Shown here: positions 1-64,000 of the stretch, one piece after another | Position numbering within the stretch: position 1 is the stretch's first letter | How the letters are laid out: each line of letters opens with the position of its first letter | IMG/VR virus record: IMGVR_UViG_3300012685_000002 | Location: 3,411-67,410 of that record | Length of the DNA stretch: 64,000 nucleotides | Reading direction: 5' to 3' (one strand) | Source of the DNA: a virus | Translations under genes and position numbers: made by a program | The notes under the pieces: model-generated | Told to the model about the DNA's origin: nothing | Databases searched by the model: none | What the model saw: the letters and a program-made list of their open reading frames with translations, nothing else

Positions 1-153
1 CACCCGGGCGACGCCAGGATGGTCCTGATGGAGCTCGATGCTGTGGATGGTCCCCGATGCCATCGCCGGGACTGCGCCCTGTTGGGGCATCCCCTGCTGG
101 GCATGGGCCGTCTTCACGAGCTTCGAGAGATCTCCGGTCGTTGGTCCGCGCAT
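1..153 (-). CDS. hypothetical protein, runs off left window edge (MRGPTTGDLSKLVKTAHAQQ...)
   Basis: ATG at 153 preceded by GGAG; open frame to position 1; not in ORF track because truncated. Confidence 0.55.
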   Translation of the reverse strand, partial: MRGPTTGDLSKLVKTAHAQQGMPQQGAVPAMASGTIHSIELHQDHPGVARV

Positions 154-676
154 TGTCTGCTCCCTGTGGACGTTCCCCTGCAAGATAGCTACCTACCCAA
201 GCTCCCGCAACACATGGGATTGCGAGCCAGGCACTCTGCGAGACCGCGATGGCAATGACCGAGAGGGAAGCGATGAGTTCGTAGGTTGCGGAGTAGTTCG
301 CTCGACCCAGACGTGTCGCGGCATCCTGCCACTTACACGCCAGCCAGTCGAGCAATGCCGTGGAAATGAAGAGTGCTGCCCAGATGAGTACCCGCATAGG
401 ACCCAAGGTACCATATAGCCCAGTAGGGGTGTCAATATCCCCTAGGGTAAGTCGATGGGACCCAAGATCTAACGGCGGTGCATGCTCACGAGGAAAAGGT
501 ACAGTGGGTGCGTGCTCACGAGGACTCTCCCGGTGCGCTTTTGATGTCATCATCTGATGATACATCGGGTCGGGATGGGACCCTAAAGCATGCTTCTGCA
601 TGGAGTTAGCTGCGGGGATGGGGACAACGGGAGGGAATGATCGGGGCGCAAGTTGCACGCCCCGACCACGTTACCG

Positions 677-1228
677 CTACAACCAACTTGCGATCTCCTG
701 CGGGGTTGCGGCGGCTTTCTTTCCGCTCGGCCGTTCCGCCTTGCTCGCTTCGGCGTCCGCCTTGACGGCGAGGATGTACCCTCCGCGCCGAGGGGCGGCG
801 AGAATGACACCGCCCGCATTGGTCTCCTTCGCGAACGTGCCAGCCTTGCACGCCTCCACGAAGTCTACCGGAGGCGCGATCAGCCCCGCCGTCACCGCAA
901 GGGCATACTGCTTGCTGAGCGCCGGGCGACGAGCTTTCCCGGGTTCGGCGTAGGGTGAGTAGTTTTGATGCACCCAACTGAAGCGAGGCTGACGGCCCGC
1001 AAGCTCAAACTGGGCCGCCGTCGCGATCAGTTCGGGGTGAGTGGCGGTCACGTCGAGCCCGAGCAGGGCGCACGCGCCGTTGTGAACCTGCTTGCGTTGC
1101 GCGTCCGTCAAGCCCGCAAAGGCTTGCGGCTCGGACACATACGCCAGTGCCACCGCAGTATTGTGCGCGCAGTTGTTGCGGATAAGCCGCACAATCGCTT
1201 CGATGGGTTTCAACTTGGCCGTTGCCAT
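677..1228 (-). CDS. hypothetical early protein
   Basis: ORF 677..1303; likely start MATAKLKP at 1228 with upstream GGAG. Confidence 0.6.
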   Translation of the reverse strand: MATAKLKPIEAIVRLIRNNCAHNTAVALAYVSEPQAFAGLTDAQRKQVHNGACALLGLDVTATHPELIATAAQFELAGRQPRFSWVHQNYSPYAEPGKARRPALSKQYALAVTAGLIAPPVDFVEACKAGTFAKETNAGGVILAAPRRGGYILAVKADAEASKAERPSGKKAAATPQEIASWL

Positions 1229-1725
1229 AAGGTTAGCTCCGATCAGTGCCACCGTTTCGCGCCGATGGTCCGCGCCGAGCGGGACCGCGCCCGCTCCCGA
1301 CACTCTAAGTTACCGCCTACCCGCAAGGGGCCGGATCGGCCAGCTTGCGCGTGCATCAGATGTGGATTTCTCTCAGCCTGGAAACATTGGGCTGTCTACT
1401 GCTGTGGGATATACGCAGCGTCACGGTCGTAGAACACGACTGCACCGAGCCCGCGATCCCAAGCGCCATACAGGAAGCCTGTGAAGAACGCTCTGAAATG
1501 GCGTGCCGCGTGCTCACCGTGCTTGGGATGAATGCCAGTGCTGTCTTGGTAGTAGCACTCTGGCTTGATCGTGCGAACATCTGGCAATGGTGAGTAACCC
1601 ATTGCATCTAGCATCTTTACATCACGGGGATCAATCTCAGCGGGCATAGCTCCCTCCTGAGGGGTGGGGCGCGGCCCGGACCACGACCGCGACCCCCCAA
1701 GGTACGGGCTAGCCGCAAGGACATC

Positions 1726-1941
1726 TTAGGCGGAGTGACAAGTGCAGGGTTTCAGCTCGACCACAATGCCCATGGCATCAGCATCTAGGTCGTTGTACAA
1801 CTGAGCGTGTTCTGCGGCAGCCGCAGCACTGTGAAATGGGCCATCGACGCTCACGTCCTGCAGCATTGGAACTGCAGGGGAGATATGCAGCACGGCGTAG
1901 ATCATTGCCACCCCGCTTGTAAGGGCTGAATAGCACGACAC
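1726..1941 (-). CDS. small hypothetical protein
   Basis: ORF with phage-like GPFxSxxxAxxxA motif; start uncertain. Confidence 0.4.
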   Translation of the reverse strand: MSCYSALTSGVAMIYAVLHISPAVPMLQDVSVDGPFHSAAAAAEHAQLYNDLDADAMGIVVELKPCTCHSA

Positions 1942-2103
1942 TTAGGACACGGTGGACTGTGATGGCCACGATCCACCGCGTACTCGTAATGGCATGCGAC
2001 ACAAGCGGTTGTGCTGTAGGGGATCTTGTAACTGACGCCAGCACTCGCGCCACCAGCATGCTTGCGGGACTTACGAATACCCACAGGCAGCCGCTTTACG
2101 GCG

Positions 2104-2556
2104 CTAGAATGGGATGTCATCGACTAGCTCCTCTCGTGTCACGAACACATCACGGTCGAAGTCGTAGGAGACGCCAACATCGAGACGCTTCTTTCCTGCC
2201 ACATCCATCACGATCTCCTCTGATTCATCACAAGCACAGCACTTCTTGCAGCGGTAGTTGTTGAGATTAGCCAGGCCCTTCTCAGCATCTCTGTGACAGG
2301 TTCTTGCACACGCGCTACAGAGCACCAGCAAACCTTTGCATCCTCCGCAGAAGGCGAGTGCATGCTTCACCCTCACAGGCTCTAGCATCTCTGTGTAGCG
2401 GTAGCCATCCTCGGTCATCTTCACGAAGCGAGCAGCGCCACACTCATGGCACAACGCATGGCCCTCGCCTTCCTCGGCCCAGCTGTGCACATGTTCAGCA
2501 GCCTTCAGCCCTACGAAGGCTGTGGGCAGTGGGAACTGGTTAGTGTGCTTAACCAT
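2104..2556 (-). CDS. Cys-rich (Zn-binding) hypothetical protein
   Basis: several CxxC pairs; acidic DDIPF C-terminus; AAGGA upstream. Confidence 0.6.
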   Translation of the reverse strand: MVKHTNQFPLPTAFVGLKAAEHVHSWAEEGEGHALCHECGAARFVKMTEDGYRYTEMLEPVRVKHALAFCGGCKGLLVLCSACARTCHRDAEKGLANLNNYRCKKCCACDESEEIVMDVAGKKRLDVGVSYDFDRDVFVTREELVDDIPF

Positions 2557-2726
2557 GAGGCGTTCCTTGCTTTGTGCACAGCAGCACAGGCACTGTGTCC
2601 AGCTGCCCGCCTGCGGTGCGTACGGTGTCCGCTGCGGGTGCCCACTCCAAGCACGGAGAAGTCACCGTGATGCAGCCTGCGAGCAAGCCCAGCAGCAGGT
2701 AGAGCAATCCTCTGAGTAGTCGCATC

Positions 2727-3113
2727 TTAGCCTCCTACAGGGAGTTGCAACAGATGGCAGCGATAGACGAAGTACAGGACTGGATGCTTCTCCTCGTTCG
2801 GTGCGGGCTGCAGCAAGTAGTGCAACAGCTCATGCACAACGGTCACGCTATCGTTCAGCGTGAGTGGATCAAGGATGATCGTATCTGGAGCGATCCACAA
2901 GCCAATCATCGCGTGGAAGCGATCCTTGACGCGCAGATCATCGACGTACCAGTGCACTCGTGCCAAGTCGAAGCCAGGCTTTGGCTTGAGTTGACTGCAG
3001 GACTGCGCCGCCTCCCATGCTTGGGGAGCAATCGCAGGCATAGCAATCGGCAACGGTCGTTGTGACATAGCGATGAGCAACAGTACCCACAGTCCAAGCG
3101 CGATGACTTTCAT
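2727..3113 (-). CDS. membrane-anchored or secreted zincin-like protein
   Basis: N-terminal hydrophobic segment; HELLH (HExxH) motif; GAGGAGG SD. Confidence 0.6.
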   Translation of the reverse strand: MKVIALGLWVLLLIAMSQRPLPIAMPAIAPQAWEAAQSCSQLKPKPGFDLARVHWYVDDLRVKDRFHAMIGLWIAPDTIILDPLTLNDSVTVVHELLHYLLQPAPNEEKHPVLYFVYRCHLLQLPVGG

Positions 3114-3772
3114 AGAGCCTCCTCTGACCAGCCCGGGCTATCAGTCCTGGCCCAGCCCTTGGGCATTCACAACATTGCCGCCACTCGCACTAACTAAGTG
3201 TCCAGGCGCTGCATGTCGCTAGGTCAGCAGTAAGGGGTTTCAGGTAGTAGGAACATGTGATGCTGTATACTACCTGATGTGCTCACAACCTGACAGGCCG
3301 GTAACTCCCGATCCAAGGCTGTGTTGGAGCATACGTGTAACATGTGCACAAGTGGCTCAGCTTGCGTGCAACCCGCAGAGGCCGCTATCTCGTTGCAGCG
3401 AGTAGGCTTCACGGTGAGGAAGCGCCCTGATCTCGTACACCGTAGACATGGCCAGGACACAAGCCATGTTAGAGCAGACTGGGAGGGAAGACTAGCACGG
3501 ACTGTCTAGTGATGTGCACCAGATCTGCACGGTCACCACAGAGCAAGGTCAGTTGCTCGTGCGTGGTAACACGCCAGAGGGTAAGGTGACCAGCATAGTG
3601 CTGTGTCGCTCGTCAGCGAGAGACGCTATTACGTCTCCCTTACCCGTTAAAGCTAGGCTGGGAGTCGCACCCAGCCCCTGCTACCTCAGGACACAATGGC
3701 CCGCCCGCCTACTGGCGCGTTGAGATGGCTCACATTGGACAGGCTCTCGCCTGCACCCTAGCTCTCCAGGGG

Positions 3773-4156
3773 CTAGCCCTGAATCTTGCCCAGGCTGACC
3801 AGCGCAGCCTGAGAGTTGTACTCACCGGCGCCGTACGCTCTGGCCGTCGGTGCTTCGGGGAAGATGGCCAAGAGTGCTTCCTTGGCGCTCTGTGCGTGCT
3901 GCCCGAAGTGTGAACTGCCGCCCTTGATCTCGCTGATCGAACGGCTGTTGGCTTCCCCCAGCAGCTTGCCAGCTGCGTAAGCCCGGGGGAATGCACGCCC
4001 ACGCACGGTGGCCGTGCTGTTGGTCTTGTTGCTCTGATCGTCCGGACCCCGCACCAAGCCAAGCACGTCCCAGAGACGCTTCGTCTCCATCGGGTCGCCG
4101 TAGGTGAAGAACTCGTCCAGCGCTTGCAGAGCGCTCTTCGCGGTCGTTGCAAACAT
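3773..4156 (-). CDS. hypothetical protein
   Basis: start MFATTAK with GGAGG SD. Confidence 0.7.
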   Translation of the reverse strand: MFATTAKSALQALDEFFTYGDPMETKRLWDVLGLVRGPDDQSNKTNSTATVRGRAFPRAYAAGKLLGEANSRSISEIKGGSSHFGQHAQSAKEALLAIFPEAPTARAYGAGEYNSQAALVSLGKIQG

Positions 4157-4446
4157 TACAACCTCCAGTTGGAGTGAATCAGTGGGACCACTGTACTGCA
4201 ACCGCAAACTGGACCATGCGTTACTGCGCTTCGCAGTGTGCACACCGCTAACGCTCCCACCCTTTCCATGAGCTAGGAAAGCCAGGGGCTTTACGGAGAG
4301 CGTTCACCCGCCGTTTCCCTGCTGCAAGCCTTTCTCCTCACGCACAATCCAGTCAATGACGTGCTGGGCCTTGCGCATCTTACGGACGTGGTGGTCTACC
4401 CGCTGCAGCGAATAGAGAGTAGCAGCCGTATCAGGCCCAGCGTTAG

Positions 4447-4732
4447 TAGCAGCGACTGGCTTTGAACCAGTGTCTCTCGGTTGAGACCGAGTGTCCTAGC
4501 AGAGATAACTCCTCAAGCTACAGAGACTTATGATAGCCATGCTATCTAGTCTAGGGTATCGTGCGCCTGCAACTCCCCATCTTGCAACTAGACTCACAAG
4601 CTGTTAAAGCACTCGAAAGCACCACGGTGGGGACCTAACACACCCTCCCAGCTTGGACCTAGCCACTCAAGGGCGACATGAGCACATGGCTCCTCTGATT
4701 CCCTTGCGGGAAACCCGCTAGACGACGCTGCC
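4447..4732 (-). ncRNA. tRNA-Glu-like scaffold RNA with ~215-nt insertion in the D-loop
   Basis: acceptor GGCAGCG/CGCTGCT, D stem GTCT/GGAC, anticodon arm CTCGG-TCTCAA-CCGAG, T arm ACTGG-TTCAAAG-CCAGT. Confidence 0.7.
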
Positions 4733-4739
4733 GTACTGC

Positions 4740-5102
4740 CTACTTCCCGATTGCCTTCTTCAGCTTCTCGCGCAGCTTGCCCTTCGGGCTGTCCGCGCCG
4801 CTAACGATCCGACTCCGGAGATCCGCGTTGAGCCAGCCCTTAGCTTTGCGGGTCTCACTGATGCGGAACGTGCCCTTGCCTTCGATGAAGGCCACAGCGC
4901 TGATGGGGCAGAAGTCTCCGCCCGCATCCTCCCTGATCTTCTGTCTGGCCAGCTCGGCCACCTCACCGTTGACCACCGTGCCACCGATGCGAAGCTTTAG
5001 TGCCTCTGGCCGTATGGTCGCACGAAGCGTACCGCCTTGAACCGTCCACTTCAGGTACGCGGTGGTCTTGCTCAGCGCCTTCAGAAAAGATTGCAACGTC
5101 AT
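4740..5102 (-). CDS. basic hypothetical protein
   Basis: start MTLQSFLK with GGAGG SD; lies between two tRNA-like RNAs. Confidence 0.75.
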   Translation of the reverse strand: MTLQSFLKALSKTTAYLKWTVQGGTLRATIRPEALKLRIGGTVVNGEVAELARQKIREDAGGDFCPISAVAFIEGKGTFRISETRKAKGWLNADLRSRIVSGADSPKGKLREKLKKAIGK

Positions 5103-5125
5103 GATTCCTCCCGGGTTGAACTGCA

Positions 5126-5261
5126 TAGCCAAGCAAGGATTCGAACCTTGATCTCCCACCAGAGAGGCGGGGGTCCTCGGGAACAGTCCTGCATTTAAGT
5201 AGTGTGCCACCAGTTCCCCTATGCTATCATCAGCAATAGCATACCCTTAGACGACTCGGCC
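5126..5261 (-). ncRNA. tRNA-Glu-like scaffold RNA with ~65-nt D-loop insertion
   Basis: acceptor GGCCGAG/CTTGGCT, D stem GTCT/GGAC, shortened anticodon loop TCTCT, T arm CAAGG-TTCGAAT-CCTTG. Confidence 0.72.
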
Positions 5262-5270
5262 AAGATACAG

Positions 5271-5380
5271 TTGCCTCAGCAGGACTCGAACCTGCGACCT
5301 TCCATGTGTGACCGCGTGCAGTTGCTGTCCTCATGCAGGGCGGTATTGAATGGACGCTCTACCAACTGAGCTACGAGGCA
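5271..5380 (-). ncRNA. tRNA-like RNA with 44-nt structured anticodon loop (intron-containing tRNA or scaffold RNA)
   Basis: acceptor TGCCTCG/TGAGGCA, canonical D arm GCTC-AGTTGGTA-GAGC, anticodon stem TCCAT/ATGGA, T arm GCAGG-TTCGAGT-CCTGC. Confidence 0.8.
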
Positions 5381-5433
5381 GTGGTGGGCCGCAGCTTGCG
5401 CTGCTTTATACCGGTAACCGGAGCCCGTTACTG

Positions 5434-5715
5434 CTAGTAGCGGTCGCCGTTCAGCGGCGCCCCCACCTTGATCCCACCGACGGTGGCTTCCGCCCACGTC
5501 AGGTCGTTCGTGATCTTGCGGACCTGCTGCGCCCGGAGCGACACGGCGGTCAGCAGATCGCTGGCCGTCTTGAAGACCGTCGCTTGCTGTTCGTTCGTCA
5601 CGAACTTGAACTTCCCGTTCGGCTGCACCTGCACGTACTTCTGCGTGCTGACCTGGTGGACCCGCCAGTTCGGGTGTGCGATGCGCCGTGCGGGCTTGGT
5701 GCACAGGACGTACAT
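5434..5715 (-). CDS. hypothetical protein
   Basis: ORF with GAGGA SD, typical codon usage. Confidence 0.7.
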   Translation of the reverse strand: MYVLCTKPARRIAHPNWRVHQVSTQKYVQVQPNGKFKFVTNEQQATVFKTASDLLTAVSLRAQQVRKITNDLTWAEATVGGIKVGAPLNGDRY

Positions 5716-5916
5716 TGACTGTTCCTCTCTGCAGAGGTTCGCTGCGTTATGGTGGACACCTGAGCTAGGAACGCAGCCCTGCCCTAGCCATGTCTGGGTT
5801 GCTGTAGAGCACGCATGCGGTAAACAGGCCTAACATAAGTAGGCCCATCAGCAGCATCGCGAAGACCGCTGCGAGCAACGCAAAGCGCTTGTGTCGTGAC
5901 ACTCCTGCCCTCCCCT

Positions 5917-7908
5917 CTACTCCCAGCTTCCTGCCTCTCTAAGCTGAGCAGTAACGTCGTGTGGATCTGGTATGGCAGCAGGCGGTAAGGCGTGCCTGCT
6001 GGGTTCTGGGACCTTCTGATTGTCCAACGCCTCCTTGACCCGAATCTCGTACCACTGCACGAGTTCGTGGCTCTCCTTGCTGTGTGTCGTGCAGGGCGAG
6101 ACATAGGGCAGCATGCAGCCCCGGGGATACTTCGGTGCCGCTTGATTGAGCGGGAGTCGTGAGTGCTTCCACACTCCGTTCTGACGTGCGGCGACGATGT
6201 TGTTGCTGCACTGGCTGCAGTGATGCACGCACACCGTCACCTCAAGTGCAGGAATCTCTTGATGGACAGTGCCCGTAAGAGCCTTGGGCTTGACTCGCAC
6301 GCGACTGTGTGTGGCAAAGCTGCAGGTATCTGCATGCTGCCCATTGTTGACGGTGAGGTTGTAGTAGCACTCGCTGCAAAAGCCGTCACCTTCGGCCCTT
6401 GTCCCACGCTCACCACCCCAGTCTGGGCAGATGATGCTGTGTCCATCAGCGATCTTGCGGTGACAGTAGCCGCACAAGTCAGGCTTGTTCCAGATGCACT
6501 GCGGCTTGTGGTTGGGCAGCAGCTCAGCGCACGTCTCGCAGGTGCGCTGTGGTGTGGGTAGTGAACGAACATTCCCCTTGCCGCCCGGAACACCCACCGA
6601 GAATGCCCCATCGTTGGGACACTCCGCCTTGTGGACGTATGTGTTACGACAGGACGGGCAGGGCGAGTGAGCAACAGCGGCCTTCTCGCACTCCGTGCAC
6701 GATGCAGCGATAGGCTTTCCGTGCAGACAAACGCGCACCTTGCCGGTAGCGGCCCGGCTGGGGCGCTTGTGGCACCACAGCTTGTGTTCCTCGACGGGCG
6801 CAAGCTCCGCCGCGCCGCAGTAGCACAGAACGTCGTCCCTGTTCTGGTAACTGTCGGCCATCGGTGTGGCTGCTGGCAGCAGCAACAGCTGGTGTTCCTT
6901 GTCCGCTGCCAGCTCCGGAGGGTAAATCTTATCGAGCATCCGCACCGCTTGCCACCGCTGGATCTTGGCCTTCTCCACGAACTTCCGCACCTTGGCGGCC
7001 AGCTTCTTGCGCTTCTTGCCGCTGATGGTGGCCAAGTCGATCTTGTCTACCTCCTTGATCAGCTCCTCCACATCGGAGACGAACATGCTGCCGACATGGT
7101 AGTAGCTGACGCCGCCGTACTGCGTCACCGGCGCGTAGGTCCGTGCACGGAACTTGAACTGTTCCAGCTTGTCCAGCTTGAGCAGCTTCTTGAGTACGGT
7201 GCGCGTGTGCATCCAGGCGCCGAGCAGCAGCATCTCCCCATCGCTGTGCTCGTGCCAGAAGCCCGCCGAGAGGTTCACGCCGCACAGCAGGATCTCGCCG
7301 CAGATGTGGCGGATGTCTGTGCTGCTGCCCTCGAACTCCCGCCACGGCTTGTTCTCGAAGTCGAACTTGCTGAGCGTGGACGTGATGAACGCCTTGAACT
7401 TGTCCGTGCCGACATCGTAGAACACTGCTTGCCGGTCACCACGCCGGTCTACCTGGACCGCGAACTGGTGCTTCTCCAGCTCCTTCTTGATGTCCTGCAC
7501 CGCTGCACGGGCGCCCACCAGTCCACGCTCTTCACCGGTGGTGACGAGCAGGGAGTGAGAGCCATCCCACAGATCGTACATCAACGCACACCCAGCACGG
7601 TCATCAGCGCCGAGTGGGCCACTGGCGACAGCACCCTTGCCCCACCCACCGCCGGACTGCCCACCGATGCGGCAGCACACATCGCCGATCCAGAGCAGAT
7701 CGTTGATGGGCTTGTCTTCGTGTACCGTGTCAGCATGGGCCACGCACAACACACGGTCAGGCCGCTTGCCGGGGATGTAGACCCACTTGAAGCCCGGCTC
7801 TTTGTTCCGGATCGCTCCTGGCAGCTTGAGGAACTTCGCCACCACCTCATCTTCGGTGGGACGCAGGAAGTTCTCCAACAGCCGCTGCTGTTCTGTCAGC
7901 TTGATCAT
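5917..7908 (-). CDS. M28/M20-like zinc metallopeptidase with C-terminal Cys/His Zn-finger repeats
   Basis: AHADTVH, LGADDRAG, GEERG, DRRG, GSSTD and EHS motifs; repeated CxxC..HxxxC. Confidence 0.8.
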   Translation of the reverse strand: MIKLTEQQRLLENFLRPTEDEVVAKFLKLPGAIRNKEPGFKWVYIPGKRPDRVLCVAHADTVHEDKPINDLLWIGDVCCRIGGQSGGGWGKGAVASGPLGADDRAGCALMYDLWDGSHSLLVTTGEERGLVGARAAVQDIKKELEKHQFAVQVDRRGDRQAVFYDVGTDKFKAFITSTLSKFDFENKPWREFEGSSTDIRHICGEILLCGVNLSAGFWHEHSDGEMLLLGAWMHTRTVLKKLLKLDKLEQFKFRARTYAPVTQYGGVSYYHVGSMFVSDVEELIKEVDKIDLATISGKKRKKLAAKVRKFVEKAKIQRWQAVRMLDKIYPPELAADKEHQLLLLPAATPMADSYQNRDDVLCYCGAAELAPVEEHKLWCHKRPSRAATGKVRVCLHGKPIAASCTECEKAAVAHSPCPSCRNTYVHKAECPNDGAFSVGVPGGKGNVRSLPTPQRTCETCAELLPNHKPQCIWNKPDLCGYCHRKIADGHSIICPDWGGERGTRAEGDGFCSECYYNLTVNNGQHADTCSFATHSRVRVKPKALTGTVHQEIPALEVTVCVHHCSQCSNNIVAARQNGVWKHSRLPLNQAAPKYPRGCMLPYVSPCTTHSKESHELVQWYEIRVKEALDNQKVPEPSRHALPPAAIPDPHDVTAQLREAGSWE

Positions 7909-9203
7909 ACGAACATCCCCCCAGCGAGAACCGCTGCTTTGTTGTCCACCTCAGGATAGGGCCAGACCTTCGGCAGCTCCAGCTCAGGGAGCGGACGCCC
8001 CGGGCCAGCGCCATTGCGTGTGTAGAGCCCCAGCTTGTCAGCGTAGTTGAGCACCTCACGGAGATAGTGCTCGGTGTACTTGGTGCGGAAGGCTGTCTTG
8101 CCCGCGAGATAGGTGCAATCCGCGTTCGTGTAGAACGCTTGATTCTGGTGATCGCGGATGCTGATGACATGCCCACCGAAGGCTTCTGGAGCTGGCACGT
8201 TCAAGCCTGCTTCAACCGCTGCGAGCACCGCTGGATAGACCAGCTCCTTCGTGAGCCCGTAGAAGTTGCTCACCACGCAGCCTCTGCGGGGAATCCCGAT
8301 GCCCCAGCCCCGACCTTGGGGCTTCCCAGCTTCCTGCGCCTGCTTGAGCTTCTTTCCCCCCTCATCTGCGGCGGTGCCCCGATACGTCAGCATCACGAAG
8401 GAGTCGGGTAAGTCAGCCGCTAGGAACAGCTTGGAGCTGTCATGCAGTCCGGCATTACGGTAGCAGGACCCAGCGTCGATCCCCTCGTAATGGCCGAGAC
8501 TCAGGAAGGCAGAGGGTCTGGCAGTGAGGGTGACGGCGACGGGCACTTGCTGCCCCACCCACACCGACTCGCCCAGCTGGACGAACAGCTTCTCGTACAC
8601 CTCGCTGATGTCCGGCCACTGCTTCGTGATCCCTGCATCCTCCAGGGCCTCCATGATGAGTGGAGCGATCCGCTGGCCCACCCGTGCTTTGATCTTGATG
8701 TACTTCCGCACCTCACGACCGCTGCGTGTCTCACGCTCCACGTACTGGCCAGCGGTGACGTAGACACCCTTGCTGGGCAGCTTGTAGCCGTCGTAGTTCT
8801 CTTGGATGGTCTTGGCGCACAAAGCGTTCTGTGCCTGTGCAACCGCTCCCACACCATCTGCACCGATGTGCATGTCCACGATGAACTGACGTGGACCATA
8901 CGCTGCGAAGCCACCGGCTTCATATCCGTTCTTGCAGAGCACCGTATTGATCGCCGCGACGAACTTATCGTACACGGTCTTGGCAGCCCGCTTCGCTGCG
9001 GTAGGATCTTCGATGAGCGTGACGGGACCCTGATGCTCCCATCCTTCCCACATCTCCAAGAGCTGCCGATGCATGTGGGCGCACCGTTGCACGAACGTCT
9101 TGACGGGCATCCGAGGCGGTGTCTTCAAGCCTGGATACTTCGTCAGGAACGTCTCGCAGCGCTTGATCTCCTCTGCGACCAGCTGTTCCATGAGCGGTGG
9201 CAT
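7905..9203 (-). CDS. hypothetical protein (432 aa), coupled to the peptidase gene
   Basis: long ORF with 4-nt overlap to the downstream start; GGAGG SD. Confidence 0.8.
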   Translation of the reverse strand: MPPLMEQLVAEEIKRCETFLTKYPGLKTPPRMPVKTFVQRCAHMHRQLLEMWEGWEHQGPVTLIEDPTAAKRAAKTVYDKFVAAINTVLCKNGYEAGGFAAYGPRQFIVDMHIGADGVGAVAQAQNALCAKTIQENYDGYKLPSKGVYVTAGQYVERETRSGREVRKYIKIKARVGQRIAPLIMEALEDAGITKQWPDISEVYEKLFVQLGESVWVGQQVPVAVTLTARPSAFLSLGHYEGIDAGSCYRNAGLHDSSKLFLAADLPDSFVMLTYRGTAADEGGKKLKQAQEAGKPQGRGWGIGIPRRGCVVSNFYGLTKELVYPAVLAAVEAGLNVPAPEAFGGHVISIRDHQNQAFYTNADCTYLAGKTAFRTKYTEHYLREVLNYADKLGLYTRNGAGPGRPLPELELPKVWPYPEVDNKAAVLAGGMFV

Positions 9204-9204
9204 C

Positions 9205-9612
9205 TCAGCCTCCCCGTTGCCCAGGTGGATTTACAGGCCACTGCAGCCCCTGTGGAGCAATGGCAGCCATGAACTGCCCCAACTGCTGCGGCAGAATCTG
9301 CTGTTCCAGCACGGCGGCCATAGCACCTTCTAGCCAAGGATGCACCTTTCTCACCGGCCTAGCTTCCTCCGTGTGATTCATCATCTCGATTTGCATCCAC
9401 ACTTCTGCGGTCTTCAGCGGTTCTACGGTGATGGTGATGACGTTGGCTCCATCCCGTTCGATGTACATGTCGGCACCGCACGAGCAGCCGTATTCATACG
9501 GCTCTCGCCTGCCAGTGCGGACATCCCAGCCACCCCCTTGCCGCTTCCACTCATGCTGATGCGGTGGAGGCGCTGCAGGCGGTAGTGGAGCGGTATCCGG
9601 ATACTTGAGCAT
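9205..9612 (-). CDS. hypothetical protein (HxHxW...CxCG)
   Basis: ORF with GGAGG SD. Confidence 0.7.
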   Translation of the reverse strand: MLKYPDTAPLPPAAPPPHQHEWKRQGGGWDVRTGRREPYEYGCSCGADMYIERDGANVITITVEPLKTAEVWMQIEMMNHTEEARPVRKVHPWLEGAMAAVLEQQILPQQLGQFMAAIAPQGLQWPVNPPGQRGG

Positions 9613-9697
9613 GATTCCTCCCCGTGCTGCGCTCCAACCCCTTCACGCAGCACACTAACGTGGCCGTCCAACTTCGGAGTATTGCAGGGGTCCCACG

Positions 9698-9901
9698 CTA
9701 GATGTAGAGCCCCATGAGCTTGCGACAGTGAATCCCCAGCTGTTCCAGCGCCTTGCCATCTTGGCCGTAGCGCGCCCGATCCAGCAGCGCCTGCAGATTC
9801 CTGATGTACAGCGTCTTCGCTTTCTTCGGACTCTCGGCAGCGATGATCTCCTCAGGGAAGTCCATCAGCTGCACAGCGTACATCTTGCCTCCGCTCTTCA
9901 T
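9698..9901 (-). CDS. small hypothetical protein
   Basis: ORF coupled to upstream gene. Confidence 0.6.
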   Translation of the reverse strand: MKSGGKMYAVQLMDFPEEIIAAESPKKAKTLYIRNLQALLDRARYGQDGKALEQLGIHCRKLMGLYI

Positions 9902-10254
9902 AGCGCCACCGTTCTGAGCAGGGCATTGAGCCGTGCCACCTCCATACGGAGCTCGAAAGCGTCCATGCCTGGTCCTCGCTCTGCAGCACCGTCACGGTAG
10001 TCTCGCACGGCTTGACGACGGATGTCATCATAGTCACCCATCGTCACAAGCCGTATGACGAAGGCGCTGATGACGAGAGCGACTAAAATGAGCACGATGC
10101 AGACGAGCCGCCGCTCACCAGGCAGCCAGACGTAGAATCCCCCATTGGGTGTGGGGTGGATGTGCATGCTGAAGATGGCTATCACAGTGGCGATACCAAG
10201 AATCACTGTGAGCGCTCCCCAGATGCACCAGGCCAGCTTCTCATTCTCTCTCAT
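9898..10254 (-). CDS. two-TM membrane protein
   Basis: start MRENEKL with GGAGG SD; two hydrophobic helices. Confidence 0.7.
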   Translation of the reverse strand: MRENEKLAWCIWGALTVILGIATVIAIFSMHIHPTPNGGFYVWLPGERRLVCIVLILVALVISAFVIRLVTMGDYDDIRRQAVRDYRDGAAERGPGMDAFELRMEVARLNALLRTVAL

Positions 10255-10418
10255 CGTTCCTCCCTTGGATCGTCCTCCGGCATGGGCGTGAATCGTTCGC
10301 TGCCACAGTGCGGGCAGCATGGCAGCACGAGTGGGAATGGTGATGCGAGATCGTCTTCCCAGTCATCTAGCTCACCCGGCTGATCGAAGATTTCGTGGCA
10401 CTCTTTGCACTGATACAT
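10251..10418 (-). CDS. Zn-ribbon protein
   Basis: MYQCKEC...CPHCGS; GGAGG SD. Confidence 0.7.
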   Translation of the reverse strand: MYQCKECHEIFDQPGELDDWEDDLASPFPLVLPCCPHCGSERFTPMPEDDPREER

Positions 10419-10600
10419 GCGGCCTCCGGGGTCGCGCCGTGAGCCCAAAGGTACCCGGTACCCGCAACCCCCCCCGCCGTGCTGCGCGCAGAGCACCCCA
10501 CAGTGTGCCCAGGATGCCCTAGGAACGATGATCCCCCATAGCATCGAGGCCAGATACCGTGACTCGGCATCCGGCCTCATGCTTGGAAAAGGAAAGCTGG

Positions 10601-10786
10601 TTAGTTCGCGAAGCGGGCGCTGCGGGACTTGGCAGAGACCTGGGCGCTGACCATGAGCTTCTGGGCCAGCTCTAGGGCTTGCTCGGGGGTGAGGACGTAC
10701 GCCGCGCCATCGTTGTCGTCATCCGTGTTGGCGTGGATGATCACTTGATCGTCAGCGATCTCGATGTGCAGGTTCGACTGGAACAT
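10601..10786 (-). CDS. small hypothetical protein
   Basis: start MFQSNLH with GGAG; LTPEQAxELA motif common in phage proteins. Confidence 0.65.
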   Translation of the reverse strand: MFQSNLHIEIADDQVIIHANTDDDNDGAAYVLTPEQALELAQKLMVSAQVSAKSRSARFAN

Positions 10787-11651
10787 GGCTGCTCCCTTCC
10801 AAGTACTGCTGGATGACATGTGGCCCAGCGACGAAGGAGCCGAGCAAGTACTGCTCCAGCTCCACGGTCGTGCCACGGGGGTGACGCTGGCGCCAGTGCG
10901 TGGCCAGCTTGTCCACCTGTTCGCCTGTAGCATACAACAAGAGGGTCTGTGAATGCAAGAGCAAGGGGATCTCGGGCTGGGCCTCGCAGGTCCGCGTCTT
11001 CGTGAAGCTGAGCATGAGCCGGTTCCCCGCCACGCGCTGGAGATGGAGGCCTGTGTCCGCATCGTCCAGCCACGCTCCGCTGCCTCGGAAGAGCTCATCA
11101 GGATCTAGTTGCTCCTGGTCCACCACCGTCTTCTTGTCATGATGGATGAAGAAGTGAGTAGCCGTCGGGAACATCTCCTGGGACTTCCCGTAGATGAAGC
11201 TGGCCGCATCGTCATCGTTCGTGCCGAGCCGCTGGATCTTCCGCAGCGTGTCCCAGAAGATGATGGAGGGCCGGAGATGGGCGATCTCACACATGACCGG
11301 ATCACTCATGGTCACTTGGGCCAGATCGAAGAACCGTGGAAAGAAGAAGTGGACATCCTTCAGTCGATAGAGCTCCTGGATCTGTCGGATGCGACGCTGC
11401 TGGATGTGGGCCGACATGTCCGCTTGGACATACACGATAGGCCCATAGGGATGTGTAGGATACTTCCCAAAGAGAGCACCATGCTCACTCAGGCAGGCGA
11501 TCAGCGTCAGGGCCAACTGGCTCTTACCGATGTTCCGCTTGCCATGAAAGAAGCAGATGCCCTCTCGGGGAAGAAAGGGCTCGATCAGGAACGCCTGGGG
11601 GAAGACGTGATCCCGCAGGGCCTCAGCTGTCCAGAGGTGCTGCCCGCTCAT
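10752..11651 (-). CDS. RepA-like SF4 helicase (AAA_25-like)
   Basis: Walker A-like GKRNIGKS, Walker B IIFWD, IHHDKK, FRGSGAWLDDAD. Confidence 0.8.
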   Translation of the reverse strand: MSGQHLWTAEALRDHVFPQAFLIEPFLPREGICFFHGKRNIGKSQLALTLIACLSEHGALFGKYPTHPYGPIVYVQADMSAHIQQRRIRQIQELYRLKDVHFFFPRFFDLAQVTMSDPVMCEIAHLRPSIIFWDTLRKIQRLGTNDDDAASFIYGKSQEMFPTATHFFIHHDKKTVVDQEQLDPDELFRGSGAWLDDADTGLHLQRVAGNRLMLSFTKTRTCEAQPEIPLLLHSQTLLLYATGEQVDKLATHWRQRHPRGTTVELEQYLLGSFVAGPHVIQQYLEGSSHVPVEPAHRDR

Positions 11652-12171
11652 CCCGCCCCACTTGGATACCCACCTTCTGGAACGCGGCTTCGAGCTTCTC
11701 GAACACCTTCTTGGGGTCCATCCCAACCTGGGCGTGAATCGCGGCGGTCACGGTAGCGAACTTCTTCTTGAGATCGTGGGCGTCGTCGAGCGTGAGTTTG
11801 ACCATGGCGTGATCGGCCATCTCTAGCAGGGTTTCCATGAAGAACAGACGCTGCTGGGCATCGGTGGGGTCGTCCATCCACACCTCGGGATGGAACGCCA
11901 TCAAGGCCGCACCCACCACTTGGGCCACGGCACAGTACTGAGGGAAGTTGAGATCGGTCAGGGACACGTTGACCTTGGATGTGTCATACTTCCGGTCATC
12001 CAACTCATCCAGGTCTTCATCGCCTGGATCGTTGTCTCGGATCACCATCGGCTCCTGATCGAGTGCGGGTCCCTGCGGCTGTGAGCAGAGTGGACAGTCG
12101 AGCGACTCTGATGCGAGCCACGAGGTGCCGCAGGTGGGACACGCTTGTTCATCCTTCGGCTTGTGAGACAT
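11623..12171 (-). CDS. hypothetical protein with N-terminal Zn finger
   Basis: CPTC...CPLC; GGAGG SD. Confidence 0.7.
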   Translation of the reverse strand: MSHKPKDEQACPTCGTSWLASESLDCPLCSQPQGPALDQEPMVIRDNDPGDEDLDELDDRKYDTSKVNVSLTDLNFPQYCAVAQVVGAALMAFHPEVWMDDPTDAQQRLFFMETLLEMADHAMVKLTLDDAHDLKKKFATVTAAIHAQVGMDPKKVFEKLEAAFQKVGIQVGRDERAAPLDS

Positions 12172-12182
12172 ACTGCCTCCTG

Positions 12183-13061
12183 TTAGAAGTTCCATTTGTG
12201 ACGGAGATACGTTTCTACTGCTGCTCGCTGGGCATCGGGAATGACACTGTTGTAAACAAGCAGTTCAGCTAGACTTCCCACAAACCCGCCTGGCTGACTT
12301 CCATTTCCTCGACCGCCAACGAATGTCGGGTTCGCTGCAAGAACACTTGGCACTCCAGTGAACTGCGCTGTAATACGGTGCATGTTTCTGAGAATCTGGT
12401 TCTTGTAAAGCCACGGGATAGCTCTAGTGTTATCCAGCTGCACAAGCTGTTGTCCGCTGTACGCCCACGACCATAGCGCCCATTCTCCGACGATATTGAT
12501 ACTTGTGCCATCGTTATACTGGTAAACATCAGTAGACAATCCTACGCCGCTTTGCCGGAGAATGACGATATTGACTGCGTTGGAAATGGTGAAGAGATCC
12601 TGATACTGAAAGATCCCTCCATTGTTGTTGCTCAAGGCAGTCGTGAGCAGCGTGTCGGTGTTGATCGACCCTGCCAGTCGTGTCAGGCTGATAATCGAGT
12701 AAGGATTCGTGAAACCGAGCTTGACGAGCCAGGATTTCGCTGATTGGAGACATTGCGTCCCACTGAAAGCGACCACTGGGAGACCGTTCTGCCCCGGAAC
12801 TGTCAGGGTGGGATTCCCGCCACCCGATCCCGAGGGGCCAAGATCGTTCCCGTTGCCACTTTTGTCTACCCATGCTGTCACACTCGATCCATTCGTGCCG
12901 CTCAAGCTCGTGGCGTCATACCACACGAGCAAGTTATTGTCGGGCATAGGGTTGAACGCGCCGGGAGGGTCCATAGGAATGAACACCGCCGTGTTATCCG
13001 GCGTAGTCGTCTTGTCCAGATCCTTGGGTGCGTCGAATGAGCCTGTACGATAGCCTGGCAT
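12183..13061 (-). CDS. LamG/concanavalin-like domain protein
   Basis: LVWYDA...WVDKSGNGN, GSLAELLVYN...VETYLRHKW pattern; start MPGYRTG overlaps pol stop. Confidence 0.75.
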   Translation of the reverse strand: MPGYRTGSFDAPKDLDKTTTPDNTAVFIPMDPPGAFNPMPDNNLLVWYDATSLSGTNGSSVTAWVDKSGNGNDLGPSGSGGGNPTLTVPGQNGLPVVAFSGTQCLQSAKSWLVKLGFTNPYSIISLTRLAGSINTDTLLTTALSNNNGGIFQYQDLFTISNAVNIVILRQSGVGLSTDVYQYNDGTSINIVGEWALWSWAYSGQQLVQLDNTRAIPWLYKNQILRNMHRITAQFTGVPSVLAANPTFVGGRGNGSQPGGFVGSLAELLVYNSVIPDAQRAAVETYLRHKWNF

Positions 13062-14074
13062 TACATCCCCTTGTGCTCGAACTTGGCCATGTGACCCCAG
13101 TTGTGACCCCGCTTCCACTCGACTGGAATGTAGAGCTCTCGACCGTGGATGGCAAAGCGGCGTTCGAGGAACGGGCTGACCGTGCGGACGAGGGTCGGAA
13201 TGGCCTCTGGCGGGCTCTGGAACAAGAGTTCGTCGTGGATCTGGAGGAGCATATCGACTGGCTGGGTCTTGAGGGCGGTATGGACCCGGGGCAAGGCGTG
13301 GTTCATGAGCCACGCAATCGTGCTCTGGGGATAGAAGCTGAGACCCTCCTTGAGACGTTCATCAGGATCAGGGTTGTGGAACGTCCGACGGTAGCCGAAG
13401 CAGTTCCAGAGTACCCCATTCTGCTTCTCCAGCTCTCGACGGGTGGTATCCCACCAGAGCTCCAAGGGATGGAGCTGCAAGAGCTTGTGGTGCAGGACCG
13501 TGACCTGATCCTCGGTGAAGTACATCCCTGTCGTATCCGCTTCCTTGTTCAGGTTGAGGGTGATCGTCCGTACCTTGGCGGCGTACTGACTGGCATAGCG
13601 GATGGTCTTGGCGATGTCCCGCTGGAGTGGCGTGATCTCCGTCTCGAACATGAACTTGGCTAGCTCGACATGCGTATCAATGCCAGCTTCGAGCTTCTCT
13701 AGGTACTTCCAGTCCTTGGAATAGGCAGCGCAGCAGAACGCTTCAGCTCCCACGAAGTCGCAGGCCACCAGCTCCATGCCCTCATCAGCAATGAAGATGT
13801 CCCGCACCTTGTACTCGGGGTCCAGCTTCGCCACCTTCTTCTCCATGTTCTGGAGGTTGGTGGACTCGAACAAAAGACTGTCACTGCTGGACATACGGAA
13901 GCTGGCCGTGTCCGGGGAGAGCACGGTACGGATACGGCCATCCTTGCCCGGGCTAAGGCGTTTGTACGTCCCCGCGACCTTGCGGTCCCGGACTCCCTTG
14001 AGCATCGGGACTACTACTGACTCCGCCACTGCTCGGCGTTCGTTGATCGACTTGATCGAGAACCGGCTGGACAT
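13061..14074 (-). CDS. family A DNA polymerase, C-terminal palm/fingers subunit
   Basis: TASFRMSSS/NLQN, motif A DFVGAE, motif B RDIAKTIRYASQY, motif C QIHDELL. Confidence 0.92.
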   Translation of the reverse strand: MSSRFSIKSINERRAVAESVVVPMLKGVRDRKVAGTYKRLSPGKDGRIRTVLSPDTASFRMSSSDSLLFESTNLQNMEKKVAKLDPEYKVRDIFIADEGMELVACDFVGAEAFCCAAYSKDWKYLEKLEAGIDTHVELAKFMFETEITPLQRDIAKTIRYASQYAAKVRTITLNLNKEADTTGMYFTEDQVTVLHHKLLQLHPLELWWDTTRRELEKQNGVLWNCFGYRRTFHNPDPDERLKEGLSFYPQSTIAWLMNHALPRVHTALKTQPVDMLLQIHDELLFQSPPEAIPTLVRTVSPFLERRFAIHGRELYIPVEWKRGHNWGHMAKFEHKGM

Positions 14075-14258
14075 CCTTCACCCCTTCGTCCTTGATGTCG
14101 AGTACCTGTTTGTGCATGTACTGCACGAAGCACATCGGGCAGCTCTTGAGCCAGATGGTGTTGCCAAGGGCATCCTTGAACTCTAGGAAGTACCACTCTT
14201 TCTTCGTGGTGTACCAGATGTGTCCCTTGGGACACTTGAGCTTACGGGCTTCGCTCAT
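13953..14258 (-). CDS. small Zn-binding hypothetical protein between the polymerase halves
   Basis: CPKGH...CPMC; coupled to upstream ORF; 3' part overlaps pol start. Confidence 0.55.
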   Translation of the reverse strand: MSEARKLKCPKGHIWYTTKKEWYFLEFKDALGNTIWLKSCPMCFVQYMHKQVLDIKDEGVKDVQPVLDQVDQRTPSSGGVSSSPDAQGSPGPQGRGDVQTP

Positions 14259-14506
14259 GAGGCTCTGTCCGAGAAGCAGCGCACCCAGCAAGCGTATTTG
14301 CTGTCGTAATCATCATCCACCGCAATCGGAAACAGCTCGCCCTTCTTCACGTCTCTCTTCTTGTCGTCTTGAAGAGCCTGAAAATAGTCCACTCGGGTGT
14401 ACTTCCACACGACCCCTTCGTTGTCCAGCGCGAACAGTCCAGATGGGCCAACGCTGATCTGGATAAATCTTGATGTCCCGGCAGGATCTCTTGGAATGAT
14501 TTTCAT
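14255..14506 (-). CDS. small hypothetical protein between the polymerase halves
   Basis: QISVG..LFALDNEGVVWKY beta-propeller-blade-like motif; starts 1 nt after the stop of the pol N-half. Confidence 0.7.
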   Translation of the reverse strand: MKIIPRDPAGTSRFIQISVGPSGLFALDNEGVVWKYTRVDYFQALQDDKKRDVKKGELFPIAVDDDYDSKYACWVRCFSDRAS

Positions 14507-14507
14507 A

Positions 14508-16094
14508 TTATTGCCCTCTCGCCCACCGCAGCACCTTCTTCAATGCGGTAGCGTCAGTGGTGATCTTGTTATTCCAGATGTTCTTGGGGGCCCCAATGGC
14601 CTCGTACAAGAAGGTCTTCATCTGCGCAGGAGAGTATGGATTGAAGTGGTACGCCGTGAGCTTGCCCGTACCGCTACAACGTACACAAGGATGGAGCGTC
14701 GCTCCGATCTTCTTCCCGGGCTTCTTAGCGTAACCTGCGCAGCGCCAACACGCTTGGCGGCTGACTGTCCCGCCCCCGCAGCAATCACAGCGCTTCTGCC
14801 GAGCAAACGCTGCCACTCCTTCGCGTTGAATGTAGCGAAGGCCTTCACCTGCGCTGATCTCTTTCGCAGCTTCTGCGCGGGCTTGTAGGGTAGATAGACG
14901 ATGGTGCTGGAGCTCGACATTGATCCGTACCCCTTTCAGTTGCATCTCTACCGTTGCGGGGTAGAGAGATGTGGCGAGTTCGTACTGGGCTTGGCAGCCT
15001 GCGGCCTCCATCTCGGGGAGCATACAGGCAGCCAGCCAGCGCGTGACGTAGGCATCGTTCCCGTTCAAGATGAACATCTTCTCGTTGTGCTGGGGATCAT
15101 CCGGGAGTGGATAGTCCTTCCACCAGGGCAAGTTGAAGTAGAGGGAGGCGAGGAACGCGAGGCCCTTGCGGCTCATACGGCTGGGCGTAATCGCTTTATC
15201 TTCTTCGTCCGTGTCACCAGATCCCGCAAGGTCAGGCTCCAGAGCCCACCACATTTGTTGTGTGTCGTGATGATAGTGACGTACACGGAGATCATAGAAG
15301 AGTCGCATCGCTGGCACGTCGAACCCAGGTCCGTTGTGTCCAACTTTCGGCACGTCGGACAGAAGAATCTGCTTCCCGTATAGGTCAAAGTAGTGTCCCC
15401 ACATCGCTACATACGGTTGCATGTCGTCTCCGCAGAAGCCGCTGCAGAGCAGTGCGGTCATGTCCCACTTCGTCTCAATGTCCCACGCCACCAATCGAGA
15501 GTGAAGAATCTTCTCCACTTGGGCTTGGGTCTGGAGACGGAGGGGTACCGGGAACGCATCACGGGGTAGATCACCAGCAAGCCAGCGTCTACCTCGACGG
15601 AGATCCATTCCCAGTAGATAGCGCCCTGGCGTAGGCTTGCGGAGCACTCCAGCGGGATGGAGGGTGGTGAGCACCAGACCGTCCGGTGTGTCCCAGAAGT
15701 AACCACGACGGTCTTCGATACCTTTGGCTCCAAGGATACCCCGCCCGGCAGTCGGCCATCGAGTACCGAGACAGGCGTATGATGCCTCGTTGCCGAGCGT
15801 GATAGTAAGGCTAGGCCGGAGTCTTCGACGGAGCTGTTGAAGCTGCTCAACTCCTTCAAGTACTCTTCCGGGCTCGTGAGCTTTGAAGTCGTTGGCCGGG
15901 GGACGCCAGCCACAGACGTTGGCGATGTTGACATCTTGGCGTCGGAGTCCGACGCTTCCGAGGACGGTGTCGAGGAGTTCCCCGGCTCGTCCAATGAACG
16001 GTCGTCCTTCACGTTCTTCATCCTCCCCAGGATCACGTCCAATCAACAGGATGTGTCCCGGCTCTGGGTGGTTGATCTCTGGCGGTACGAACAT
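14508..16094 (-). CDS. DNA polymerase N-terminal subunit: uracil-DNA glycosylase-like domain + 3'-5' exonuclease + thumb with Zn finger
   Basis: GRDPGEDEEREGRPFIGRAG and TLHPAGVLR (UDG family 4/5-like); WDIET, HNGPGFD, NGND exonuclease motifs; CxxC pairs; FNPYSPAQ. Confidence 0.88.
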   Translation of the reverse strand: MFVPPEINHPEPGHILLIGRDPGEDEEREGRPFIGRAGELLDTVLGSVGLRRQDVNIANVCGWRPPANDFKAHEPGRVLEGVEQLQQLRRRLRPSLTITLGNEASYACLGTRWPTAGRGILGAKGIEDRRGYFWDTPDGLVLTTLHPAGVLRKPTPGRYLLGMDLRRGRRWLAGDLPRDAFPVPLRLQTQAQVEKILHSRLVAWDIETKWDMTALLCSGFCGDDMQPYVAMWGHYFDLYGKQILLSDVPKVGHNGPGFDVPAMRLFYDLRVRHYHHDTQQMWWALEPDLAGSGDTDEEDKAITPSRMSRKGLAFLASLYFNLPWWKDYPLPDDPQHNEKMFILNGNDAYVTRWLAACMLPEMEAAGCQAQYELATSLYPATVEMQLKGVRINVELQHHRLSTLQARAEAAKEISAGEGLRYIQREGVAAFARQKRCDCCGGGTVSRQACWRCAGYAKKPGKKIGATLHPCVRCSGTGKLTAYHFNPYSPAQMKTFLYEAIGAPKNIWNNKITTDATALKKVLRWARGQ

Positions 16095-16306
16095 TATGGC
16101 CGAAGGATGCGGCTCTCAGGCTGCTTCGCTGCCATGAGCATGCCTTGCACCGCGCTCGTCAAGATACCGACGGCGGCATAGAGGTTCGCGACGTTGGACT
16201 GGATACTGATCTGGCCATCCGGCTCCAGCGTCACCATGATCTGTGCCTTGGGTGGCGCGACCGGCCGCATGGGCGGCGGGGCGTCGAGGTTGATGACATC
16301 AGTCAT
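16094..16306 (-). CDS. small hypothetical protein
   Basis: coupled to downstream gene. Confidence 0.65.
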   Translation of the reverse strand: MTDVINLDAPPPMRPVAPPKAQIMVTLEPDGQISIQSNVANLYAAVGILTSAVQGMLMAAKQPESRILRP

Positions 16307-16806
16307 GAGCTGGCTCCGTCGGCTTGGGGGACGGCTTCGATGCTTCCCGGGCTTCCTGGAAGATCTCCGCCAAGGACTTGTTCAGGTGCTGCATGATCTG
16401 GAGCGCTCCCTCCGGGTCCATCACGGGGATCGTTCCCGTAAACTCCCGGAGCAGGATCGTCCGCTCCGTGTGCTTCTTCGACGGCGCGTGCCGCCGTAGC
16501 TGGATCTTGAGAGAGACCAACCACATAGTTCACATCCATGAGGAAGTTGTCGAGAGCGGCACCCATGGAGGCGTAGCCGTCCGCCTTCCCGATCACGGTG
16601 TCGGCACGGTTGCCGAGGGCCGCGTCGCGAATGAAGCGGATGATGGGCTTGAGCAGGGGCTCGATGAGAAGCAGACAGTTCCGACAGGGACGGCCCTTGG
16701 ACTCCGTGTGATCGCACAGGAAGCCTGCGCAGCCACGCCAGAACTGATTCCCCAAGTGCTCTTCGTCTGCAGCGGAACCGATACGTTGGTACTTGAGTGA
16801 CGACAT
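16303..16806 (-). CDS. hypothetical protein (overlapping alternative frame 16299..16526 also plausible)
   Basis: start MSSLKYQ; Cys-rich N-terminus. Confidence 0.5.
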   Translation of the reverse strand: MSSLKYQRIGSAADEEHLGNQFWRGCAGFLCDHTESKGRPCRNCLLLIEPLLKPIIRFIRDAALGNRADTVIGKADGYASMGAALDNFLMDVNYVVGLSQDPATAARAVEEAHGADDPAPGVYGNDPRDGPGGSAPDHAAPEQVLGGDLPGSPGSIEAVPQADGASS

Positions 16807-16986
16807 CCGTTGATGCTTCACAACTCTTGCCTCACAAGAGGGTCTGGGAAGGGTGGCAGACTGGTGGAGGCAGGCGGAGCGGGGGGCTTGCCTACCGTGC
16901 GTGTTGTATCTGCCCTTTCGCACAGTACAACCAGCGGGGCCGACTTCCCATCAGACGACGTACCGCCTTACGCGGTGTACTGTGAG

Positions 16987-17057
16987 TTGGAGAGGTAGGA
17001 GTCGGACCCACATTCGACGGTTCAAGGCCGTCTGTCCTGCCATTGGACGACTCTCCA
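16987..17057 (-). tRNA. tRNA-Gln(TTG)
   Basis: cloverleaf; GACGG-CCTTGAA-CCGTC; C33; T loop TCCGACT. Confidence 0.88.
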
Positions 17058-17060
17058 GTA

Positions 17061-17129
17061 CAGCGAGTCTAGGTGTCGATCCCAGGACGGCAAGTTTTGG
17101 AGACTCGCCTGTACGCCGGTACACTCGCT
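17061..17129 (-). tRNA. tRNA-Trp(CCA), truncated D arm
   Basis: acceptor AGCGAGT/ACTCGCT; loop CTCCAAA; D arm GTAC-CGGC-GTAC. Confidence 0.75.
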
Positions 17130-17132
17130 ACA

Positions 17133-17204
17133 TGCAGCAACTAGGAATCGAACCTAGTCTCTCACCCATGTCAAGGGTGCGCGTTCCCATCTCGCTCTTG
17201 CTGC
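17133..17204 (-). tRNA. tRNA-Val(GAC)
   Basis: CACCC-TTGACAT-GGGTG; canonical T arm. Confidence 0.88.
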
Positions 17205-17633
17205 TCAGTAATCGACGATCAACTTGCCCTTCAAGTGATCGAGCTCGTGGAGCAGGACTCTCGCCATCAGTCCTGTGGCGTGGATCTGTTCCCAGAGACC
17301 GTCCACGCTGCGGTAGTCCACGATCACTTCCAGCGACCGCTTCACCGGCTTCGTGATCCCAGGGAGGGAGAGACAGCCTTCCTCCTGTTTGTTCCGGTTG
17401 ATCGACTGGGCCCGGAGATGCGGGTTGATCAACGCCAGCTTCTGGTTCTCGATGTTCACCACGATCACTTGCACCGGCTCGCCCACCTGGATCGCGGAGA
17501 GTCCTACGCCGATCCCTTCTACTGTCTCGAACATGTCGTCGATCAATGTCCGAACCCCGTCGTCGATCTCCTTGAGCGGAAGAGACTTCCGACGGAGTGC
17601 CTTCATATCGAACTCTACGATGGTGCGCTTCAT
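17205..17633 (-). CDS. def: peptide deformylase
   Basis: GVGLSAIQVG, EGCLS and HELDH signature motifs. Confidence 0.95.
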   Translation of the reverse strand: MKRTIVEFDMKALRRKSLPLKEIDDGVRTLIDDMFETVEGIGVGLSAIQVGEPVQVIVVNIENQKLALINPHLRAQSINRNKQEEGCLSLPGITKPVKRSLEVIVDYRSVDGLWEQIHATGLMARVLLHELDHLKGKLIVDY

Positions 17634-17635
17634 AG

Positions 17636-17709
17636 TGGAGGCATGGGGATTCGAACCCCAGTCGCTAGTTTGCGGGACTAGCATAATGCCCAGACTATAC
17701 GATACCCCC
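17636..17709 (-). tRNA. tRNA-Ala(CGC)
   Basis: G3:U70 pair; CTAGT-CCCGCAA-ACTAG; C33. Confidence 0.9.
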
Positions 17710-17713
17710 AAGA

Positions 17714-17916
17714 TGTGTGTTCCGTAGCCGCGATTCTGTTTTATCCCGTCATCTGTCTAAGCCCCAACCCGGGGTTCTCTAGGGTCAAGCGATCCCCTGT
17801 TTGGGTTGCAGCATTGCCGTGGTGCGAACCGCTACCCGCACTGCTTGGCGTCCCACGTCCCCATTGCTGTCGCGAACTTCCTCAGGTCTCTCGACCCGCG
17901 ACGGGTCGAACACACA
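17714..17916 (-). ncRNA. rnpB: minimal RNase P RNA (catalytic domain; reduced S-domain; no P18)
   Basis: CR-I GAGGAAGTTCGCG, CR-IV TAGACAGATGAC, CR-V AACAGAATCGCGGCTA; P1, P2, P3, P4, P5, P7 and P15 pair by eye. Confidence 0.9.
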
Positions 17917-17917
17917 G

Positions 17918-17990
17918 TTGGGGGAGCAGGGGTCGAACCTGCACTCTCCGGGTTCAGAGCCCGGCGTGTTGCCAGTTACACCATCCCTCA
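17918..17990 (-). tRNA. tRNA-Gln(CTG)
   Basis: CCGGG-CTCTGAA-CCCGG. Confidence 0.92.
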
Positions 17991-17991
17991 G

Positions 17992-18063
17992 TCTGGCTAC
18001 CGGGAGTCGAACCCGGACTAAGAGGATCGGAGCCTCTCGTGATGTCCGTTTCACTATAGCCAA
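17992..18063 (-). tRNA. tRNA-Arg(CCG)
   Basis: AGAGG-CTCCGAT-CCTCT. Confidence 0.9.
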
Positions 18064-18064
18064 G

Positions 18065-18136
18065 TCCGGCTGGTGGGAGTCGAACCCACACTGAAAGGTT
18101 CGTAGCCTTTCCGTCTCTCCGTTAGCTTACAGCCGA
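18065..18136 (-). tRNA. tRNA-Arg(ACG)
   Basis: AAAGG-CTACGAA-CCTTT. Confidence 0.88.
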
Positions 18137-18137
18137 G

Positions 18138-18210
18138 TTGGACTCCACGGAATCGAACCGCAGCCTGCTGCTTTTCAGGCAGCCGTGCGCACCAGCTACA
18201 CCAGAATCCA
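18138..18210 (-). tRNA. tRNA-Phe(GAA)
   Basis: GCTGC-CTGAAAA-GCAGC. Confidence 0.9.
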
Positions 18211-18211
18211 G

Positions 18212-18280
18212 ACCGCTCGGAGGGACTCGAACCCTCATTGCTCCGGTAGAAACGGAGTCGCTGTCCATCAGCACGAGCAG
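18212..18280 (-). tRNA. tRNA-Arg(TCT), short D arm
   Basis: CTCCG-TTTCTAC-CGGAG. Confidence 0.82.
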
Positions 18281-18281
18281 A

Positions 18282-18536
18282 TTAGTGACGCTCTCGCCAC
18301 CAACAGCTGGTGGGGCGTCCGATCACTGCTTCCCCGTATACCTTCCGTGTGACGAAGCACACCATCACGGGGCTTCCTACTGCTTGCAACCAATACGCTT
18401 CGGTCCCGGTTCCATCATAGCTCCGTGGCCAGTAGGCACGTACAGGGCAGCTGGGGCTCGACACGTCTGGACAGTAGCCCATGTCCTTCACTGTCAGGCC
18501 CTGTGTCATCAGGAGAGCTGCGAGCCAGGTCCACAT
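18282..18536 (-). CDS. inter-tRNA hypothetical protein (84 aa)
   Basis: exactly fills the gap between tRNA-Asp and tRNA-Arg. Confidence 0.6.
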   Translation of the reverse strand: MWTWLAALLMTQGLTVKDMGYCPDVSSPSCPVRAYWPRSYDGTGTEAYWLQAVGSPVMVCFVTRKVYGEAVIGRPTSCWWRERH

Positions 18537-18537
18537 A

Positions 18538-18611
18538 CGCGACTGGAGGGATTCGAACCCTCGCTCTTCTCCGTGACAGGGAGATGGCTTGGACCGCTAG
18601 CCGACAATCGC
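18538..18611 (-). tRNA. tRNA-Asp(GTC)
   Basis: TCTCC-CTGTCAC-GGAGA; G73. Confidence 0.92.
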
Positions 18612-18641
18612 ATTGAGATAGTTTACTGTCATATCTCAGGA

Positions 18642-18734
18642 CTATGTTCTCTTCACTACTCCACAACGACACAACCAGTACCGACTTGCACCCCACGGAT
18701 AAATAATCCGTGTCCACCAATGTTTGTGTTTCAT
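18642..18734 (-). CDS. inter-tRNA micro-ORF (30 aa, MKHKHWW...CRCG)
   Basis: ATG 2 nt after tRNA-Ser discriminator; HxH..W..CxCG motif as in ORF 9205..9612. Confidence 0.5.
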   Translation of the reverse strand: MKHKHWWTRIIYPWGASRYWLCRCGVVKRT

Positions 18735-18736
18735 AG

Positions 18737-18819
18737 CGGAAGGTCAGAGACTCGAACTCTGGAACCCGTTAGGGCCAGCGGTTTTCGGGACCGTTTCCTC
18801 GACCGGCCGGACACCTTCC
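18737..18819 (-). tRNA. tRNA-Ser(CGA)
   Basis: loop CCCGAAA (C33); variable arm; G73. Confidence 0.85.
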
Positions 18820-18821
18820 AT

Positions 18822-18908
18822 TTATTGCGGCTGTGCGCTCGCTCCACCATGATCTTCAGGAGCATCTGACAACTCTCGCCATCTACGCACAGCTTCATCT
18901 GTTGTCAT
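18822..18908 (-). CDS. inter-tRNA micro-ORF (28 aa, MTTDEAVRRWRE...)
   Basis: fills gap between two tRNA-Ser genes. Confidence 0.45.
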   Translation of the reverse strand: MTTDEAVRRWRELSDAPEDHGGASAQPQ

Positions 18909-18909
18909 A

Positions 18910-19000
18910 CGGAGCGTCCAGGATTCGAACCTGGGTGGGGCCTCTGTGAGACTCCTCTGCGTTAGCACCGCAGCGCATTCAACCGCTCTGCCAACGCTCC
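18910..19000 (-). tRNA. tRNA-Ser(GCT)
   Basis: CTGCG-GTGCTAA-CGCAG; long variable arm. Confidence 0.92.
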
Positions 19001-19003
19001 AAG

Positions 19004-19083
19004 TCGTGGACCTAGGGTTCGAACCTAGCATGCCGAAGCGTCTGGTTTACAGCCAGGTGGGACACCGTAGTCCCTTGTCCACG
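19004..19083 (-). tRNA. tRNA-Tyr(GTA), C1:G72
   Basis: loop CTGTAAA; acceptor CGTGGAC/GTCCACG; short V arm. Confidence 0.87.
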
Positions 19084-19086
19084 AAG

Positions 19087-19158
19087 AGCCAAGTGCGTGA
19101 CTCGAACACGCGCTCCCGGTTTACGAAACCGGCGGTCTACCTGTTAACCTAACGAGGC
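19087..19158 (-). tRNA. tRNA-Thr(CGT)
   Basis: CCGGT-TTCGTAA-ACCGG; acceptor mismatches at pairs 4 and 5. Confidence 0.85.
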
Positions 19159-19310
19159 GTAAGCTTCTCGAACTTCTTCAGCACATCCTTGAGCTTCTTC
19201 AGCCGGACTCCCTCTGCCACCTGCACGGAGAGTCCATTTCGAAGCGCGTTGCCATAGGCCACGCTGGTCTCTAGCACCAGCTCTCGGATCTGCTGCATCG
19301 TCAACTCCAT
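19149..19310 (-). CDS. inter-tRNA small protein (53 aa, MELTMQQIRELV...)
   Basis: ATG 2 nt after tRNA-Asn; phage-like codon usage; stop overlaps tRNA-Thr 5' end. Confidence 0.6.
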   Translation of the reverse strand: MELTMQQIRELVLETSVAYGNALRNGLSVQVAEGVRLKKLKDVLKKFEKLTPR

Positions 19311-19312
19311 AA

Positions 19313-19384
19313 CTGGGACCGGAGGATTCGAACCTCCATCTCAGCGGGTAACAGCCGCGTGACTTGCCATTCGCCCAGATCCCA
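19313..19384 (-). tRNA. tRNA-Asn(GTT)
   Basis: loop CTGTTAC; G73. Confidence 0.87.
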
Positions 19385-19385
19385 A

Positions 19386-19460
19386 TGCAGTCAGGAGGAT
19401 TCGAACCTCCACTTGTACCACCTTCTCAGGATGGCCCGTATACCGTTCCGGCATGACTGC
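19386..19460 (-). tRNA. tRNA-Leu(GAG), no long variable arm
   Basis: CCATC-CTGAGAA-GGTGG; 7-nt variable region. Confidence 0.85.
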
Positions 19461-19463
19461 GAG

Positions 19464-19537
19464 TCGTCGGTCGAGGATTCGAACCCCGTGTCCCCGGTTT
19501 ATCAGACCGGTACTCCTACCATTCGAGCTGCCCGACG
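19464..19537 (-). tRNA. tRNA-Ile(GAT)
   Basis: CCGGT-CTGATAA-ACCGG. Confidence 0.88.
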
Positions 19538-19540
19538 AAG

Positions 19541-19613
19541 TTGGCCGCGTGGGCAATGATCCCACAACCTATCGGTTAAGAGCCGATTGCTCTGCCAGTT
19601 GAGCTAGCGACCA
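19541..19613 (-). tRNA. tRNA-Lys(CTT)
   Basis: ATCGG-CTCTTAA-CCGAT; atypical T loop ATCATTG. Confidence 0.88.
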
Positions 19614-19614
19614 G

Positions 19615-19698
19615 TGCACCTGGGAGGAGTTGAACCTCCATGACCTTGCGGTCACTGGTTTCTGAGACCAGTCTGTCTGCCAGTTCCAGCACAGATGC
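19615..19698 (-). tRNA. tRNA-Leu(CAG)
   Basis: CTGGT-CTCAGAA-ACCAG; V arm TGACC-GCAA-GGTCA. Confidence 0.92.
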
Positions 19699-19768
19699 AT
19701 GATCGGTGGGCCGCTAAGCCCTACTCCCTGCCGATCCAGGTAGACGGTAATGAGCCGTCGGGCCCGAG

Positions 19769-19839
19769 AGCTAAGAGCAGGAATCGAACCTGCGCTAGCT
19801 GCTTACCAAGCAGCTGGTCTACCACTAACCTATCGAAGC
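19769..19839 (-). tRNA. tRNA-Thr(GGT)
   Basis: GCTGC-TTGGTAA-GCAGC; acceptor mismatches at pairs 4 and 5. Confidence 0.87.
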
Positions 19840-19842
19840 AAG

Positions 19843-19915
19843 AGCCAGAGGACGGAGTTGAACCGTCACGATCCGCATTACAAGTGCGGCTTGGCATCCC
19901 GATAGCCGCTCTGAC
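19843..19915 (-). tRNA. tRNA-Thr(TGT)
   Basis: CCGCA-CTTGTAA-TGCGG; atypical D arm. Confidence 0.8.
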
Positions 19916-19964
19916 GTGAAGCCCACCGATCCGCAGACCAGGGGCTAGTCTCTTCTATGTACAG

Positions 19965-20037
19965 TGCTGCTCGAAGGACTCGAACCTTCAGTCAGCTGGG
20001 TTTGAGCCAGCCCCGTCTACCGTTGCGGCAGAGCAGC
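19965..20037 (-). tRNA. tRNA-Leu(CAA), no long variable arm
   Basis: GCTGG-CTCAAAC-CCAGC; 5-nt variable loop. Confidence 0.86.
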
Positions 20038-20044
20038 AATGCTA

Positions 20045-20185
20045 CTACTTCTTCCCAGCGTGCTTGAAGTACTCGACCTGCCGTTCCCGCTTCACTGCGG
20101 CGGCCTTGCTCCCAGGCTTCGAGAGGGGCTTGCCGGTCTTCTTGCTCTTCAGAACGAACTTCCCGCCGGTCTTCACGATGGTCAT
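20045..20185 (-). CDS. small highly basic protein (46 aa, ...AVKRERQVEYFKH)
   Basis: AAGGGGA SD, tandem TAG stops, phage-typical codon usage. Confidence 0.75.
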   Translation of the reverse strand: MTIVKTGGKFVLKSKKTGKPLSKPGSKAAAVKRERQVEYFKHAGKK

Positions 20186-20207
20186 ACATTCCCCTTGCAC
20201 AGGTGAG

Positions 20208-20280
20208 TCAGGAGCAGGGGATTCGCACCCCTGTCTGGACCTTGAGAGGGTCCTGTCCTAGGCTCCTAGACGAGCCCCTG
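20208..20280 (-). tRNA. tRNA-Glu(CTC)
   Basis: GGACC-CTCTCAA-GGTCC; T loop TGCGAAT. Confidence 0.86.
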
Positions 20281-20281
20281 A

Positions 20282-20355
20282 TGGCAGAGGAGGGAGTCGA
20301 ACCCTCGGATTCCAGTTTATGAGACTGGCGCAGGAGCCGTGCCTGCTCCTCTGCT
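20282..20355 (-). tRNA. tRNA-Met/fMet/Ile2(CAT)
   Basis: CCAGT-CTCATAA-ACTGG; 1:72 mismatch. Confidence 0.82.
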
Positions 20356-20359
20356 CTAG

Positions 20360-20431
20360 TTGGCCGACTGGGACTCGAACCCAGACCTTACCGCTTAAAA
20401 GGCGGATGTGCTGCGTTCACACTATCGACCA
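20360..20431 (-). tRNA. tRNA-Lys(TTT)
   Basis: loop CTTTTAA; canonical T arm. Confidence 0.88.
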
Positions 20432-20432
20432 G

Positions 20433-20504
20433 TTGGAAATCAGGGGATCGAACCCTGGGCCTCTCGGATGTGAGCCGAGCGCTCTACCGCTGAGCTAATC
20501 TCCA
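20433..20504 (-). tRNA. tRNA-Val(CAC)
   Basis: CTCGG-CTCACAT-CCGAG. Confidence 0.92.
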
Positions 20505-20505
20505 G

Positions 20506-20577
20506 AGCATCTGGCGGGTGCTGCCCCCGCTGCTTCCACCTTGGCAAGGTGGCAGTCTGCTGTTGACTTACAGATGC
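20506..20577 (-). tRNA. tRNA-Gly(GCC)
   Basis: CCACC-TTGCCAA-GGTGG; U73; T loop GGCAGCA. Confidence 0.85.
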
Positions 20578-20669
20578 AGTACCCGCGTTTAATGAGGTAG
20601 CGGGGATCTCAGGACGAGAACCAGGGGCACCATCGCGAAGCTGTTTACCGTGAGTCGCGATCTCACTCA

Positions 20670-20740
20670 AGCACCAGGCGGGAATCGGACCCGCGTGTCA
20701 AGTTTGGAAGACTTGCGCGCAGCCACTACGCCACTGATGC
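20670..20740 (-). tRNA. tRNA-Gly(TCC)
   Basis: CAAGT-CTTCCAA-ACTTG; U73. Confidence 0.86.
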
Positions 20741-20743
20741 ACA

Positions 20744-20815
20744 TGGGAGAGGAGGGTTCCGACCCCTCTTCTGGAGTTTGAAGGACTCCTGTCCTAGCCA
20801 GTAGACGAATCTCCC
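20744..20815 (-). tRNA. tRNA-Glu(TTC)
   Basis: GGAGT-CCTTCAA-ACTCC; C33; T loop GTCGGAA. Confidence 0.82.
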
Positions 20816-20817
20816 GG

Positions 20818-20888
20818 GGTGCTGTACGGGGTACGATCCCGTTCCTGAGCCTTCACAGGGCTCAATGCTTCCATTACACCACCAGCAC
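20818..20888 (-). tRNA. tRNA-His(GTG)
   Basis: GAGCC-CTGTGAA-GGCTC; C73; no encoded G-1. Confidence 0.85.
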
Positions 20889-20890
20889 AG

Positions 20891-20962
20891 ACAGTAGGGT
20901 GGGGATCGAACCCACGTTGCTGGGTTTGCAGTCCAGCGCCTGAACCACTCGGCTACCTACTG
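20891..20962 (-). tRNA. tRNA-Cys(GCA)
   Basis: loop CTGCAAA; U73. Confidence 0.9.
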
Positions 20963-20965
20963 AAG

Positions 20966-21037
20966 TCAGTGATGCAGGAGTCGCACCTGCCTGATCGTGC
21001 TCCCAAAGCACGCGCCTGTCTGCTAGGCTAATCACTG
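20966..21037 (-). tRNA. tRNA-Pro(TGG)
   Basis: CGTGC-TTTGGGA-GCACG. Confidence 0.88.
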
Positions 21038-21206
21038 AAGGTGACCACTTCATTCGTAGGCTGGTCACCCACCCACGCCAGTTCGTTTCGGACGACTGGC
21101 TATCCGATAGAGGAGGAGGAGAGGAGGCGTTGCCGCCCGCTTCTGCCGGTGAGTTACCCCATCCAGCATGTTGTATATCTGCCCGGGGCAGAGTCTCCGT
21201 GTCGAG
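21038..21206 (-). ncRNA. putative structured ncRNA with CCUCCU-rich tract
   Basis: several hairpins between two tRNA-Pro genes; no convincing ORF. Confidence 0.45.
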
Positions 21207-21282
21207 TCGGGGCTGCTGGAATCGAACCAGCCTGATGCCTCGCTTCCGAAGCGAGTGGCCCGAGCCTTGAGCCCGAACCCCG
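21207..21282 (-). tRNA. tRNA-Pro(CGG)
   Basis: CTCGC-TTCGGAA-GCGAG. Confidence 0.86.
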
Positions 21283-21295
21283 AGGTGATGGACCC

Positions 21296-21324
21296 ATAAT
21301 ATCTATGGGTCCACCAGTTGTCAA
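21296..21324 (-). promoter_or_regulatory. sigma70-type promoter of the tRNA/rnpB operon
   Basis: TTGACA-N17-TATTAT; overlapped by inverted repeat TGGACCCATA-N5-TATGGGTCCA. Confidence 0.85.
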
Positions 21325-21327
21325 GGC

Positions 21328-21942
21328 CTACCGAGTCCGCAGGGAAGGCCCTGCTTCCTCGACTTCTGCCGGGCTCGGAGCCACCTCGACTCCGTTCACG
21401 CCCTTGAACGCGATGACGTTGGCCACCGTCTCCTTCTTGGCCGAGCCGTCAGGGTTCTTGCGCGTCTTGGAGTCGTAGCTCCGCTGCTCGACCGTGAACA
21501 GGACTTCCCGGTTCGTGAACACCCCACCCGAGAGGGCGGTGATGAACTCGTCCAGGTCCACGTCCACGTTGCCCGTGGCGTCGAACGACGCGGCGCCCAG
21601 GGCCAGACCGAGCTGCGAGAACAGCGTGGCCGACTGCCGGATGCCGTAGGGGATAGAGTCATCCCACTCCGTCACATCCACGATGGAGATCGGCGTCTGT
21701 CCTGGCTTCGGGGGACGGACGATGTCGAGCCGCTGCATGAGCGGACGGGCACCGACCTGTGGCCCCTCAACCGGGGTGATCTCCTTGAAGGTCAGCGTCA
21801 GCCGAGCGCTGTCCTTCTTGTCCGGCGCGTTCTTCGTGTCCGAGGCGTACCACTCCTGCTTGGCCTCGATCAGCTTCCCCACGAATGTACCCTCGGGGAA
21901 TGGAGGAGACTTCCCTTCTGCGACGTGCGATGGGATCTTCAT
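21328..21942 (-). CDS. putative single-stranded DNA-binding protein
   Basis: PFPEGTFVGKL N-terminus; OB-fold-like pattern; follows Sak4-like ATPase. Confidence 0.65.
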   Translation of the reverse strand: MKIPSHVAEGKSPPFPEGTFVGKLIEAKQEWYASDTKNAPDKKDSARLTLTFKEITPVEGPQVGARPLMQRLDIVRPPKPGQTPISIVDVTEWDDSIPYGIRQSATLFSQLGLALGAASFDATGNVDVDLDEFITALSGGVFTNREVLFTVEQRSYDSKTRKNPDGSAKKETVANVIAFKGVNGVEVAPSPAEVEEAGPSLRTR

Positions 21943-21968
21943 GTTGCCTCACTGAGAGTTAGAAGTGA

Positions 21969-22859
21969 TCACTTCTTCGCTGCCTGCGACTGCCGAATGA
22001 GCCCCAGAAGCGCCTTGAAGTCATTCGGGATGAACTGCATGGGCGGCAGCGGCCCAGACAGCTTCGTGTGCCGTTCGTTATCGGGTCGGACCTGGAGCAT
22101 GTACTGGACATCGAAGCTCTTGGCCGTAGCCGAGAGTCCCATGTTCGCCTTGATCTGCATGTCCGTGTAGACCACGGTCGGGAACTGGGCCCCGAGCTTC
22201 CGACGGTACGAGCCACGGATCATCGGGAGCACATCCCCTTCGTACTCGACACCCTTGGCGGCATGGTCGGCGCTCTCCTTCTTCACGCCACCGTCCGAGG
22301 TGTCGTCCTTCGGCGCCTGGATGTGCCAGGTCACGGCCACATGCTTCCGCTTCTTGGCGACCTGGGTCAAGGAGATCAGATCCTTGATGCCTTCATCGAG
22401 CAGATTAGCCAGAGTCTCATACGGTAGCCAACGAGACTTGCCATCCATGTCGGCGGGTGTGCCCACGCCATGGGGAGCGAGCGCCGCGTGCCACGCCATT
22501 TCAGCGAGCTCAGTTCCTGAATCAAGAATGACGGCTTCAAACTGTTCGTCTTCCTCTCTGAGCCAGCGGACCAGCTTCCGGAACTCGGGAAAGCCATTGG
22601 CCACGAAGGTCTTGAGTGACGGTGCCCAGTCCTTGTCTTCGATCAGGACATTGGGAATGGTGAGCTGCTTGTACTTCCAGCTCTCGATCTCCTTCGCCAG
22701 CGTGGCGATCAGGAGCGTCTTCTCTGGGCCCACGTACTCGGCCATGGAGCCGCAGAGAGTACTCTTGCCGGTGCCCTGCGGACCTTCGATGACGTACGCC
22801 ACGTACTCTGAGGCGGCCGCCTTGCGAATGTCTGGGGTGTACTTCGTGACGAGTGTCAT
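21969..22859 (-). CDS. Sak4-like (AAA_24) ATPase / ssDNA annealing protein
   Basis: GPQGTGKST, VILDSGTEL, VAVTWH; context with nuclease and SSB. Confidence 0.8.
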   Translation of the reverse strand: MTLVTKYTPDIRKAAASEYVAYVIEGPQGTGKSTLCGSMAEYVGPEKTLLIATLAKEIESWKYKQLTIPNVLIEDKDWAPSLKTFVANGFPEFRKLVRWLREEDEQFEAVILDSGTELAEMAWHAALAPHGVGTPADMDGKSRWLPYETLANLLDEGIKDLISLTQVAKKRKHVAVTWHIQAPKDDTSDGGVKKESADHAAKGVEYEGDVLPMIRGSYRRKLGAQFPTVVYTDMQIKANMGLSATAKSFDVQYMLQVRPDNERHTKLSGPLPPMQFIPNDFKALLGLIRQSQAAKK

Positions 22860-23860
22860 AGGTCCAAGAAGCTCCGATCCACGGTGGTGTAGGCTGTGTG
22901 CATAGTGGCCTCACGAATGATCGGCGTCTGCGCACAGAGTTCGGCGAAGGTGCAGCCCCCGCACATCTTGCCCGTGTGCTGGGGGTAGTAGCCCTGCTGC
23001 TCGTAGTAGTCGAGCGCCTTGCGCCAGTGATACTGGTTCTTGATCGCTTCGTCCAGGTGGCTCGGGGAGTAGAGCATCGGGCCGAAGCGGCCGAAGCGCT
23101 CTCCCTTGAAGTCACTCAGGACCGCCCGCTCGCCCATGTAGATCCCGTTGATCAGGGCTCCGTTCAGCTGGATCTTCGTCATCCGGCTGAGCATCGCGCA
23201 GTAGCCCCGGAGCTGGTTCGAGAACCGGAACTGGTCGAAGTAGTAGGTCGAGAGATAGCTGTTCGTCGATTTGTGGTCCCACAGGTAGATCGCTCCGCCA
23301 GACTCCACGGGCAGGTCTGGCTTGCCAGAGTAGATGAAGGGGTGGCCCACCACATCCTCGAAGTCCATGATGATCTTGGACTCCCCCAGGATGACGTTGC
23401 CGTTGGGGGCGATACGGAAGACGGCCCCTACCACCTTCGAGAGATCGAGCTCCTCGAACTGGACTTCCAGCGGCTTGAAGGTATCCCGCCGCTTGGCGTA
23501 GTCCATGTAGTTCTTGAGCACAGTCTCCAGGAAGCCCAGGTTCAGGTGGCCGAACTTGGTCGAGGGCGGCGCGAAGTCGCGGCCCTTGCCCCACACGCGC
23601 GCGAGTTCCACGAGCGCGAGATCGCCGTCCACGCCCGCATAGAAGAGGGAGAGGGCGGCGTGGAGGGCCCCACCGGCCTTCATGGCGTAGCTCTCGTCCT
23701 TGGCCACGAGCCCATAGCGGATGGCGTACTCCCCGTTGCGGGGGCAGCGGGCGATCTGGGTGGCCGTGGTGGCGTCCCAGTTCGTCTCTACTCCCTTCTC
23801 TAGGAGCTCTCTATTGGGATAGAGAGGAGAGAAGTACTCGACTTCCTTGATGTCACTCAT
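22856..23860 (-). CDS. Cas4-like PD-(D/E)XK exonuclease
   Basis: CPR, GGALH, GKPDL, DHKST, QLRGY and CGGCTFAELC motifs. Confidence 0.85.
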   Translation of the reverse strand: MSDIKEVEYFSPLYPNRELLEKGVETNWDATTATQIARCPRNGEYAIRYGLVAKDESYAMKAGGALHAALSLFYAGVDGDLALVELARVWGKGRDFAPPSTKFGHLNLGFLETVLKNYMDYAKRRDTFKPLEVQFEELDLSKVVGAVFRIAPNGNVILGESKIIMDFEDVVGHPFIYSGKPDLPVESGGAIYLWDHKSTNSYLSTYYFDQFRFSNQLRGYCAMLSRMTKIQLNGALINGIYMGERAVLSDFKGERFGRFGPMLYSPSHLDEAIKNQYHWRKALDYYEQQGYYPQHTGKMCGGCTFAELCAQTPIIREATMHTAYTTVDRSFLDL

Positions 23861-24090
23861 GCCCGCTCCGGTGGGAAGAGATGCGCCTTCCCGTGAACCT
23901 TGATGAAGGTAAGCCACTCCTTGGGACTCCGTGGCTCGGTCAGATGGAGCTGATCAATCACGTCTCCACAGGTATCACAGAGCGGTACCGGCTGACGCAT
24001 GGGCCAGGCGAAGAGTCGTGTCGCCCGGTTCGGACAGCTCTTCAGCCCACAGAGACTCCGTGGGTCCAGCACGTTCTGTTGGGGCTGCAT
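23857..24090 (-). CDS. small Zn-binding hypothetical protein
   Basis: CGLKSC...CDTC; coupled to both neighbours. Confidence 0.6.
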   Translation of the reverse strand: MQPQQNVLDPRSLCGLKSCPNRATRLFAWPMRQPVPLCDTCGDVIDQLHLTEPRSPKEWLTFIKVHGKAHLFPPERA

Positions 24091-24626
24091 TAGCCAACCT
24101 TGTAGTTGGGCGGCCAGTCGTGTGTCTGGCCACGTTCCTGATCGAGTGCATCGCATTTGCCCTTCACGGAGCAGAACTTGCAGACGTACGCTCGTGGGCT
24201 GTCCTTCGCGATGCGACCAGCGTCCCACCAGTCCCGCAGGGCTCTGGAGATGAGCACCTGTGCCTCGTCACTGGTAGGGATGTCAATGTAGTGTATGGAC
24301 AAGTTGCCGTCAACCTCTTGAATCAAGTCCACGGTCTTCACGTTGAACGAGGTGTAGTTGTTCACCACGGCGCCGAGAAGCTGACAGTCGTCCCGCCACC
24401 AGTCCTTCCATTGTCCACCACGGAACTGGAGGATGTCGTGGTTGAAGAGGTAGACGTTGAACGGACCTGCCGGTGTGTCGATTGGACACAGGGTGCCGAT
24501 GGCAGCCAGGACGGCGTCGCCCCGGACGTTCCGCCAGTTGCGGCTGCCCCACTGATTGGCTCGGGTACAGCCAACAAGGGGGCAAGGGATGGCGACGACT
24601 TGCTCAAGCGCTTGGAGGGGATTCAC
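24090..24626 (-). CDS. hypothetical protein, possible degenerate PD-(D/E)XK nuclease
   Basis: N-terminal CP and C-terminal CKFCSVKGKC as in the adjacent Cas4-like protein. Confidence 0.6.
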   Translation of the reverse strand: MNPLQALEQVVAIPCPLVGCTRANQWGSRNWRNVRGDAVLAAIGTLCPIDTPAGPFNVYLFNHDILQFRGGQWKDWWRDDCQLLGAVVNNYTSFNVKTVDLIQEVDGNLSIHYIDIPTSDEAQVLISRALRDWWDAGRIAKDSPRAYVCKFCSVKGKCDALDQERGQTHDWPPNYKVG

Positions 24627-24973
24627 CGACCGACTGTCTCCGCCGATTCGTGGCCGATACCAGCGTTCGCGTGTTGCTCCTCTTCTTCGATCATGCCTCG
24701 GAGCAGGGCGAGATAGAGTCTCGCGTCCTTGATGCGGCCACGGACATCTTCCCGCTGAGACTTGAAGCCGTTGATGTAGGCCAGGATACCGTCGAAGTGC
24801 TTCTGCATGTAGACCCAGAGCACCTGCTTCCGGTCCATGTGGAGCTGCTCGGCAAGCCGGTTGAAGTTGCCCAGGGCGTCACCGTGCGCGTACTCCTTCT
24901 GCGCGACGTGGCGCACCTGCAGCTCCTCGTCCTGCATGTGCTCCAGGAGCGTCTCCATCTGTTCGTTCGTCAT
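24623..24973 (-). CDS. all-alpha NTP-pyrophosphatase-like / nucleotide-modification-associated protein
   Basis: KEYAHGDALGNF...KHFD...RIKDARLYLALL pattern. Confidence 0.65.
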   Translation of the reverse strand: MTNEQMETLLEHMQDEELQVRHVAQKEYAHGDALGNFNRLAEQLHMDRKQVLWVYMQKHFDGILAYINGFKSQREDVRGRIKDARLYLALLRGMIEEEEQHANAGIGHESAETVGR

Positions 24974-25314
24974 GAGATGTCCAGGTTGTGTTTGGTGGAG
25001 ATGACACCCTTCACGAGCTTCCGGCCCGTGGTATCCTGGTCCGTGCCCTTGAAGTGAGCCTTGGGATGACGGGGCCGCATGAACTCGATCATGGCGAAGT
25101 TGGCCACGTCCACGAGCCACTCCTTGTTCCCCGTGTCCTTGTAGCGCTGCAGACGGATCTCCAGGGAGGCGACGGCATCGACTCGCTCTGGGTAGCCATC
25201 CGCCACCTTGCCGTACTTGAAGAAGCTCATGCACATGGCCTTGTACATGAGATCAGCGAACTGATCGCTGAACTCGGATTCCGGGACAGCGGTAGACTTC
25301 TTGATGGGTTTCAT
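24970..25314 (-). CDS. MazG-like all-alpha nucleotide pyrophosphohydrolase-like protein
   Basis: KYG...EWLVDVANFAMIE motif. Confidence 0.6.
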   Translation of the reverse strand: MKPIKKSTAVPESEFSDQFADLMYKAMCMSFFKYGKVADGYPERVDAVASLEIRLQRYKDTGNKEWLVDVANFAMIEFMRPRHPKAHFKGTDQDTTGRKLVKGVISTKHNLDIS

Positions 25315-25883
25315 ACCTTCTCCATGAGTGCTTCCACGAAGGCCTCGAAGTCGAAGGCCGCGTCCATCGCACTGAAGCCGTAGAGCCAGTCATCGGACTT
25401 CGTGATGGCTTCATTGGCGATGGGGTCCACCCGCTTGATGCCGTCGCGGTAGTTGGGTCCGGGTTTCAGGATGGCGTCGGCTACCTGCGGAGCAAAGAGT
25501 CTTGCTTCCGAGTAGGCCATCTGGTTGTCGATCTGGTGAACGATACGATCCGTCTGCAGCGATGGGATGGAGAGCTTGAGCTCGGCATAGATACGGTTAC
25601 GGAGCATCGTCTGCAGGTCTCTCGTCTCGTCCGTCTTCCACGGCTGCGGGATGTCGTTCGTGATGCTCTCATCCGCGTCATGAAGGAGAGCGTAGAGCTG
25701 CGTGAGCGTGGACTCCTTCATCAGCGCCGCGTAGAAGCTGCAGGCGTAGACGTGGTTGAGGACGGTCCACAAGCGTGTGGTGTGTCCGGCGAAGCGGGGG
25801 AGCTGGCTGAGACTGTAGCCGATGTCGTACAGCGAGGGTGCTCCGTGCTCTCGGGTGACATCCACCCCAGTGATGGTGATCAC
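25311..25883 (-). CDS. HD-domain 5'-deoxynucleotidase (YfbR/YfdR-like)
   Basis: PRFAGH, WTVLNH, ALLHDADE, DIPQPWK. Confidence 0.85.
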   Translation of the reverse strand: MITITGVDVTREHGAPSLYDIGYSLSQLPRFAGHTTRLWTVLNHVYACSFYAALMKESTLTQLYALLHDADESITNDIPQPWKTDETRDLQTMLRNRIYAELKLSIPSLQTDRIVHQIDNQMAYSEARLFAPQVADAILKPGPNYRDGIKRVDPIANEAITKSDDWLYGFSAMDAAFDFEAFVEALMEKV

Positions 25884-26815
25884 AAGCCTCCCTTCTTCGT
25901 GAGATAGATCTCCCAGCATTCGAGACAGGGAATCTGTGGCTGCCGTGTGGCCTTGTACTCGGGATGACGGGAGCAGGCGAGACGCTCGCCACTCGACATC
26001 CGGGTGACCTTGTCTTCCTCGTTCGGGATGCGCTTCTTGTTCGGATCGACGTGGAAGATGTCGTACGTCTGCTCCTTCGAGTGATCGTCGTGACTGTGGA
26101 ACGTGATCGACAAGTGCGCGGGAAGGATCGGGGGGTAACCCTTGTCTTCCGCGTAGCCTGAGCGGGAGTCGTAGGCGCAGCCGCAGATGTAGCCGTGCGT
26201 GGAGAGCCAGCGGATGTAGCGGGTGCCCCCGTGGGAGTGGTCCAGGTACGCGCGGCTGCTCGGCGGGATGACCACGCAGATGTGCGAGTGGGCCGACATG
26301 ATGGCGTCGGCGATGATCACCTCTTCGAACTTCTTGGCCTTCATGATCTTCGTGCCGGTGGCCACGCCCGAGTCGAGTCCGTGATGCGTGAAGATGGTGT
26401 AGGTCGTGCGATGGACTTGGAGATGCCAGAAGGTGGAGACCCCGTGGTAGGGGATGCCGAGCTTCATGCACAGCCCCTCGTCGAAGTTCAGCCCGCTGTC
26501 CTTGAAGGTCCGCCAGCCGTGGTTCCCCTTCACGCCGAAGAGCATCTTCTCCTTCACCGGGAGGAGCTTGTTGGCCACCCAGTTGAGCTGCTCCTGCGGG
26601 TTCATCGTCTGCTCGTAGATCTGTCCCTTGGAAGTCTTCGTCACGCACTCGCCGCCATCACCGAGATAGATGCCTCGGCCATGGGGATCATCCTTGAGAC
26701 GCTCGACCATCTCGTCAATGAACTCGTAGTCACACTGCGGCGCGCCGACGTGCCAGCAGACGAAGGGATAGAGAGTGAGCTTCTTCTCTTTGGTCTCGTA
26801 GCGGAAGTAGCGCAT
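25880..26815 (-). CDS. calcineurin-like metallophosphoesterase
   Basis: WHVG, LGD, GNH, HHG and AHSH motifs. Confidence 0.85.
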   Translation of the reverse strand: MRYFRYETKEKKLTLYPFVCWHVGAPQCDYEFIDEMVERLKDDPHGRGIYLGDGGECVTKTSKGQIYEQTMNPQEQLNWVANKLLPVKEKMLFGVKGNHGWRTFKDSGLNFDEGLCMKLGIPYHGVSTFWHLQVHRTTYTIFTHHGLDSGVATGTKIMKAKKFEEVIIADAIMSAHSHICVVIPPSSRAYLDHSHGGTRYIRWLSTHGYICGCAYDSRSGYAEDKGYPPILPAHLSITFHSHDDHSKEQTYDIFHVDPNKKRIPNEEDKVTRMSSGERLACSRHPEYKATRQPQIPCLECWEIYLTKKGGL

Positions 26816-27127
26816 CTAGGCTCCGAGGTGACTGTCAGCCGTGAGCTTCAGCTTCTTCTCGATCCACATGCTGATCTGTTGGCCGGTCGTGCTGCCGTAG
26901 ACCGTGGCCACTGTGTACGGAACCATGAGAAGCCAGCTCATGTGTTGGGTCACGATCAGGAACTTCGCCGTGATGTACCACGTCACGTTTGAGCCAATAG
27001 CGGCGATACGGTGGTACGCCACGCTGTTCCGATTGCGAGAGCGACTCACGATAGAGAAGCTCACGTTCTGGCAGAATGCCATGATCATCATCAGGGCGAT
27101 GGGCCAGATCACGTTCCATGCCTGCAT
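26816..27127 (-). CDS. small membrane protein
   Basis: three hydrophobic helices. Confidence 0.75.
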   Translation of the reverse strand: MQAWNVIWPIALMMIMAFCQNVSFSIVSRSRNRNSVAYHRIAAIGSNVTWYITAKFLIVTQHMSWLLMVPYTVATVYGSTTGQQISMWIEKKLKLTADSHLGA

Positions 27128-27136
27128 TATACCCCC

Positions 27137-27274
27137 CTAGATATGGATGTACCAGTCACAGTTGGGGCAGCCCATGAGCGGACCCAACTTGGCGATGAGA
27201 AGTTTCAGTCTGCAGCCACAGAGCTTGCAGACCTTCAGATAGTCTTCAGGTTGTCTCTGAATCGTAACGCTCAC
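27137..27274 (-). CDS. small Zn-ribbon protein (45 aa)
   Basis: CKLCG...GCPNCDW; GTG start. Confidence 0.45.
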   Translation of the reverse strand: MSVTIQRQPEDYLKVCKLCGCRLKLLIAKLGPLMGCPNCDWYIHI

Positions 27275-27425
27275 GCGGACGCTCCGGCACCTGTAGCTGG
27301 AAGGGATTCATTCGCTTGAGCCGCTCGATGGCCCCGCGCAATCGAGCAACGATGAAGCGGTCGTCGCCGTACTTGTCGCGCAACTTGGCCAAGCGTTGAA
27401 TCTCGTGCAGTACGTTAGTAGGCAT
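27246..27425 (-). CDS. small hypothetical protein (59 aa)
   Basis: MPTNVLHEIQRLAKL...; fills intergenic gap. Confidence 0.45.
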   Translation of the reverse strand: MPTNVLHEIQRLAKLRDKYGDDRFIVARLRGAIERLKRMNPFQLQVPERPRERYDSETT

Positions 27426-27852
27426 CGCTCTTTAGCGCAAGTTCGTAGTAGAGGAGGAGTGTGTCAGTATGACGCACATAGGTGGAGTCACCGCCGACAT
27501 AGCGGTAGCGGGCACAGGTCCAGTCGCCACAGGTCTTGTAGAGGACAGAGAGGATGTATGCGCCACAGTTGATGTTACGGTGGTAGAGCCACCAGCGGGT
27601 ACAGTGTGAGTCCTTCCCCCAGATGCTCGGCATGACTTGCATCCGTCCGTAGGCACCGGCGGAACTGATCACGCCATCGCCGCGACTGTGGCGTGTCTCT
27701 TCGTACGCGACACTCCACATGATCTTGGCAGGGACATGATAGTGGTGTCCAGCCTCGCGGAGCTGGAGGGCGTCTGGATGGCCCGTCACGAGGATCATGG
27801 CGATGAGCCGAGCGGCAGGGATGATCGCCTGCATGGCACAGATGTGGATCAT
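27415..27852 (-). CDS. lytic transglycosylase (SLT)
   Basis: catalytic EET, SSAGAYGRMQVMP, NINCGAYIL; N-terminal hydrophobic anchor. Confidence 0.88.
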   Translation of the reverse strand: MIHICAMQAIIPAARLIAMILVTGHPDALQLREAGHHYHVPAKIMWSVAYEETRHSRGDGVISSAGAYGRMQVMPSIWGKDSHCTRWWLYHRNINCGAYILSVLYKTCGDWTCARYRYVGGDSTYVRHTDTLLLYYELALKSDAY

Positions 27853-28268
27853 GCACCGATCAGCTCGAAGTGGTCGAGATCCATGAAGTCTCCTTCGTGG
27901 TTCAAGGTACCCTTCCATGCGCCGCCCCAACGGATGGCGATGTTGAGCGACTCAGCGGTCTTCTTGACGTAGCCCGCGAAGTGGTAGAAGCGCACGGTGT
28001 CCGTCCAGTTCACTTGGAGGACATCGTTCAGCGGGGCGACATCCACTGCGAGGGCCTGGGGACGTGCCGGGCCGACGACGTGCTTCGAGTCCATGGGGTT
28101 CGTGAGATGGGAGCGGCCACTGTCGATAGCCATCTGCTCGTCGGCAATGCTCCGAGCGCCCACGAGCACGACACAGTTGTAGCCTACGATGACGACCTGG
28201 AAGAGCTGGACGAGCTTCGGATGGCAGCCGTTCAGGCGGGTCAGGGAAGACTGGCCGAACGTGGGCAC
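27849..28268 (-). CDS. endolysin, M15 L-Ala-D-Glu peptidase-like
   Basis: SKH...AVD, IRWGGAW, DLDHFEL; GTG start overlapping holin stop. Confidence 0.9.
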   Translation of the reverse strand: MPTFGQSSLTRLNGCHPKLVQLFQVVIVGYNCVVLVGARSIADEQMAIDSGRSHLTNPMDSKHVVGPARPQALAVDVAPLNDVLQVNWTDTVRFYHFAGYVKKTAESLNIAIRWGGAWKGTLNHEGDFMDLDHFELIGA

Positions 28269-28489
28269 TACGGGCCACTCTTGGGCTTGAGGAACGGCAG
28301 GACGGCGCTCGCTCGGTTCAGGAGATCGTCGGCCAGGGCCTGGTTGAAGAGGGCCACGCCGAGTCCCAGGAAGGAGAGGAGCAGGATCAGGATGGGCTTC
28401 GTCAGCTCGGTGTGGTTGAGCACGAGGATACATCCTCCAACCACGGAGGCAAGGACGAGGAAGGCACCGAGCAGCTTGTTCCAGTTCAT
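28268..28489 (-). CDS. putative holin
   Basis: two TM helices directly upstream of endolysin. Confidence 0.7.
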   Translation of the reverse strand: MNWNKLLGAFLVLASVVGGCILVLNHTELTKPILILLLSFLGLGVALFNQALADDLLNRASAVLPFLKPKSGP

Positions 28490-29298
28490 TAGATCTCCCA
28501 GGAGCGAAGTAGTTCCTTCTTGCCTCTGTAGCTCTCAAAGTAACCTGAGTCCCGAGACTGCACAACTCCGACGCGACGCAATGGGATCTTGGTCTGGAAG
28601 AACCACGCTACAGCGTGCGGCTCTGTCTTCTTGTTCTTGTGGTTCATCATGTTGGGGATGCGCCAGCGGACGTACTCGATGGCTTGCTGGATGCAGTCGC
28701 CACGGTGGATGGCGTCGGGCTTGATGGAGTTCATCAACTCCCGTTCGATGAGTCGGATACGCTCGTGTCCGAGAGCACGCTGCCAGGGGGTCCGCAGATG
28801 TCGCTGGGGTAGATGTCGATGCAGGACGATGATCTGGGTGAAGGGAGACTCGGTGCGCCAACAACCACCTTTGGTCCAGACGATGGAGTTCCGCTTAGGT
28901 CGATGGTCATTGTGAGGATTCGTGCCTGCACGTCGAAGGAAATGTTGATAGCGCTCACTGGATACCCGCTCTCGAAGGAAAGATGCTCCTTCACGAGCTC
29001 CACCAATCTGGCAGTGTTGAGCGAAGTCATCCCAGTACTCCTCTAGTCCAGATGCGACGAGGACGTTCCACCAGCGCCAGGACCAGTCACGGAAAGGAGC
29101 TTTCGGAAGCGTGCTGCCAACTGCTGCTTCAAGCACTGTTCTCCCGAAGTAGCGACCAAGTGCAGCAAGTCCCAGGAGACGACGTACTGCCGCCGGAAGA
29201 TCGGCGTTGGCGGCTTCGTACCGCTGGAGGGCCGTGATGGCGCCTGCTCTAGTTCGGGGGAGTCCATGAGAGACGCCGGGGACATCAGTATTTCGCAT
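28489..29298 (-). CDS. basic hypothetical protein
   Basis: ORF 28489..29334, likely start MRNTDV; first gene after a consensus promoter. Confidence 0.65.
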   Translation of the reverse strand: MRNTDVPGVSHGLPRTRAGAITALQRYEAANADLPAAVRRLLGLAALGRYFGRTVLEAAVGSTLPKAPFRDWSWRWWNVLVASGLEEYWDDFAQHCQIGGAREGASFLRERVSSERYQHFLRRAGTNPHNDHRPKRNSIVWTKGGCWRTESPFTQIIVLHRHLPQRHLRTPWQRALGHERIRLIERELMNSIKPDAIHRGDCIQQAIEYVRWRIPNMMNHKNKKTEPHAVAWFFQTKIPLRRVGVVQSRDSGYFESYRGKKELLRSWEI

Positions 29299-29356
29299 AG
29301 TGAGAGAGAGAGGGTACCGTAGCTGGTGGCCCACGACGGGGCCACCGACGCCTCTG

Positions 29357-29384
29357 ATTATACCTTCCGGACGTGGCTTGTCAA
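29357..29384 (-). promoter_or_regulatory. sigma70-type promoter
   Basis: perfect TTGACA-N16-TATAAT. Confidence 0.8.
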
Positions 29385-29899
29385 GGGTGACCGAAGATGA
29401 GTCGGAGGAGTTCCACTGTGGCTACAAAGCCAGCGCCCCAGTGGGCCTTACACTTCAGGTCGCACTGAGGCGGAGGATCGTCAAAGACGATGGCAGGGGC
29501 CCCAGTTGGCGTTACACGCAACGAACGCAGGGGACCGGGCGTCCAGTACTGGTACTGCCAGTGGGAGAGCGTGTAGGCCGAATCTGTGGCCTGCAAGAGG
29601 AAGCCATAGGCCAGGGTCGAGTCACCGCGCTTCTCACCGATCTGGAGGGCTTCGAGACCCACCAAGTTAGGCACCTTGTAGATCGTTTCGGCGGGTGTCC
29701 GGATCACCCGCTCTACGATGTTCACCTTCTGGACCGTGTCGTGCTTGAGCTTCGTCAGCCAGAGTGTGTCGATTTGACGCACCGTGTCGTACTGGGTGAC
29801 GATACGTGGCACAGGTGGGAGGCTGGTGTGCCGGAACAACAGGCTGCCCAGAATGACGCCACAAGCGACCGCGATAAGCAACGTGAGCTTGTTGTTCAC
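29381..29899 (-). CDS. membrane protein, possibly spanin-like
   Basis: N-terminal TM, repeated DTV motifs, C-terminal hydrophobic segment, near lysis genes. Confidence 0.55.
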   Translation of the reverse strand: MNNKLTLLIAVACGVILGSLLFRHTSLPPVPRIVTQYDTVRQIDTLWLTKLKHDTVQKVNIVERVIRTPAETIYKVPNLVGLEALQIGEKRGDSTLAYGFLLQATDSAYTLSHWQYQYWTPGPLRSLRVTPTGAPAIVFDDPPPQCDLKCKAHWGAGFVATVELLRLIFGHP

Positions 29900-30165
29900 A
29901 GGACCGTCCAGAGTAGAGTGAGCAGGAGGGCCGCAATCTCCCGTTGAGCGAAGTCGAGATCATCCCAGCCCCAGGGATCGAGCCAGCGTTCGTAGCCGTA
30001 GCTGCCGGTCGTGTAGATGAGCAGGGCCCAGTACGGGCCGAGCCAGATGGCGAGGGGGATGTAGAAGACGCCGCTGAGTCCCTCGTTGATCCAGGTGCTC
30101 TTGGTCATCCAGGCTGGTTCGAAGCTCTGGAGCCACTTGATGAAGGCTTTGATCTTACCCAGCAT
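29896..30165 (-). CDS. small membrane protein
   Basis: hydrophobic; YERWLDPWGWDDLD. Confidence 0.7.
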   Translation of the reverse strand: MLGKIKAFIKWLQSFEPAWMTKSTWINEGLSGVFYIPLAIWLGPYWALLIYTTGSYGYERWLDPWGWDDLDFAQREIAALLLTLLWTVL

Positions 30166-30340
30166 GATGGCCTCGCTTGTTGAGCAACCACCAGGGTGAT
30201 CCCCGATGGATCAGGTTGAGCGTGTACTCGGGACCGGCGAACTCCCAGGGCCAGTCCGCGAGGTGAATCTCGCCACGCCAGGACTCATCGTCTAGAAGTG
30301 GAGTGTAATCTCTACGGCTACGGTCGCGCCAGATCTCCAT
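30155..30340 (-). CDS. small hypothetical protein
   Basis: ORF filling the gap; start uncertain. Confidence 0.45.
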   Translation of the reverse strand: MEIWRDRSRRDYTPLLDDESWRGEIHLADWPWEFAGPEYTLNLIHRGSPWWLLNKRGHHAG

Positions 30341-30498
30341 CCGACATCCTTCCAGCTCCAGCCGTTCTTGTCGATGAAGCGTTCGTAGACCACAGAGGGG
30401 GCAAGCTCGATAGCGATCCGTGGCAGCAGGTGGTGCGGGGAGATCCCGTTCGCCGCGAGGGCCAGGAGCATGCCACTGATCACCTCTGGCCAGTCCAC
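30292..30498 (-). CDS. small membrane protein, similar to 29896..30165
   Basis: YERFIDKNGWSWKD resembles YERWLDPWGWDDLD. Confidence 0.6.
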   Translation of the reverse strand: MDWPEVISGMLLALAANGISPHHLLPRIAIELAPSVVYERFIDKNGWSWKDVGWRSGATVAVEITLHF

Positions 30499-30698
30499 TA
30501 CTTCTTCCCGAAGGCCTTCTTGGCCTTGGAGAGGGTGGCGTGGGCAGCCTTCTTCTTCCCGAGGCCCTTGGTCGAGGCGAACTCGTGGAGCTGCTTCTGG
30601 CTCATGGAGAGCACGCCCTTGTTCTCCTTGTGGAGCTTCTCGGGGTGATGCTCAGCGATGGCGAAGAGCTGGCGTTGCTTCTCGGAGACTGCGGGCAT
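30498..30698 (-). CDS. small basic protein (DUF3008-like)
   Basis: MPAVSEKQRQ...MSQKQLHEFAST pattern. Confidence 0.7.
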   Translation of the reverse strand: MPAVSEKQRQLFAIAEHHPEKLHKENKGVLSMSQKQLHEFASTKGLGKKKAAHATLSKAKKAFGKK

Positions 30699-30706
30699 GG
30701 GGGCTC

Positions 30707-30862
30707 CTAGCTACTCGGGTTGGGGCTACCGTACGCTTCAGCGTGGACCACCACGGTCTTGCGGCCACCCTTGGCAATCCGGAGGATGTCAGGCATGGAC
30801 TCCTTCTTGGGAGCAGGCTTGACATGGTTCATCTTGGCGACGATCCGCTGGGACTCGGTCAT
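30707..30862 (-). CDS. small hypothetical protein (51 aa)
   Basis: MTESQRIVAK...; ATGA overlap with upstream stop. Confidence 0.55.
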   Translation of the reverse strand: MTESQRIVAKMNHVKPAPKKESMPDILRIAKGGRKTVVVHAEAYGSPNPSS

Positions 30863-30993
30863 TGTGGTTTCTCATCCGTAATGTACATGCCAGGACCGAT
30901 CTCTTCCACTCGGAACTTCATGAAGGGCTGGGTGGTCGGCTTGAGACCTTCCCAGTCCTTCACGTTCCAGAAGTACTCCCAGAGGGCGAGCAT
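30859..30993 (-). CDS. small hypothetical protein (44 aa)
   Basis: MLALWEYFW...; TAATG coupling. Confidence 0.55.
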   Translation of the reverse strand: MLALWEYFWNVKDWEGLKPTTQPFMKFRVEEIGPGMYITDEKPQ

Positions 30994-31622
30994 TAGATCG
31001 GGACTTCCGCCCAGATCAGGCCAATCGTGAGTACCGCCGCTGTGGCAGTCACGGTCGCGGCTACCGAGCACCAACTACCTGGAGGCACAATCATGCTACC
31101 GCCGAGATCCACGAAGCCAGGGAGTGTGGTATCGACTGATGTAGCACCGAGATGAATGCCGACGAACGGAAGCAGGAAGTTTCCTGCATTGACAACTGTT
31201 CCGACACGGAAGGCGCTCGCGTTGGGTGCGGCACCGCCAAGGAACAGGTTGCGGACGCCGTCGATGGCGGTAGTCGTGGTCGGAGCGCTAGGCTGCCCGG
31301 TATTTCCTGTGAGGCCGAGACCGAATGCGGCTGTCGTGGCAGCGGTAGTCAGAGCGAAACTGACAGCGAGCGGGACGATATTGACCGTAGTGGAACCGTT
31401 CCAGATCAGCGGGCCACCGGTACCGGCAGCGGTCGTATAGACCACCGGAGCTGTGACAATGGCCTGGGCAATGAAGAGACGGCCAGCGCGGCACTGCTCA
31501 TAGTAGCGACCGTTCAGCTCGCTGACGATGACATCGGCCAGACGACCTTGTCGAAGGGGTTGGGTAGTGACGCCAACTCCCAGCTGTTGTTCACCAACTT
31601 GTCCTGAGACTGGAAGAGGCAT
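30993..31622 (-). CDS. putative virion structural protein
   Basis: beta-rich, WAEVPI C-terminus, GGAG SD. Confidence 0.75.
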   Translation of the reverse strand: MPLPVSGQVGEQQLGVGVTTQPLRQGRLADVIVSELNGRYYEQCRAGRLFIAQAIVTAPVVYTTAAGTGGPLIWNGSTTVNIVPLAVSFALTTAATTAAFGLGLTGNTGQPSAPTTTTAIDGVRNLFLGGAAPNASAFRVGTVVNAGNFLLPFVGIHLGATSVDTTLPGFVDLGGSMIVPPGSWCSVAATVTATAAVLTIGLIWAEVPI

Positions 31623-31630
31623 AGGAACTC

Positions 31631-32581
31631 CTAACTCAATGGGGCGTCAATGAATACCGTGGGGTCCGGTGCTTCGATGCGTGGACTGTTGATGAAAGAT
31701 AGCTGATAGCTGATGCCGCGCAACAAGCCAATCTGTAGCTTCATCAAGCTGATGAGCGTCTCGATACCAGCCTGCTCAAGGACTTGTACCTGGCCGAGTT
31801 GACGAGCAGGACGATCTGCTGGATCAGTGATAACGGTGGAAGCTAGTGTCACCGCGAGAGTTGCATTGTCTACCGTGACGTGACCGAGCAGTCGGCCCAC
31901 ACGGTCGGTGGGATCGGTCGTGACAGTACCGGCCACGCTGGAGACGGCGACGGTGCCAGCCACGGTCACGGTGCCAGTGACGCTGTCCACAATGACGTGA
32001 CCGATCACGTTGCTACCGGCTGGGATAGCAGCACTCAGCGCGATGGAGCCTGAGTCTACAATGATATGGCCGATCACGTTCGAGCCAGAGGGTAGCGAGG
32101 GCAGGGTATCGACCGTGACGTGCCCTAGGAGGCGTCCTGAGCGATCTGTGGGGTCTGTGGTGACTGTCCCAGAGATACCGATAGTCCCGCTGTCTACAAT
32201 CACATGGCCAATCACCGCTGAGCCAGCAGGGATGGAGGGGAGCGAGGTAACGCTCACCGCGCCTGCCGAGTCTACAATGACGTGACCGATGACCGCTGAG
32301 CCTGCATCGACTGTAACGTGGCCTAGAACACGAGCGGCACGGTCAGTGACATCTACGGTCGAGCCGCCACCAGGACCGCTACTGACGATGCGGACGTAGA
32401 GCCCAGCTTCCGTACCGGCTGGAGCAACCGTGCTAACCGGAGCCACGCCAGCGGCTGTAGCTGCGTCACTGATAACGACTTGCTGCCGCTCGACAGTGGC
32501 GCCGCCAGCATTGACAAGCTCGGAGGTAGCGACCTTCTTGCCGCCGGAGTCGAGGGGGACTTGGATGAACTGATCAGCCAT
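31631..32581 (-). CDS. repeat-containing fibre-like protein
   Basis: repeats GSxVIGHVIVDS and DRxxRxLGHVTVD. Confidence 0.8.
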   Translation of the reverse strand: MADQFIQVPLDSGGKKVATSELVNAGGATVERQQVVISDAATAAGVAPVSTVAPAGTEAGLYVRIVSSGPGGGSTVDVTDRAARVLGHVTVDAGSAVIGHVIVDSAGAVSVTSLPSIPAGSAVIGHVIVDSGTIGISGTVTTDPTDRSGRLLGHVTVDTLPSLPSGSNVIGHIIVDSGSIALSAAIPAGSNVIGHVIVDSVTGTVTVAGTVAVSSVAGTVTTDPTDRVGRLLGHVTVDNATLAVTLASTVITDPADRPARQLGQVQVLEQAGIETLISLMKLQIGLLRGISYQLSFINSPRIEAPDPTVFIDAPLS

Positions 32582-35500
32582 TGCGGTACCCTGGCAGACG
32601 GTAGCGTTCGATGTGACGGTCCAGGATCTCTTGGATCGTGGAAGTTGTCAGGTCACTGCCGGTGAGGCTGCCGACACCGAAGCCAGATGCCGGAGGCAGG
32701 GAGTAGGTCCGCTGGAGGGTCAGTTGGACACCCAGCTCGTTGAATACCTGATACGTGATGGCGAGCTGCTGACCATTGTCCACGACGTTCACGAGCCCAG
32801 CGAAGCCCATGAGCCGGGTACCGGCATGGGTGATGGGACCCTGGGTGTAGACTCCCCCGTACGTCTGCGTCGTCTGGTTCTCGGGGAAGGGCAGGAAGAC
32901 CACGAGCCCATTCGCGGTACCGTCTGCATTATAGCGATCATGGCTACCGTCATCAATGGCGGCGCTGTGCATGTCACCGCAGATGATCGCGATGCTGTTC
33001 CCCAACCCGTTGGCTTCGATGTAGTTCGAGATGACCTGGCGCTCGGTGGTGAAGCCACCCCAGTTGTCTGAGCTGTTGTCGCCCACGGGGGCGATCCAGG
33101 GGACCGTCGAGAACCAGAAGACGAACTGGCCCTGGGCCTTCGCGGTCGTGAGCTCCCCCAGGAACCAGCTGAGCTGGGTGGCCCCCATCATGGTCTTGCT
33201 GGCGTTATCGGGGTTCCCGTTCGGGGACCGGTTGGAGCGCAGGTCCGTGAGCACGAAGCGGCAGCGGCCAATGATGAAGCTGTGGTAGATCGGGCCCGCT
33301 GACAGGATCACGGGAGCGCCAGGGACGCCATCGAACTGGGTGTCGGTGGCGCCCAAGCCGGTGGCCGCCTTGAAGGCAGCGTAGGACGTGCCGTTGAACC
33401 CACCAGTGGAGACATGGTGCCACTCGTTGTTCGTCCACTGGTAACCGAGGATGCCAGCGTCGAAGATCGAGAGGATCGAGTTCCCATCGGCCGCCTTCCA
33501 GAGATTGTCGTGGATGTAGATCGAGCTCTGGGGCGAGCCGACCGCGTTCAGGACGAAGGTCGAGAAGATGCCGCCGGACGAGCCACCGCCCACGCCATAG
33601 TTGTTGCCCGCCTCGATGTTGCTCATGGTGAAGGCGCTGTTGTAGCCGATGCGGAGCAGCGCCACACCGGTATCGGGCTGGAAGAACAGGTTGTGCGTGA
33701 CGACACAGTTGTTCGGGGCGTGACCGTTGCCGCCGAGCAGCAGGCTCTGCTGCTGGTACTGGGTGCCACCGGGAGCGCCCACGAGAGCTCCGGCACCGAA
33801 CCAGATGTTGTTCAGGAAGTTGGCCCAGTCCACGAAGTCCGAGTCCGAGTAGTACTGGCAGTTCAGTCCGAACGAGTTGAAGATGATGCTCGTGTCGATG
33901 TTGATCACGCCTGAGGAGGACCCAGCGTGGTGGAGGTAGAGGTTGTGGCCCTGCTGATTCCGGTTCACGCCCTGGTTGTAGATGATGCAGCCGTAGGCCT
34001 CGAACTTGTCCGAGTTCACCGTGCCGTTGAAGGCACCGATGCCTGCGGACTCGAAGTCATGGATGATGTTGTGGATGAGCTTCACCCCGTTGGCGTGGCT
34101 CGCGTTGAGGGTGAGGCCGTCGTTGAAGACAGGCACGACATCGCGCGAGACCCAGCCGTCATCGTACCACTCGACGTTCCAGAACCAGGTGTAGTCACAG
34201 CCGAAGTGGACGGCGTCGCCAGAGGCCGAGGAGTTGGCACGATTGCGGATCTTCCACTTCTCGCCTGGGTAGGCACGGAAGATGACCTTGGAGTCGGGAG
34301 CATCGACTCCTGATCCCAGCAGCCCGCTGACAGCCGTACCAATGTTGAGCGTCGTCGTCCCCGTATCATACGTCCCGCCACGGACGGCGATCACCTTGCC
34401 AGGGACGATAGCGCCACCAGCGCCGCTGAGGGCGTAGGTGAGCGACCAGGGGTCGGTAATCGTCCCGGCACCCGTGCCGCCGGTGGGGGAGACATAGAAG
34501 TCCGTGGCGAAGCTCGCTGCCGGTCCCACGACCAGGAAGGCGTTGAAGAAGGGCGCCGTGGCGGTGGGCGTGGAGACAAAGCCACCCGAGGGTGTGGGAT
34601 CAGGCTTCTGCGTGGTGGGGAAGGCGACCGTGCCACCCGCATAGGTGCCTGTGAGGATAGGCGTTACGAGATCCCGTACGTCATAGATCGAGTAGGCATC
34701 ACCGGTGGACAGGACGCTGGAGAGATCCACGTTCACGGCCGTCAAGTTCGCCCAGTTGTAGAAGGCGACGTGGCCTCGCTTGGCCTCGTAGCGGGTCACC
34801 GGCTTCACGAAGATGATCGTGGCGGCTTGTGTCAGGGGCAGCGGGACCGTGCCAGGGAGTGTGTAGATCGGCCAGTCCTCGCGGTAGGTGAGCTGGGCCG
34901 CCGTCTTCGCGAGGGAGGTGGTGTCCGAGTTATCCTTGCCGAAGTCATGGTCGTCCCAGATCCAGTCAGCGGCCACGTTCTGATAGAGCTTGGCACGCTT
35001 GGGGGCGAGGCCCACGCAGTCGAGGGCTTGGCGACAGAGGGTCTGATCGTTCGAGATGATGTTCCAGTAGTGCAGGTCACCGAACTCGATGTGGAGCAAG
35101 GGGTTGTAGGCACGGATCGCGTCATAGAGGTTTGTGTTGGAGCCCGTGTCCGAGCAGCCGCCACAGGTGAAAGCGAAGGAGGCGGGCTGGTTGGGATACG
35201 GGTGCGCCTTGAAGGTGCCAATCGGGCCCGTGGCGACACCGTTGTCTAGCGCCTGATAGTAGTACGTGGCCCCAGGGTTCACGGAGATGGCGAACTGGGC
35301 GACGTTGTTCGCATTCGTCACCAGGTCGCCGTACTGGGCGAAGCCGATGAGCGAGGGATTCGTGGCCACGCGGAGCTGGGCATGGATAGTGGCGAGGTTG
35401 AACTTCACCGCCACGGTGGCTGCGTTGTGCTGCACACCGCCCACCCACACCCACCAGACGCCTTGGGTCAGAGAGGCAGCGGTCGAGACCTGGAAGGCCC

Positions 35501-37793
35501 CGATAGTCCAGAGTCCTGTGCGGGTCGCTCCGGTCACGTCGAAGTTGAAGGGATACGTGGCATCAGCCGAGAGATCCACGCCCTTGCCGATCAGGCTGGG
35601 GTCGCCAGGGAGCGGCAGGGCACTGTTCACCTGGAGGTAGACCGGGAGGCCGTTGGAGGAGTGGGCTCCTTTCGCATCCAAAGTACCGCTCGACTGGACA
35701 CCGGGGAGCAGCGCGCCATTCCGTCCGGTCGGGCCACAGGTGGAGAAGTTGTAGTCCGAGGCGGCGTTCGGGCCGGTGGAGGTGTTCCAGCCGTTGTCGC
35801 ACCAGAGCGCGGCGTTGTTCTTGTCGATCACGTCCGCATGGTCCTGGAAGCCCTGGTTGCAGTTGATCGCGGTGCAGTTGTAGCGCACGATCAGCTGGTT
35901 CACGGCCAGGGCCGAGTTGAAGCCGGTGACCGAGATGTCGCGGCTCAGCGCATCGTAGGCGATGCAGTTGATGAAGAAGCAGGTGACCCCCGCCACGTCG
36001 AAGGTGGCCGAGGGCGGATGGAAGCACTCAGCGACGGAGCCGTTCGTGAGGATGTGCTGCTCGATACAGTTCACGAACTCCCAGCGAGTGGGGGCCACCA
36101 TGCCGGTCGAGGCGACGAAGAAGCCACCGCCGCTGGAGCTGCCGTCGCTGACGGTGAGCCGGAGCTGCATCTGCTTGAAGCGGACGTACTCGGCTTTCAC
36201 GAGGGCCGCGAGGACGTTGGCGTTCCCGTTGATGTCCAGGAGGTAGGTGTTCCCGCTGGCGTCGATCCGGCCCACATGGCCATCGAGGGCGGTGACTTGG
36301 ATGTAGTTCGAGGGCCCGGTCATGTAGCCCGCACCACCTGGGTTGTTCCACCCGGGGACCGCGAAGGCAGCCGTGTCGATGCCCTTCACGCAGTCGAAGG
36401 CGAGGATGATGTTCTGGGTGAGCATGTTCTTGTGCGTGAGCAGTTCACCCGCGAAGGCGGCGGCGAGGGAGAGATAGTCTCCGGCCCCCTTAGGATCGAC
36501 CGTCTTGTGGATGGTCGTGAGGACGCCCGCTGGAGGTTGGGTGGCATAGGCTAGGTAGCCCACGAAGGATGGGGTGGGATCGGCCACCGTGTGCTGCCAA
36601 GAGAAGCCGCCGGTGATCAGGGTGGCCGCCGCAGCCCCTTGGCGGGCGGGGGCAGTGCTCGCGTTCAAGTAGCAGAGCGTGGCGTCTTCGTCGGTATAGA
36701 CCACCGTGGAGGGCGTCCAGGGCAGACCCTTCTGTCCGACGTAGGCGACCGTGTTCCCGTTCTGGTTCACGAGGCCCCAGCTCTGGTTCTCACTGGCCAG
36801 ATCGACCGTCGGTGAGGTAGAGGCGGCCTTGTTGGCACTCACGAACATCACCGCTTGGGGATTGAACGGGAGGGTGTTGATGATCGTGTGCGAGGCGACA
36901 TCGTTGAAGCTATTGAAGTTACCAGCGGCCCAGTTGCCGCCTTGGACGCAGAGGGCAGCGAAGCGGCGACCGGTGGTCTGGCCGGAGTCCAGGTTGATGG
37001 TGTCGAAGTTGAGCGTGAAGCCCAGGGTATCGAGGCTCTGCACACTCGCCTGCGTGTTGATGTCCGCCGCGTTGTTCTTCATGATGGACAAGCACTTGCC
37101 ACCGAGCATGTAGCTGGTGGCCCGGCCTGAGCCGCCCCCACCGCCACCACCGTTCGTGTTCTCCCCACCCGCCCAGGTCCACTGGTTCAGGTTCTTGTCG
37201 CACACGCCGATGTGGGTGGGCGAGTCGGGCTGGACGAAAGGCACGGCCTGGCTCAGATGGTCGCCGAAGAAGAGGACCATGTCGGGCTTGAAGCCGGGCT
37301 GGGAGAAGGAGAGGGCCTGGGGCGTCGTGGGCCCTTGATAGGTCCGTAGGTCGATCCAGGTGAACTCGTTACCTGCGAAGAACCACGTCTTGACGATGGC
37401 ACTCTTTGTGAAGACTTCAATGAGCTTGAAGGTGATGTTCGTGGCGTCGATGGAGAGGACGGAGAGCTTCCCCGCTGTGACCGTTGCTCCCAAGCCGATA
37501 GGCAGCTCGCAGACGATACAGTCGCTCTGGAAGGCGACATCCGCCTGCGTGACTGACTGGGCGTTGTCCGAGTGGGCACCGGTGCAGAGATGGGTGAGAG
37601 AGCCTCCCTTGGGCAGCACCGCCATGCCGAAGGACTTCTGATAGTTCTCCTGTACGAGTGCCCCCGTCGTGCTCTGACCGGTGAGATTGGCCATGACGAT
37701 CTGCGGGGGGAGACTGAGCCCGTGCGCGACCACATAGGTCGTATTCAGGACATCAGTCGAGAGGACGGAGAAGCTCGCGGAGCCTTGGCTCAT
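32574..37793 (-). CDS. multidomain tail fibre/spike-like protein with beta-helix domains and a split PhoD-like phosphatase
   Basis: PhoD motifs GGC, GDLHY, WDDHD, TDLRSNR, DNWGGF and GDMH; parallel beta-helix repeats. Confidence 0.85.
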   Translation of the reverse strand: MSQGSASFSVLSTDVLNTTYVVAHGLSLPPQIVMANLTGQSTTGALVQENYQKSFGMAVLPKGGSLTHLCTGAHSDNAQSVTQADVAFQSDCIVCELPIGLGATVTAGKLSVLSIDATNITFKLIEVFTKSAIVKTWFFAGNEFTWIDLRTYQGPTTPQALSFSQPGFKPDMVLFFGDHLSQAVPFVQPDSPTHIGVCDKNLNQWTWAGGENTNGGGGGGGSGRATSYMLGGKCLSIMKNNAADINTQASVQSLDTLGFTLNFDTINLDSGQTTGRRFAALCVQGGNWAAGNFNSFNDVASHTIINTLPFNPQAVMFVSANKAASTSPTVDLASENQSWGLVNQNGNTVAYVGQKGLPWTPSTVVYTDEDATLCYLNASTAPARQGAAAATLITGGFSWQHTVADPTPSFVGYLAYATQPPAGVLTTIHKTVDPKGAGDYLSLAAAFAGELLTHKNMLTQNIILAFDCVKGIDTAAFAVPGWNNPGGAGYMTGPSNYIQVTALDGHVGRIDASGNTYLLDINGNANVLAALVKAEYVRFKQMQLRLTVSDGSSSGGGFFVASTGMVAPTRWEFVNCIEQHILTNGSVAECFHPPSATFDVAGVTCFFINCIAYDALSRDISVTGFNSALAVNQLIVRYNCTAINCNQGFQDHADVIDKNNAALWCDNGWNTSTGPNAASDYNFSTCGPTGRNGALLPGVQSSGTLDAKGAHSSNGLPVYLQVNSALPLPGDPSLIGKGVDLSADATYPFNFDVTGATRTGLWTIGAFQVSTAASLTQGVWWVWVGGVQHNAATVAVKFNLATIHAQLRVATNPSLIGFAQYGDLVTNANNVAQFAISVNPGATYYYQALDNGVATGPIGTFKAHPYPNQPASFAFTCGGCSDTGSNTNLYDAIRAYNPLLHIEFGDLHYWNIISNDQTLCRQALDCVGLAPKRAKLYQNVAADWIWDDHDFGKDNSDTTSLAKTAAQLTYREDWPIYTLPGTVPLPLTQAATIIFVKPVTRYEAKRGHVAFYNWANLTAVNVDLSSVLSTGDAYSIYDVRDLVTPILTGTYAGGTVAFPTTQKPDPTPSGGFVSTPTATAPFFNAFLVVGPAASFATDFYVSPTGGTGAGTITDPWSLTYALSGAGGAIVPGKVIAVRGGTYDTGTTTLNIGTAVSGLLGSGVDAPDSKVIFRAYPGEKWKIRNRANSSASGDAVHFGCDYTWFWNVEWYDDGWVSRDVVPVFNDGLTLNASHANGVKLIHNIIHDFESAGIGAFNGTVNSDKFEAYGCIIYNQGVNRNQQGHNLYLHHAGSSSGVINIDTSIIFNSFGLNCQYYSDSDFVDWANFLNNIWFGAGALVGAPGGTQYQQQSLLLGGNGHAPNNCVVTHNLFFQPDTGVALLRIGYNSAFTMSNIEAGNNYGVGGGSSGGIFSTFVLNAVGSPQSSIYIHDNLWKAADGNSILSIFDAGILGYQWTNNEWHHVSTGGFNGTSYAAFKAATGLGATDTQFDGVPGAPVILSAGPIYHSFIIGRCRFVLTDLRSNRSPNGNPDNASKTMMGATQLSWFLGELTTAKAQGQFVFWFSTVPWIAPVGDNSSDNWGGFTTERQVISNYIEANGLGNSIAIICGDMHSAAIDDGSHDRYNADGTANGLVVFLPFPENQTTQTYGGVYTQGPITHAGTRLMGFAGLVNVVDNGQQLAITYQVFNELGVQLTLQRTYSLPPASGFGVGSLTGSDLTTSTIQEILDRHIERYRLPGYRNG

Positions 37794-37906
37794 CTAGCTA
37801 CAGTCGAACCGGTAAGGGGTGCCCCACCAGGGATAGGGATAGCACATAGGAGTAGCTCCGTATTGCAGCCTCCGGCATCTGCGACGCATGAGCGTCGCGA
37901 TGATGC

Positions 37907-40900
37907 CTACGGCTGCGTGTAGCGGGTGACAGCGTTCTGGTGCTGCTGCATCGTGGTCATGGCTTCCTGCGTCAGATCCTGGAGCCGCGTCTGCACCGCG
38001 CTCTCCGGGATGTAGACGCCCATATGCTGTGCCTTTAGGAAGATGCGCCATGCTTCCTCCGTGTTGCCTTCCTTGAGCGCGACGGCCATGGAGTTCGTGA
38101 CGATCTCCCGTGTCGTATTGTAGCTCGCCGCCAGGGAGTTCTCAAACGAGTTCACCGCCTGGTACTCTTCCCGCCGGATGGTCGAGAAGCCTGCGAGCAT
38201 GGCGGCCATCTCTTCCGTCCGGTTCTCATAGGGCACCTGCTGCGGCTCGCCATCCAAGTTCGTGATATTGCCGTGATTGTAGATCTCCCAGGTCTTGTAG
38301 GCGTTCCGGGCCATGGCCGGGACCAGGTTGAACACGAGCTGCTTGCCCTCCTTGGACTTGAAGAGGAAGTCGCCAAAGGGGTTATCCGCGCTCTTGGAGG
38401 CCAGCCACGCGCCCACGAGGCCCCCGGTGGCACCCGAGAACGGCAGCGGGGCCCCACCGGTGAGCTTGGAGGAGATCAAGTGAGACGCGAGCATGCCAGC
38501 CGCGCCACCCAACATGGCTCTCCCTGTCCCACGTCCAGTGGAGAGATACTTGCCCCACGCCTGGGCCAGCTGCGGATACAGGCTGAACGTCGGGCCTGCT
38601 TCCGAGACGAGCCAGTGCGGGAAGTCAGAGAAGTCTGGCGTGATGTCCTGCCCTGAGACGCCCAGCCGGTTGCCGGTGGCGACGTGGAAGGCCGAGCCCA
38701 GGATGCCGTAGTTCAGGAGATCCTGCCACCGATACCGCATCGTGTTATTGATCCGCTCTTCACCGGTCATGCTCTGCTGCCGCGCGTTCTCCGAGATCGC
38801 TTCCAGTCCATCCACATTCAACGGAATGCTGTGTCCAGCCATGTGAATGACATCTGGGCGACCTGGCGTCAGGAACTTGACGAGAGCCCCCAGATAGCTG
38901 ATGATGGGATGGGCCATGAGCCCTGTCGCTCCACCCAGCGCGGCTAGCATGCCGACGTGGCGTCCCAGCTGACCCCAGGCTTCTGGCTTGTTCTGGATCG
39001 CTGCGCGCCACAGGTCATACTCATAGCCCGTCGCCTGGATGATGAACGGCTTGAACTGGAAGAGCAGCCGTCCCGCAGGCCCGAGCTTCGAGAACATCTT
39101 CGGCATACCGAGGGCATCGTACTTGAAGAAGGTCTTCTCCATCAGCCGCTTAGCCGAGAACATAGCTTCACTGGCGATGTCTGGGTGTGCTGCAATCGCC
39201 TTGGGATCACGCCAGTTGACGCCGTGCTCCTCCAGGTAGCCCTTGAGTTCCATGACGACCGTGGCAAAGCGTCCGCTCTGCTCACCACCGTTGAACGCGA
39301 GCATGCCCATCCACTTGCCGACATCCGTGGAGTAGTCCCAGAGGTTCTTCCCGGCCCGTTGTGGGAACGTGCCTGCTACGTCACCCCAGCTCGATCCCGA
39401 GCCACCCGCCAGCTGCTTCGACGGCATCAGGTCCGGGCCGATCTCATGAATGAGCGGCCAGATCCCCTTGAGGTGCTCTGGCGGGCCACCACCGAATGTG
39501 TTGTTGTACCAGAGGTTGATCCCGTCCTTCCAGGCGGTGTTGGCATTCACGAAGCGCTCGAACTCGTTGGCCCCACGGGCGAAGGGCGCGGCGTAGACGT
39601 GGAACTGGGTGGCGTTGTAGAGCGCCGACGCTGGATTGATGACCAGCTTCCGCAGCGCGTTGTACGACACCGTGCTGGAGGCCCGTGCCCGCGATGCGAA
39701 CTTGCGGTGATACGTCTCGGAGTTGAGGATGTCACCCCAGCTGAGTGGGCTGCCATCACTCAAGCCGATCTGTGCACCGAGCTTCTTGAAGCCCTCCATG
39801 GGAGCCGCCCAGGACATGGTGGCCCATCTCTGCACCCAGTCAGAGATCTTATCCATGGTGGTGTACTCCCCAAGGGCCGAGCGGGCGTACTCGTCCATGT
39901 CACGCTTGAGATTGGGCATGGTGCTGAGCTCCGGCACGCCCGCCTGTGCGGAGAGCGTCCGGTCCAGCTGATCGTTCTGGAGCACCTGCCAGGCCTTCGC
40001 CACTTTGAAGTTGTACTGGGCACGGCCAATGCGGGCATTGTAAGCGATCATGTCATCCACAAAATCAGGATGCGGACGAGGAAGGTTCGCCACCCGTGGC
40101 TTCGCCGATTGGAGCGTACCAAGCGCCGGAGCCTTCTGCTCAGGAGTCGGTCCCACCTTCTGTGGGATGAAGATGCCCTTCACATCCTCGCCATCCGCAC
40201 CGATGTGGTCAGCGAAGGCCTTCATGGCCCGGTTCCACTCCTTGCGGCTGGCTTGGAGAATGCGAGCATCCGTGGGATCGACGACCTTCCCCACTGGACG
40301 GAACACAGCTCCATCCGCTTCGGCTGGGGAGATGTGGCCCTGCTCCACCAAGTCTCTGAAGGTGAAGGCAGCCTCGTGGAAGCTCGGGGCGAAGCCCGCA
40401 ATGAGCTCCTGGCCGCCCCGGTTGATGAAGAGGCCGATGTTCCCGTTCTGGACATGGGAGACGTAGCGCTTCCGTCCGTAGCGCTTCCAGAAGTCGAAGT
40501 CCCGAGTGAAGCGCTGATCGGTACCTGGCGGCAGCTCCTTCGCGTTGGCATACTGACGACGGAGCTGGAGGAAGGCCTCGATCTCGTCGTGCGTGAAGCG
40601 ACCGGTCTCTACCTCACCCTGGAAGCCAATGTCTGGAATCTTCTCCTTCGTGAGTACCGCGAAGCCCGGCATCATCCGGTTCACATCAACGCCGTGTTCG
40701 TGCAGCCACGACTCCAGCTTCCCAATGGCGGCGGAGCCCTTCTCGCGCTCGGCATTGATGGCATCCATGTCGATGTACTTCGGTTGGATACCCTTCTGCA
40801 TGGCATCCCGGATGTGGTCTTCCATCCCCTCATCGTAGAACTTGACAGCGCGCAGGAAGGGATAGTGATACTTCTCATCCACGCCTGCCGCCTTCGCTTC

Positions 40901-43900
40901 CTCCCAGGTGTCATAGGTCGTGCGCAACCGGTCGATCTCCATGGAGTCTGGCGATCCCTTCGCCAGCTTCATGCCGTGCTGAGTGAGATCGTTGACCACT
41001 TCCAAGGAGCGACGGTTGTACCGGCTCTGCTCTGAGTTGGCCAGGTCCACCATGTTCAGGAACATCTTCGTGAGCGGATGACGGGCCGCCTTCTTGATGG
41101 GCGTCACGCCGTACTCCGTGAACAGGCCAATGTCGTGGGCCCCTGGGTACTCGACCTTCACCTCGCCTGGCAGATCAGCCTTGTCCAGCCAGCTGAAGTA
41201 GCCGAGCTCCGAGCTGATCTTCTTCGCCACCCGTGCCACGTTCGGATCGAGATAGCGCTGCTTGATTGCTTCCTGGATGACCCGGGCCATAGGGGCGTGC
41301 TTGGAGACCCCCAGGGCCTTCCGCAGCGCTTCCTCGTCCTTGATGTCGTAGCGGAGCAGGCCCGCGTGGGCCTTGGCCAGGAGATCACCGAAGGGCGTGT
41401 CCCCGAGCTGCTGACGGTAGTGCCGCTCCGCTGCGATGCGGAAGGGCTTCTCTAGCTCTGGGTTCACGGCCCGGATGGCGTTGAGCACGTTCTGCTCCGT
41501 CTCCAGTGGCGTGAGCGAGCGTGTGGGCTTCACCGCAGGCTCCGGTGTCTCCGAGCTGATCCACAGGGAGCGGTTGTAGAGATCCAGCAGGCCGTCTACG
41601 GCTTCCTGGGGACCTGCGAGACTGTTGTTCTCCAGCGGCACGAGCTGCTGCGCGTACTCGAAGGCCTTGCCCGCGATGGCCTGATTGAGCACTTCCCGGT
41701 CACGGCTGCCCAGGAGACCGAGTTCCTGCTCCACCTTGCCGAAGCCAATGTCCGGCTCACCCTTGAAGTACTCGCCGTAGCGGCCTTCTCGGATCAGCTG
41801 GGCGATGGCATAGTCGTGCTCATCCCGTGTACGGAACTTGGAGGGTTCCACGAGATCCCGGTTGACCGTCATCTCCGAGCCATCGGGGAACTTGATGGGA
41901 CGCTCGGTGGATGCCAGATCGAAGGGCAGGATCTGCACCACTTGACCCGTCGGCTGATACGTGCCAAGGGAGAGCTTGTCCGTGGAGAACTGGGCTGGGC
42001 CACTCTCGCCGGTCTCCTGCGCCTTCCGCCAGGCCTCGGTCCACTTGCTCCAGGCTGCTTCCTGCGCGGCAGCCTTGGCGGCGGCATCGAACTCCCGGAA
42101 GGCTCCCTGGCCCTTCACGCCGAGCACATGGGCGTAGAGGAACTGGGCGTCATCGGGGACGTGTTGCACAGCTCCAGACGTGTGCATGTCCGGGCCGAGC
42201 TCCAGAGCACCCCACTCATCCTCCGTGAAGAGTTCTCCCAAGCTGACGTGCGTGATGAACTGATCCGTCTTGGGCGTGGGGGCGTTCATCCCCTTCGTGT
42301 ACTTCACGTTCGGGAGATCCACACTGGATGGATCAATGGATTGCGGGTTCGGGTTGGGCATCATGTCTTCGACATCTGGGATGCCGAGAGCGGCCCGCCA
42401 GCTCTTGGAGAACGGTGGCACGCCCATGTGCTCGCGGTAGATGTCCGCGAAGTCATTGATGTACTCCAACACTGGGTCCGGGACGACTCGTTGCAGGTTC
42501 ACGGCGTCCTTGATGATCTCCTTCAAGTTGGACTCCACCAGCTTGAGAGCCTTCATCTTGGTGACGGTACGGAAGACCTTCCGAGCTTCGAGCTGGCCCG
42601 TCTCTGGGTTCCGCACGTTCACGACCTTGCCGGTGTACTCCTTCCGTGGCGGAACTTCGACGTACGCCCCAGCCTGCTTCGCGAGCTTGTCCGTGCTCGG
42701 GAGATCAGCGAAGCGCTTGGCGAGGGAGAGATCACCCTCTCCGGTCTGGGTCTCCCGGAAGCCCTGCGCACGAGCCCAGGCGTCGAGCTGCTCCTGACTA
42801 TCGAAGGCCTGACGGTCCTTCTGGTTGAAGTAGGTGCTGCCACCCTCTGCGTCCTGATGCTGCTCCAGGATCTCCGCGATGATCTTGTTCTGCTCAGGCG
42901 TGTACAGGTTCCGGTTGGGATAGTCTGGGTTGAACTCTTGGGGCGATGGCATCTGGAGCTTCTGCTCGACCGTGGCTTCCAGCTTCCCAGCGACCGAAGG
43001 ACGCACGCGCAGCTGGACATTCGGGTTCTGGGCGTGCACCCAATCCGAGCTGGCGAGATACGTGTTCGCGGGGATGTAGCCGTGCTGACCGTGATAGGCT
43101 TCCACCTCTTCCTCGGTCTGAGCCTGCACGGTAGCCTCCCGCAGGGGACGACCCTGGGGATCAATGGGCGTCATCTCGTAGTAGGTCTCCTGCGTGGGCG
43201 TGATCGGACCCTCGCCGTAGCGCCCATGGGTCCCTGGACGGTTGCGCTTCACCACGAAGAGCCGCTGTCCAGGAATGTTCTTGCTCCGCGAGACCATGAT
43301 CTTGTCGGTCATGGCCCGCTCAGCGGCGGCAGGCATATCCGCGAGCATGGCATGGTAGAAGTTCTTGGTGGCCTCCGTAAGGCCCTGCTGCTCGAACTCC
43401 GCGTGGCGCGCCTGCATGTTCTCGTCCAGCAGCGCAGCGGCCTCAAGGGTCTTATCGACCACCCCTGCTACCTCGGGCTGCAGGAAGTAGCTGGCCACAT
43501 CTTCCTTGGCGAGCTCCGCAGCCTTGGCCGCACGAGTTGTCTCCGCTTCCAGGAAGGCGACGCCATCGTTCGTGGCCACGGCGTTGGCCGCTGCCACATG
43601 CGCCACACGAGCTTCCGTAGCCGTCTGGGCGATCTCATGATCCACCTTGGCGTTCAGGTTGATCAAGTTCTTGAGGTAGCTCGTCTGCTCCTCTTGGCCC
43701 ATGAACTGCAGCCACGTATCCGCCCGCTGCGCCTGCTTGATGAGCTCATCGGCGATGCGGTAGACACGGCCCACGTTGAAGACATCCGGTGGGAGGTTGA
43801 CCGGGGAGGAGTACTTCTCCACGACACCCTTACCGCCCAGTGCCCGAATGGCGCTCTTGGCGTTCCCGCTGTACCGCTCCATGGGCGCGAGATCTGCTGG

Positions 43901-46402
43901 GACTTCCAGGCCGTACATCTTCGTCACGCCTTCCTGGATCTCTGGAGGCAGGACATGGGGTGTCATGGACAACTGTCCCTTCGGCGTGGCGCGGTCAGCG
44001 ACGAGCGCCTTCAGGTTCTCTGGCGAGAGGGGACCGTTCTGCCAGGCCTGTTCGAAGGCGTCCTTGTTGGCGTTCTGCACGCGGAAGAAGAGCATCTTGT
44101 GGCCCTTCTCGGGCAGCGAGCCAGGCGTGAAGTCCACGATCTGCCGGAGCGAGGCCGGACGCGGAGCGCCGGGCTCGATCCCTTGCTCGGCTGCGTACTT
44201 CTCGAAGCGGGCACGGGCCACCGCGACATCTTCGTCCTTCAGGATGCCTTGGTCACGGAGACGGTAGGCGGCTTGGAGGGCACCCTCGATGTCCGAGACA
44301 GGCCGCTCATCCGTCGAGCGGGCCAAGTCTGCGCGGGCCACGGTCTTCGTCTTCCCACCACGGGTCCGGACCTTGGCGAGATCCTGGCTGACCCCAGTGA
44401 CCGTGACGGCCTCACCGGTGTTCGTGACTGCCTTGGCATCCGGGATCGGGACAATCGCGGCTTCGTTCGGCTTGGCTTCCAGCTGCTGCTCGAACTGGTG
44501 AGTGGAGGCCGTCGTCTCGTCATCGCCCACTTCCAGGAAGGAGGCAATCTCCTCGGAGGAGATGTCACCGCCACGCTTGCGGACACCGGCACGGGCGTTC
44601 TGGAGATCCACGGTCTCGACCTTCCCCGTGGTGCCATCCTTCATGCGCACGGTGGTACCAGCCTTGGGGACCGGGGTGAGCTCTGCTGCATCCACGTACA
44701 TCGGCACCGCATCGGGGGCCGAGACATCGCGCACCATGGTCATGCCGAAGCCGACCCGGTCCACGATCTTCACGAGCTTGCCGTTGTAGAGCGCGTTGGA
44801 CTGGCGGCGGAGACCCTTGTAGTTAGCGAGGTTCGCCTTTCGCACCCGATCCGTGATCTTCGCGTGGACGGCGTCTGGGACATCGTTCTTGGCGTAGAAG
44901 CGGATACGGTCAGCGAGATCCCGGTTGCCGTCAATCGCGAGCTGGGAAGCTTCCCGCATGACGCCCGCTTCACCCCAGGTCGGCTTGATGGAGCGGACGG
45001 TCTCGATGGCGGCGGCTTCGGTCTCGAAGGATGTCTTGGCGCCGATGCTCTGCTCCAGGCCGAGCACCTTCTCCAGCGCAGCGACACGGCCACCGGCGGT
45101 GATCCGCTCATCCTCGGGGAGTGTCGGGTCCACCATGATCCGCTTGATGGTCATGAGTTCCCGCTGCAAGTTCTCCGCACCGTTCTTCATGCGGAGCTTG
45201 TTCATCAAGCGACCACCCTGCGTGTTGAAGTACATCGCCCCGATGCCGTTCATCTTGTCGGCATCAGGCTGGAGCTCGCGCGGCAGGGACTGGGGGTTGG
45301 TGGGCGTCGCGGCTTCCGTGGCGGCCGCCACTGCTTGTCCCTCAGGGCTCTGCGTGGCCTGCTGCTGCGTCCGGGCGAGCAAGTCCTTGGCGTAGTTCCG
45401 CTGCGCCACCTCATCCGGTGTCTTTGCCCAGCGCCACTGACCGGTCGTGGGGTCCTTCGTCCGCCACTTGATGGCTCCAGTCTTGAGCTGCACCGCTTGC
45501 TTCCCGTCGATGACCATGCCCGGGCCGGGGACGAACTGGGACATATCTCCACGGACCTGGCTCTCCAAGACCGTGGCTGCTGGGGCCGCCATCCGTGGGG
45601 ACATCGGCTGGCCACCGTTGTAGAGCTTCGGGAGCAGCCAGCTGGCGATCTTTCCAGCACCCCAGTTGAATGCGCCGAACGTGCCACCGAAGGCGAGGTT
45701 CATGGGGTCGCGCATGCCTCTGAGGCCTGCTTGGCCGACATCTGTGGCGTTCAGCGGTGCATGACCAGGGAGCAGGGAGCTCTCGGCTTGCTCGACCGCT
45801 GCGTTCGCACCACCGAAGATGGAGCCAATCCCCATGCCCTTCGCGATGGAGCCGAGGAGTGGCTCTGGACCGATACCCGCGCCTGCTGCGCCACCCGCCA
45901 TGCCAAGCGGCACGAGGACACCGAGTTGCGCGAGCATCGGAGCGATCTGGAGCACGAGCTTCTCACGTTCGTTCGCAGGATTCAACTCGCCAGCCTCAAC
46001 TGCGCGTTCGACACCCACGCCAGTCAGGCCGCCTGTGACAGCACTCCGAATACCTGCCGCGAGCACCCGGGACATGCGGACGAACTGCTCGCTTGGGAGC
46101 AACTTCGTGTCACCAGGATTGTTCTTGGGATCGGTCAGATCCAGTGCAGTCCCGCCAGGAGCCACCGTGCCCTCTGTCGTCTCTTGGCTCGTGGCATTGC
46201 CTTGGCCCATGCCGAAGAGCTCCGCGAAGAATGGAGCGAAGCCGAGGGGAGGGCCATAGGGACTGCCGATGATCTGCCGATGCAGAAGTGCCTGCTGCGG
46301 GCCGTGTTGCGTGACCTTGGCGGCTACAGCCTTCAAGATGGGATCGAAGATGTTGTGCGGAGCAGGAGGACCTTGTGGGTCCTGATCGTCATACGAGGGC
46401 AT
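37907..46402 (-). CDS. giant putative internal virion/ejection (polyvalent-like) protein, 2831 aa
   Basis: size, position after small pilot-like genes, Gly/Ala-rich hydrophobic N- and C-terminal segments. Confidence 0.8.
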   Translation of the reverse strand: MPSYDDQDPQGPPAPHNIFDPILKAVAAKVTQHGPQQALLHRQIIGSPYGPPLGFAPFFAELFGMGQGNATSQETTEGTVAPGGTALDLTDPKNNPGDTKLLPSEQFVRMSRVLAAGIRSAVTGGLTGVGVERAVEAGELNPANEREKLVLQIAPMLAQLGVLVPLGMAGGAAGAGIGPEPLLGSIAKGMGIGSIFGGANAAVEQAESSLLPGHAPLNATDVGQAGLRGMRDPMNLAFGGTFGAFNWGAGKIASWLLPKLYNGGQPMSPRMAAPAATVLESQVRGDMSQFVPGPGMVIDGKQAVQLKTGAIKWRTKDPTTGQWRWAKTPDEVAQRNYAKDLLARTQQQATQSPEGQAVAAATEAATPTNPQSLPRELQPDADKMNGIGAMYFNTQGGRLMNKLRMKNGAENLQRELMTIKRIMVDPTLPEDERITAGGRVAALEKVLGLEQSIGAKTSFETEAAAIETVRSIKPTWGEAGVMREASQLAIDGNRDLADRIRFYAKNDVPDAVHAKITDRVRKANLANYKGLRRQSNALYNGKLVKIVDRVGFGMTMVRDVSAPDAVPMYVDAAELTPVPKAGTTVRMKDGTTGKVETVDLQNARAGVRKRGGDISSEEIASFLEVGDDETTASTHQFEQQLEAKPNEAAIVPIPDAKAVTNTGEAVTVTGVSQDLAKVRTRGGKTKTVARADLARSTDERPVSDIEGALQAAYRLRDQGILKDEDVAVARARFEKYAAEQGIEPGAPRPASLRQIVDFTPGSLPEKGHKMLFFRVQNANKDAFEQAWQNGPLSPENLKALVADRATPKGQLSMTPHVLPPEIQEGVTKMYGLEVPADLAPMERYSGNAKSAIRALGGKGVVEKYSSPVNLPPDVFNVGRVYRIADELIKQAQRADTWLQFMGQEEQTSYLKNLINLNAKVDHEIAQTATEARVAHVAAANAVATNDGVAFLEAETTRAAKAAELAKEDVASYFLQPEVAGVVDKTLEAAALLDENMQARHAEFEQQGLTEATKNFYHAMLADMPAAAERAMTDKIMVSRSKNIPGQRLFVVKRNRPGTHGRYGEGPITPTQETYYEMTPIDPQGRPLREATVQAQTEEEVEAYHGQHGYIPANTYLASSDWVHAQNPNVQLRVRPSVAGKLEATVEQKLQMPSPQEFNPDYPNRNLYTPEQNKIIAEILEQHQDAEGGSTYFNQKDRQAFDSQEQLDAWARAQGFRETQTGEGDLSLAKRFADLPSTDKLAKQAGAYVEVPPRKEYTGKVVNVRNPETGQLEARKVFRTVTKMKALKLVESNLKEIIKDAVNLQRVVPDPVLEYINDFADIYREHMGVPPFSKSWRAALGIPDVEDMMPNPNPQSIDPSSVDLPNVKYTKGMNAPTPKTDQFITHVSLGELFTEDEWGALELGPDMHTSGAVQHVPDDAQFLYAHVLGVKGQGAFREFDAAAKAAAQEAAWSKWTEAWRKAQETGESGPAQFSTDKLSLGTYQPTGQVVQILPFDLASTERPIKFPDGSEMTVNRDLVEPSKFRTRDEHDYAIAQLIREGRYGEYFKGEPDIGFGKVEQELGLLGSRDREVLNQAIAGKAFEYAQQLVPLENNSLAGPQEAVDGLLDLYNRSLWISSETPEPAVKPTRSLTPLETEQNVLNAIRAVNPELEKPFRIAAERHYRQQLGDTPFGDLLAKAHAGLLRYDIKDEEALRKALGVSKHAPMARVIQEAIKQRYLDPNVARVAKKISSELGYFSWLDKADLPGEVKVEYPGAHDIGLFTEYGVTPIKKAARHPLTKMFLNMVDLANSEQSRYNRRSLEVVNDLTQHGMKLAKGSPDSMEIDRLRTTYDTWEEAKAAGVDEKYHYPFLRAVKFYDEGMEDHIRDAMQKGIQPKYIDMDAINAEREKGSAAIGKLESWLHEHGVDVNRMMPGFAVLTKEKIPDIGFQGEVETGRFTHDEIEAFLQLRRQYANAKELPPGTDQRFTRDFDFWKRYGRKRYVSHVQNGNIGLFINRGGQELIAGFAPSFHEAAFTFRDLVEQGHISPAEADGAVFRPVGKVVDPTDARILQASRKEWNRAMKAFADHIGADGEDVKGIFIPQKVGPTPEQKAPALGTLQSAKPRVANLPRPHPDFVDDMIAYNARIGRAQYNFKVAKAWQVLQNDQLDRTLSAQAGVPELSTMPNLKRDMDEYARSALGEYTTMDKISDWVQRWATMSWAAPMEGFKKLGAQIGLSDGSPLSWGDILNSETYHRKFASRARASSTVSYNALRKLVINPASALYNATQFHVYAAPFARGANEFERFVNANTAWKDGINLWYNNTFGGGPPEHLKGIWPLIHEIGPDLMPSKQLAGGSGSSWGDVAGTFPQRAGKNLWDYSTDVGKWMGMLAFNGGEQSGRFATVVMELKGYLEEHGVNWRDPKAIAAHPDIASEAMFSAKRLMEKTFFKYDALGMPKMFSKLGPAGRLLFQFKPFIIQATGYEYDLWRAAIQNKPEAWGQLGRHVGMLAALGGATGLMAHPIISYLGALVKFLTPGRPDVIHMAGHSIPLNVDGLEAISENARQQSMTGEERINNTMRYRWQDLLNYGILGSAFHVATGNRLGVSGQDITPDFSDFPHWLVSEAGPTFSLYPQLAQAWGKYLSTGRGTGRAMLGGAAGMLASHLISSKLTGGAPLPFSGATGGLVGAWLASKSADNPFGDFLFKSKEGKQLVFNLVPAMARNAYKTWEIYNHGNITNLDGEPQQVPYENRTEEMAAMLAGFSTIRREEYQAVNSFENSLAASYNTTREIVTNSMAVALKEGNTEEAWRIFLKAQHMGVYIPESAVQTRLQDLTQEAMTTMQQHQNAVTRYTQP

Positions 46403-46459
46403 CGCGGTTCCTAGGTTTCCGTGTACAGCTAGTAGTATACTAGATAGGTATTTAGATAG

Positions 46460-48271
46460 CTACTCCTTCTTAGGCTTCTCTTCTGCTCCAGGCTTGGCCG
46501 TCGCAGTCGAGGCGGCAGCCGCTGCGGGCACGTTGCCCAGTGCGGCACCCAACGCATCCTCTCGACCGGCTGTGGCCATCTGGATCAGCTGGAAGCGGAG
46601 CATGTTGATGAGCGTGGGCCGTTGGCCTTGTGGCGCACCCTCGATGGCGTGCACGGCCAAGAGCAGCTCATTGCGCGAGTTGGGGTCGAGCATGAAGGTT
46701 GTGTCCGACGCGAGCTTCTTGAGTTGCGAGATGACATGATCGGTCGAGCCCGTAGAGAGCGAGTCGATGATCATCCGGGACTCGGCGAACGAAGTCGGGT
46801 TCGCCTTCACCTTGTCGTGGATGGCCTGGTAGAGCGCCCGGCCACCGTTGCTCATGCCCACTTGGTTGACTGGGGCCGTGCCACGGGATGGAGCACCCTT
46901 GGCCCCCATGACTTCTGCTGGGCCAGCCGGGATGATCAGATTCTTGCTGCCACTGGTGGGCGTCGGGGGCGTCCGCTGATTGGCCGCCGGACCCTCGCCA
47001 CCCTCGTTGTACTGCGGGCCCACGAAGATGTCCCCTGCAGGGTTGTAGTTGGGCGAGCTGGGATCAGTGGCTCCAGGGATGCCGCCCGCACTCTGGCCAC
47101 GCATCGCCGGGAAGACACGAGTCTTCAGGTAGTCCTTGACGAGCTGGCTCGTTGGATACGGAGCACCGTTGCGACCACCCCATTCCATGTTGTCCGGCGA
47201 GCCATAGGACATGGCGTACTTCATCGCCTGGAGGAGCGGATCGTTGGACTGCAGGGCCGAGATTGCCTTGGCCATGTCGAGATCGTTGCCATGGAAGGTG
47301 ACGTACTTCCCGTCCGGTGTCTGCAACAGATTCCACCGTGCGGCCAAGCGGGCGGCGATAGCCACCTCGCTGGTGATTGCCTCCGATGGAGAGGCCGTGC
47401 GCATCGACTGCATCGAGCGGTTGAAGTCTTCCGTCGATGGGAAGAACGAAGTGGCGTAGCGGACCTGTGGCGCCAATGCCAGCGCCCGCTGCATCTTCTC
47501 TTCGACATCCTTCCGCAAGGCCGCGTTCTCGGGCCGCTGGAAGATCGGGTCACGCAGCATGCCGAGATACTGGGGCAGCTTCGAGAAGGTGAAGATGTCC
47601 TGGAAGTTCCGGGTCAAGTGACCGGGATTCTTCGGGTCCTGGGCGAAGGCAATCTTGTTCGCGAGCTCCATGAACTCGGGGCCGGGCGTGTTGAGCTGCT
47701 GAATCCGCTGATCGACACGGAGCTCTTCGAACTGTGCTTCTCGCTGCTGCATCTCACGGATCGGCATCTCCAAGCCCATGGCAGAGGCGACTTCTGGCAG
47801 CTCACCTTCCGTCACGGGTGCAGACTGACCCTTGAAGCCCATACGCTTGCGGGCATCGTCGATGTAGCCCTGGATGTCCTTGGCGACCGGGAGACCGTAG
47901 CGCTTGGCCCCGGTGAGCGCCTCAGGGGTGTAGTAGTCCTCACCGTTGAGAGAGTACTTGGCTGCTGCACCCGCACGGGCGAGGTTGCTCCGAGTCTCTG
48001 CATCGAGGGAGCTGCCTGGGACCACTTGGCCTGTCTGAATCTCTGAACGCTGCTTGGCCAGGGCCATCGGGCCTGTGAACTTGAGCTCCGACTCCCGCTG
48101 GATGTCCTGCTCCTGCGAGTACTTCTGCAGCTCCCGCTTCTGGGCCATCTTCTGGAAGGGCAGCTGAAAGAGCTCGCTCATCCCCACGTCCAGGGCGCCA
48201 CGGAAGGCTTCCTGGATCGGGGAGTACCGGATCGGCGGGAAAGAGAACTGGGGTGGTTGGAGCGGAGCCAT
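46460..48271 (-). CDS. putative internal virion/ejection protein
   Basis: helical Q/A-rich 603-aa ORF in ejection-gene position. Confidence 0.65.
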   Translation of the reverse strand: MAPLQPPQFSFPPIRYSPIQEAFRGALDVGMSELFQLPFQKMAQKRELQKYSQEQDIQRESELKFTGPMALAKQRSEIQTGQVVPGSSLDAETRSNLARAGAAAKYSLNGEDYYTPEALTGAKRYGLPVAKDIQGYIDDARKRMGFKGQSAPVTEGELPEVASAMGLEMPIREMQQREAQFEELRVDQRIQQLNTPGPEFMELANKIAFAQDPKNPGHLTRNFQDIFTFSKLPQYLGMLRDPIFQRPENAALRKDVEEKMQRALALAPQVRYATSFFPSTEDFNRSMQSMRTASPSEAITSEVAIAARLAARWNLLQTPDGKYVTFHGNDLDMAKAISALQSNDPLLQAMKYAMSYGSPDNMEWGGRNGAPYPTSQLVKDYLKTRVFPAMRGQSAGGIPGATDPSSPNYNPAGDIFVGPQYNEGGEGPAANQRTPPTPTSGSKNLIIPAGPAEVMGAKGAPSRGTAPVNQVGMSNGGRALYQAIHDKVKANPTSFAESRMIIDSLSTGSTDHVISQLKKLASDTTFMLDPNSRNELLLAVHAIEGAPQGQRPTLINMLRFQLIQMATAGREDALGAALGNVPAAAAASTATAKPGAEEKPKKE

Positions 48272-48534
48272 TAGTACCCTTTGAGCGCGTTAGTGATGGG
48301 CGTCTGTGGCGACAGCTTCTGGGTGAAGGCCTTCATGATCGGACTGTTCAAGGTCTCTTGCTCCGTGCTGAGGTTCTTCTGCGAGTTCCGTCCCTTGAAG
48401 AGCTTCGAGCCCGTGGAGCCCGCGCTCTTCCGACCGAAGCCCGGGAAGGCACCCTTGGGCGTGTTCTTGGCCTTGTCCATCTTCTTCGCCATGTCCGCGA
48501 GCACGCTCAGCTGGCCCGAGCCTTGGGAAGCCAT
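48271..48534 (-). CDS. small basic protein
   Basis: TAATG coupling on both sides. Confidence 0.7.
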   Translation of the reverse strand: MASQGSGQLSVLADMAKKMDKAKNTPKGAFPGFGRKSAGSTGSKLFKGRNSQKNLSTEQETLNSPIMKAFTQKLSPQTPITNALKGY

Positions 48535-49280
48535 TAGTAGCCTCCCAGCGAGGGGAAGTACTCACGGCCTGGACGACCACCCGGCATCGGCGGCGGAGTG
48601 AACTGCTGTGGCTGCCCTTTCGAGGCCTCTCCACGCTGCTTCATGTAGTTATCCAGGAAGCTCTTGAGGATCGGGTTCATGCTCTTGGCGGGCTCGGCGG
48701 CACCAGGACCACCGCTGCCCACCGCGTTACCACCAGGACCGATGGTGCCACCGCCCACCGTGTTCCCTGGAGGCGCGGCAGCAAAGGTCGAGCCACCGTA
48801 GCCACCACCGCCTCCAGCGACACTGTTGGCCATGGAACTCATGCCGCCCATGCCTTGCGTGAGGTTTCCCATGCCTGCAGCGTGCACAGCTGGATGCCAG
48901 CCAGACCAGCCAACGGGAGGTGCCGTGACGCCTCCTGCAGCGGCAGTGCCGCTCGGGAGGCCTTCGCTCACAGCAGCAATCGGATTACCGCTGGCAGCCC
49001 CGGCACCCGCACCAGCACCCGCACCACCACCGATGCCGAATGCGTGTGCAATAGCTGGACCGCCGAAGTAAGCCCCTGCCGCCAAAGCTCCCAACTTCGC
49101 ATTGTTACCCCACTCTGTACCGAGGTTCTTGAGTCCCTTCCCTTGCAGCAAATCTCCGCCCATCTTGAACGGATTCGTCAGGGGAGGCAAATGGAGCGCC
49201 TTCAGGGCCATGTTCGGCAAGAAGTCCGTCACGTCGCCGAAGCCTGAGAAGAGCTTACCGAGAGTGCCGAGAATGGCCAT
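48534..49280 (-). CDS. Gly-rich putative pilot/ejection protein
   Basis: Gly/Ala-rich with TM-like segment. Confidence 0.7.
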   Translation of the reverse strand: MAILGTLGKLFSGFGDVTDFLPNMALKALHLPPLTNPFKMGGDLLQGKGLKNLGTEWGNNAKLGALAAGAYFGGPAIAHAFGIGGGAGAGAGAGAASGNPIAAVSEGLPSGTAAAGGVTAPPVGWSGWHPAVHAAGMGNLTQGMGGMSSMANSVAGGGGGYGGSTFAAAPPGNTVGGGTIGPGGNAVGSGGPGAAEPAKSMNPILKSFLDNYMKQRGEASKGQPQQFTPPPMPGGRPGREYFPSLGGY

Positions 49281-49288
49281 GCGTCACC

Positions 49289-49933
49289 TTACAGTGGGCC
49301 GAAGCCGAGACCGAGGAGTCCGCCCTTGGGAACACTCTTGCCCGCAAGACCGAGCTGACCGATGCTGCCCGCGCCCGAGAAGAGCGACTGGATCAGATCC
49401 ATGATGTTCTGGTTCGTCTCGCCGAAGGCGCTCCCGAGCAGGGAGCGGCGTTGCTGCTCCAGGTTCCCGGCTTGCGTGGAGAAGAAGTTGGAGATGTCCG
49501 AGACACCCTGGTTCAGGATGCCGTTCTCTCCACGCTCCGCACCGCTGGGGGCGAAGCCTTGTCCAGCCACCTTGCCACGAGCACCAGCGATCTGTCCAGC
49601 GATCTGACCACCGGGCTTGAAGAGATTGTTCGCGAAGCCCTGTGTGGCCGTGAGGGCCTGGTTGAAGCTCGCCGAAGGATCGAGGATCGAGCTCATGAAG
49701 GAGTTGCCGATAGGACCCTGCGCGCTGATCTGCTGGTTCAGGAACGGCGTGAACATCTGGCTAAGGATGTCTTCCATCGACTTGCCAGCGTTCTTGGGAT
49801 CACTCAGGCCACCCTTCTTTCCAGCGCCAGGGATGCCCGTGTAACTCGTGGTGTCCCACGGCGTCTTGAACTGCGGATAGCCCCCACCACTGTTCGGTGC
49901 GGTCGAGTTGATCAATGGCATCTGTGGCGGCAT
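49289..49933 (-). CDS. putative pilot/ejection protein
   Basis: G/Q/S-rich, C-terminal hydrophobic Gly-rich tail. Confidence 0.7.
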   Translation of the reverse strand: MPPQMPLINSTAPNSGGGYPQFKTPWDTTSYTGIPGAGKKGGLSDPKNAGKSMEDILSQMFTPFLNQQISAQGPIGNSFMSSILDPSASFNQALTATQGFANNLFKPGGQIAGQIAGARGKVAGQGFAPSGAERGENGILNQGVSDISNFFSTQAGNLEQQRRSLLGSAFGETNQNIMDLIQSLFSGAGSIGQLGLAGKSVPKGGLLGLGFGPL

Positions 49934-49966
49934 AGTCCCTCACTTGATGCGGTAAGTATAGCTCAA

Positions 49967-50458
49967 CTATAGCTCTACCTCAATGCCCGCGATGATGTCG
50001 GCCGTGGTAGGCGTCCAGCCGACGGTGCTGTAGCGGATGTCCAGGCTGTCTCCCGCCTTGAAGAGCATGTTCTCGGTCGTGGGAGCCTGGGACGCCTTGT
50101 AGGTAGTATTCACCGCATCAAGGATCGCCGTGAGCGTGCCCAGCTGAGCACCGTTCTTGAAGACCTTGGCGGTGAGCGTGCCTGCTGTCCGGGCCGGTGT
50201 GCACTTCACCCAGAGGGTCCAGACCCAGCCATCCCGGGGGCAGATCCACTCGTCGATACCGGCGGTCTGGATACGGGTGAGTTGCTGGTTGGTGGTGGTA
50301 CCCCCCACCACGTTGAAGAACCACATGTCCACCATGTAGATACTCCGGGCAGACTGGGCATAGGTCTGCTCGAAGAAGGTGCGGGTCTCAGGATCGAGTC
50401 CCTGGGGGATGGAGGGGGCCTTCCGGGTACCCCGACGGCCTGGGGGAGTGGGGATCAT
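49967..50458 (-). CDS. putative tail protein
   Basis: beta-rich ORF coupled in tail operon. Confidence 0.7.
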   Translation of the reverse strand: MIPTPPGRRGTRKAPSIPQGLDPETRTFFEQTYAQSARSIYMVDMWFFNVVGGTTTNQQLTRIQTAGIDEWICPRDGWVWTLWVKCTPARTAGTLTAKVFKNGAQLGTLTAILDAVNTTYKASQAPTTENMLFKAGDSLDIRYSTVGWTPTTADIIAGIEVEL

Positions 50459-50937
50459 TAGGAGCTCTGGGCCCCACGTTCCTTGGCCCGACGCAGGGGG
50501 TAGAAGTGCACCTCCGCCTCAGCAGGCAGGAAGATGCCCGTGAGGGTGTTGGAAGCCACGTCCAGCTCCACTTCGACGTAGGTCCCTGGGGCGTTCACAG
50601 AGGCTTCGATCCAGGATTCGATAGGAGGTGCCGTAGGGGCCACCGCCGTGAACGATACGCTCTGGAGCACCTTGTTGCCTCCTGCGTCAAATGTGGTCGT
50701 TTGTGCCCCATCCACGAAGACTTTCATGGTCGCTTGGAAGGCGCCAGTCCGCCAGATACGCACGGCCACGCGGCGGATGACCACGAGGCCCACCTCACCC
50801 AAGGGAGAGATCCGCTCGGTCTTGAGCACAGCGGTATAGACGCCACCGGTGTCCTGGGTGCCCGAGTCCAAGCCTACACGTCCAATCTTGTAGACTCTAG
50901 AGCCGGTGTTCTCGAAGGCAAACGCTGGAGTGATCAT
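50458..50937 (-). CDS. putative tail protein
   Basis: start MITPAFAF; resembles the C-terminal domain of tail nozzle-type proteins. Confidence 0.65.
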   Translation of the reverse strand: MITPAFAFENTGSRVYKIGRVGLDSGTQDTGGVYTAVLKTERISPLGEVGLVVIRRVAVRIWRTGAFQATMKVFVDGAQTTTFDAGGNKVLQSVSFTAVAPTAPPIESWIEASVNAPGTYVEVELDVASNTLTGIFLPAEAEVHFYPLRRAKERGAQSS

Positions 50938-53054
50938 TAGGCTGGGCACCCGGCAATATGGTTAAGGCTTCGCGAGGGCGTGGTCGCCGTGCTGGAGAGC
51001 GTGGTACCCTCATCGTAGGCGTCCACACGGTACTGCACCGTCGTGTTGGTCGGCGGGTTATCGAGAGTGTCCGTGTAGGCCCCGCTCTGCAACGAGACCG
51101 TGGCGATCAAGAAGAAGCCGCCACCACCGAAGCTCTGGTAGATCTTCGCCGTATCATTGGCTGTGAAGAACGTGCCACTCCAGGTGATGTTGCCGTGGAA
51201 CAGGCAGGTCCCGAACTGGGTGATGGTGAGGTTCGCACTCGACATCGCTGGCGGCGGGAAGCCGAAGACGGCATTCACCACCGGGGACGAGTAGGCCGAG
51301 TCTGCCTCGGCAGTCTTCTTAGCCTTCACACGGTAGTAGTACGTGATCCCGACAGTGCCAGAGGTGTCATCGAATGTGAAGGCGCCTGTGCCGGGATTCG
51401 AGACCGTGGTGATGGCACTGAAGGTCGTGCCATTCACGCCGCGCTCGATGACGATGTCCGCACCAGCCTGGTTGTTCGTGTAGGAGATCCGGACACCCGT
51501 GGCAATGCTGTTCGCCGCCACGAGTGTCGGGGTGGCACAGAACGTCCGCGTGCTCTGCTCTGTCGAGTAGGCGCTATTCTGCGCGTTCCGGACATGGCGG
51601 ATCTTGTAGAAGTAGTTCGTGGTGGGCGTAAGTCCTGTGTCAGCGTAGAAGGCCACGCCCGACGCCACGGTGGTGAGCAATGTCTCCGTGCCTGAGGTAG
51701 GCCCACGCCAGATCTCCGTGGTCGTGTCGAGGGAGGTATCCCCGTTCACCCAGGTGAGATCCACCTCGGTACCAGAGACTGGAGTCAGCACGAGCGCACT
51801 CGGAGCTGCCTGGGGCGGCGGCAGCGTCTGGTTCGGGATGGCAGCCATCGAGGTGACGAGGAGTGCCGTACCACCGCTGTTCAGCCACTGGCCGCTGGAG
51901 AAGAGTCCCTGGGCAGGCCCAGCCGCCTGTTGCCGTTGGTAGCCGAGATAGCTGTTGGGCGTGCCCGAGCCGGTCTGCGGCACCGCGAAGTAGACCATGC
52001 TGTCATCCACCGAGTACTCAGCGGAGATCGTGGGATTGAAGCCGACCGCTTGGACGAACTTGCGGATGTTGCCGCCGATGTCTACGACGGTCTGTCCATC
52101 GGTCATGTGCGGACCCCGGTCACTCCAGAAGTAGCAGAAGCCATCTTCCGTCGAGCAGGCGGCGTAGGGACCGATAGCGCCCACCTTGTCAGAGATGGGA
52201 CGGAGGGACCAGGTATCGGCATCGTAGCCGAAGAGAGCGTAGGCCTGCCGACGTTTGAAAATGATCGCCGCACCGCCCGCGTACGCCACGGTCGTGATAG
52301 GGTCGCCACGGTCGCCCGCTTCTCGGTGATCGACGTTCCACCACTCCTGCGCGGTGATGCCGACCGCACCGGCCATGTCTGGCTCGATGGAGGGGATGAG
52401 GCCCGGCTGACTGAAGCGCATCATCTCGGGACGGGTGGCCGCGCCGAACTGGTAGAAGCCCGAGCCCCACATGGAGTACTGGTACTTCCAGATGTAGGTG
52501 TAGCGAGTGTTGTGCAGCGCGCCCGAGTCAGCAAAGTCGTTCTGGAGATTGTTGATCGTGTTGGCGTCCGAGTTCCAGAACAGCGTGTCATACTGATTGT
52601 TGTTGTCCGCGATGTAGAGGCGGGACACGGGCGTTCCAGCGATACCGCCATCGAAGCTCACCATCATCGGGGCCGATAGGGTCGCGCCAGTCCAGAGCAC
52701 CGCGACAAAGGTGGACTGGGTACCGTTCGGCGTGCCCTCGGATGTCCCGTCGGGATTGAGGCGGTAGAGATACGTCTTGTTCGTGTTCGAGCTGAAGGCG
52801 ATGACGTAGAACTTGTTCTTGTGGAAGCGACCGGCCAGCACGCTCGTGACAGGCGCGGGAGAGCCTGCATCGTCCAAGAGCTGGACGGTCACAGTGACAG
52901 GGGCTCGCACGGCGAAGCGTCCCCGGAACACGACCCAGTTCGAGAGGACCTGCATCGTGGTCGGATCGGGGATGGCCTGTGAGTCATTCAGTCCCCCAGC
53001 GAGGGCGACGGGCTGAGTCATCAGGTTCCCGTACGGATTCAGGGGATACTTCAT
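50937..53054 (-). CDS. tail nozzle/stabilization-like beta-propeller protein with FN3 domains
   Basis: IIFKRRQAY, VGAIGPYA and YFWSDRG blades; DTGLTPTTNYFYKI and YYYRVKA FN3 motifs. Confidence 0.75.
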   Translation of the reverse strand: MKYPLNPYGNLMTQPVALAGGLNDSQAIPDPTTMQVLSNWVVFRGRFAVRAPVTVTVQLLDDAGSPAPVTSVLAGRFHKNKFYVIAFSSNTNKTYLYRLNPDGTSEGTPNGTQSTFVAVLWTGATLSAPMMVSFDGGIAGTPVSRLYIADNNNQYDTLFWNSDANTINNLQNDFADSGALHNTRYTYIWKYQYSMWGSGFYQFGAATRPEMMRFSQPGLIPSIEPDMAGAVGITAQEWWNVDHREAGDRGDPITTVAYAGGAAIIFKRRQAYALFGYDADTWSLRPISDKVGAIGPYAACSTEDGFCYFWSDRGPHMTDGQTVVDIGGNIRKFVQAVGFNPTISAEYSVDDSMVYFAVPQTGSGTPNSYLGYQRQQAAGPAQGLFSSGQWLNSGGTALLVTSMAAIPNQTLPPPQAAPSALVLTPVSGTEVDLTWVNGDTSLDTTTEIWRGPTSGTETLLTTVASGVAFYADTGLTPTTNYFYKIRHVRNAQNSAYSTEQSTRTFCATPTLVAANSIATGVRISYTNNQAGADIVIERGVNGTTFSAITTVSNPGTGAFTFDDTSGTVGITYYYRVKAKKTAEADSAYSSPVVNAVFGFPPPAMSSANLTITQFGTCLFHGNITWSGTFFTANDTAKIYQSFGGGGFFLIATVSLQSGAYTDTLDNPPTNTTVQYRVDAYDEGTTLSSTATTPSRSLNHIAGCPA

Positions 53055-53056
53055 GC

Positions 53057-53785
53057 CTATTGTCCCTGTCCTGGGCGCGAACGAGCCTGTTGAGGAATCA
53101 TGCTCAAGGGCACTGCAGGCACCTGCATGATCGGACGCTTCATCGAGTAGTCGTAGACCATCACGGCTTCGTCGAAGAGTTCCATGAGCTCCATGTGGGC
53201 CTTGTCGAGCCACTGGGTCTCTTCGTCTGTGCGACGGTCCCGGATGGCCAGGAGCTTGGCCAGGGGATAGGTCACGAGATCGGCCCACTCATCGGGGATG
53301 GTGAGCGCCTGCGTGATGGCCGTGACCTTCGTCGGCAACGGGCTGAAGAAGACGTTGAGCTGCGTCACCAGGTTCGAGGGGTCCGTACCGAGCTCTAGGA
53401 GGTACTGCGAGATCCGACGCCCCCGCAGCACGGCGCGTGGCGAGACATCGAAGTTGGGCCAGCGGATCGAGACGAGGTTGACCTGTTGGCCCACTGCCGC
53501 ACCCGCGAAGGGCGTGCCGATGATCGCTGCGATCTCGGCGCGGGTCACCGCTGCCACGCCACCAGGAGCACCGGTGAGATCCCAGGTGTCCGTAATGGCC
53601 GTCCGAATGCTGGTGGCGCCGGTGGTGCCGAAGTACTCCGGGTTCAGCCGAGCCGCGCGCTGGAAGACGTTCCGCTCGTACATGGAGATGTAGTCCACAA
53701 CCTGCGTCACCGGAACGAGGGCTTCGTCGTTCAGGGAGGACATCTGCGTCGCACGGTCCCAGATCACTTGCGCGGTGGTGCTCAT
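53057..53785 (-). CDS. head-tail adaptor-like protein
   Basis: helical N- and C-termini, IPDEWADLV motif, position. Confidence 0.7.
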   Translation of the reverse strand: MSTTAQVIWDRATQMSSLNDEALVPVTQVVDYISMYERNVFQRAARLNPEYFGTTGATSIRTAITDTWDLTGAPGGVAAVTRAEIAAIIGTPFAGAAVGQQVNLVSIRWPNFDVSPRAVLRGRRISQYLLELGTDPSNLVTQLNVFFSPLPTKVTAITQALTIPDEWADLVTYPLAKLLAIRDRRTDEETQWLDKAHMELMELFDEAVMVYDYSMKRPIMQVPAVPLSMIPQQARSRPGQGQ

Positions 53786-54480
53786 TAGCGCTGCTCCATT
53801 CCACGAGCCTGCGTGTCCGACCGCTTCATCATGCCGAGCAGCAAGTCCTGCTTCTGCTGCTGGGCCCGGGCCACGACCATCTGGAGCACCTCCGGAGGGA
53901 TTGGCTGCCGGGGGTCCCCTGTCGCGTTGAGGAGGATGTTCATGGCCAAGTTGGTGGTGAAGAAGTCCCGGTGCTCGTCAGGACTCGCCAGGTTCTGGGA
54001 GAGGGAGACGATCCGCACCGCCTGCAACAGGAAGCGGTATGTGATCGTGTCCCCGTTGCCGATGAAGAAGTTGCGAGGCTGCCCAGGCTGCGTCCAGCCG
54101 ATCTCCTGCGGGTCGCAAGGGAAGAGAGTCTGGCCCCGGACGATAGCGGCTGGATGCTGGCCTGGATGGTCAAAGCGGCTGGAGGTGACGATGCTGATCG
54201 GCCAGACGATGCCTTGGCTGTCCACCCAGTTGAAGTTCCCATAGGTATCCACCGGCGTGCTCTGCAGGGCATACCCAGCGACGTTCTGGCTGGAGACCAC
54301 GGTGATGCTCGCGCCAGCATCGAGTCGCTCAGGGAACTGGTTGGAATATAGCTGGACGATGTCCTCATCGAGAACGGTCAGCACGCGCAGGAGCTGCTGG
54401 GTGTTGACCCCAGGCTCCCACACGTAGGGATACGCCATGGCGATGGCATCGTTCACAATGTCACTGACGAGTAGCGGCAT
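53785..54480 (-). CDS. second head-tail adaptor-like protein
   Basis: start MPLLVSDIV; similar architecture (SPDEHRDFF). Confidence 0.65.
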   Translation of the reverse strand: MPLLVSDIVNDAIAMAYPYVWEPGVNTQQLLRVLTVLDEDIVQLYSNQFPERLDAGASITVVSSQNVAGYALQSTPVDTYGNFNWVDSQGIVWPISIVTSSRFDHPGQHPAAIVRGQTLFPCDPQEIGWTQPGQPRNFFIGNGDTITYRFLLQAVRIVSLSQNLASPDEHRDFFTTNLAMNILLNATGDPRQPIPPEVLQMVVARAQQQKQDLLLGMMKRSDTQARGMEQR

Positions 54481-54730
54481 CGTACTTTCTCCACGAGTCC
54501 TTGTCCTCGACGAGATCCTTGTGCGACCGGTTGAAGTGCGCCGCGAGCAGCCCAGCGGTTGGGAAGGGCTTCGTGGGCGTACAGGCTGTGCAGATGTGCC
54601 GGGCCGAGGGAGCAATGGTCACCGTGTTCATCGGCAGCTCAGGCGCTTGCTGCAGCATGCTCGGCGGGTCCACCTGCTTCATCTCGTACTTCCCAGTCAC
54701 CGGGTCCTTCACACGCCAGAAGTGCGGCAT
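54461..54730 (-). CDS. C2H2 zinc-finger protein
   Basis: CTAC-x4-F-x5-L-x2-H-x4-H. Confidence 0.75.
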   Translation of the reverse strand: MPHFWRVKDPVTGKYEMKQVDPPSMLQQAPELPMNTVTIAPSARHICTACTPTKPFPTAGLLAAHFNRSHKDLVEDKDSWRKYDAATRQ

Positions 54731-55212
54731 CAGACGATTCCTTTCGCTCTCCGCCAGTTACCTTTTCCGGCGGCGTTGGAGGCAATAGCCATGTTCCACC
54801 AGTACTCTCGGGCGGCGGAGGCGATGTTGCGGCGCTCCTTCTGCTCCGCCAGCTCGCGCTTCGCTTCAGGCTGCTCCACTGTCTCTTCGTAATGCTCCTT
54901 GGACCGGAAGCTGTCGGCCCAGTAGAGCGTGGTGAAGAGCCGGTCATCGAGGGGCAGGAACTCACCACGGTCATCCTGCCAGGTGAACAGGAAGACCCCC
55001 TTCTTGCTGCTGCCATCAAGGTACGGCCGCAGGAGCTTGGGAGTCACCCAGGTCTTGGAGAGGGGGTGATGGCCGTAGTCCTGCGGGACGGCGAAGATGC
55101 ACCAGCGATTGCGCCGCATGTCCCAGCAGACATCAATATAGCTGGGTCCACCTTGGGATGCGTTGAACTGGTCGAGCTTCCGTTGGAAGTCGGGATCGAC
55201 GTGCTGTAGCAT
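54730..55212 (-). CDS. hypothetical protein
   Basis: start MLQHVDP with GGAGGAGG SD; PLDDRL motif. Confidence 0.75.
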   Translation of the reverse strand: MLQHVDPDFQRKLDQFNASQGGPSYIDVCWDMRRNRWCIFAVPQDYGHHPLSKTWVTPKLLRPYLDGSSKKGVFLFTWQDDRGEFLPLDDRLFTTLYWADSFRSKEHYEETVEQPEAKRELAEQKERRNIASAAREYWWNMAIASNAAGKGNWRRAKGIV

Positions 55213-55213
55213 A

Positions 55214-56710
55214 CTACTTTCCTCCTCCAGGTTGTTGGTTGAACTTGTCGAAGGCATCGAGCATGTCCTTCGGGCTCGTGGGATCGAAGATCGCCTTGAT
55301 GCTCTTCTTGAGCTCCTCAGCGAACTTGTCAGACTGATAACGAGTAAAGCGCGAGCGTGGACGGATGCTCGTACCTGGGATTGCCTCGGCTGGCGGCTCA
55401 GGCAGCGGGGCCCGCTCGAACGTCCCAGGTCCAGTCTTCTGGTAGCCGAGGATGCGGGCCTGGTCGATCATCTCGCCCTGGAGCCGACGGACTTGATCCG
55501 AGATCTTGCTCGCGAAGGCGCCACGGATGCTCTTGGGCTTGATGAACTTGAGACGCCGAGTCATACCCTGCTCGACATCGGCTTCCACGAACTTGTGGAG
55601 ATCTCGCGTCATCGTGCCCTCATCAAGGTGCTCGTTCACCACATGCCCCGTCATCTTGCTGACAGCACCGGGTTGAGTGACAGCGACTTGCTGCTCACCA
55701 GCGGCGGCATGGAGATGCTCACCCCAGATCCGACCGGCGGAGCCCTTGGGCTGACGCTCTAGGAGCTCGGCGATCTTTCCCTTGGTGAGACTGCGGGCGT
55801 CTACGAGAGGATAGCGTCTCAGAACCTTGTCTGTCGCAGTCGTCGTGGTGGGCGACATGAAGGCGTACTCCTTCTGCGTCACCTCACCCTCCGGCAGCAC
55901 CCGCGAGATGTGCGAGATGTCTTCGGCTGTTCGGCTCAGGGTCGCAGGATCGCCCAGGTTCAGTCGCGCGTTGTACGCCTCTGCCGTGGGATGGACCTTG
56001 AACAGCACTGGACCTTCGCCGTAGCCATAAGGAGCGGCATGAGTCATCGCCAACGTCTGACGCGGGGTCAGACGAATCGCTGCCTGAGCCATCTCATCCG
56101 CGATCCGGCTCTTGTTGAGGAGTCCTGGGCCAGTGGTCATGAGGCCGACGGGATCGCGAGAGGCATGGTAGAGGCCAGCCTTGGTCACAAGCATCCGGTC
56201 GAGCGGCGTGGCGAGGTTGCTCGTCTGGATGATGGTTCCCACTTGCCCGAGTTCGTTGGCTACTGAGCTCGCCAGACGGTTCGCTCCCGTGGCGAGTCCT
56301 TGTACGGTTCCCTTCGCGACATTGGTGACGGCAGCAGGCGCCTCAGGGTTGAGGGCTGCCCCACCGAGAATGGAGCCGAGCACAGCAGCATAGCCACCGG
56401 AGGCCGTCTTGGGCTGACCCCAGTAGTCGGCGAACTCTTGGTGCTGCTTCTCCAGGAAGTTCGAGAGGTTCTCGGAGGGAGAGAAGAGCATCGGAAGCGC
56501 GTAGCCTGCTTCTCCCAGACCGAGCATGAAGGAGCTGCCAGCATCCTTGAGCTCTTCCTTGCCGGTGTAACGCTGTCCAGGCGTAACGGCCGTCACGTCT
56601 GCTTGGGCACGGAAAGGAGCGGGAGCAGCCTTGGGAGCGGGGAGCGGGCTCCGAGGCATTCGTGGCAGGGGGTTTCGCAACCCATCGAAGAGTCTCTCGT
56701 GGTCATCCAT
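55214..56710 (-). CDS. hypothetical protein with putative ADP-ribosyltransferase-like domain
   Basis: LYHAS...IRLTP...AMTHA...GPVLFKV...EYAF pattern; TM-like segments upstream. Confidence 0.6.
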   Translation of the reverse strand: MDDHERLFDGLRNPLPRMPRSPLPAPKAAPAPFRAQADVTAVTPGQRYTGKEELKDAGSSFMLGLGEAGYALPMLFSPSENLSNFLEKQHQEFADYWGQPKTASGGYAAVLGSILGGAALNPEAPAAVTNVAKGTVQGLATGANRLASSVANELGQVGTIIQTSNLATPLDRMLVTKAGLYHASRDPVGLMTTGPGLLNKSRIADEMAQAAIRLTPRQTLAMTHAAPYGYGEGPVLFKVHPTAEAYNARLNLGDPATLSRTAEDISHISRVLPEGEVTQKEYAFMSPTTTTATDKVLRRYPLVDARSLTKGKIAELLERQPKGSAGRIWGEHLHAAAGEQQVAVTQPGAVSKMTGHVVNEHLDEGTMTRDLHKFVEADVEQGMTRRLKFIKPKSIRGAFASKISDQVRRLQGEMIDQARILGYQKTGPGTFERAPLPEPPAEAIPGTSIRPRSRFTRYQSDKFAEELKKSIKAIFDPTSPKDMLDAFDKFNQQPGGGK

Positions 56711-56726
56711 GCGAGGAAGATACCAC

Positions 56727-57086
56727 TTACTGACTGCCGCCACCACCACCCATCATCGCAGCGGCAATGGGGCTTGCGGGACCACCAGGGCCGCCTGGAG
56801 GGCCACCCTGACCAGCATTCTGGATAGAGGCCATGTTCCCAGCACCGGGCATCTGGCCACTGCCCATGAGAAGCTGGAGGATCTGCATGAGGGATTCAGC
56901 GGAGACTTGACCGCTCTTGAGGGCAGCCAGAAGGGAACCGATGTCGAGACCCCCAGCAGTGGAGCCCGGCCCTTGCTGGACCGGGTTCCCCTGGGGAATG
57001 CCTTGGGCACCGCGCACGGCTGCAGCGAGATCAGCGTGACCACCCTGCAGCGTGGAACCACGAGCGTTGCCTGCGTGGATCGGCAT
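56727..57086 (-). CDS. Gly/Gln-rich low-complexity protein
   Basis: GGAG SD; ORF. Confidence 0.7.
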   Translation of the reverse strand: MPIHAGNARGSTLQGGHADLAAAVRGAQGIPQGNPVQQGPGSTAGGLDIGSLLAALKSGQVSAESLMQILQLLMGSGQMPGAGNMASIQNAGQGGPPGGPGGPASPIAAAMMGGGGGSQ

Positions 57087-57096
57087 GCGTTACTCC

Positions 57097-57522
57097 CTAA
57101 GCGTACTTGCCGCTGAGCGCGAACTCCAGCGTGATGACCGCCACTCCCGGGCCGACGGTGGCCGTACCGAAGTTGTACTGCAGTACGAGCACATCCTTCG
57201 GGAGCACGAGCAGGTTGCTGTCCGACGTGAGGACCATCGGCAGCGCTACCTTGGCCACGTCTGCCGTCAAGTCCAGCGTGTTCGTCAGGTTCAGCGTTCT
57301 CGTGAAGTTCTGGATCTGCACCGTGGTCGTGGTACCGGTGACGTTCGCCGTCAACGGGACGAAGGTGGCACGACGCAGGAACATCCGTTCGATGGCTCCC
57401 AACAGGACCACGGTGACGTTCGCCGTACCGAGGGCCGGGGTTGGGATGGAGAGTGTTTCTGGAAAGGGACTGACCTTCCACCAGACGACGGTGCGGGCCA
57501 GATTGAGCTTGGGACCAGGCAT
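57097..57522 (-). CDS. putative capsid decoration/minor structural protein
   Basis: beta-rich, directly after MCP, GAGG SD. Confidence 0.7.
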   Translation of the reverse strand: MPGPKLNLARTVVWWKVSPFPETLSIPTPALGTANVTVVLLGAIERMFLRRATFVPLTANVTGTTTTVQIQNFTRTLNLTNTLDLTADVAKVALPMVLTSDSNLLVLPKDVLVLQYNFGTATVGPGVAVITLEFALSGKYA

Positions 57523-57542
57523 GTGTACCTCTCTTGCGTAGG

Positions 57543-57569
57543 GGTGGGGGGTCCGAAGACCCCCCTACC
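57543..57569 (-). terminator. strong hairpin after major capsid gene (terminator/attenuator or stability element)
   Basis: GGTAGGGGGGTC-TTCG-GACCCCCCACC; no U-tract. Confidence 0.5.
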
Positions 57570-57607
57570 AAGTTCTCACCGGGTCAACAGTGCCCGGGCA
57601 CCTGTGA

Positions 57608-58861
57608 CTACTCGCTGAGTCCGTACACGAACCCGTTCGCCGCCGGGAAGAGGCAGGCGAAGTTCCGGTACGTACGGAGAACCGCCCGGAACGTGTCTGA
57701 GGTGAGCAGGAAGTGCAGCACCGTGCCGTTCAGACCCTGAATCCATTCCACGTCCTTGTCGATGGCGTGGTACCACGTATCCACGTTGGCAAAGCCAATG
57801 TGGGTCGGTGGGAAGAACCGTTCGGCGATGACTGGGATGTCGTCGAACGCCAGCGTCGAGTCCTTGATACCCGCCGGGAGCACCATCGGTGCGTACCGAA
57901 TCTGCGGCGCGTACAGGTTGTAGATGTTCCGGCGCTGCTTGTAGTTCGTGACGATGTGCGTCGGGACGCGACCCGAGACTTCCATGATCGTGTCCACCGT
58001 GTCCCGCAGGTTGTCCGGGTCCAGATCGACCGTCGCTGCACCACCCGCTGCGGCATCGACCAGGACGCCGTTCCAGCCGTCCAGGCCTGACCGAGTGATG
58101 TTGAGATACGTGGTCGAACCGTTGGTGCCGTCATCGACGGCGCCGAAGAAGCCCACCGGCTCCAAGTTTTCCGAGCCTGCGTGGGTGACCAGATCCGCCG
58201 CCGCCACGGTTCCAACTTCCGCCGGGGCGTAGGTGATCGTGGTCGTGGTGGCCTGCTGCGTGACCGACGTGAGTGCCGAGTCGGCAACGTGGTTACCCGG
58301 CGAGCCGAGCGACGACGAGATGTCCACGTTCATGTTCCGGCGCAGGATGTTACGCACCGGGCGCGAGTCCTTGTAGGTCGCGAGACCGTACGGGCTCTTG
58401 ACCACCGCGACGGTGGCCGAGGTACGCGACACGACGGTGGCAATGACGCCATCGCCCTTGCCGAGGATCATGCGGGCCATCTCCAGCTTGACACCGGTGA
58501 CGGTGTTCTCCAGCTGCAGCGCGAGGGCGTCTTCGAACGCACCCGGGTTGTCGCGGGTGGCCGACATCGTCGGGCCCGAGATTTCGAAGATGGCGTAGAC
58601 GAACTTGGCCTGGACGAAGGCCTGGATCGGCTGATCCGTCACAGCGTCACCGAACGAGCCGGTGTCACCGCGAGCGTAGATGCCCTCGTTCCATCCGAAC
58701 TGAACCGGGAAGATGCCCTTGCGGCCCGACAGGGTGAGCTGCTGGGTGATCTTCTCGGCAAAAGGGGTGGCTTTGTTCAACGCGATCTGGATGGCGTCCA
58801 CGATAGGACGGTCCTTGAGGATCGCATCGACACGAGCCAGAGTTGCCTGGGTAACAGCCAT
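57608..58861 (-). CDS. major capsid protein
   Basis: size, position after scaffold, strongly biased codons, HK97-like pattern. Confidence 0.85.
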   Translation of the reverse strand: MAVTQATLARVDAILKDRPIVDAIQIALNKATPFAEKITQQLTLSGRKGIFPVQFGWNEGIYARGDTGSFGDAVTDQPIQAFVQAKFVYAIFEISGPTMSATRDNPGAFEDALALQLENTVTGVKLEMARMILGKGDGVIATVVSRTSATVAVVKSPYGLATYKDSRPVRNILRRNMNVDISSSLGSPGNHVADSALTSVTQQATTTTITYAPAEVGTVAAADLVTHAGSENLEPVGFFGAVDDGTNGSTTYLNITRSGLDGWNGVLVDAAAGGAATVDLDPDNLRDTVDTIMEVSGRVPTHIVTNYKQRRNIYNLYAPQIRYAPMVLPAGIKDSTLAFDDIPVIAERFFPPTHIGFANVDTWYHAIDKDVEWIQGLNGTVLHFLLTSDTFRAVLRTYRNFACLFPAANGFVYGLSE

Positions 58862-58952
58862 GGAAGTATACCTCGGGAGCGGGGGCTCCCCGTAAGGGAT
58901 TCACAACGATCTATTGTGTTGTGGCTTCCGAGGTTTCCAGTGCTGCGTGTCA

Positions 58953-58982
58953 ATAGTACACACAAGAAGAGCCTGCTGTCAA
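58953..58982 (-). promoter_or_regulatory. putative sigma70-type promoter of major capsid gene
   Basis: TTGACA-N18-TACTAT; -35 sits in the loop of an inverted repeat. Confidence 0.6.
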
Positions 58983-59015
58983 GGCAGGCTCTCTTGTCGC
59001 GGGGCGGCTACCAGA

Positions 59016-59210
59016 CTACGGCTCGGGAGGGTGCCAGCCGTCGTCCTTCCCGAAGTAGACCTGCCGAGCACCGTAGGTCAAGCTGACTCGCTCGACGCTC
59101 TGATGCTTGGACAGGATCTCCAGGAACTGACCGAGCAAGACGTTGACATCACTCTCGCTCTTGTTGTGGTGAACGCCTGTACCCTCGATGCTGATCTGCC
59201 AGTTTCCCAT
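59016..59210 (-). CDS. small hypothetical protein
   Basis: MGNWQISIEGTGVHHN; GGAG SD. Confidence 0.7.
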   Translation of the reverse strand: MGNWQISIEGTGVHHNKSESDVNVLLGQFLEILSKHQSVERVSLTYGARQVYFGKDDGWHPPEP

Positions 59211-59214
59211 GGGG

Positions 59215-60270
59215 TTAACGCTCCACGATGCGTGCGTTGATGGACTTGATCAGGTCACGGAACTTGCCACCGCCGCCTTCACGGACGCTGGTGCCGTCCT
59301 TGAGACCAGGGGAGGCGTCAGACTGACGCTGAACTTGGGCGGTAGCCGCCGAGCCTGCACCCACCTGCTGCTGGGGGGCCTGGCGGACAGCCGCCTGCTT
59401 CTGCGGCGTCACAACCTTTTGCTGCGTCTTGGCTTGCTGACGGGGGATGCCCTTGAGCTCAGAGACGAGCCCCTCGACATCCGTGAGCTCCAGATCGCCA
59501 CCGTTGGCCTTGACCGCAAGGGCCACGACCTTCTCAGCGGTGTCGAAGGAGACGCCATGGGCTCGCGCCGCTCTGCGAGTGGCGGCGATGACCTGATTCG
59601 CCTTCTCGCGCTGGTAGCGCTCGGACATGGCCCGTTCCCGACGCTGGGCTTCCATCAGTCGGGCTTCGGCCGAGAGCTCACGCTCCCAGGACGCCTTGGC
59701 CCGAGGGTCCTGCTCGACTTCCGTCATGATCTCGGAGACCTTCTTCCACACTTCGGGCTGGCTGAAGGCGAGGGCCAAGAGCACCTTGTCAGGGGCGTTC
59801 TTGAGCCGCTCCGAGAACTCCTGGTAGGACTGCATCACCTGGGAGGCTTCGAGCTGCTTCGTCAGGGCGTCCTGCGCCAGGTCTACGGCGGCAGCCACGA
59901 GCTTCTGGTACTGTGGGAGGAGCTCCTTGGGCACGTCTGCACCGGCGATGCCCAGGTCGATGCCCGCTTCGTTCAAGGCTCCCTCGATCTCTTCGAGCGA
60001 GACAACCTCTTCCGTCACGGTCTCTTCGGTGGTCTGCTGCTGCTGCGTTTGCTGCGTCTGCCCTTCGGGCAACACGGTGACGAGCGGCTCGGTGTCGGGG
60101 TTGGGCTGCAACGTGGCACCGATGTCGTCGTGTTGCTGGTTGGCAGCGGCGGCGGCGGCCGCGCGTGCCAGTCTACCTGCGTCGATTCCCTCAGCACCGC
60201 CTTGATCGGCAAGGTCCGCCGAGCTGAGAGTGAGATCGCCCGCACCGGCGGGCAGGACATCGTTAGGCAT
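59215..60270 (-). CDS. capsid scaffolding protein
   Basis: acidic/coiled-coil protein between portal and MCP; AAGGAG SD. Confidence 0.75.
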   Translation of the reverse strand: MPNDVLPAGAGDLTLSSADLADQGGAEGIDAGRLARAAAAAAANQQHDDIGATLQPNPDTEPLVTVLPEGQTQQTQQQQTTEETVTEEVVSLEEIEGALNEAGIDLGIAGADVPKELLPQYQKLVAAAVDLAQDALTKQLEASQVMQSYQEFSERLKNAPDKVLLALAFSQPEVWKKVSEIMTEVEQDPRAKASWERELSAEARLMEAQRRERAMSERYQREKANQVIAATRRAARAHGVSFDTAEKVVALAVKANGGDLELTDVEGLVSELKGIPRQQAKTQQKVVTPQKQAAVRQAPQQQVGAGSAATAQVQRQSDASPGLKDGTSVREGGGGKFRDLIKSINARIVER

Positions 60271-62380
60271 TGGACGACTCCTTCTTCTCAAACGGTTTGT
60301 TCTTCTTCTCGCCTTCAGCTTCCTTAGGTGGCATGAGGTACTGGACCAGCGCATCCACCAGCGCTTTGCCGAGCTCCGTCTTGACGTTCTGGGATGTCTC
60401 GGCGTCCGCCCGGATCTGGCGGAGTTGCTTCTCTTGATCGAGCATGGACTGCTTCTCTGCTTCGGCAGCCTGACTGATGGCTTGCTCGTGGCCGCTCATG
60501 TGCTGCATGAAGGCCTGCTTCTTGTTCGGGTCCCAGGCCTTGAACGAGAGCGTCTTGGGGAGCTTCGAGTGCTCCGCCATGTGCGTCTGATGGTTGTTGT
60601 GCGGCTCAACCTGCGGCGGCTGACCGGAGAGCTGCGGCTGACCTTGCTCATCCTGACCAGTGACCTGCAAGCCCGCGAACTGGTTGTTCTCGTTGCGGGC
60701 TTCGAGCACGTCGGGGTCGATAGCGTCTTGGGCCACGTCGATACCGGTAGCGTTCATGGCGGCGTTGATGCGGTCACGGTCGGGCTGACCATCCGGGCCA
60801 GCGAAGATGACGGCACCGGCTTGCGTATTCATAACGCCGATGACGGTGTCTCGCAAGCTCTGCCGGTCCCAGGTGTAGAGGGGGAGTTCATCGACGTGCA
60901 GGGTGGCTTGGAGGTTGTCCAGGTCCTGTCCCTTGAACTCCCGCCACTGATAGGTCTTGTCCGCACCCACGATGGCAATGGCGCGGGTCTCGGTGTAGAA
61001 CTTGGCGGCGTAGTCGAGGAGGACGTAGCCCATCTTCTCCCACGCGGACTTGGCGTTCATGACGGCGAGCATCGTCTGCTCACCCTCATTGCGCTGATGG
61101 GTCGGGAAGCGCACGGGCTTCGTCTGCTGTCCCGCTGCGGGCTTCTCATCCCGACGGAACTTGTAGCCGCCGACGGTCATGATGTCGTCGGACATGACCT
61201 GACGGAGCGAGTCGAACTGGGTCGGGAAGGCCGGAATCTGTGGCCACTCAGGGTCGGTCCCGGGCTGGACGACGACTTCCTGGCCGGGCTCTTCCGTGAA
61301 CTCGCCGTACTTGAGGCCATCACCGGTGTGACGAATGATCTTCGGGACGACCTTGTTCAGCCATTCCAGCTGCCGGGCCTCCAGTTCCTCGTAGTGCTTG
61401 TTTGACCAGGTGATGTCATAGAGCGGAGACAAGCCTAGGCTTGGATGGCCCGGCAGTGGAATCCACTTGAAGTGGACAATCGGGATCTGACGCCCCGGCA
61501 ACGGCTGGGGCGGCGTCACCACGACCTTGTTGTCCGCAGCGGTCCACCAGAGTCCCCCAGGATTCCGGTTACCACGCGGGAGATAGTGCTCGACGAGGAG
61601 CGCAGCAGGCTCCTTGGCAGGCATACCAGAGCTTAGCGTCTGCGGGAACACGCTCATCAGGTCCGTAGTAAGGGGGCCTGAGACTGTCTGGTAGCTCAAC
61701 TGATCAGCGATCTTGTCACCGTAGCGGTCTACGGCTTGATCGTAGGTGACGAGGTAGCCAACCATGACGCCGGAGTACTGCTGCATGCCCCAGCGCACGA
61801 GTTGCGGGGCGATGACTTCGACGCCAATCTCGCCTTGGTCCACCATCACGGGCTGCTGCATAGAGGGGTCGGGCTGAAGGGTGTCCGGATTGACCGGAAT
61901 GACACCCCCCTGTCCATCTGGAATCGCCAGCGGCAACATGTTCCCGGTGTTGGCATTCCAGTAGACCCGCAGATCGGCGTTCCCGGTTGCCATCAGCCAT
62001 GCGGCCAGGTCGATCCGCTTCTCTTCCATGCCCAGCTTGTCCCACAGGTACTTGAGCACCTGATCCGCCAGCTCGGCAGCGGCGATGCTGTCGGGGGAAT
62101 CAGGCACGGCACTCCAGCGCACGCGGCTCTGGAGGAACTGACCGACGTAGTCCGCGAAGAGAGCCTGGGTGAAGTTGGAGATCGGGAACCGACGCCAGTC
62201 CGGGATCTGCTTCTGGTCCACTTCCATCAGGATGCGCCAGTGCAGGGAACGAATGTAGTCTACCACGCGCTTCCACCGTTCCACCCAGAAGGCGTAGAAA
62301 GCATCGTGGTTGTGCCACATGTTGATCGAGTACGTCATGTACTCTTGGGCGCTGGCTTCTGGCTTCGGCAGACGGGGCAT
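60263..62380 (-). CDS. portal protein
   Basis: 705 aa after terminase; P22-like portal features including C-terminal coiled coil. Confidence 0.85.
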   Translation of the reverse strand: MPRLPKPEASAQEYMTYSINMWHNHDAFYAFWVERWKRVVDYIRSLHWRILMEVDQKQIPDWRRFPISNFTQALFADYVGQFLQSRVRWSAVPDSPDSIAAAELADQVLKYLWDKLGMEEKRIDLAAWLMATGNADLRVYWNANTGNMLPLAIPDGQGGVIPVNPDTLQPDPSMQQPVMVDQGEIGVEVIAPQLVRWGMQQYSGVMVGYLVTYDQAVDRYGDKIADQLSYQTVSGPLTTDLMSVFPQTLSSGMPAKEPAALLVEHYLPRGNRNPGGLWWTAADNKVVVTPPQPLPGRQIPIVHFKWIPLPGHPSLGLSPLYDITWSNKHYEELEARQLEWLNKVVPKIIRHTGDGLKYGEFTEEPGQEVVVQPGTDPEWPQIPAFPTQFDSLRQVMSDDIMTVGGYKFRRDEKPAAGQQTKPVRFPTHQRNEGEQTMLAVMNAKSAWEKMGYVLLDYAAKFYTETRAIAIVGADKTYQWREFKGQDLDNLQATLHVDELPLYTWDRQSLRDTVIGVMNTQAGAVIFAGPDGQPDRDRINAAMNATGIDVAQDAIDPDVLEARNENNQFAGLQVTGQDEQGQPQLSGQPPQVEPHNNHQTHMAEHSKLPKTLSFKAWDPNKKQAFMQHMSGHEQAISQAAEAEKQSMLDQEKQLRQIRADAETSQNVKTELGKALVDALVQYLMPPKEAEGEKKNKPFEKKESSNA

Positions 62381-62589
62381 TAGAGCGCCTCATTCGGGAA
62401 AGGAGGACGTGGCACGGTCTTGGGACGTGGCGGTGTTGGAGTCTCCGGACGGAAGCCGTCATAGCGGAGACGTTGGAAAGCCTTGTTCGTGGGCCGGACG
62501 TAGGCAAAGAGCCAGATGAGGCCGTCGAGGGCCACGCCGACACCCACACCGGCGACGAAGATAAGCTCTACCGCATTGAGGCCGAACAT
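62380..62589 (-). CDS. small membrane protein
   Basis: one TM helix; TAATG coupling. Confidence 0.7.
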   Translation of the reverse strand: MFGLNAVELIFVAGVGVGVALDGLIWLFAYVRPTNKAFQRLRYDGFRPETPTPPRPKTVPRPPFPNEAL

Positions 62590-64000
62590 TAGAAGTCTCT
62601 CGTTGTGAGGGTCTTGTAGCGGTCTGACTGCTCAATCACGTTCCAGATGACCCGGTCGGCCAGGGAGAGCTGCTTCTTCCATGCTTGCTCCTCGGGCTGC
62701 CGGGTGCCTGCGGCCATGATCGAGCATCCGTAAACTAGCGCGTCGCAGGCATCTGCGCCATCCGCACTGTCCTTGTCGGGCTTCCCGTTCTCTCCCCAGG
62801 AGAGCCGCTGCATCTCCCAGAGGAGTCGGGAGCAGTTCATGTCTCGGCTCTCCCACTTCCAGGTGGAGGTGAGGTTGTTGAAGAAGAAGATGCGGGGAGC
62901 ACCGAAGACGGGCTTGAAGTTGGGCTCGGCAGCGGGATCGACGGGATGCCCGAAGCTGGGGATGATCTTAGGATAGAGTCGGTCGGGGTCAGGTTCCAGC
63001 AGGGCATGTGTCCGCAGCACCATTTCATCGACTCGCTTCTGAATGGGCAGGGGAATGGCGCCGATAGGAGCGGCGATTCGGCTGAAGTGCCAGTTGAGCT
63101 CTGCCATGTCTTGGGGGTTCGCGGAGTCCACGTAGCACGGAAGAGCGCGGTCACGCTTACCCACGAGAGCAGCCATTCGCTCAGCACGCCGAGCCAGCGT
63201 GTCATCTTGCGAAAAGAACTCATCCGTGACGTAGTACGCGCCATGCTCATCCGCCGCGAAGAACAGGGTCGCAAACCGGTGGTACTGGGGGTCACACACG
63301 AACCAGCGAGCGTAATCTAGCGGGATCTCGAACGGAGGGATAGTGTGCACCTTCGCGTCAAAGCTCCGGAAGACGAGGCCGGAACGGGTGATGAACTCGC
63401 CGTACATACGGGCGGCCCGGACGGCAGGGTCGGGCCAGCGGCGCTCCATCGACTTGATGTCTTCATCGGAGAAGTGTGGGACGAGGGAGTGGCCATCCCG
63501 GTCAGCCACGGGCATGTGGATGACGTGGAAGTCTGTGATGTCACCGGCTTGCCAGGGGATGTAGATCTTGTCCCGTACCCAGAAGGACTTGATGTCGATA
63601 GGGGCGAAGACGAGGATCACGCGGCCGTGACGGTCGAACACACGGGCCTGGAGCTCTTCGAAGACGCTCTCTTCGGGGGTCTCGTCCATGATGGCCATGT
63701 CGATGGAGGCACCTTGGAGACGCCGCTGACGCATGTCGGAGGAAACGAAGTGGAGCTCGGAGCCGTTCTTGAACTTCACGATAGGCGAGCGGTCGCTGGC
63801 CATCTTCAGGATCTCTTTCCGAGGGGCGAGCTTCTTGAAGACCGGCAGAATGGTCCGGCGGTACATGGTGAGGGACGGCATGACATACCAGACGATCACG
63901 GGGGGCGTTGGGACATCGGCCCAGACGGCACGACCGGTGCAGTAGTAGATGGCCTCCGCCACGGCGTACCAGGTCTTACCGGAGCGGTTACCGCCCACGA
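62589..64000 (-). CDS. terL: terminase large subunit (5' end outside window)
   Basis: Walker A GGNRSGKT, Walker B IMDE, nuclease DACDALVY. Confidence 0.92.
   Translation of the reverse strand, partial: VGGNRSGKTWYAVAEAIYYCTGRAVWADVPTPPVIVWYVMPSLTMYRRTILPVFKKLAPRKEILKMASDRSPIVKFKNGSELHFVSSDMRQRRLQGASIDMAIMDETPEESVFEELQARVFDRHGRVILVFAPIDIKSFWVRDKIYIPWQAGDITDFHVIHMPVADRDGHSLVPHFSDEDIKSMERRWPDPAVRAARMYGEFITRSGLVFRSFDAKVHTIPPFEIPLDYARWFVCDPQYHRFATLFFAADEHGAYYVTDEFFSQDDTLARRAERMAALVGKRDRALPCYVDSANPQDMAELNWHFSRIAAPIGAIPLPIQKRVDEMVLRTHALLEPDPDRLYPKIIPSFGHPVDPAAEPNFKPVFGAPRIFFFNNLTSTWKWESRDMNCSRLLWEMQRLSWGENGKPDKDSADGADACDALVYGCSIMAAGTRQPEEQAWKKQLSLADRVIWNVIEQSDRYKTLTTRDF

What the first reader, a model, noticed from the sequence alone, without database searches (positions are those of the whole stretch)
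17714..17916. Phage-encoded ~203-nt minimal RNase P ribozyme lacking most of the S-domain and P18
Seen (minus strand): P1 GTGTGTTC/GAACACAC; P2 CCCGTC/GACGGG; P3 GGGTC-GAGA-GACCT; CR-I GAGGAAGTTCGCG pairing with CR-V AACAGAATCGCGGCTA to form P4 with the bulged U; P5 CAGCA/TGCTG; a GCAA-CCC-AAACAGGGG...CCCC-GGGTTGGGG P15/P16 region with the L15 GGU; then CTTAGACAGATGAC with no room for P18. Only ~45 nt (P7 CGTGG/CCACG enclosing small hairpins) replaces the specificity domain. Known: bacterial A/B-type RNase P RNAs are ~350-400 nt, and the S-domain-less 'type T' RNA of about this size comes from Thermoproteaceae archaea. Inference: the phage carries its own stripped-down tRNA 5'-maturation ribozyme in the middle of its tRNA operon. 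It has a bacterial-style L15 and no visible rnpA, so it may borrow the host protein.
Basis: partly seen in the sequence, partly recalled or inferred. Interest (0 to 1): 0.95.

Follow-up and report, generated by a model that had tools for sequence, protein, structure and literature searches.

The report
Phage-encoded miniature RNase P ribozyme
A complete 67-kb soil phage carries, wedged between two of its 30 tRNA genes, a 203-base stripped-down copy of RNase P RNA (the ribozyme that trims the front end of new tRNAs) that keeps the catalytic half and has almost lost the half that reads the tRNA elbow; I found no published description of such viral genes.

Summary
Window 17714-17916 (minus strand) is a 203-nt RNase P RNA homologue. 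It matches Rfam's archaeal model (40.7 bits) and the type-T model (40 bits) end to end. Both scores are far above chance but below the curated cut-offs, so standard annotation misses it. I add the P6 pseudoknot.

Pattern scans found the same RNA in 44 other viral contigs and one bacterial MAG, mostly inside tRNA arrays. On 24 aligned members, 94.2% of pair cells form pairs (61.8% in shuffles, 31-39% with slid partners), and 31 of 37 pairs change on both sides. P4 was never in my model and still covaries.

The S-domain is reduced to a 45-nt stub and there is no room for P18. The genome is a complete tailed phage. It has no rnpA and no CCA-adding enzyme, and none of its 30 tRNAs encodes CCA.

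Best reading: a working miniature ribozyme, co-transcribed with its substrates, probably using the host's RnpA. It works like archaeal type T but fails that type's defining features. Longer relatives (301 nt, bacterial class A at 92.5 bits) suggest stepwise reduction from bacterial type A. Activity and expression are untested.

This scan has noted the family before on other DNA (77 notes in at least 69 genomes). My ten literature searches found no description.

The parts
17714..17916 (-). whole RNase P RNA gene, 203 nt from P1-5' to P1-3'
   Evidence: RF02357 match at exactly these coordinates; RF00373 at 17713-17917; own model R1 165.4 bits at 17712-17918; the only copy in the genome
17908..17916 (-). 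P1 5' strand (UGUGUGUUC), pairs with 17714-17722
   Evidence: 9 of 9 pairs in the window; all 9 column pairs change on both sides across 24 members
17900..17905 (-). P2 5' strand (CCCGUC), pairs with 17745-17750
   Evidence: 6 of 6 pairs; all 6 column pairs covary
17884..17897 (-). P3 hairpin (5 bp, GAGA loop)
   Evidence: 5 of 5 pairs; all 5 column pairs covary; expanded to about 64-103 nt in L002, L009 and L019
17870..17883 (-). CR-I (GAGGAAGUUCGCGA) including the P4 5' strand with bulged U at 17875
   Evidence: invariant GAGGAAG in alignments A1-A3; P4 8 of 8 pairs
17865..17869 (-). P5 5' strand (CAGCA), pairs with 17809-17813
   Evidence: 4 of 4 tested pairs; 3 of the 4 column pairs covary
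17859..17863 (-). P6 5' strand in J5/7 (UGGGG), proposed pseudoknot with 17780-17784 (CCCUA) in the P16 loop
   Evidence: family-wide cognate versus permuted partners: 0 of 20000 permutations as good. In the window alone -7.0 kcal/mol, and 5 of 11 foreign loops do as well
17814..17858 (-). S-domain stub, 45 nt, closed by a P7-like helix (17853-17857 with 17818-17822)
   Evidence: only the closing helix is in the centroid fold, z +0.94; 53-61% identity to nearest relatives against 73-92% for the core
17806..17808 (-). J5/15 linker CAA (3 nt)
   Evidence: GCAA invariant in A1-A3
17771..17805 (-). P15 5' strand (17803-17805), J15/16 (AAACA) and the P16 hairpin (17771-17797)
   Evidence: P15 3 of 3 pairs in 24 of 24 rows, all three pairs covary; the 2 tested P16 pairs are 91% paired
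17766..17770 (-). L15 internal loop GGGUU holding the GGU that in bacterial RNase P pairs with the tRNA 3'-RCCA
   Evidence: GGT present in 24 of 24 aligned members. Its role is taken from established knowledge of bacterial RNase P (passage of PMC11143913 seen)
17751..17765 (-). P15 3' strand (17763-17765) running straight into J15/2 (GCUUAGACAGAU): no P18
   Evidence: 5 nt between the GGU and CUUAGA in the window; at most 12 nt in 22 of 24 members
17725..17744 (-). J2/4 and CR-V (AUAAAACAGAAUCGCGGCUA) including the P4 3' strand
   Evidence: ACAGAA and GGCUA invariant; the four inner P4 pairs covary although they were N in the search patterns and absent from model R1
17917..17990 (-). upstream neighbour tRNA-Gln(CUG), ends 0-1 nt before P1
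17635..17709 (-). downstream neighbour tRNA-Ala(CGC), starts 4 nt after P1
21296..21324 (-). sigma-70-like promoter candidate (TTGACA-17-TATTAT) upstream of the first tRNA of the array
   Evidence: 11 of 12 matches; the only site found in 16800-21600; the count is not above shuffles (1 found, 1.4 expected); no minus-strand terminator inside the array

Best explanation
The 203-nt RNA is a working, miniaturised RNase P ribozyme encoded by a tailed soil phage of a bacterium. It is transcribed as part of the phage's long tRNA precursor. It has no space for a promoter or terminator of its own. It would be released by the same cuts that free its neighbours: cleavage at the 5' end of tRNA-Ala, 4 nt after its P1, and 3' trimming of tRNA-Gln. 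It then removes 5' leaders and inter-tRNA spacers from the phage's 30 tRNAs. Catalysis would rest on the conserved core (P4 with its bulged U, J15/2, J2/4, J5/15), held together by P1-P3, P5, P15/P16 and the P6 pseudoknot. Substrate binding would rest on the acceptor stem and on the L15 GGU pairing with the 3'-RCCA, which the host must add first because no phage tRNA encodes CCA. Elbow (T-loop/D-loop) recognition by an S-domain has been given up. Because the phage has no rnpA, the RNA most likely recruits the host's RnpA. Shown here: homology, selection on structure, genomic setting, and absence of rnpA and of a CCA-adding enzyme. Inferred: catalysis, the substrates, the route of release, and use of host RnpA.
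For: Homology: full-length matches to RF00373 (40.7 bits, E 1.4e-10) and RF02357 (40 bits, E 1.1e-8). Family: two 3'-core patterns that did not specify CR-I, size or any helix found 53 viral contigs. Of these, 44 carry an RNase P-like RNA: 25 of 25 and 19 of the 28 new ones (18 by R1, L080 by Rfam). One copy is in a bacterial MAG contig (L050, 120.7 bits). Selection on structure: on all 24 rows of A5, 94.2% of cells pair against 61.8 +/- 1.3% in shuffles (0 of 500 as high) and 31-39% with slid partners; 31 of 37 pairs change on both sides; covariation score 0.770 against 0.201. P4 was not in model R1 and its inner strand was N in the patterns, yet it pairs 8 of 8 in 20 of 24 rows with four covarying pairs. 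P6: cognate duplexes average -7.87 against -5.21 kcal/mol, with 0 of 20000 permutations as good; the same holds with 12 representatives. L15 GGU is present in 24 of 24 members. Setting: in 27 of 27 tRNA-bearing loci all tRNAs share the RNA's strand; 18 of 28 loci have a tRNA within 100 nt; 22 of 28 have at least 5 tRNAs within 5 kb. The genome is a complete DTR virus record with major head, portal and large terminase genes and a peptide deformylase gene right after tRNA-Ala. Plausibility: an engineered E. coli C-domain without the S-domain is catalytically active, depends on a 'P6-mimic' and does not need P18, and a P. furiosus C-domain is active without protein (abstract of PMC5839562). The phage RNA keeps P6 and lacks P18.
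Against: No activity assay exists and there is no expression evidence for this phage. No curated Rfam family reaches its cut-off, and RF00010 and RF00011 give nothing at E <= 10. In the window alone P6 is not distinctive. None of the 30 tRNAs encodes the CCA that L15 would read, so that contact depends on prior host processing. C-domain-only ribozymes work 'with reduced efficiency' (abstract). All family members were found through core strings, so conservation of those strings is by construction. A5 was fitted by R1 to the nested helices, which inflates their pairing, though not that of P4. Related sequences can beat column shuffles without structure (the tool's own caveat); the slid-partner control answers this only in part.
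Confidence: 0.78

Rival explanations
1. The RNA is conserved and folded but acts mainly as a binder of the host RnpA protein (a decoy or hijacker) rather than as the enzyme for phage tRNAs. It would shut down or redirect host tRNA maturation.
For: No rnpA in the phage. The regions that bacterial RnpA contacts (P2-P3, J15/2, J2/4; recalled from solved holoenzyme structures, not tested here) are the best conserved parts.
Against: A decoy would not need the catalytic details: the bulged U in P4, invariant ACAGAA, J5/15 GCAA, and the L15 GGU in 24 of 24 members. The tight embedding among tRNA genes on the same strand fits an enzyme made together with its substrates.
Confidence: 0.08
2. It is an active RNase P whose main job is not tRNA 5' maturation as such. 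It would cut the polycistronic transcript at tRNA 'punctuation' to release the small mRNAs (def and short ORFs) and itself.
For: def begins 2 nt after tRNA-Ala. The gaps of 124-431 nt in the array hold ORFs.
Against: The chemistry is the same as in the main explanation and the two are not exclusive. 18 of 28 loci have the RNA beside tRNAs, but no protein gene is conserved next to it (best family 7 of 31 loci).
Confidence: 0.07
3. It is a decaying relic of a captured host rnpB gene with no present function.
For: The S-domain stub evolves fast and is no more stable than shuffles. All Rfam scores are under their cut-offs.
Against: Compensatory changes occur in 31 of 37 pairs across GC-rich and AT-rich phages, and the core strings are kept exactly. 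The core is 73-92% identical to its nearest relatives while the stub is 53-61%. That pattern indicates selective constraint on the core, not uniform decay.
Confidence: 0.04
4. The contig is not viral and the RNA is the cellular RNase P of a reduced organism (for example DPANN or CPR).
For: The same 3'-core pattern hits 29 archaeal MAG contigs among 33 cellular hits.
Against: The record has direct terminal repeats and is rated 100% complete at 67 kb. It encodes major head, portal and terminase proteins. The archaeal RNAs score only 25-52 bits with R1 and keep S-domain strings. A deformylase gene points to a bacterial host.
Confidence: 0.01

Closest known systems
[quoted passage not shown]
   Same: About 200 nt. 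It has a complete catalytic domain, most of the specificity domain is gone, and there is no P18. The type-T model aligns end to end with the window RNA (40 bits).
   Different: The score is below the cut-off of 60. P2 is 6 bp, not 3. The P5/P15 linker is 3 nt, not 2 (features from PMC3579882 section 4; tested). The carrier is a phage of a bacterium, not a hyperthermophilic archaeon. The partner proteins Pop5, Rpp30 and Rpp29 are not expected; I did not search for them.
Bacterial type A RNase P RNA (E. coli M1 RNA, rnpB; Rfam RF00010) and its engineered C-domain (Eco CP RPR)
   Same: P1-P6, P15/P16 with an internal L15 loop carrying GGU, and P4 with a bulged U. Relatives in phage arrays match RF00010 end to end (L080 92.5 bits, L083 46.9 bits). 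The engineered C-domain is active, needs a P6-like contact and does not need P18 (abstract of PMC5839562).
   Different: The window RNA gets no RF00010 match at E <= 10. P7-P14 are replaced by a 45-nt stub and P18 is absent. It is a natural gene, carried by a virus without rnpA.
Extra, S-domain-divergent RNase P RNA copies in Mycobacterium austroafricanum and M. sp. YC-RL4 (PMC9569102)
   Same: These are additional RNase P RNA homologues with altered specificity domains, conserved functional residues, a neighbouring endonuclease gene and suspected horizontal origin (passage read). In my loci an HNH-like endonuclease gene recurs beside the RNA.
   Different: They were reported in bacterial chromosomes and were not described there as phage genes or as minimal forms. 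I did not compare the sequences.
RNase P RNAs of DPANN archaea (Aenigmatarchaeota and Micrarchaeota MAGs)
   Same: They share the CR-I/CR-V wording GAGGAAGUUC ... ACAGAA-N4-GGCUA.
   Different: They are 219-266 nt with S-domain strings kept, and no GGGUU lies before J15/2 in alignment A6. They score only 25-52 bits with the phage model.
Reduced mitochondrial RNase P RNAs of yeasts (RPM1)
   Same: A drastically shortened RNase P RNA encoded beside tRNA genes in a small genome (recalled, not checked here).
   Different: They are organellar and depend on a dedicated nuclear-encoded protein. They have lost much of the C-domain periphery as well (recalled).

Membership tests
RNase P RNA (Rfam clan CL00002, universal core) | CR-I and CR-V pairing into P4 with a bulged U | tested here: met
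   8 of 8 pairs plus a bulged U in the window. 20 of 24 members have 8 of 8. The four inner pairs covary although they were never modelled.
RNase P RNA (Rfam clan CL00002, universal core) | Full-length covariance-model match far above chance | tested here: met
   RF00373 positions 1-288, 40.7 bits, E 1.4e-10. RF02357 positions 1-208, 40 bits, E 1.1e-8.
RNase P RNA (Rfam clan CL00002, universal core) | Helices P1, P2, P3, P5 and P15 supported by compensatory change | tested here: met
   94.2% of cells paired against 61.8% shuffled; 31 of 37 pairs change on both sides.
RNase P RNA (Rfam clan CL00002, universal core) | Site-specific cleavage of pre-tRNA 5' leaders | not testable with these tools
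   Needs a cleavage assay.
Archaeal RNase P RNA (RF00373) | Score at or above the gathering cut-off of 84 bits | tested here: not met
   40.7 bits.
Archaeal RNase P RNA (RF00373) | Specificity domain (P7-P12) present | tested here: not met
   The model's S-domain positions are deleted in the alignment. A 45-nt stub stands in its place.
Type T RNase P RNA (RF02357) | Score at or above the gathering cut-off of 60 bits | tested here: not met
   40 bits.
Type T RNase P RNA (RF02357) | P2 of only 3 bp | tested here: not met
   6 bp in the window and 6 of 6 in 18 of 24 members. Feature taken from PMC3579882.
Type T RNase P RNA (RF02357) | 2-nt P5/P15 linker | tested here: not met
   3 nt (CAA) between P5-3' and P15-5'.
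Type T RNase P RNA (RF02357) | S-domain ends in a small stub at P7-P10 | tested here: met
   45-nt stub closed by a P7-like helix.
Bacterial type A RNase P RNA (RF00010) | Score at or above the gathering cut-off of 100 bits | tested here: not met
   No match at E <= 10 in the genome. Relatives: L080 92.5 bits and L083 46.9 bits.
Bacterial type A RNase P RNA (RF00010) | P6 pseudoknot between J5/7 and the P16/17 loop | tested here: inconclusive
   Supported for the family (0 of 20000 permutations). In the window a 5-bp pairing exists but is not distinctive.
Bacterial type A RNase P RNA (RF00010) | L15 internal loop with GGU | tested here: met
   GGGUU at 17766-17770; GGT in 24 of 24 members.
Bacterial type A RNase P RNA (RF00010) | P18 and S-domain helices P7-P14 | tested here: not met
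   5 nt between the GGU and J15/2. The S-domain is replaced by the stub.
Bacterial RNase P holoenzyme | Cognate rnpA (PF00825) protein gene in the same genome | tested here: not met
   No match at E <= 1 in the complete 67-kb genome; the control search found it in 10 of 14 genomes.

The most novel reading that the evidence does not exclude
Phages have repeatedly whittled a bacterial type-A RNase P RNA down to a catalytic-domain-only ribozyme of about 200 nt. That would be a natural convergence with archaeal type T and with laboratory mini-ribozymes. The result would be a private tRNA-maturation enzyme that no longer checks the tRNA elbow. It would let the phage mature its own odd tRNAs (here 18 of 30 do not start with G, 6 of 30 have aberrant T-loops, and none encodes CCA) independently of, or in competition with, the host enzyme, using only a borrowed RnpA or no protein at all.
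Probability: 0.35. Interest if true: 0.9.

Novelty: new variant of a known kind. Interest (0 to 1): 0.8.

Why it matters
RNase P RNA is treated as a gene of cells and organelles. The 2024 review I searched mentions phages only as sources of tRNA substrates (passages). A virus-borne version that is half-sized but under clear selection matters for four reasons. First, it would be a natural experiment on how little RNA suffices for RNase P, complementing type T and the engineered C-domains. Second, it shows that phages with large tRNA sets also bring the maturation enzyme, which extends the idea of phage-encoded translation machinery. Third, it gives a reduction series (301, 258 and 203 nt) for studying how a ribozyme loses a domain. 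Fourth, it exposes a blind spot of annotation, since no Rfam family reaches its cut-off on it. A 203-nt RNase P with a bacterial-style CCA-binding loop could also be a handy small tool enzyme.

Tried and rejected
blastn of the RNA against 50,697 deposited phage records found nothing.

My pattern was off by one base and found nothing. That was my error and cost one scan; I corrected it.

MAFFT alignments A1-A3 place the gaps in P3 and P16 inconsistently between the GC-rich and AT-rich subgroups. A1 (458 columns) was too wide for model building. I therefore built R1 from 8 short forms with an approximate nested structure.

My first boundary finder picked a spurious P2 in L004, L008 and L012. Joint P1+P2 scoring fixed all but L008.

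In A5, R1 set the 5' half of L075, L076 and L067 wrongly, and placed L070 and L008 poorly. I kept all 24 rows in the formal count. In one of the three versions of the P6 test I dropped L075, L076 and L067, and said so in the output.

Nine of the 28 new loci are not shown to be RNase P: L060, L062, L063, L064, L073, L074, L077, L079 and L085. R1 gave only weak hits, mostly about 50 nt. Rfam found no RNase P in the three of them I tested (L060, L063, L074).

Expression: no RNA holder listed. The one run search returned two soil DNA data sets, one of them possibly the source. I did not lay reads.

Host: the major head protein has a single distant hit (22.4% identity) to an uncultured Caudoviricetes record. 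The host genus is therefore unknown.

Phage-encoded cofactor: clustering ORFs within +/- 4 kb of the RNA in 31 loci gave no broadly shared protein. The best family (7 of 31 loci) looks like an HNH endonuclease and is absent from the window. The window's own 'conserved ORF' merely overlaps the RNA gene.

Ancestry: I considered an archaeal origin because the window's best Rfam models are archaeal and because DPANN RNAs share the CR-I/CR-V wording. I reject this as unproven. My patterns selected for that wording. L080 and L083 match bacterial class A, and L016 matches class B.

I first thought P4 was one pair shorter than the consensus. The alignment shows equal length, so I dropped that.

A possible extension of P1 into the ends of the flanking tRNAs may be chance complementarity of acceptor ends. 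I did not pursue it.

Supplementary files of the papers were not opened. Figure S7 and Table S10b of PMC9569102 may show whether the extra mycobacterial RPR copies resemble this family.

Full report
WHAT IS THERE. On the minus strand, 17916 to 17714, lies a 203-nt sequence that fills the gap between tRNA-Gln(CUG) (ends 17917/17918) and tRNA-Ala(CGC) (starts 17709).
- P1: 9 bp.
- P2: 6 bp.
- P3: 5 bp with a GAGA loop.
- CR-I (GAGGAAGUUCGCGA), pairing with the end of CR-V (ACAGAA-UCGCGGCU-A) to give an 8-bp P4 with one bulged U.
- P5.
- A 3-bp P15 whose 3' side is preceded by an internal loop GGGUU.
- A P16 hairpin.
- J15/2 (GCUUAGACAGAU) following P15 directly.
Between the two P5 strands there are 51 nt. 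Five of them are the 5' strand of P6, and 45 form a stub closed by a P7-like helix.

IS IT MORE THAN CHANCE? At Rfam's gathering thresholds the window shows only tRNAs. A sensitive search of the 251-nt region gives a full-length match to the archaeal RNase P model RF00373 (positions 1-288, 40.7 bits, E 1.4e-10), with the S-domain positions deleted. The bacterial models RF00010 and RF00011 give nothing at E <= 10. So the RNA is a clear RNase P homologue that no curated family claims: the cut-offs are 84, 60, 100 and 97 bits. The single-sequence fold is not distinctive (z -1.57).

A FAMILY, AND SELECTION ON ITS STRUCTURE. An exact-pattern scan of IMG/VR with CR-I, J15/2 and CR-V found 7 contigs. 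A pattern that asks only for the 3' core found 25, and a looser one found 53.
- In 24 of the first 25, a CR-I lies 116-195 nt upstream of J15/2 (window: 122). The 25th, L016, has a different gene order.
- I built a covariance model (R1) from 8 short members using only the nested helices. It finds one copy per contig and one in this genome.
- R1 recognises 18 of the 28 new contigs at E <= 3.4e-5, spanning 197-351 nt. L080 is recognised by Rfam instead. Nine remain unshown.
- On the R1 alignment of 24 members, keeping five badly placed rows, 94.2% of pair cells form standard pairs. Shuffles give 61.8 +/- 1.3% (0 of 500 as high) and slid partners give 31-39%. 31 of 37 pairs change on both sides, and the covariation score is 0.770 against 0.201.
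- The strongest single point is P4. It was not in R1, its inner 3' strand was N in the patterns, and CR-I was not in the patterns. It still pairs 8 of 8 in 20 of 24 rows, with four covarying pairs.
Caveats: the alignment was fitted to the nested helices, related sequences can beat shuffles, and the invariant core strings are conserved by construction of the search.

The string just after P5-5' (UGGGG in the window) is complementary to the P16 loop (CCCUA). In other members both sides are entirely different yet still complementary. Neither MAFFT nor the CM aligns these loops, so I compared each RNA's own J5/7-loop duplex with all foreign combinations. The mean was -7.87 against -5.21 kcal/mol, with 0 of 20000 permutations as good. 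The result held with 12 representatives of different sequence types. For the window alone the pairing (-7.0 kcal/mol) is merely consistent: 5 of 11 foreign loops do as well.

WHAT IS MISSING. There is no room for P18. Five nt separate the L15 GGU from J15/2 in the window, and at most 12 nt do so in 22 of 24 members. L010 and L020 carry an extra hairpin there. The S-domain is a 45-nt stub. Only its closing helix is stable, and the interior is no better than shuffles (z +0.94). Against its closest relatives (L006, L013, L022) the catalytic core is 73-92% identical, while the stub is 53-61% identical with length changes. The core is constrained and the stub is not.

SETTING. The window is 64 kb of a 67,410-bp virus record with direct terminal repeats, rated 100% complete.
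- It encodes a major head protein, a portal and a large terminase.
- It also encodes a family-A DNA polymerase with a UDG domain, and, 2 nt after tRNA-Ala, a peptide deformylase. The deformylase points to a bacterial host.
- Two soil DNA data sets hold the array. The host genus could not be placed.
- The genome has no rnpA (PF00825) and no CCA-adding enzyme (PF01743) at E <= 1. Each control search found the family over its cut-off in 10 of 14 genomes.
- One sigma-70-like site (11 of 12) precedes the first tRNA, and no minus-strand terminator lies within the array.
- Across 28 tabulated loci, all tRNAs lie on the RNA's strand in the 27 loci that have any. 18 loci have a tRNA within 100 nt and 22 have at least 5 tRNAs within 5 kb.

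SUBSTRATES. By ARAGORN, 0 of 30 tRNAs encode CCA, 6 of 30 T-loops depart from UUCRANY, and 2 of 30 D-loops lack GG. Only 12 of 30 start with G (11 U, 7 C), and none has G at -1. Many spacers are 0-3 nt. ARAGORN's ends can be off by one. The elbows are therefore odd in a minority, not 'systematically'.

HOW IT MOST LIKELY WORKS. The RNA is made as part of the tRNA precursor. It is freed by the cuts that free its neighbours, and it then acts as RNase P on the phage's pre-tRNAs. The core provides catalysis. The acceptor stem and the L15 GGU, pairing with the RCCA that the host adds, provide binding. Elbow reading is abandoned. Published work makes this plausible. [quoted passage not shown] A P. 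furiosus C-domain works without protein (abstract of PMC5839562). For phage T4 dimeric precursors, RNase P prefers a 3' CCA (passage of PMC11143913). With no rnpA in the phage and no conserved neighbouring protein (best family 7 of 31 loci, an HNH-like endonuclease absent from the window), a borrowed host RnpA is the likeliest partner. None of this has been assayed.

COMPARISON WITH WHAT IS KNOWN. Functionally the closest relative is archaeal type T. Membership fails on the features Chan et al. list: their P2 is 3 bp (here 6), their P5/P15 linker is 2 nt (here 3), and their model scores 40 bits against a cut-off of 60. Architecturally the RNA is a type-A C-domain (P6, P15/P16 with L15). Longer relatives in phage arrays match bacterial class A end to end: L080 (301 nt) at 92.5 bits and L083 at 46.9 bits. 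L080 shares long S-domain strings with the 258-nt L023. That gives a series of 301, 258 and 203 nt. The same 3'-core wording occurs in DPANN archaeal RNase P RNAs: 29 of the 33 cellular hits were archaeal. Those RNAs keep S-domain strings and score only 25-52 bits with R1. Ancestry is therefore unresolved, and my patterns bias the sample.

NOVELTY. Ten full-text searches and passages of four papers gave no description of a phage-encoded RNase P RNA. The nearest is a 2022 note of extra, S-domain-divergent RPR copies beside an endonuclease gene in two mycobacteria (PMC9569102). Subscription journals and supplements were not searchable. Earlier notes of this scan report the same family on other DNA (77 notes in at least 69 genomes). 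They are unchecked leads and I do not count them as support.

LIMITS. There is no assay and no expression data. The host is unknown. The family was sampled through core strings. The structural alignment is machine-made, and P6 in the window is not individually distinctive.

Noticed in passing
L016:767-1059 (minus strand; viral contig): The RNase P RNA gene appears circularly permuted. Rfam class B matches model positions 11-317 at 1011->767 (58.8 bits). The missing 3' core (J15/2, P2-3', ACAGAA, P4-3') lies upstream at 1059->1021, joined to P2-5' by a 6-nt linker in place of P1. A second, degenerate J15/2 copy ends the gene just before a tRNA, as if left over from a tandem duplication.
   Followed up: partly
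L006:3514-3843(-), L006:7025-7372(-), L081:8115-8426(-), L007:3031-3348(-), and copies in L008, L023, L067, L075: A small basic protein (70-130 aa; pI 9.4-10 in 7 of 8 copies) with a CxxC...HH...N...CxxCH pattern that I recall as HNH endonuclease-like (no Pfam hit). It recurs in 7 of 31 loci and lies directly downstream of the RNase P RNA in L006 and L081. It is not in the window.
   Followed up: partly
window 16986-21282 (-): Of 30 ARAGORN tRNAs, none encodes CCA and only 12 start with G (11 U, 7 C). None has G at -1. 6 have T-loops off the UUCRANY consensus: Gln-UUG, Lys-CUU, Glu-CUC, Gly-UCC, His and Pro-UGG. 2 lack GG in the D-loop.
   Followed up: partly
window 17205-17633 (-): A peptide deformylase gene (Pfam PF01327, E 4e-38) starts 2 nt after tRNA-Ala inside the tRNA array, with no room for a ribosome-binding site. 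Another tRNA gene starts right at its 3' end (17204).
   Followed up: partly
L010:6003-6237(+), L020:5726-5960(-): Two family members carry an extra 6-bp hairpin, within 37-38 nt, between the L15 GGU and J15/2. This is the position of P18 in bacterial RNase P.
   Followed up: no
L080:10733-11033 (-): A 98-kb viral contig with more than 25 tRNAs holds a 301-nt RNase P RNA that matches bacterial class A end to end at 92.5 bits (cut-off 100). It is a near-complete form of the same lineage as the 258-nt L023.
   Followed up: partly
L027-L059 (genome contigs): The 3'-core pattern CTTAGAYRRAT-N6-20-ACAGAA-N4-GGCTA is typical of DPANN archaeal MAGs (Aenigmatarchaeota, Micrarchaeota): 29 of 33 cellular hits were archaeal. 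Their RNase P RNAs span only about 219-266 nt in the R1 alignment.
   Followed up: partly
L050:2062-2261 (-), L046:1-138 (+): Two contigs binned into one Saccharofermentanales MAG carry phage-type mini RNase P RNAs among tRNAs (120.7 bits; a truncated one at 61 bits). They are probably phage or prophage sequence in the bin.
   Followed up: no
window 17709-17722 with 17908-17923: P1 of the RNA can be extended, with two defects, by pairing the 3' end of tRNA-Gln with the 5' end of tRNA-Ala. Similar extensions exist in L002, L006 and L013. They may be chance complementarity of acceptor ends.
   Followed up: no
window 13061-16094 (-): The family-A DNA polymerase appears split. An ORF with a UDG domain (14508-16094) and a separate ORF with the polymerase C-terminal part (13061-14074) both have Pfam hits.
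   Followed up: no
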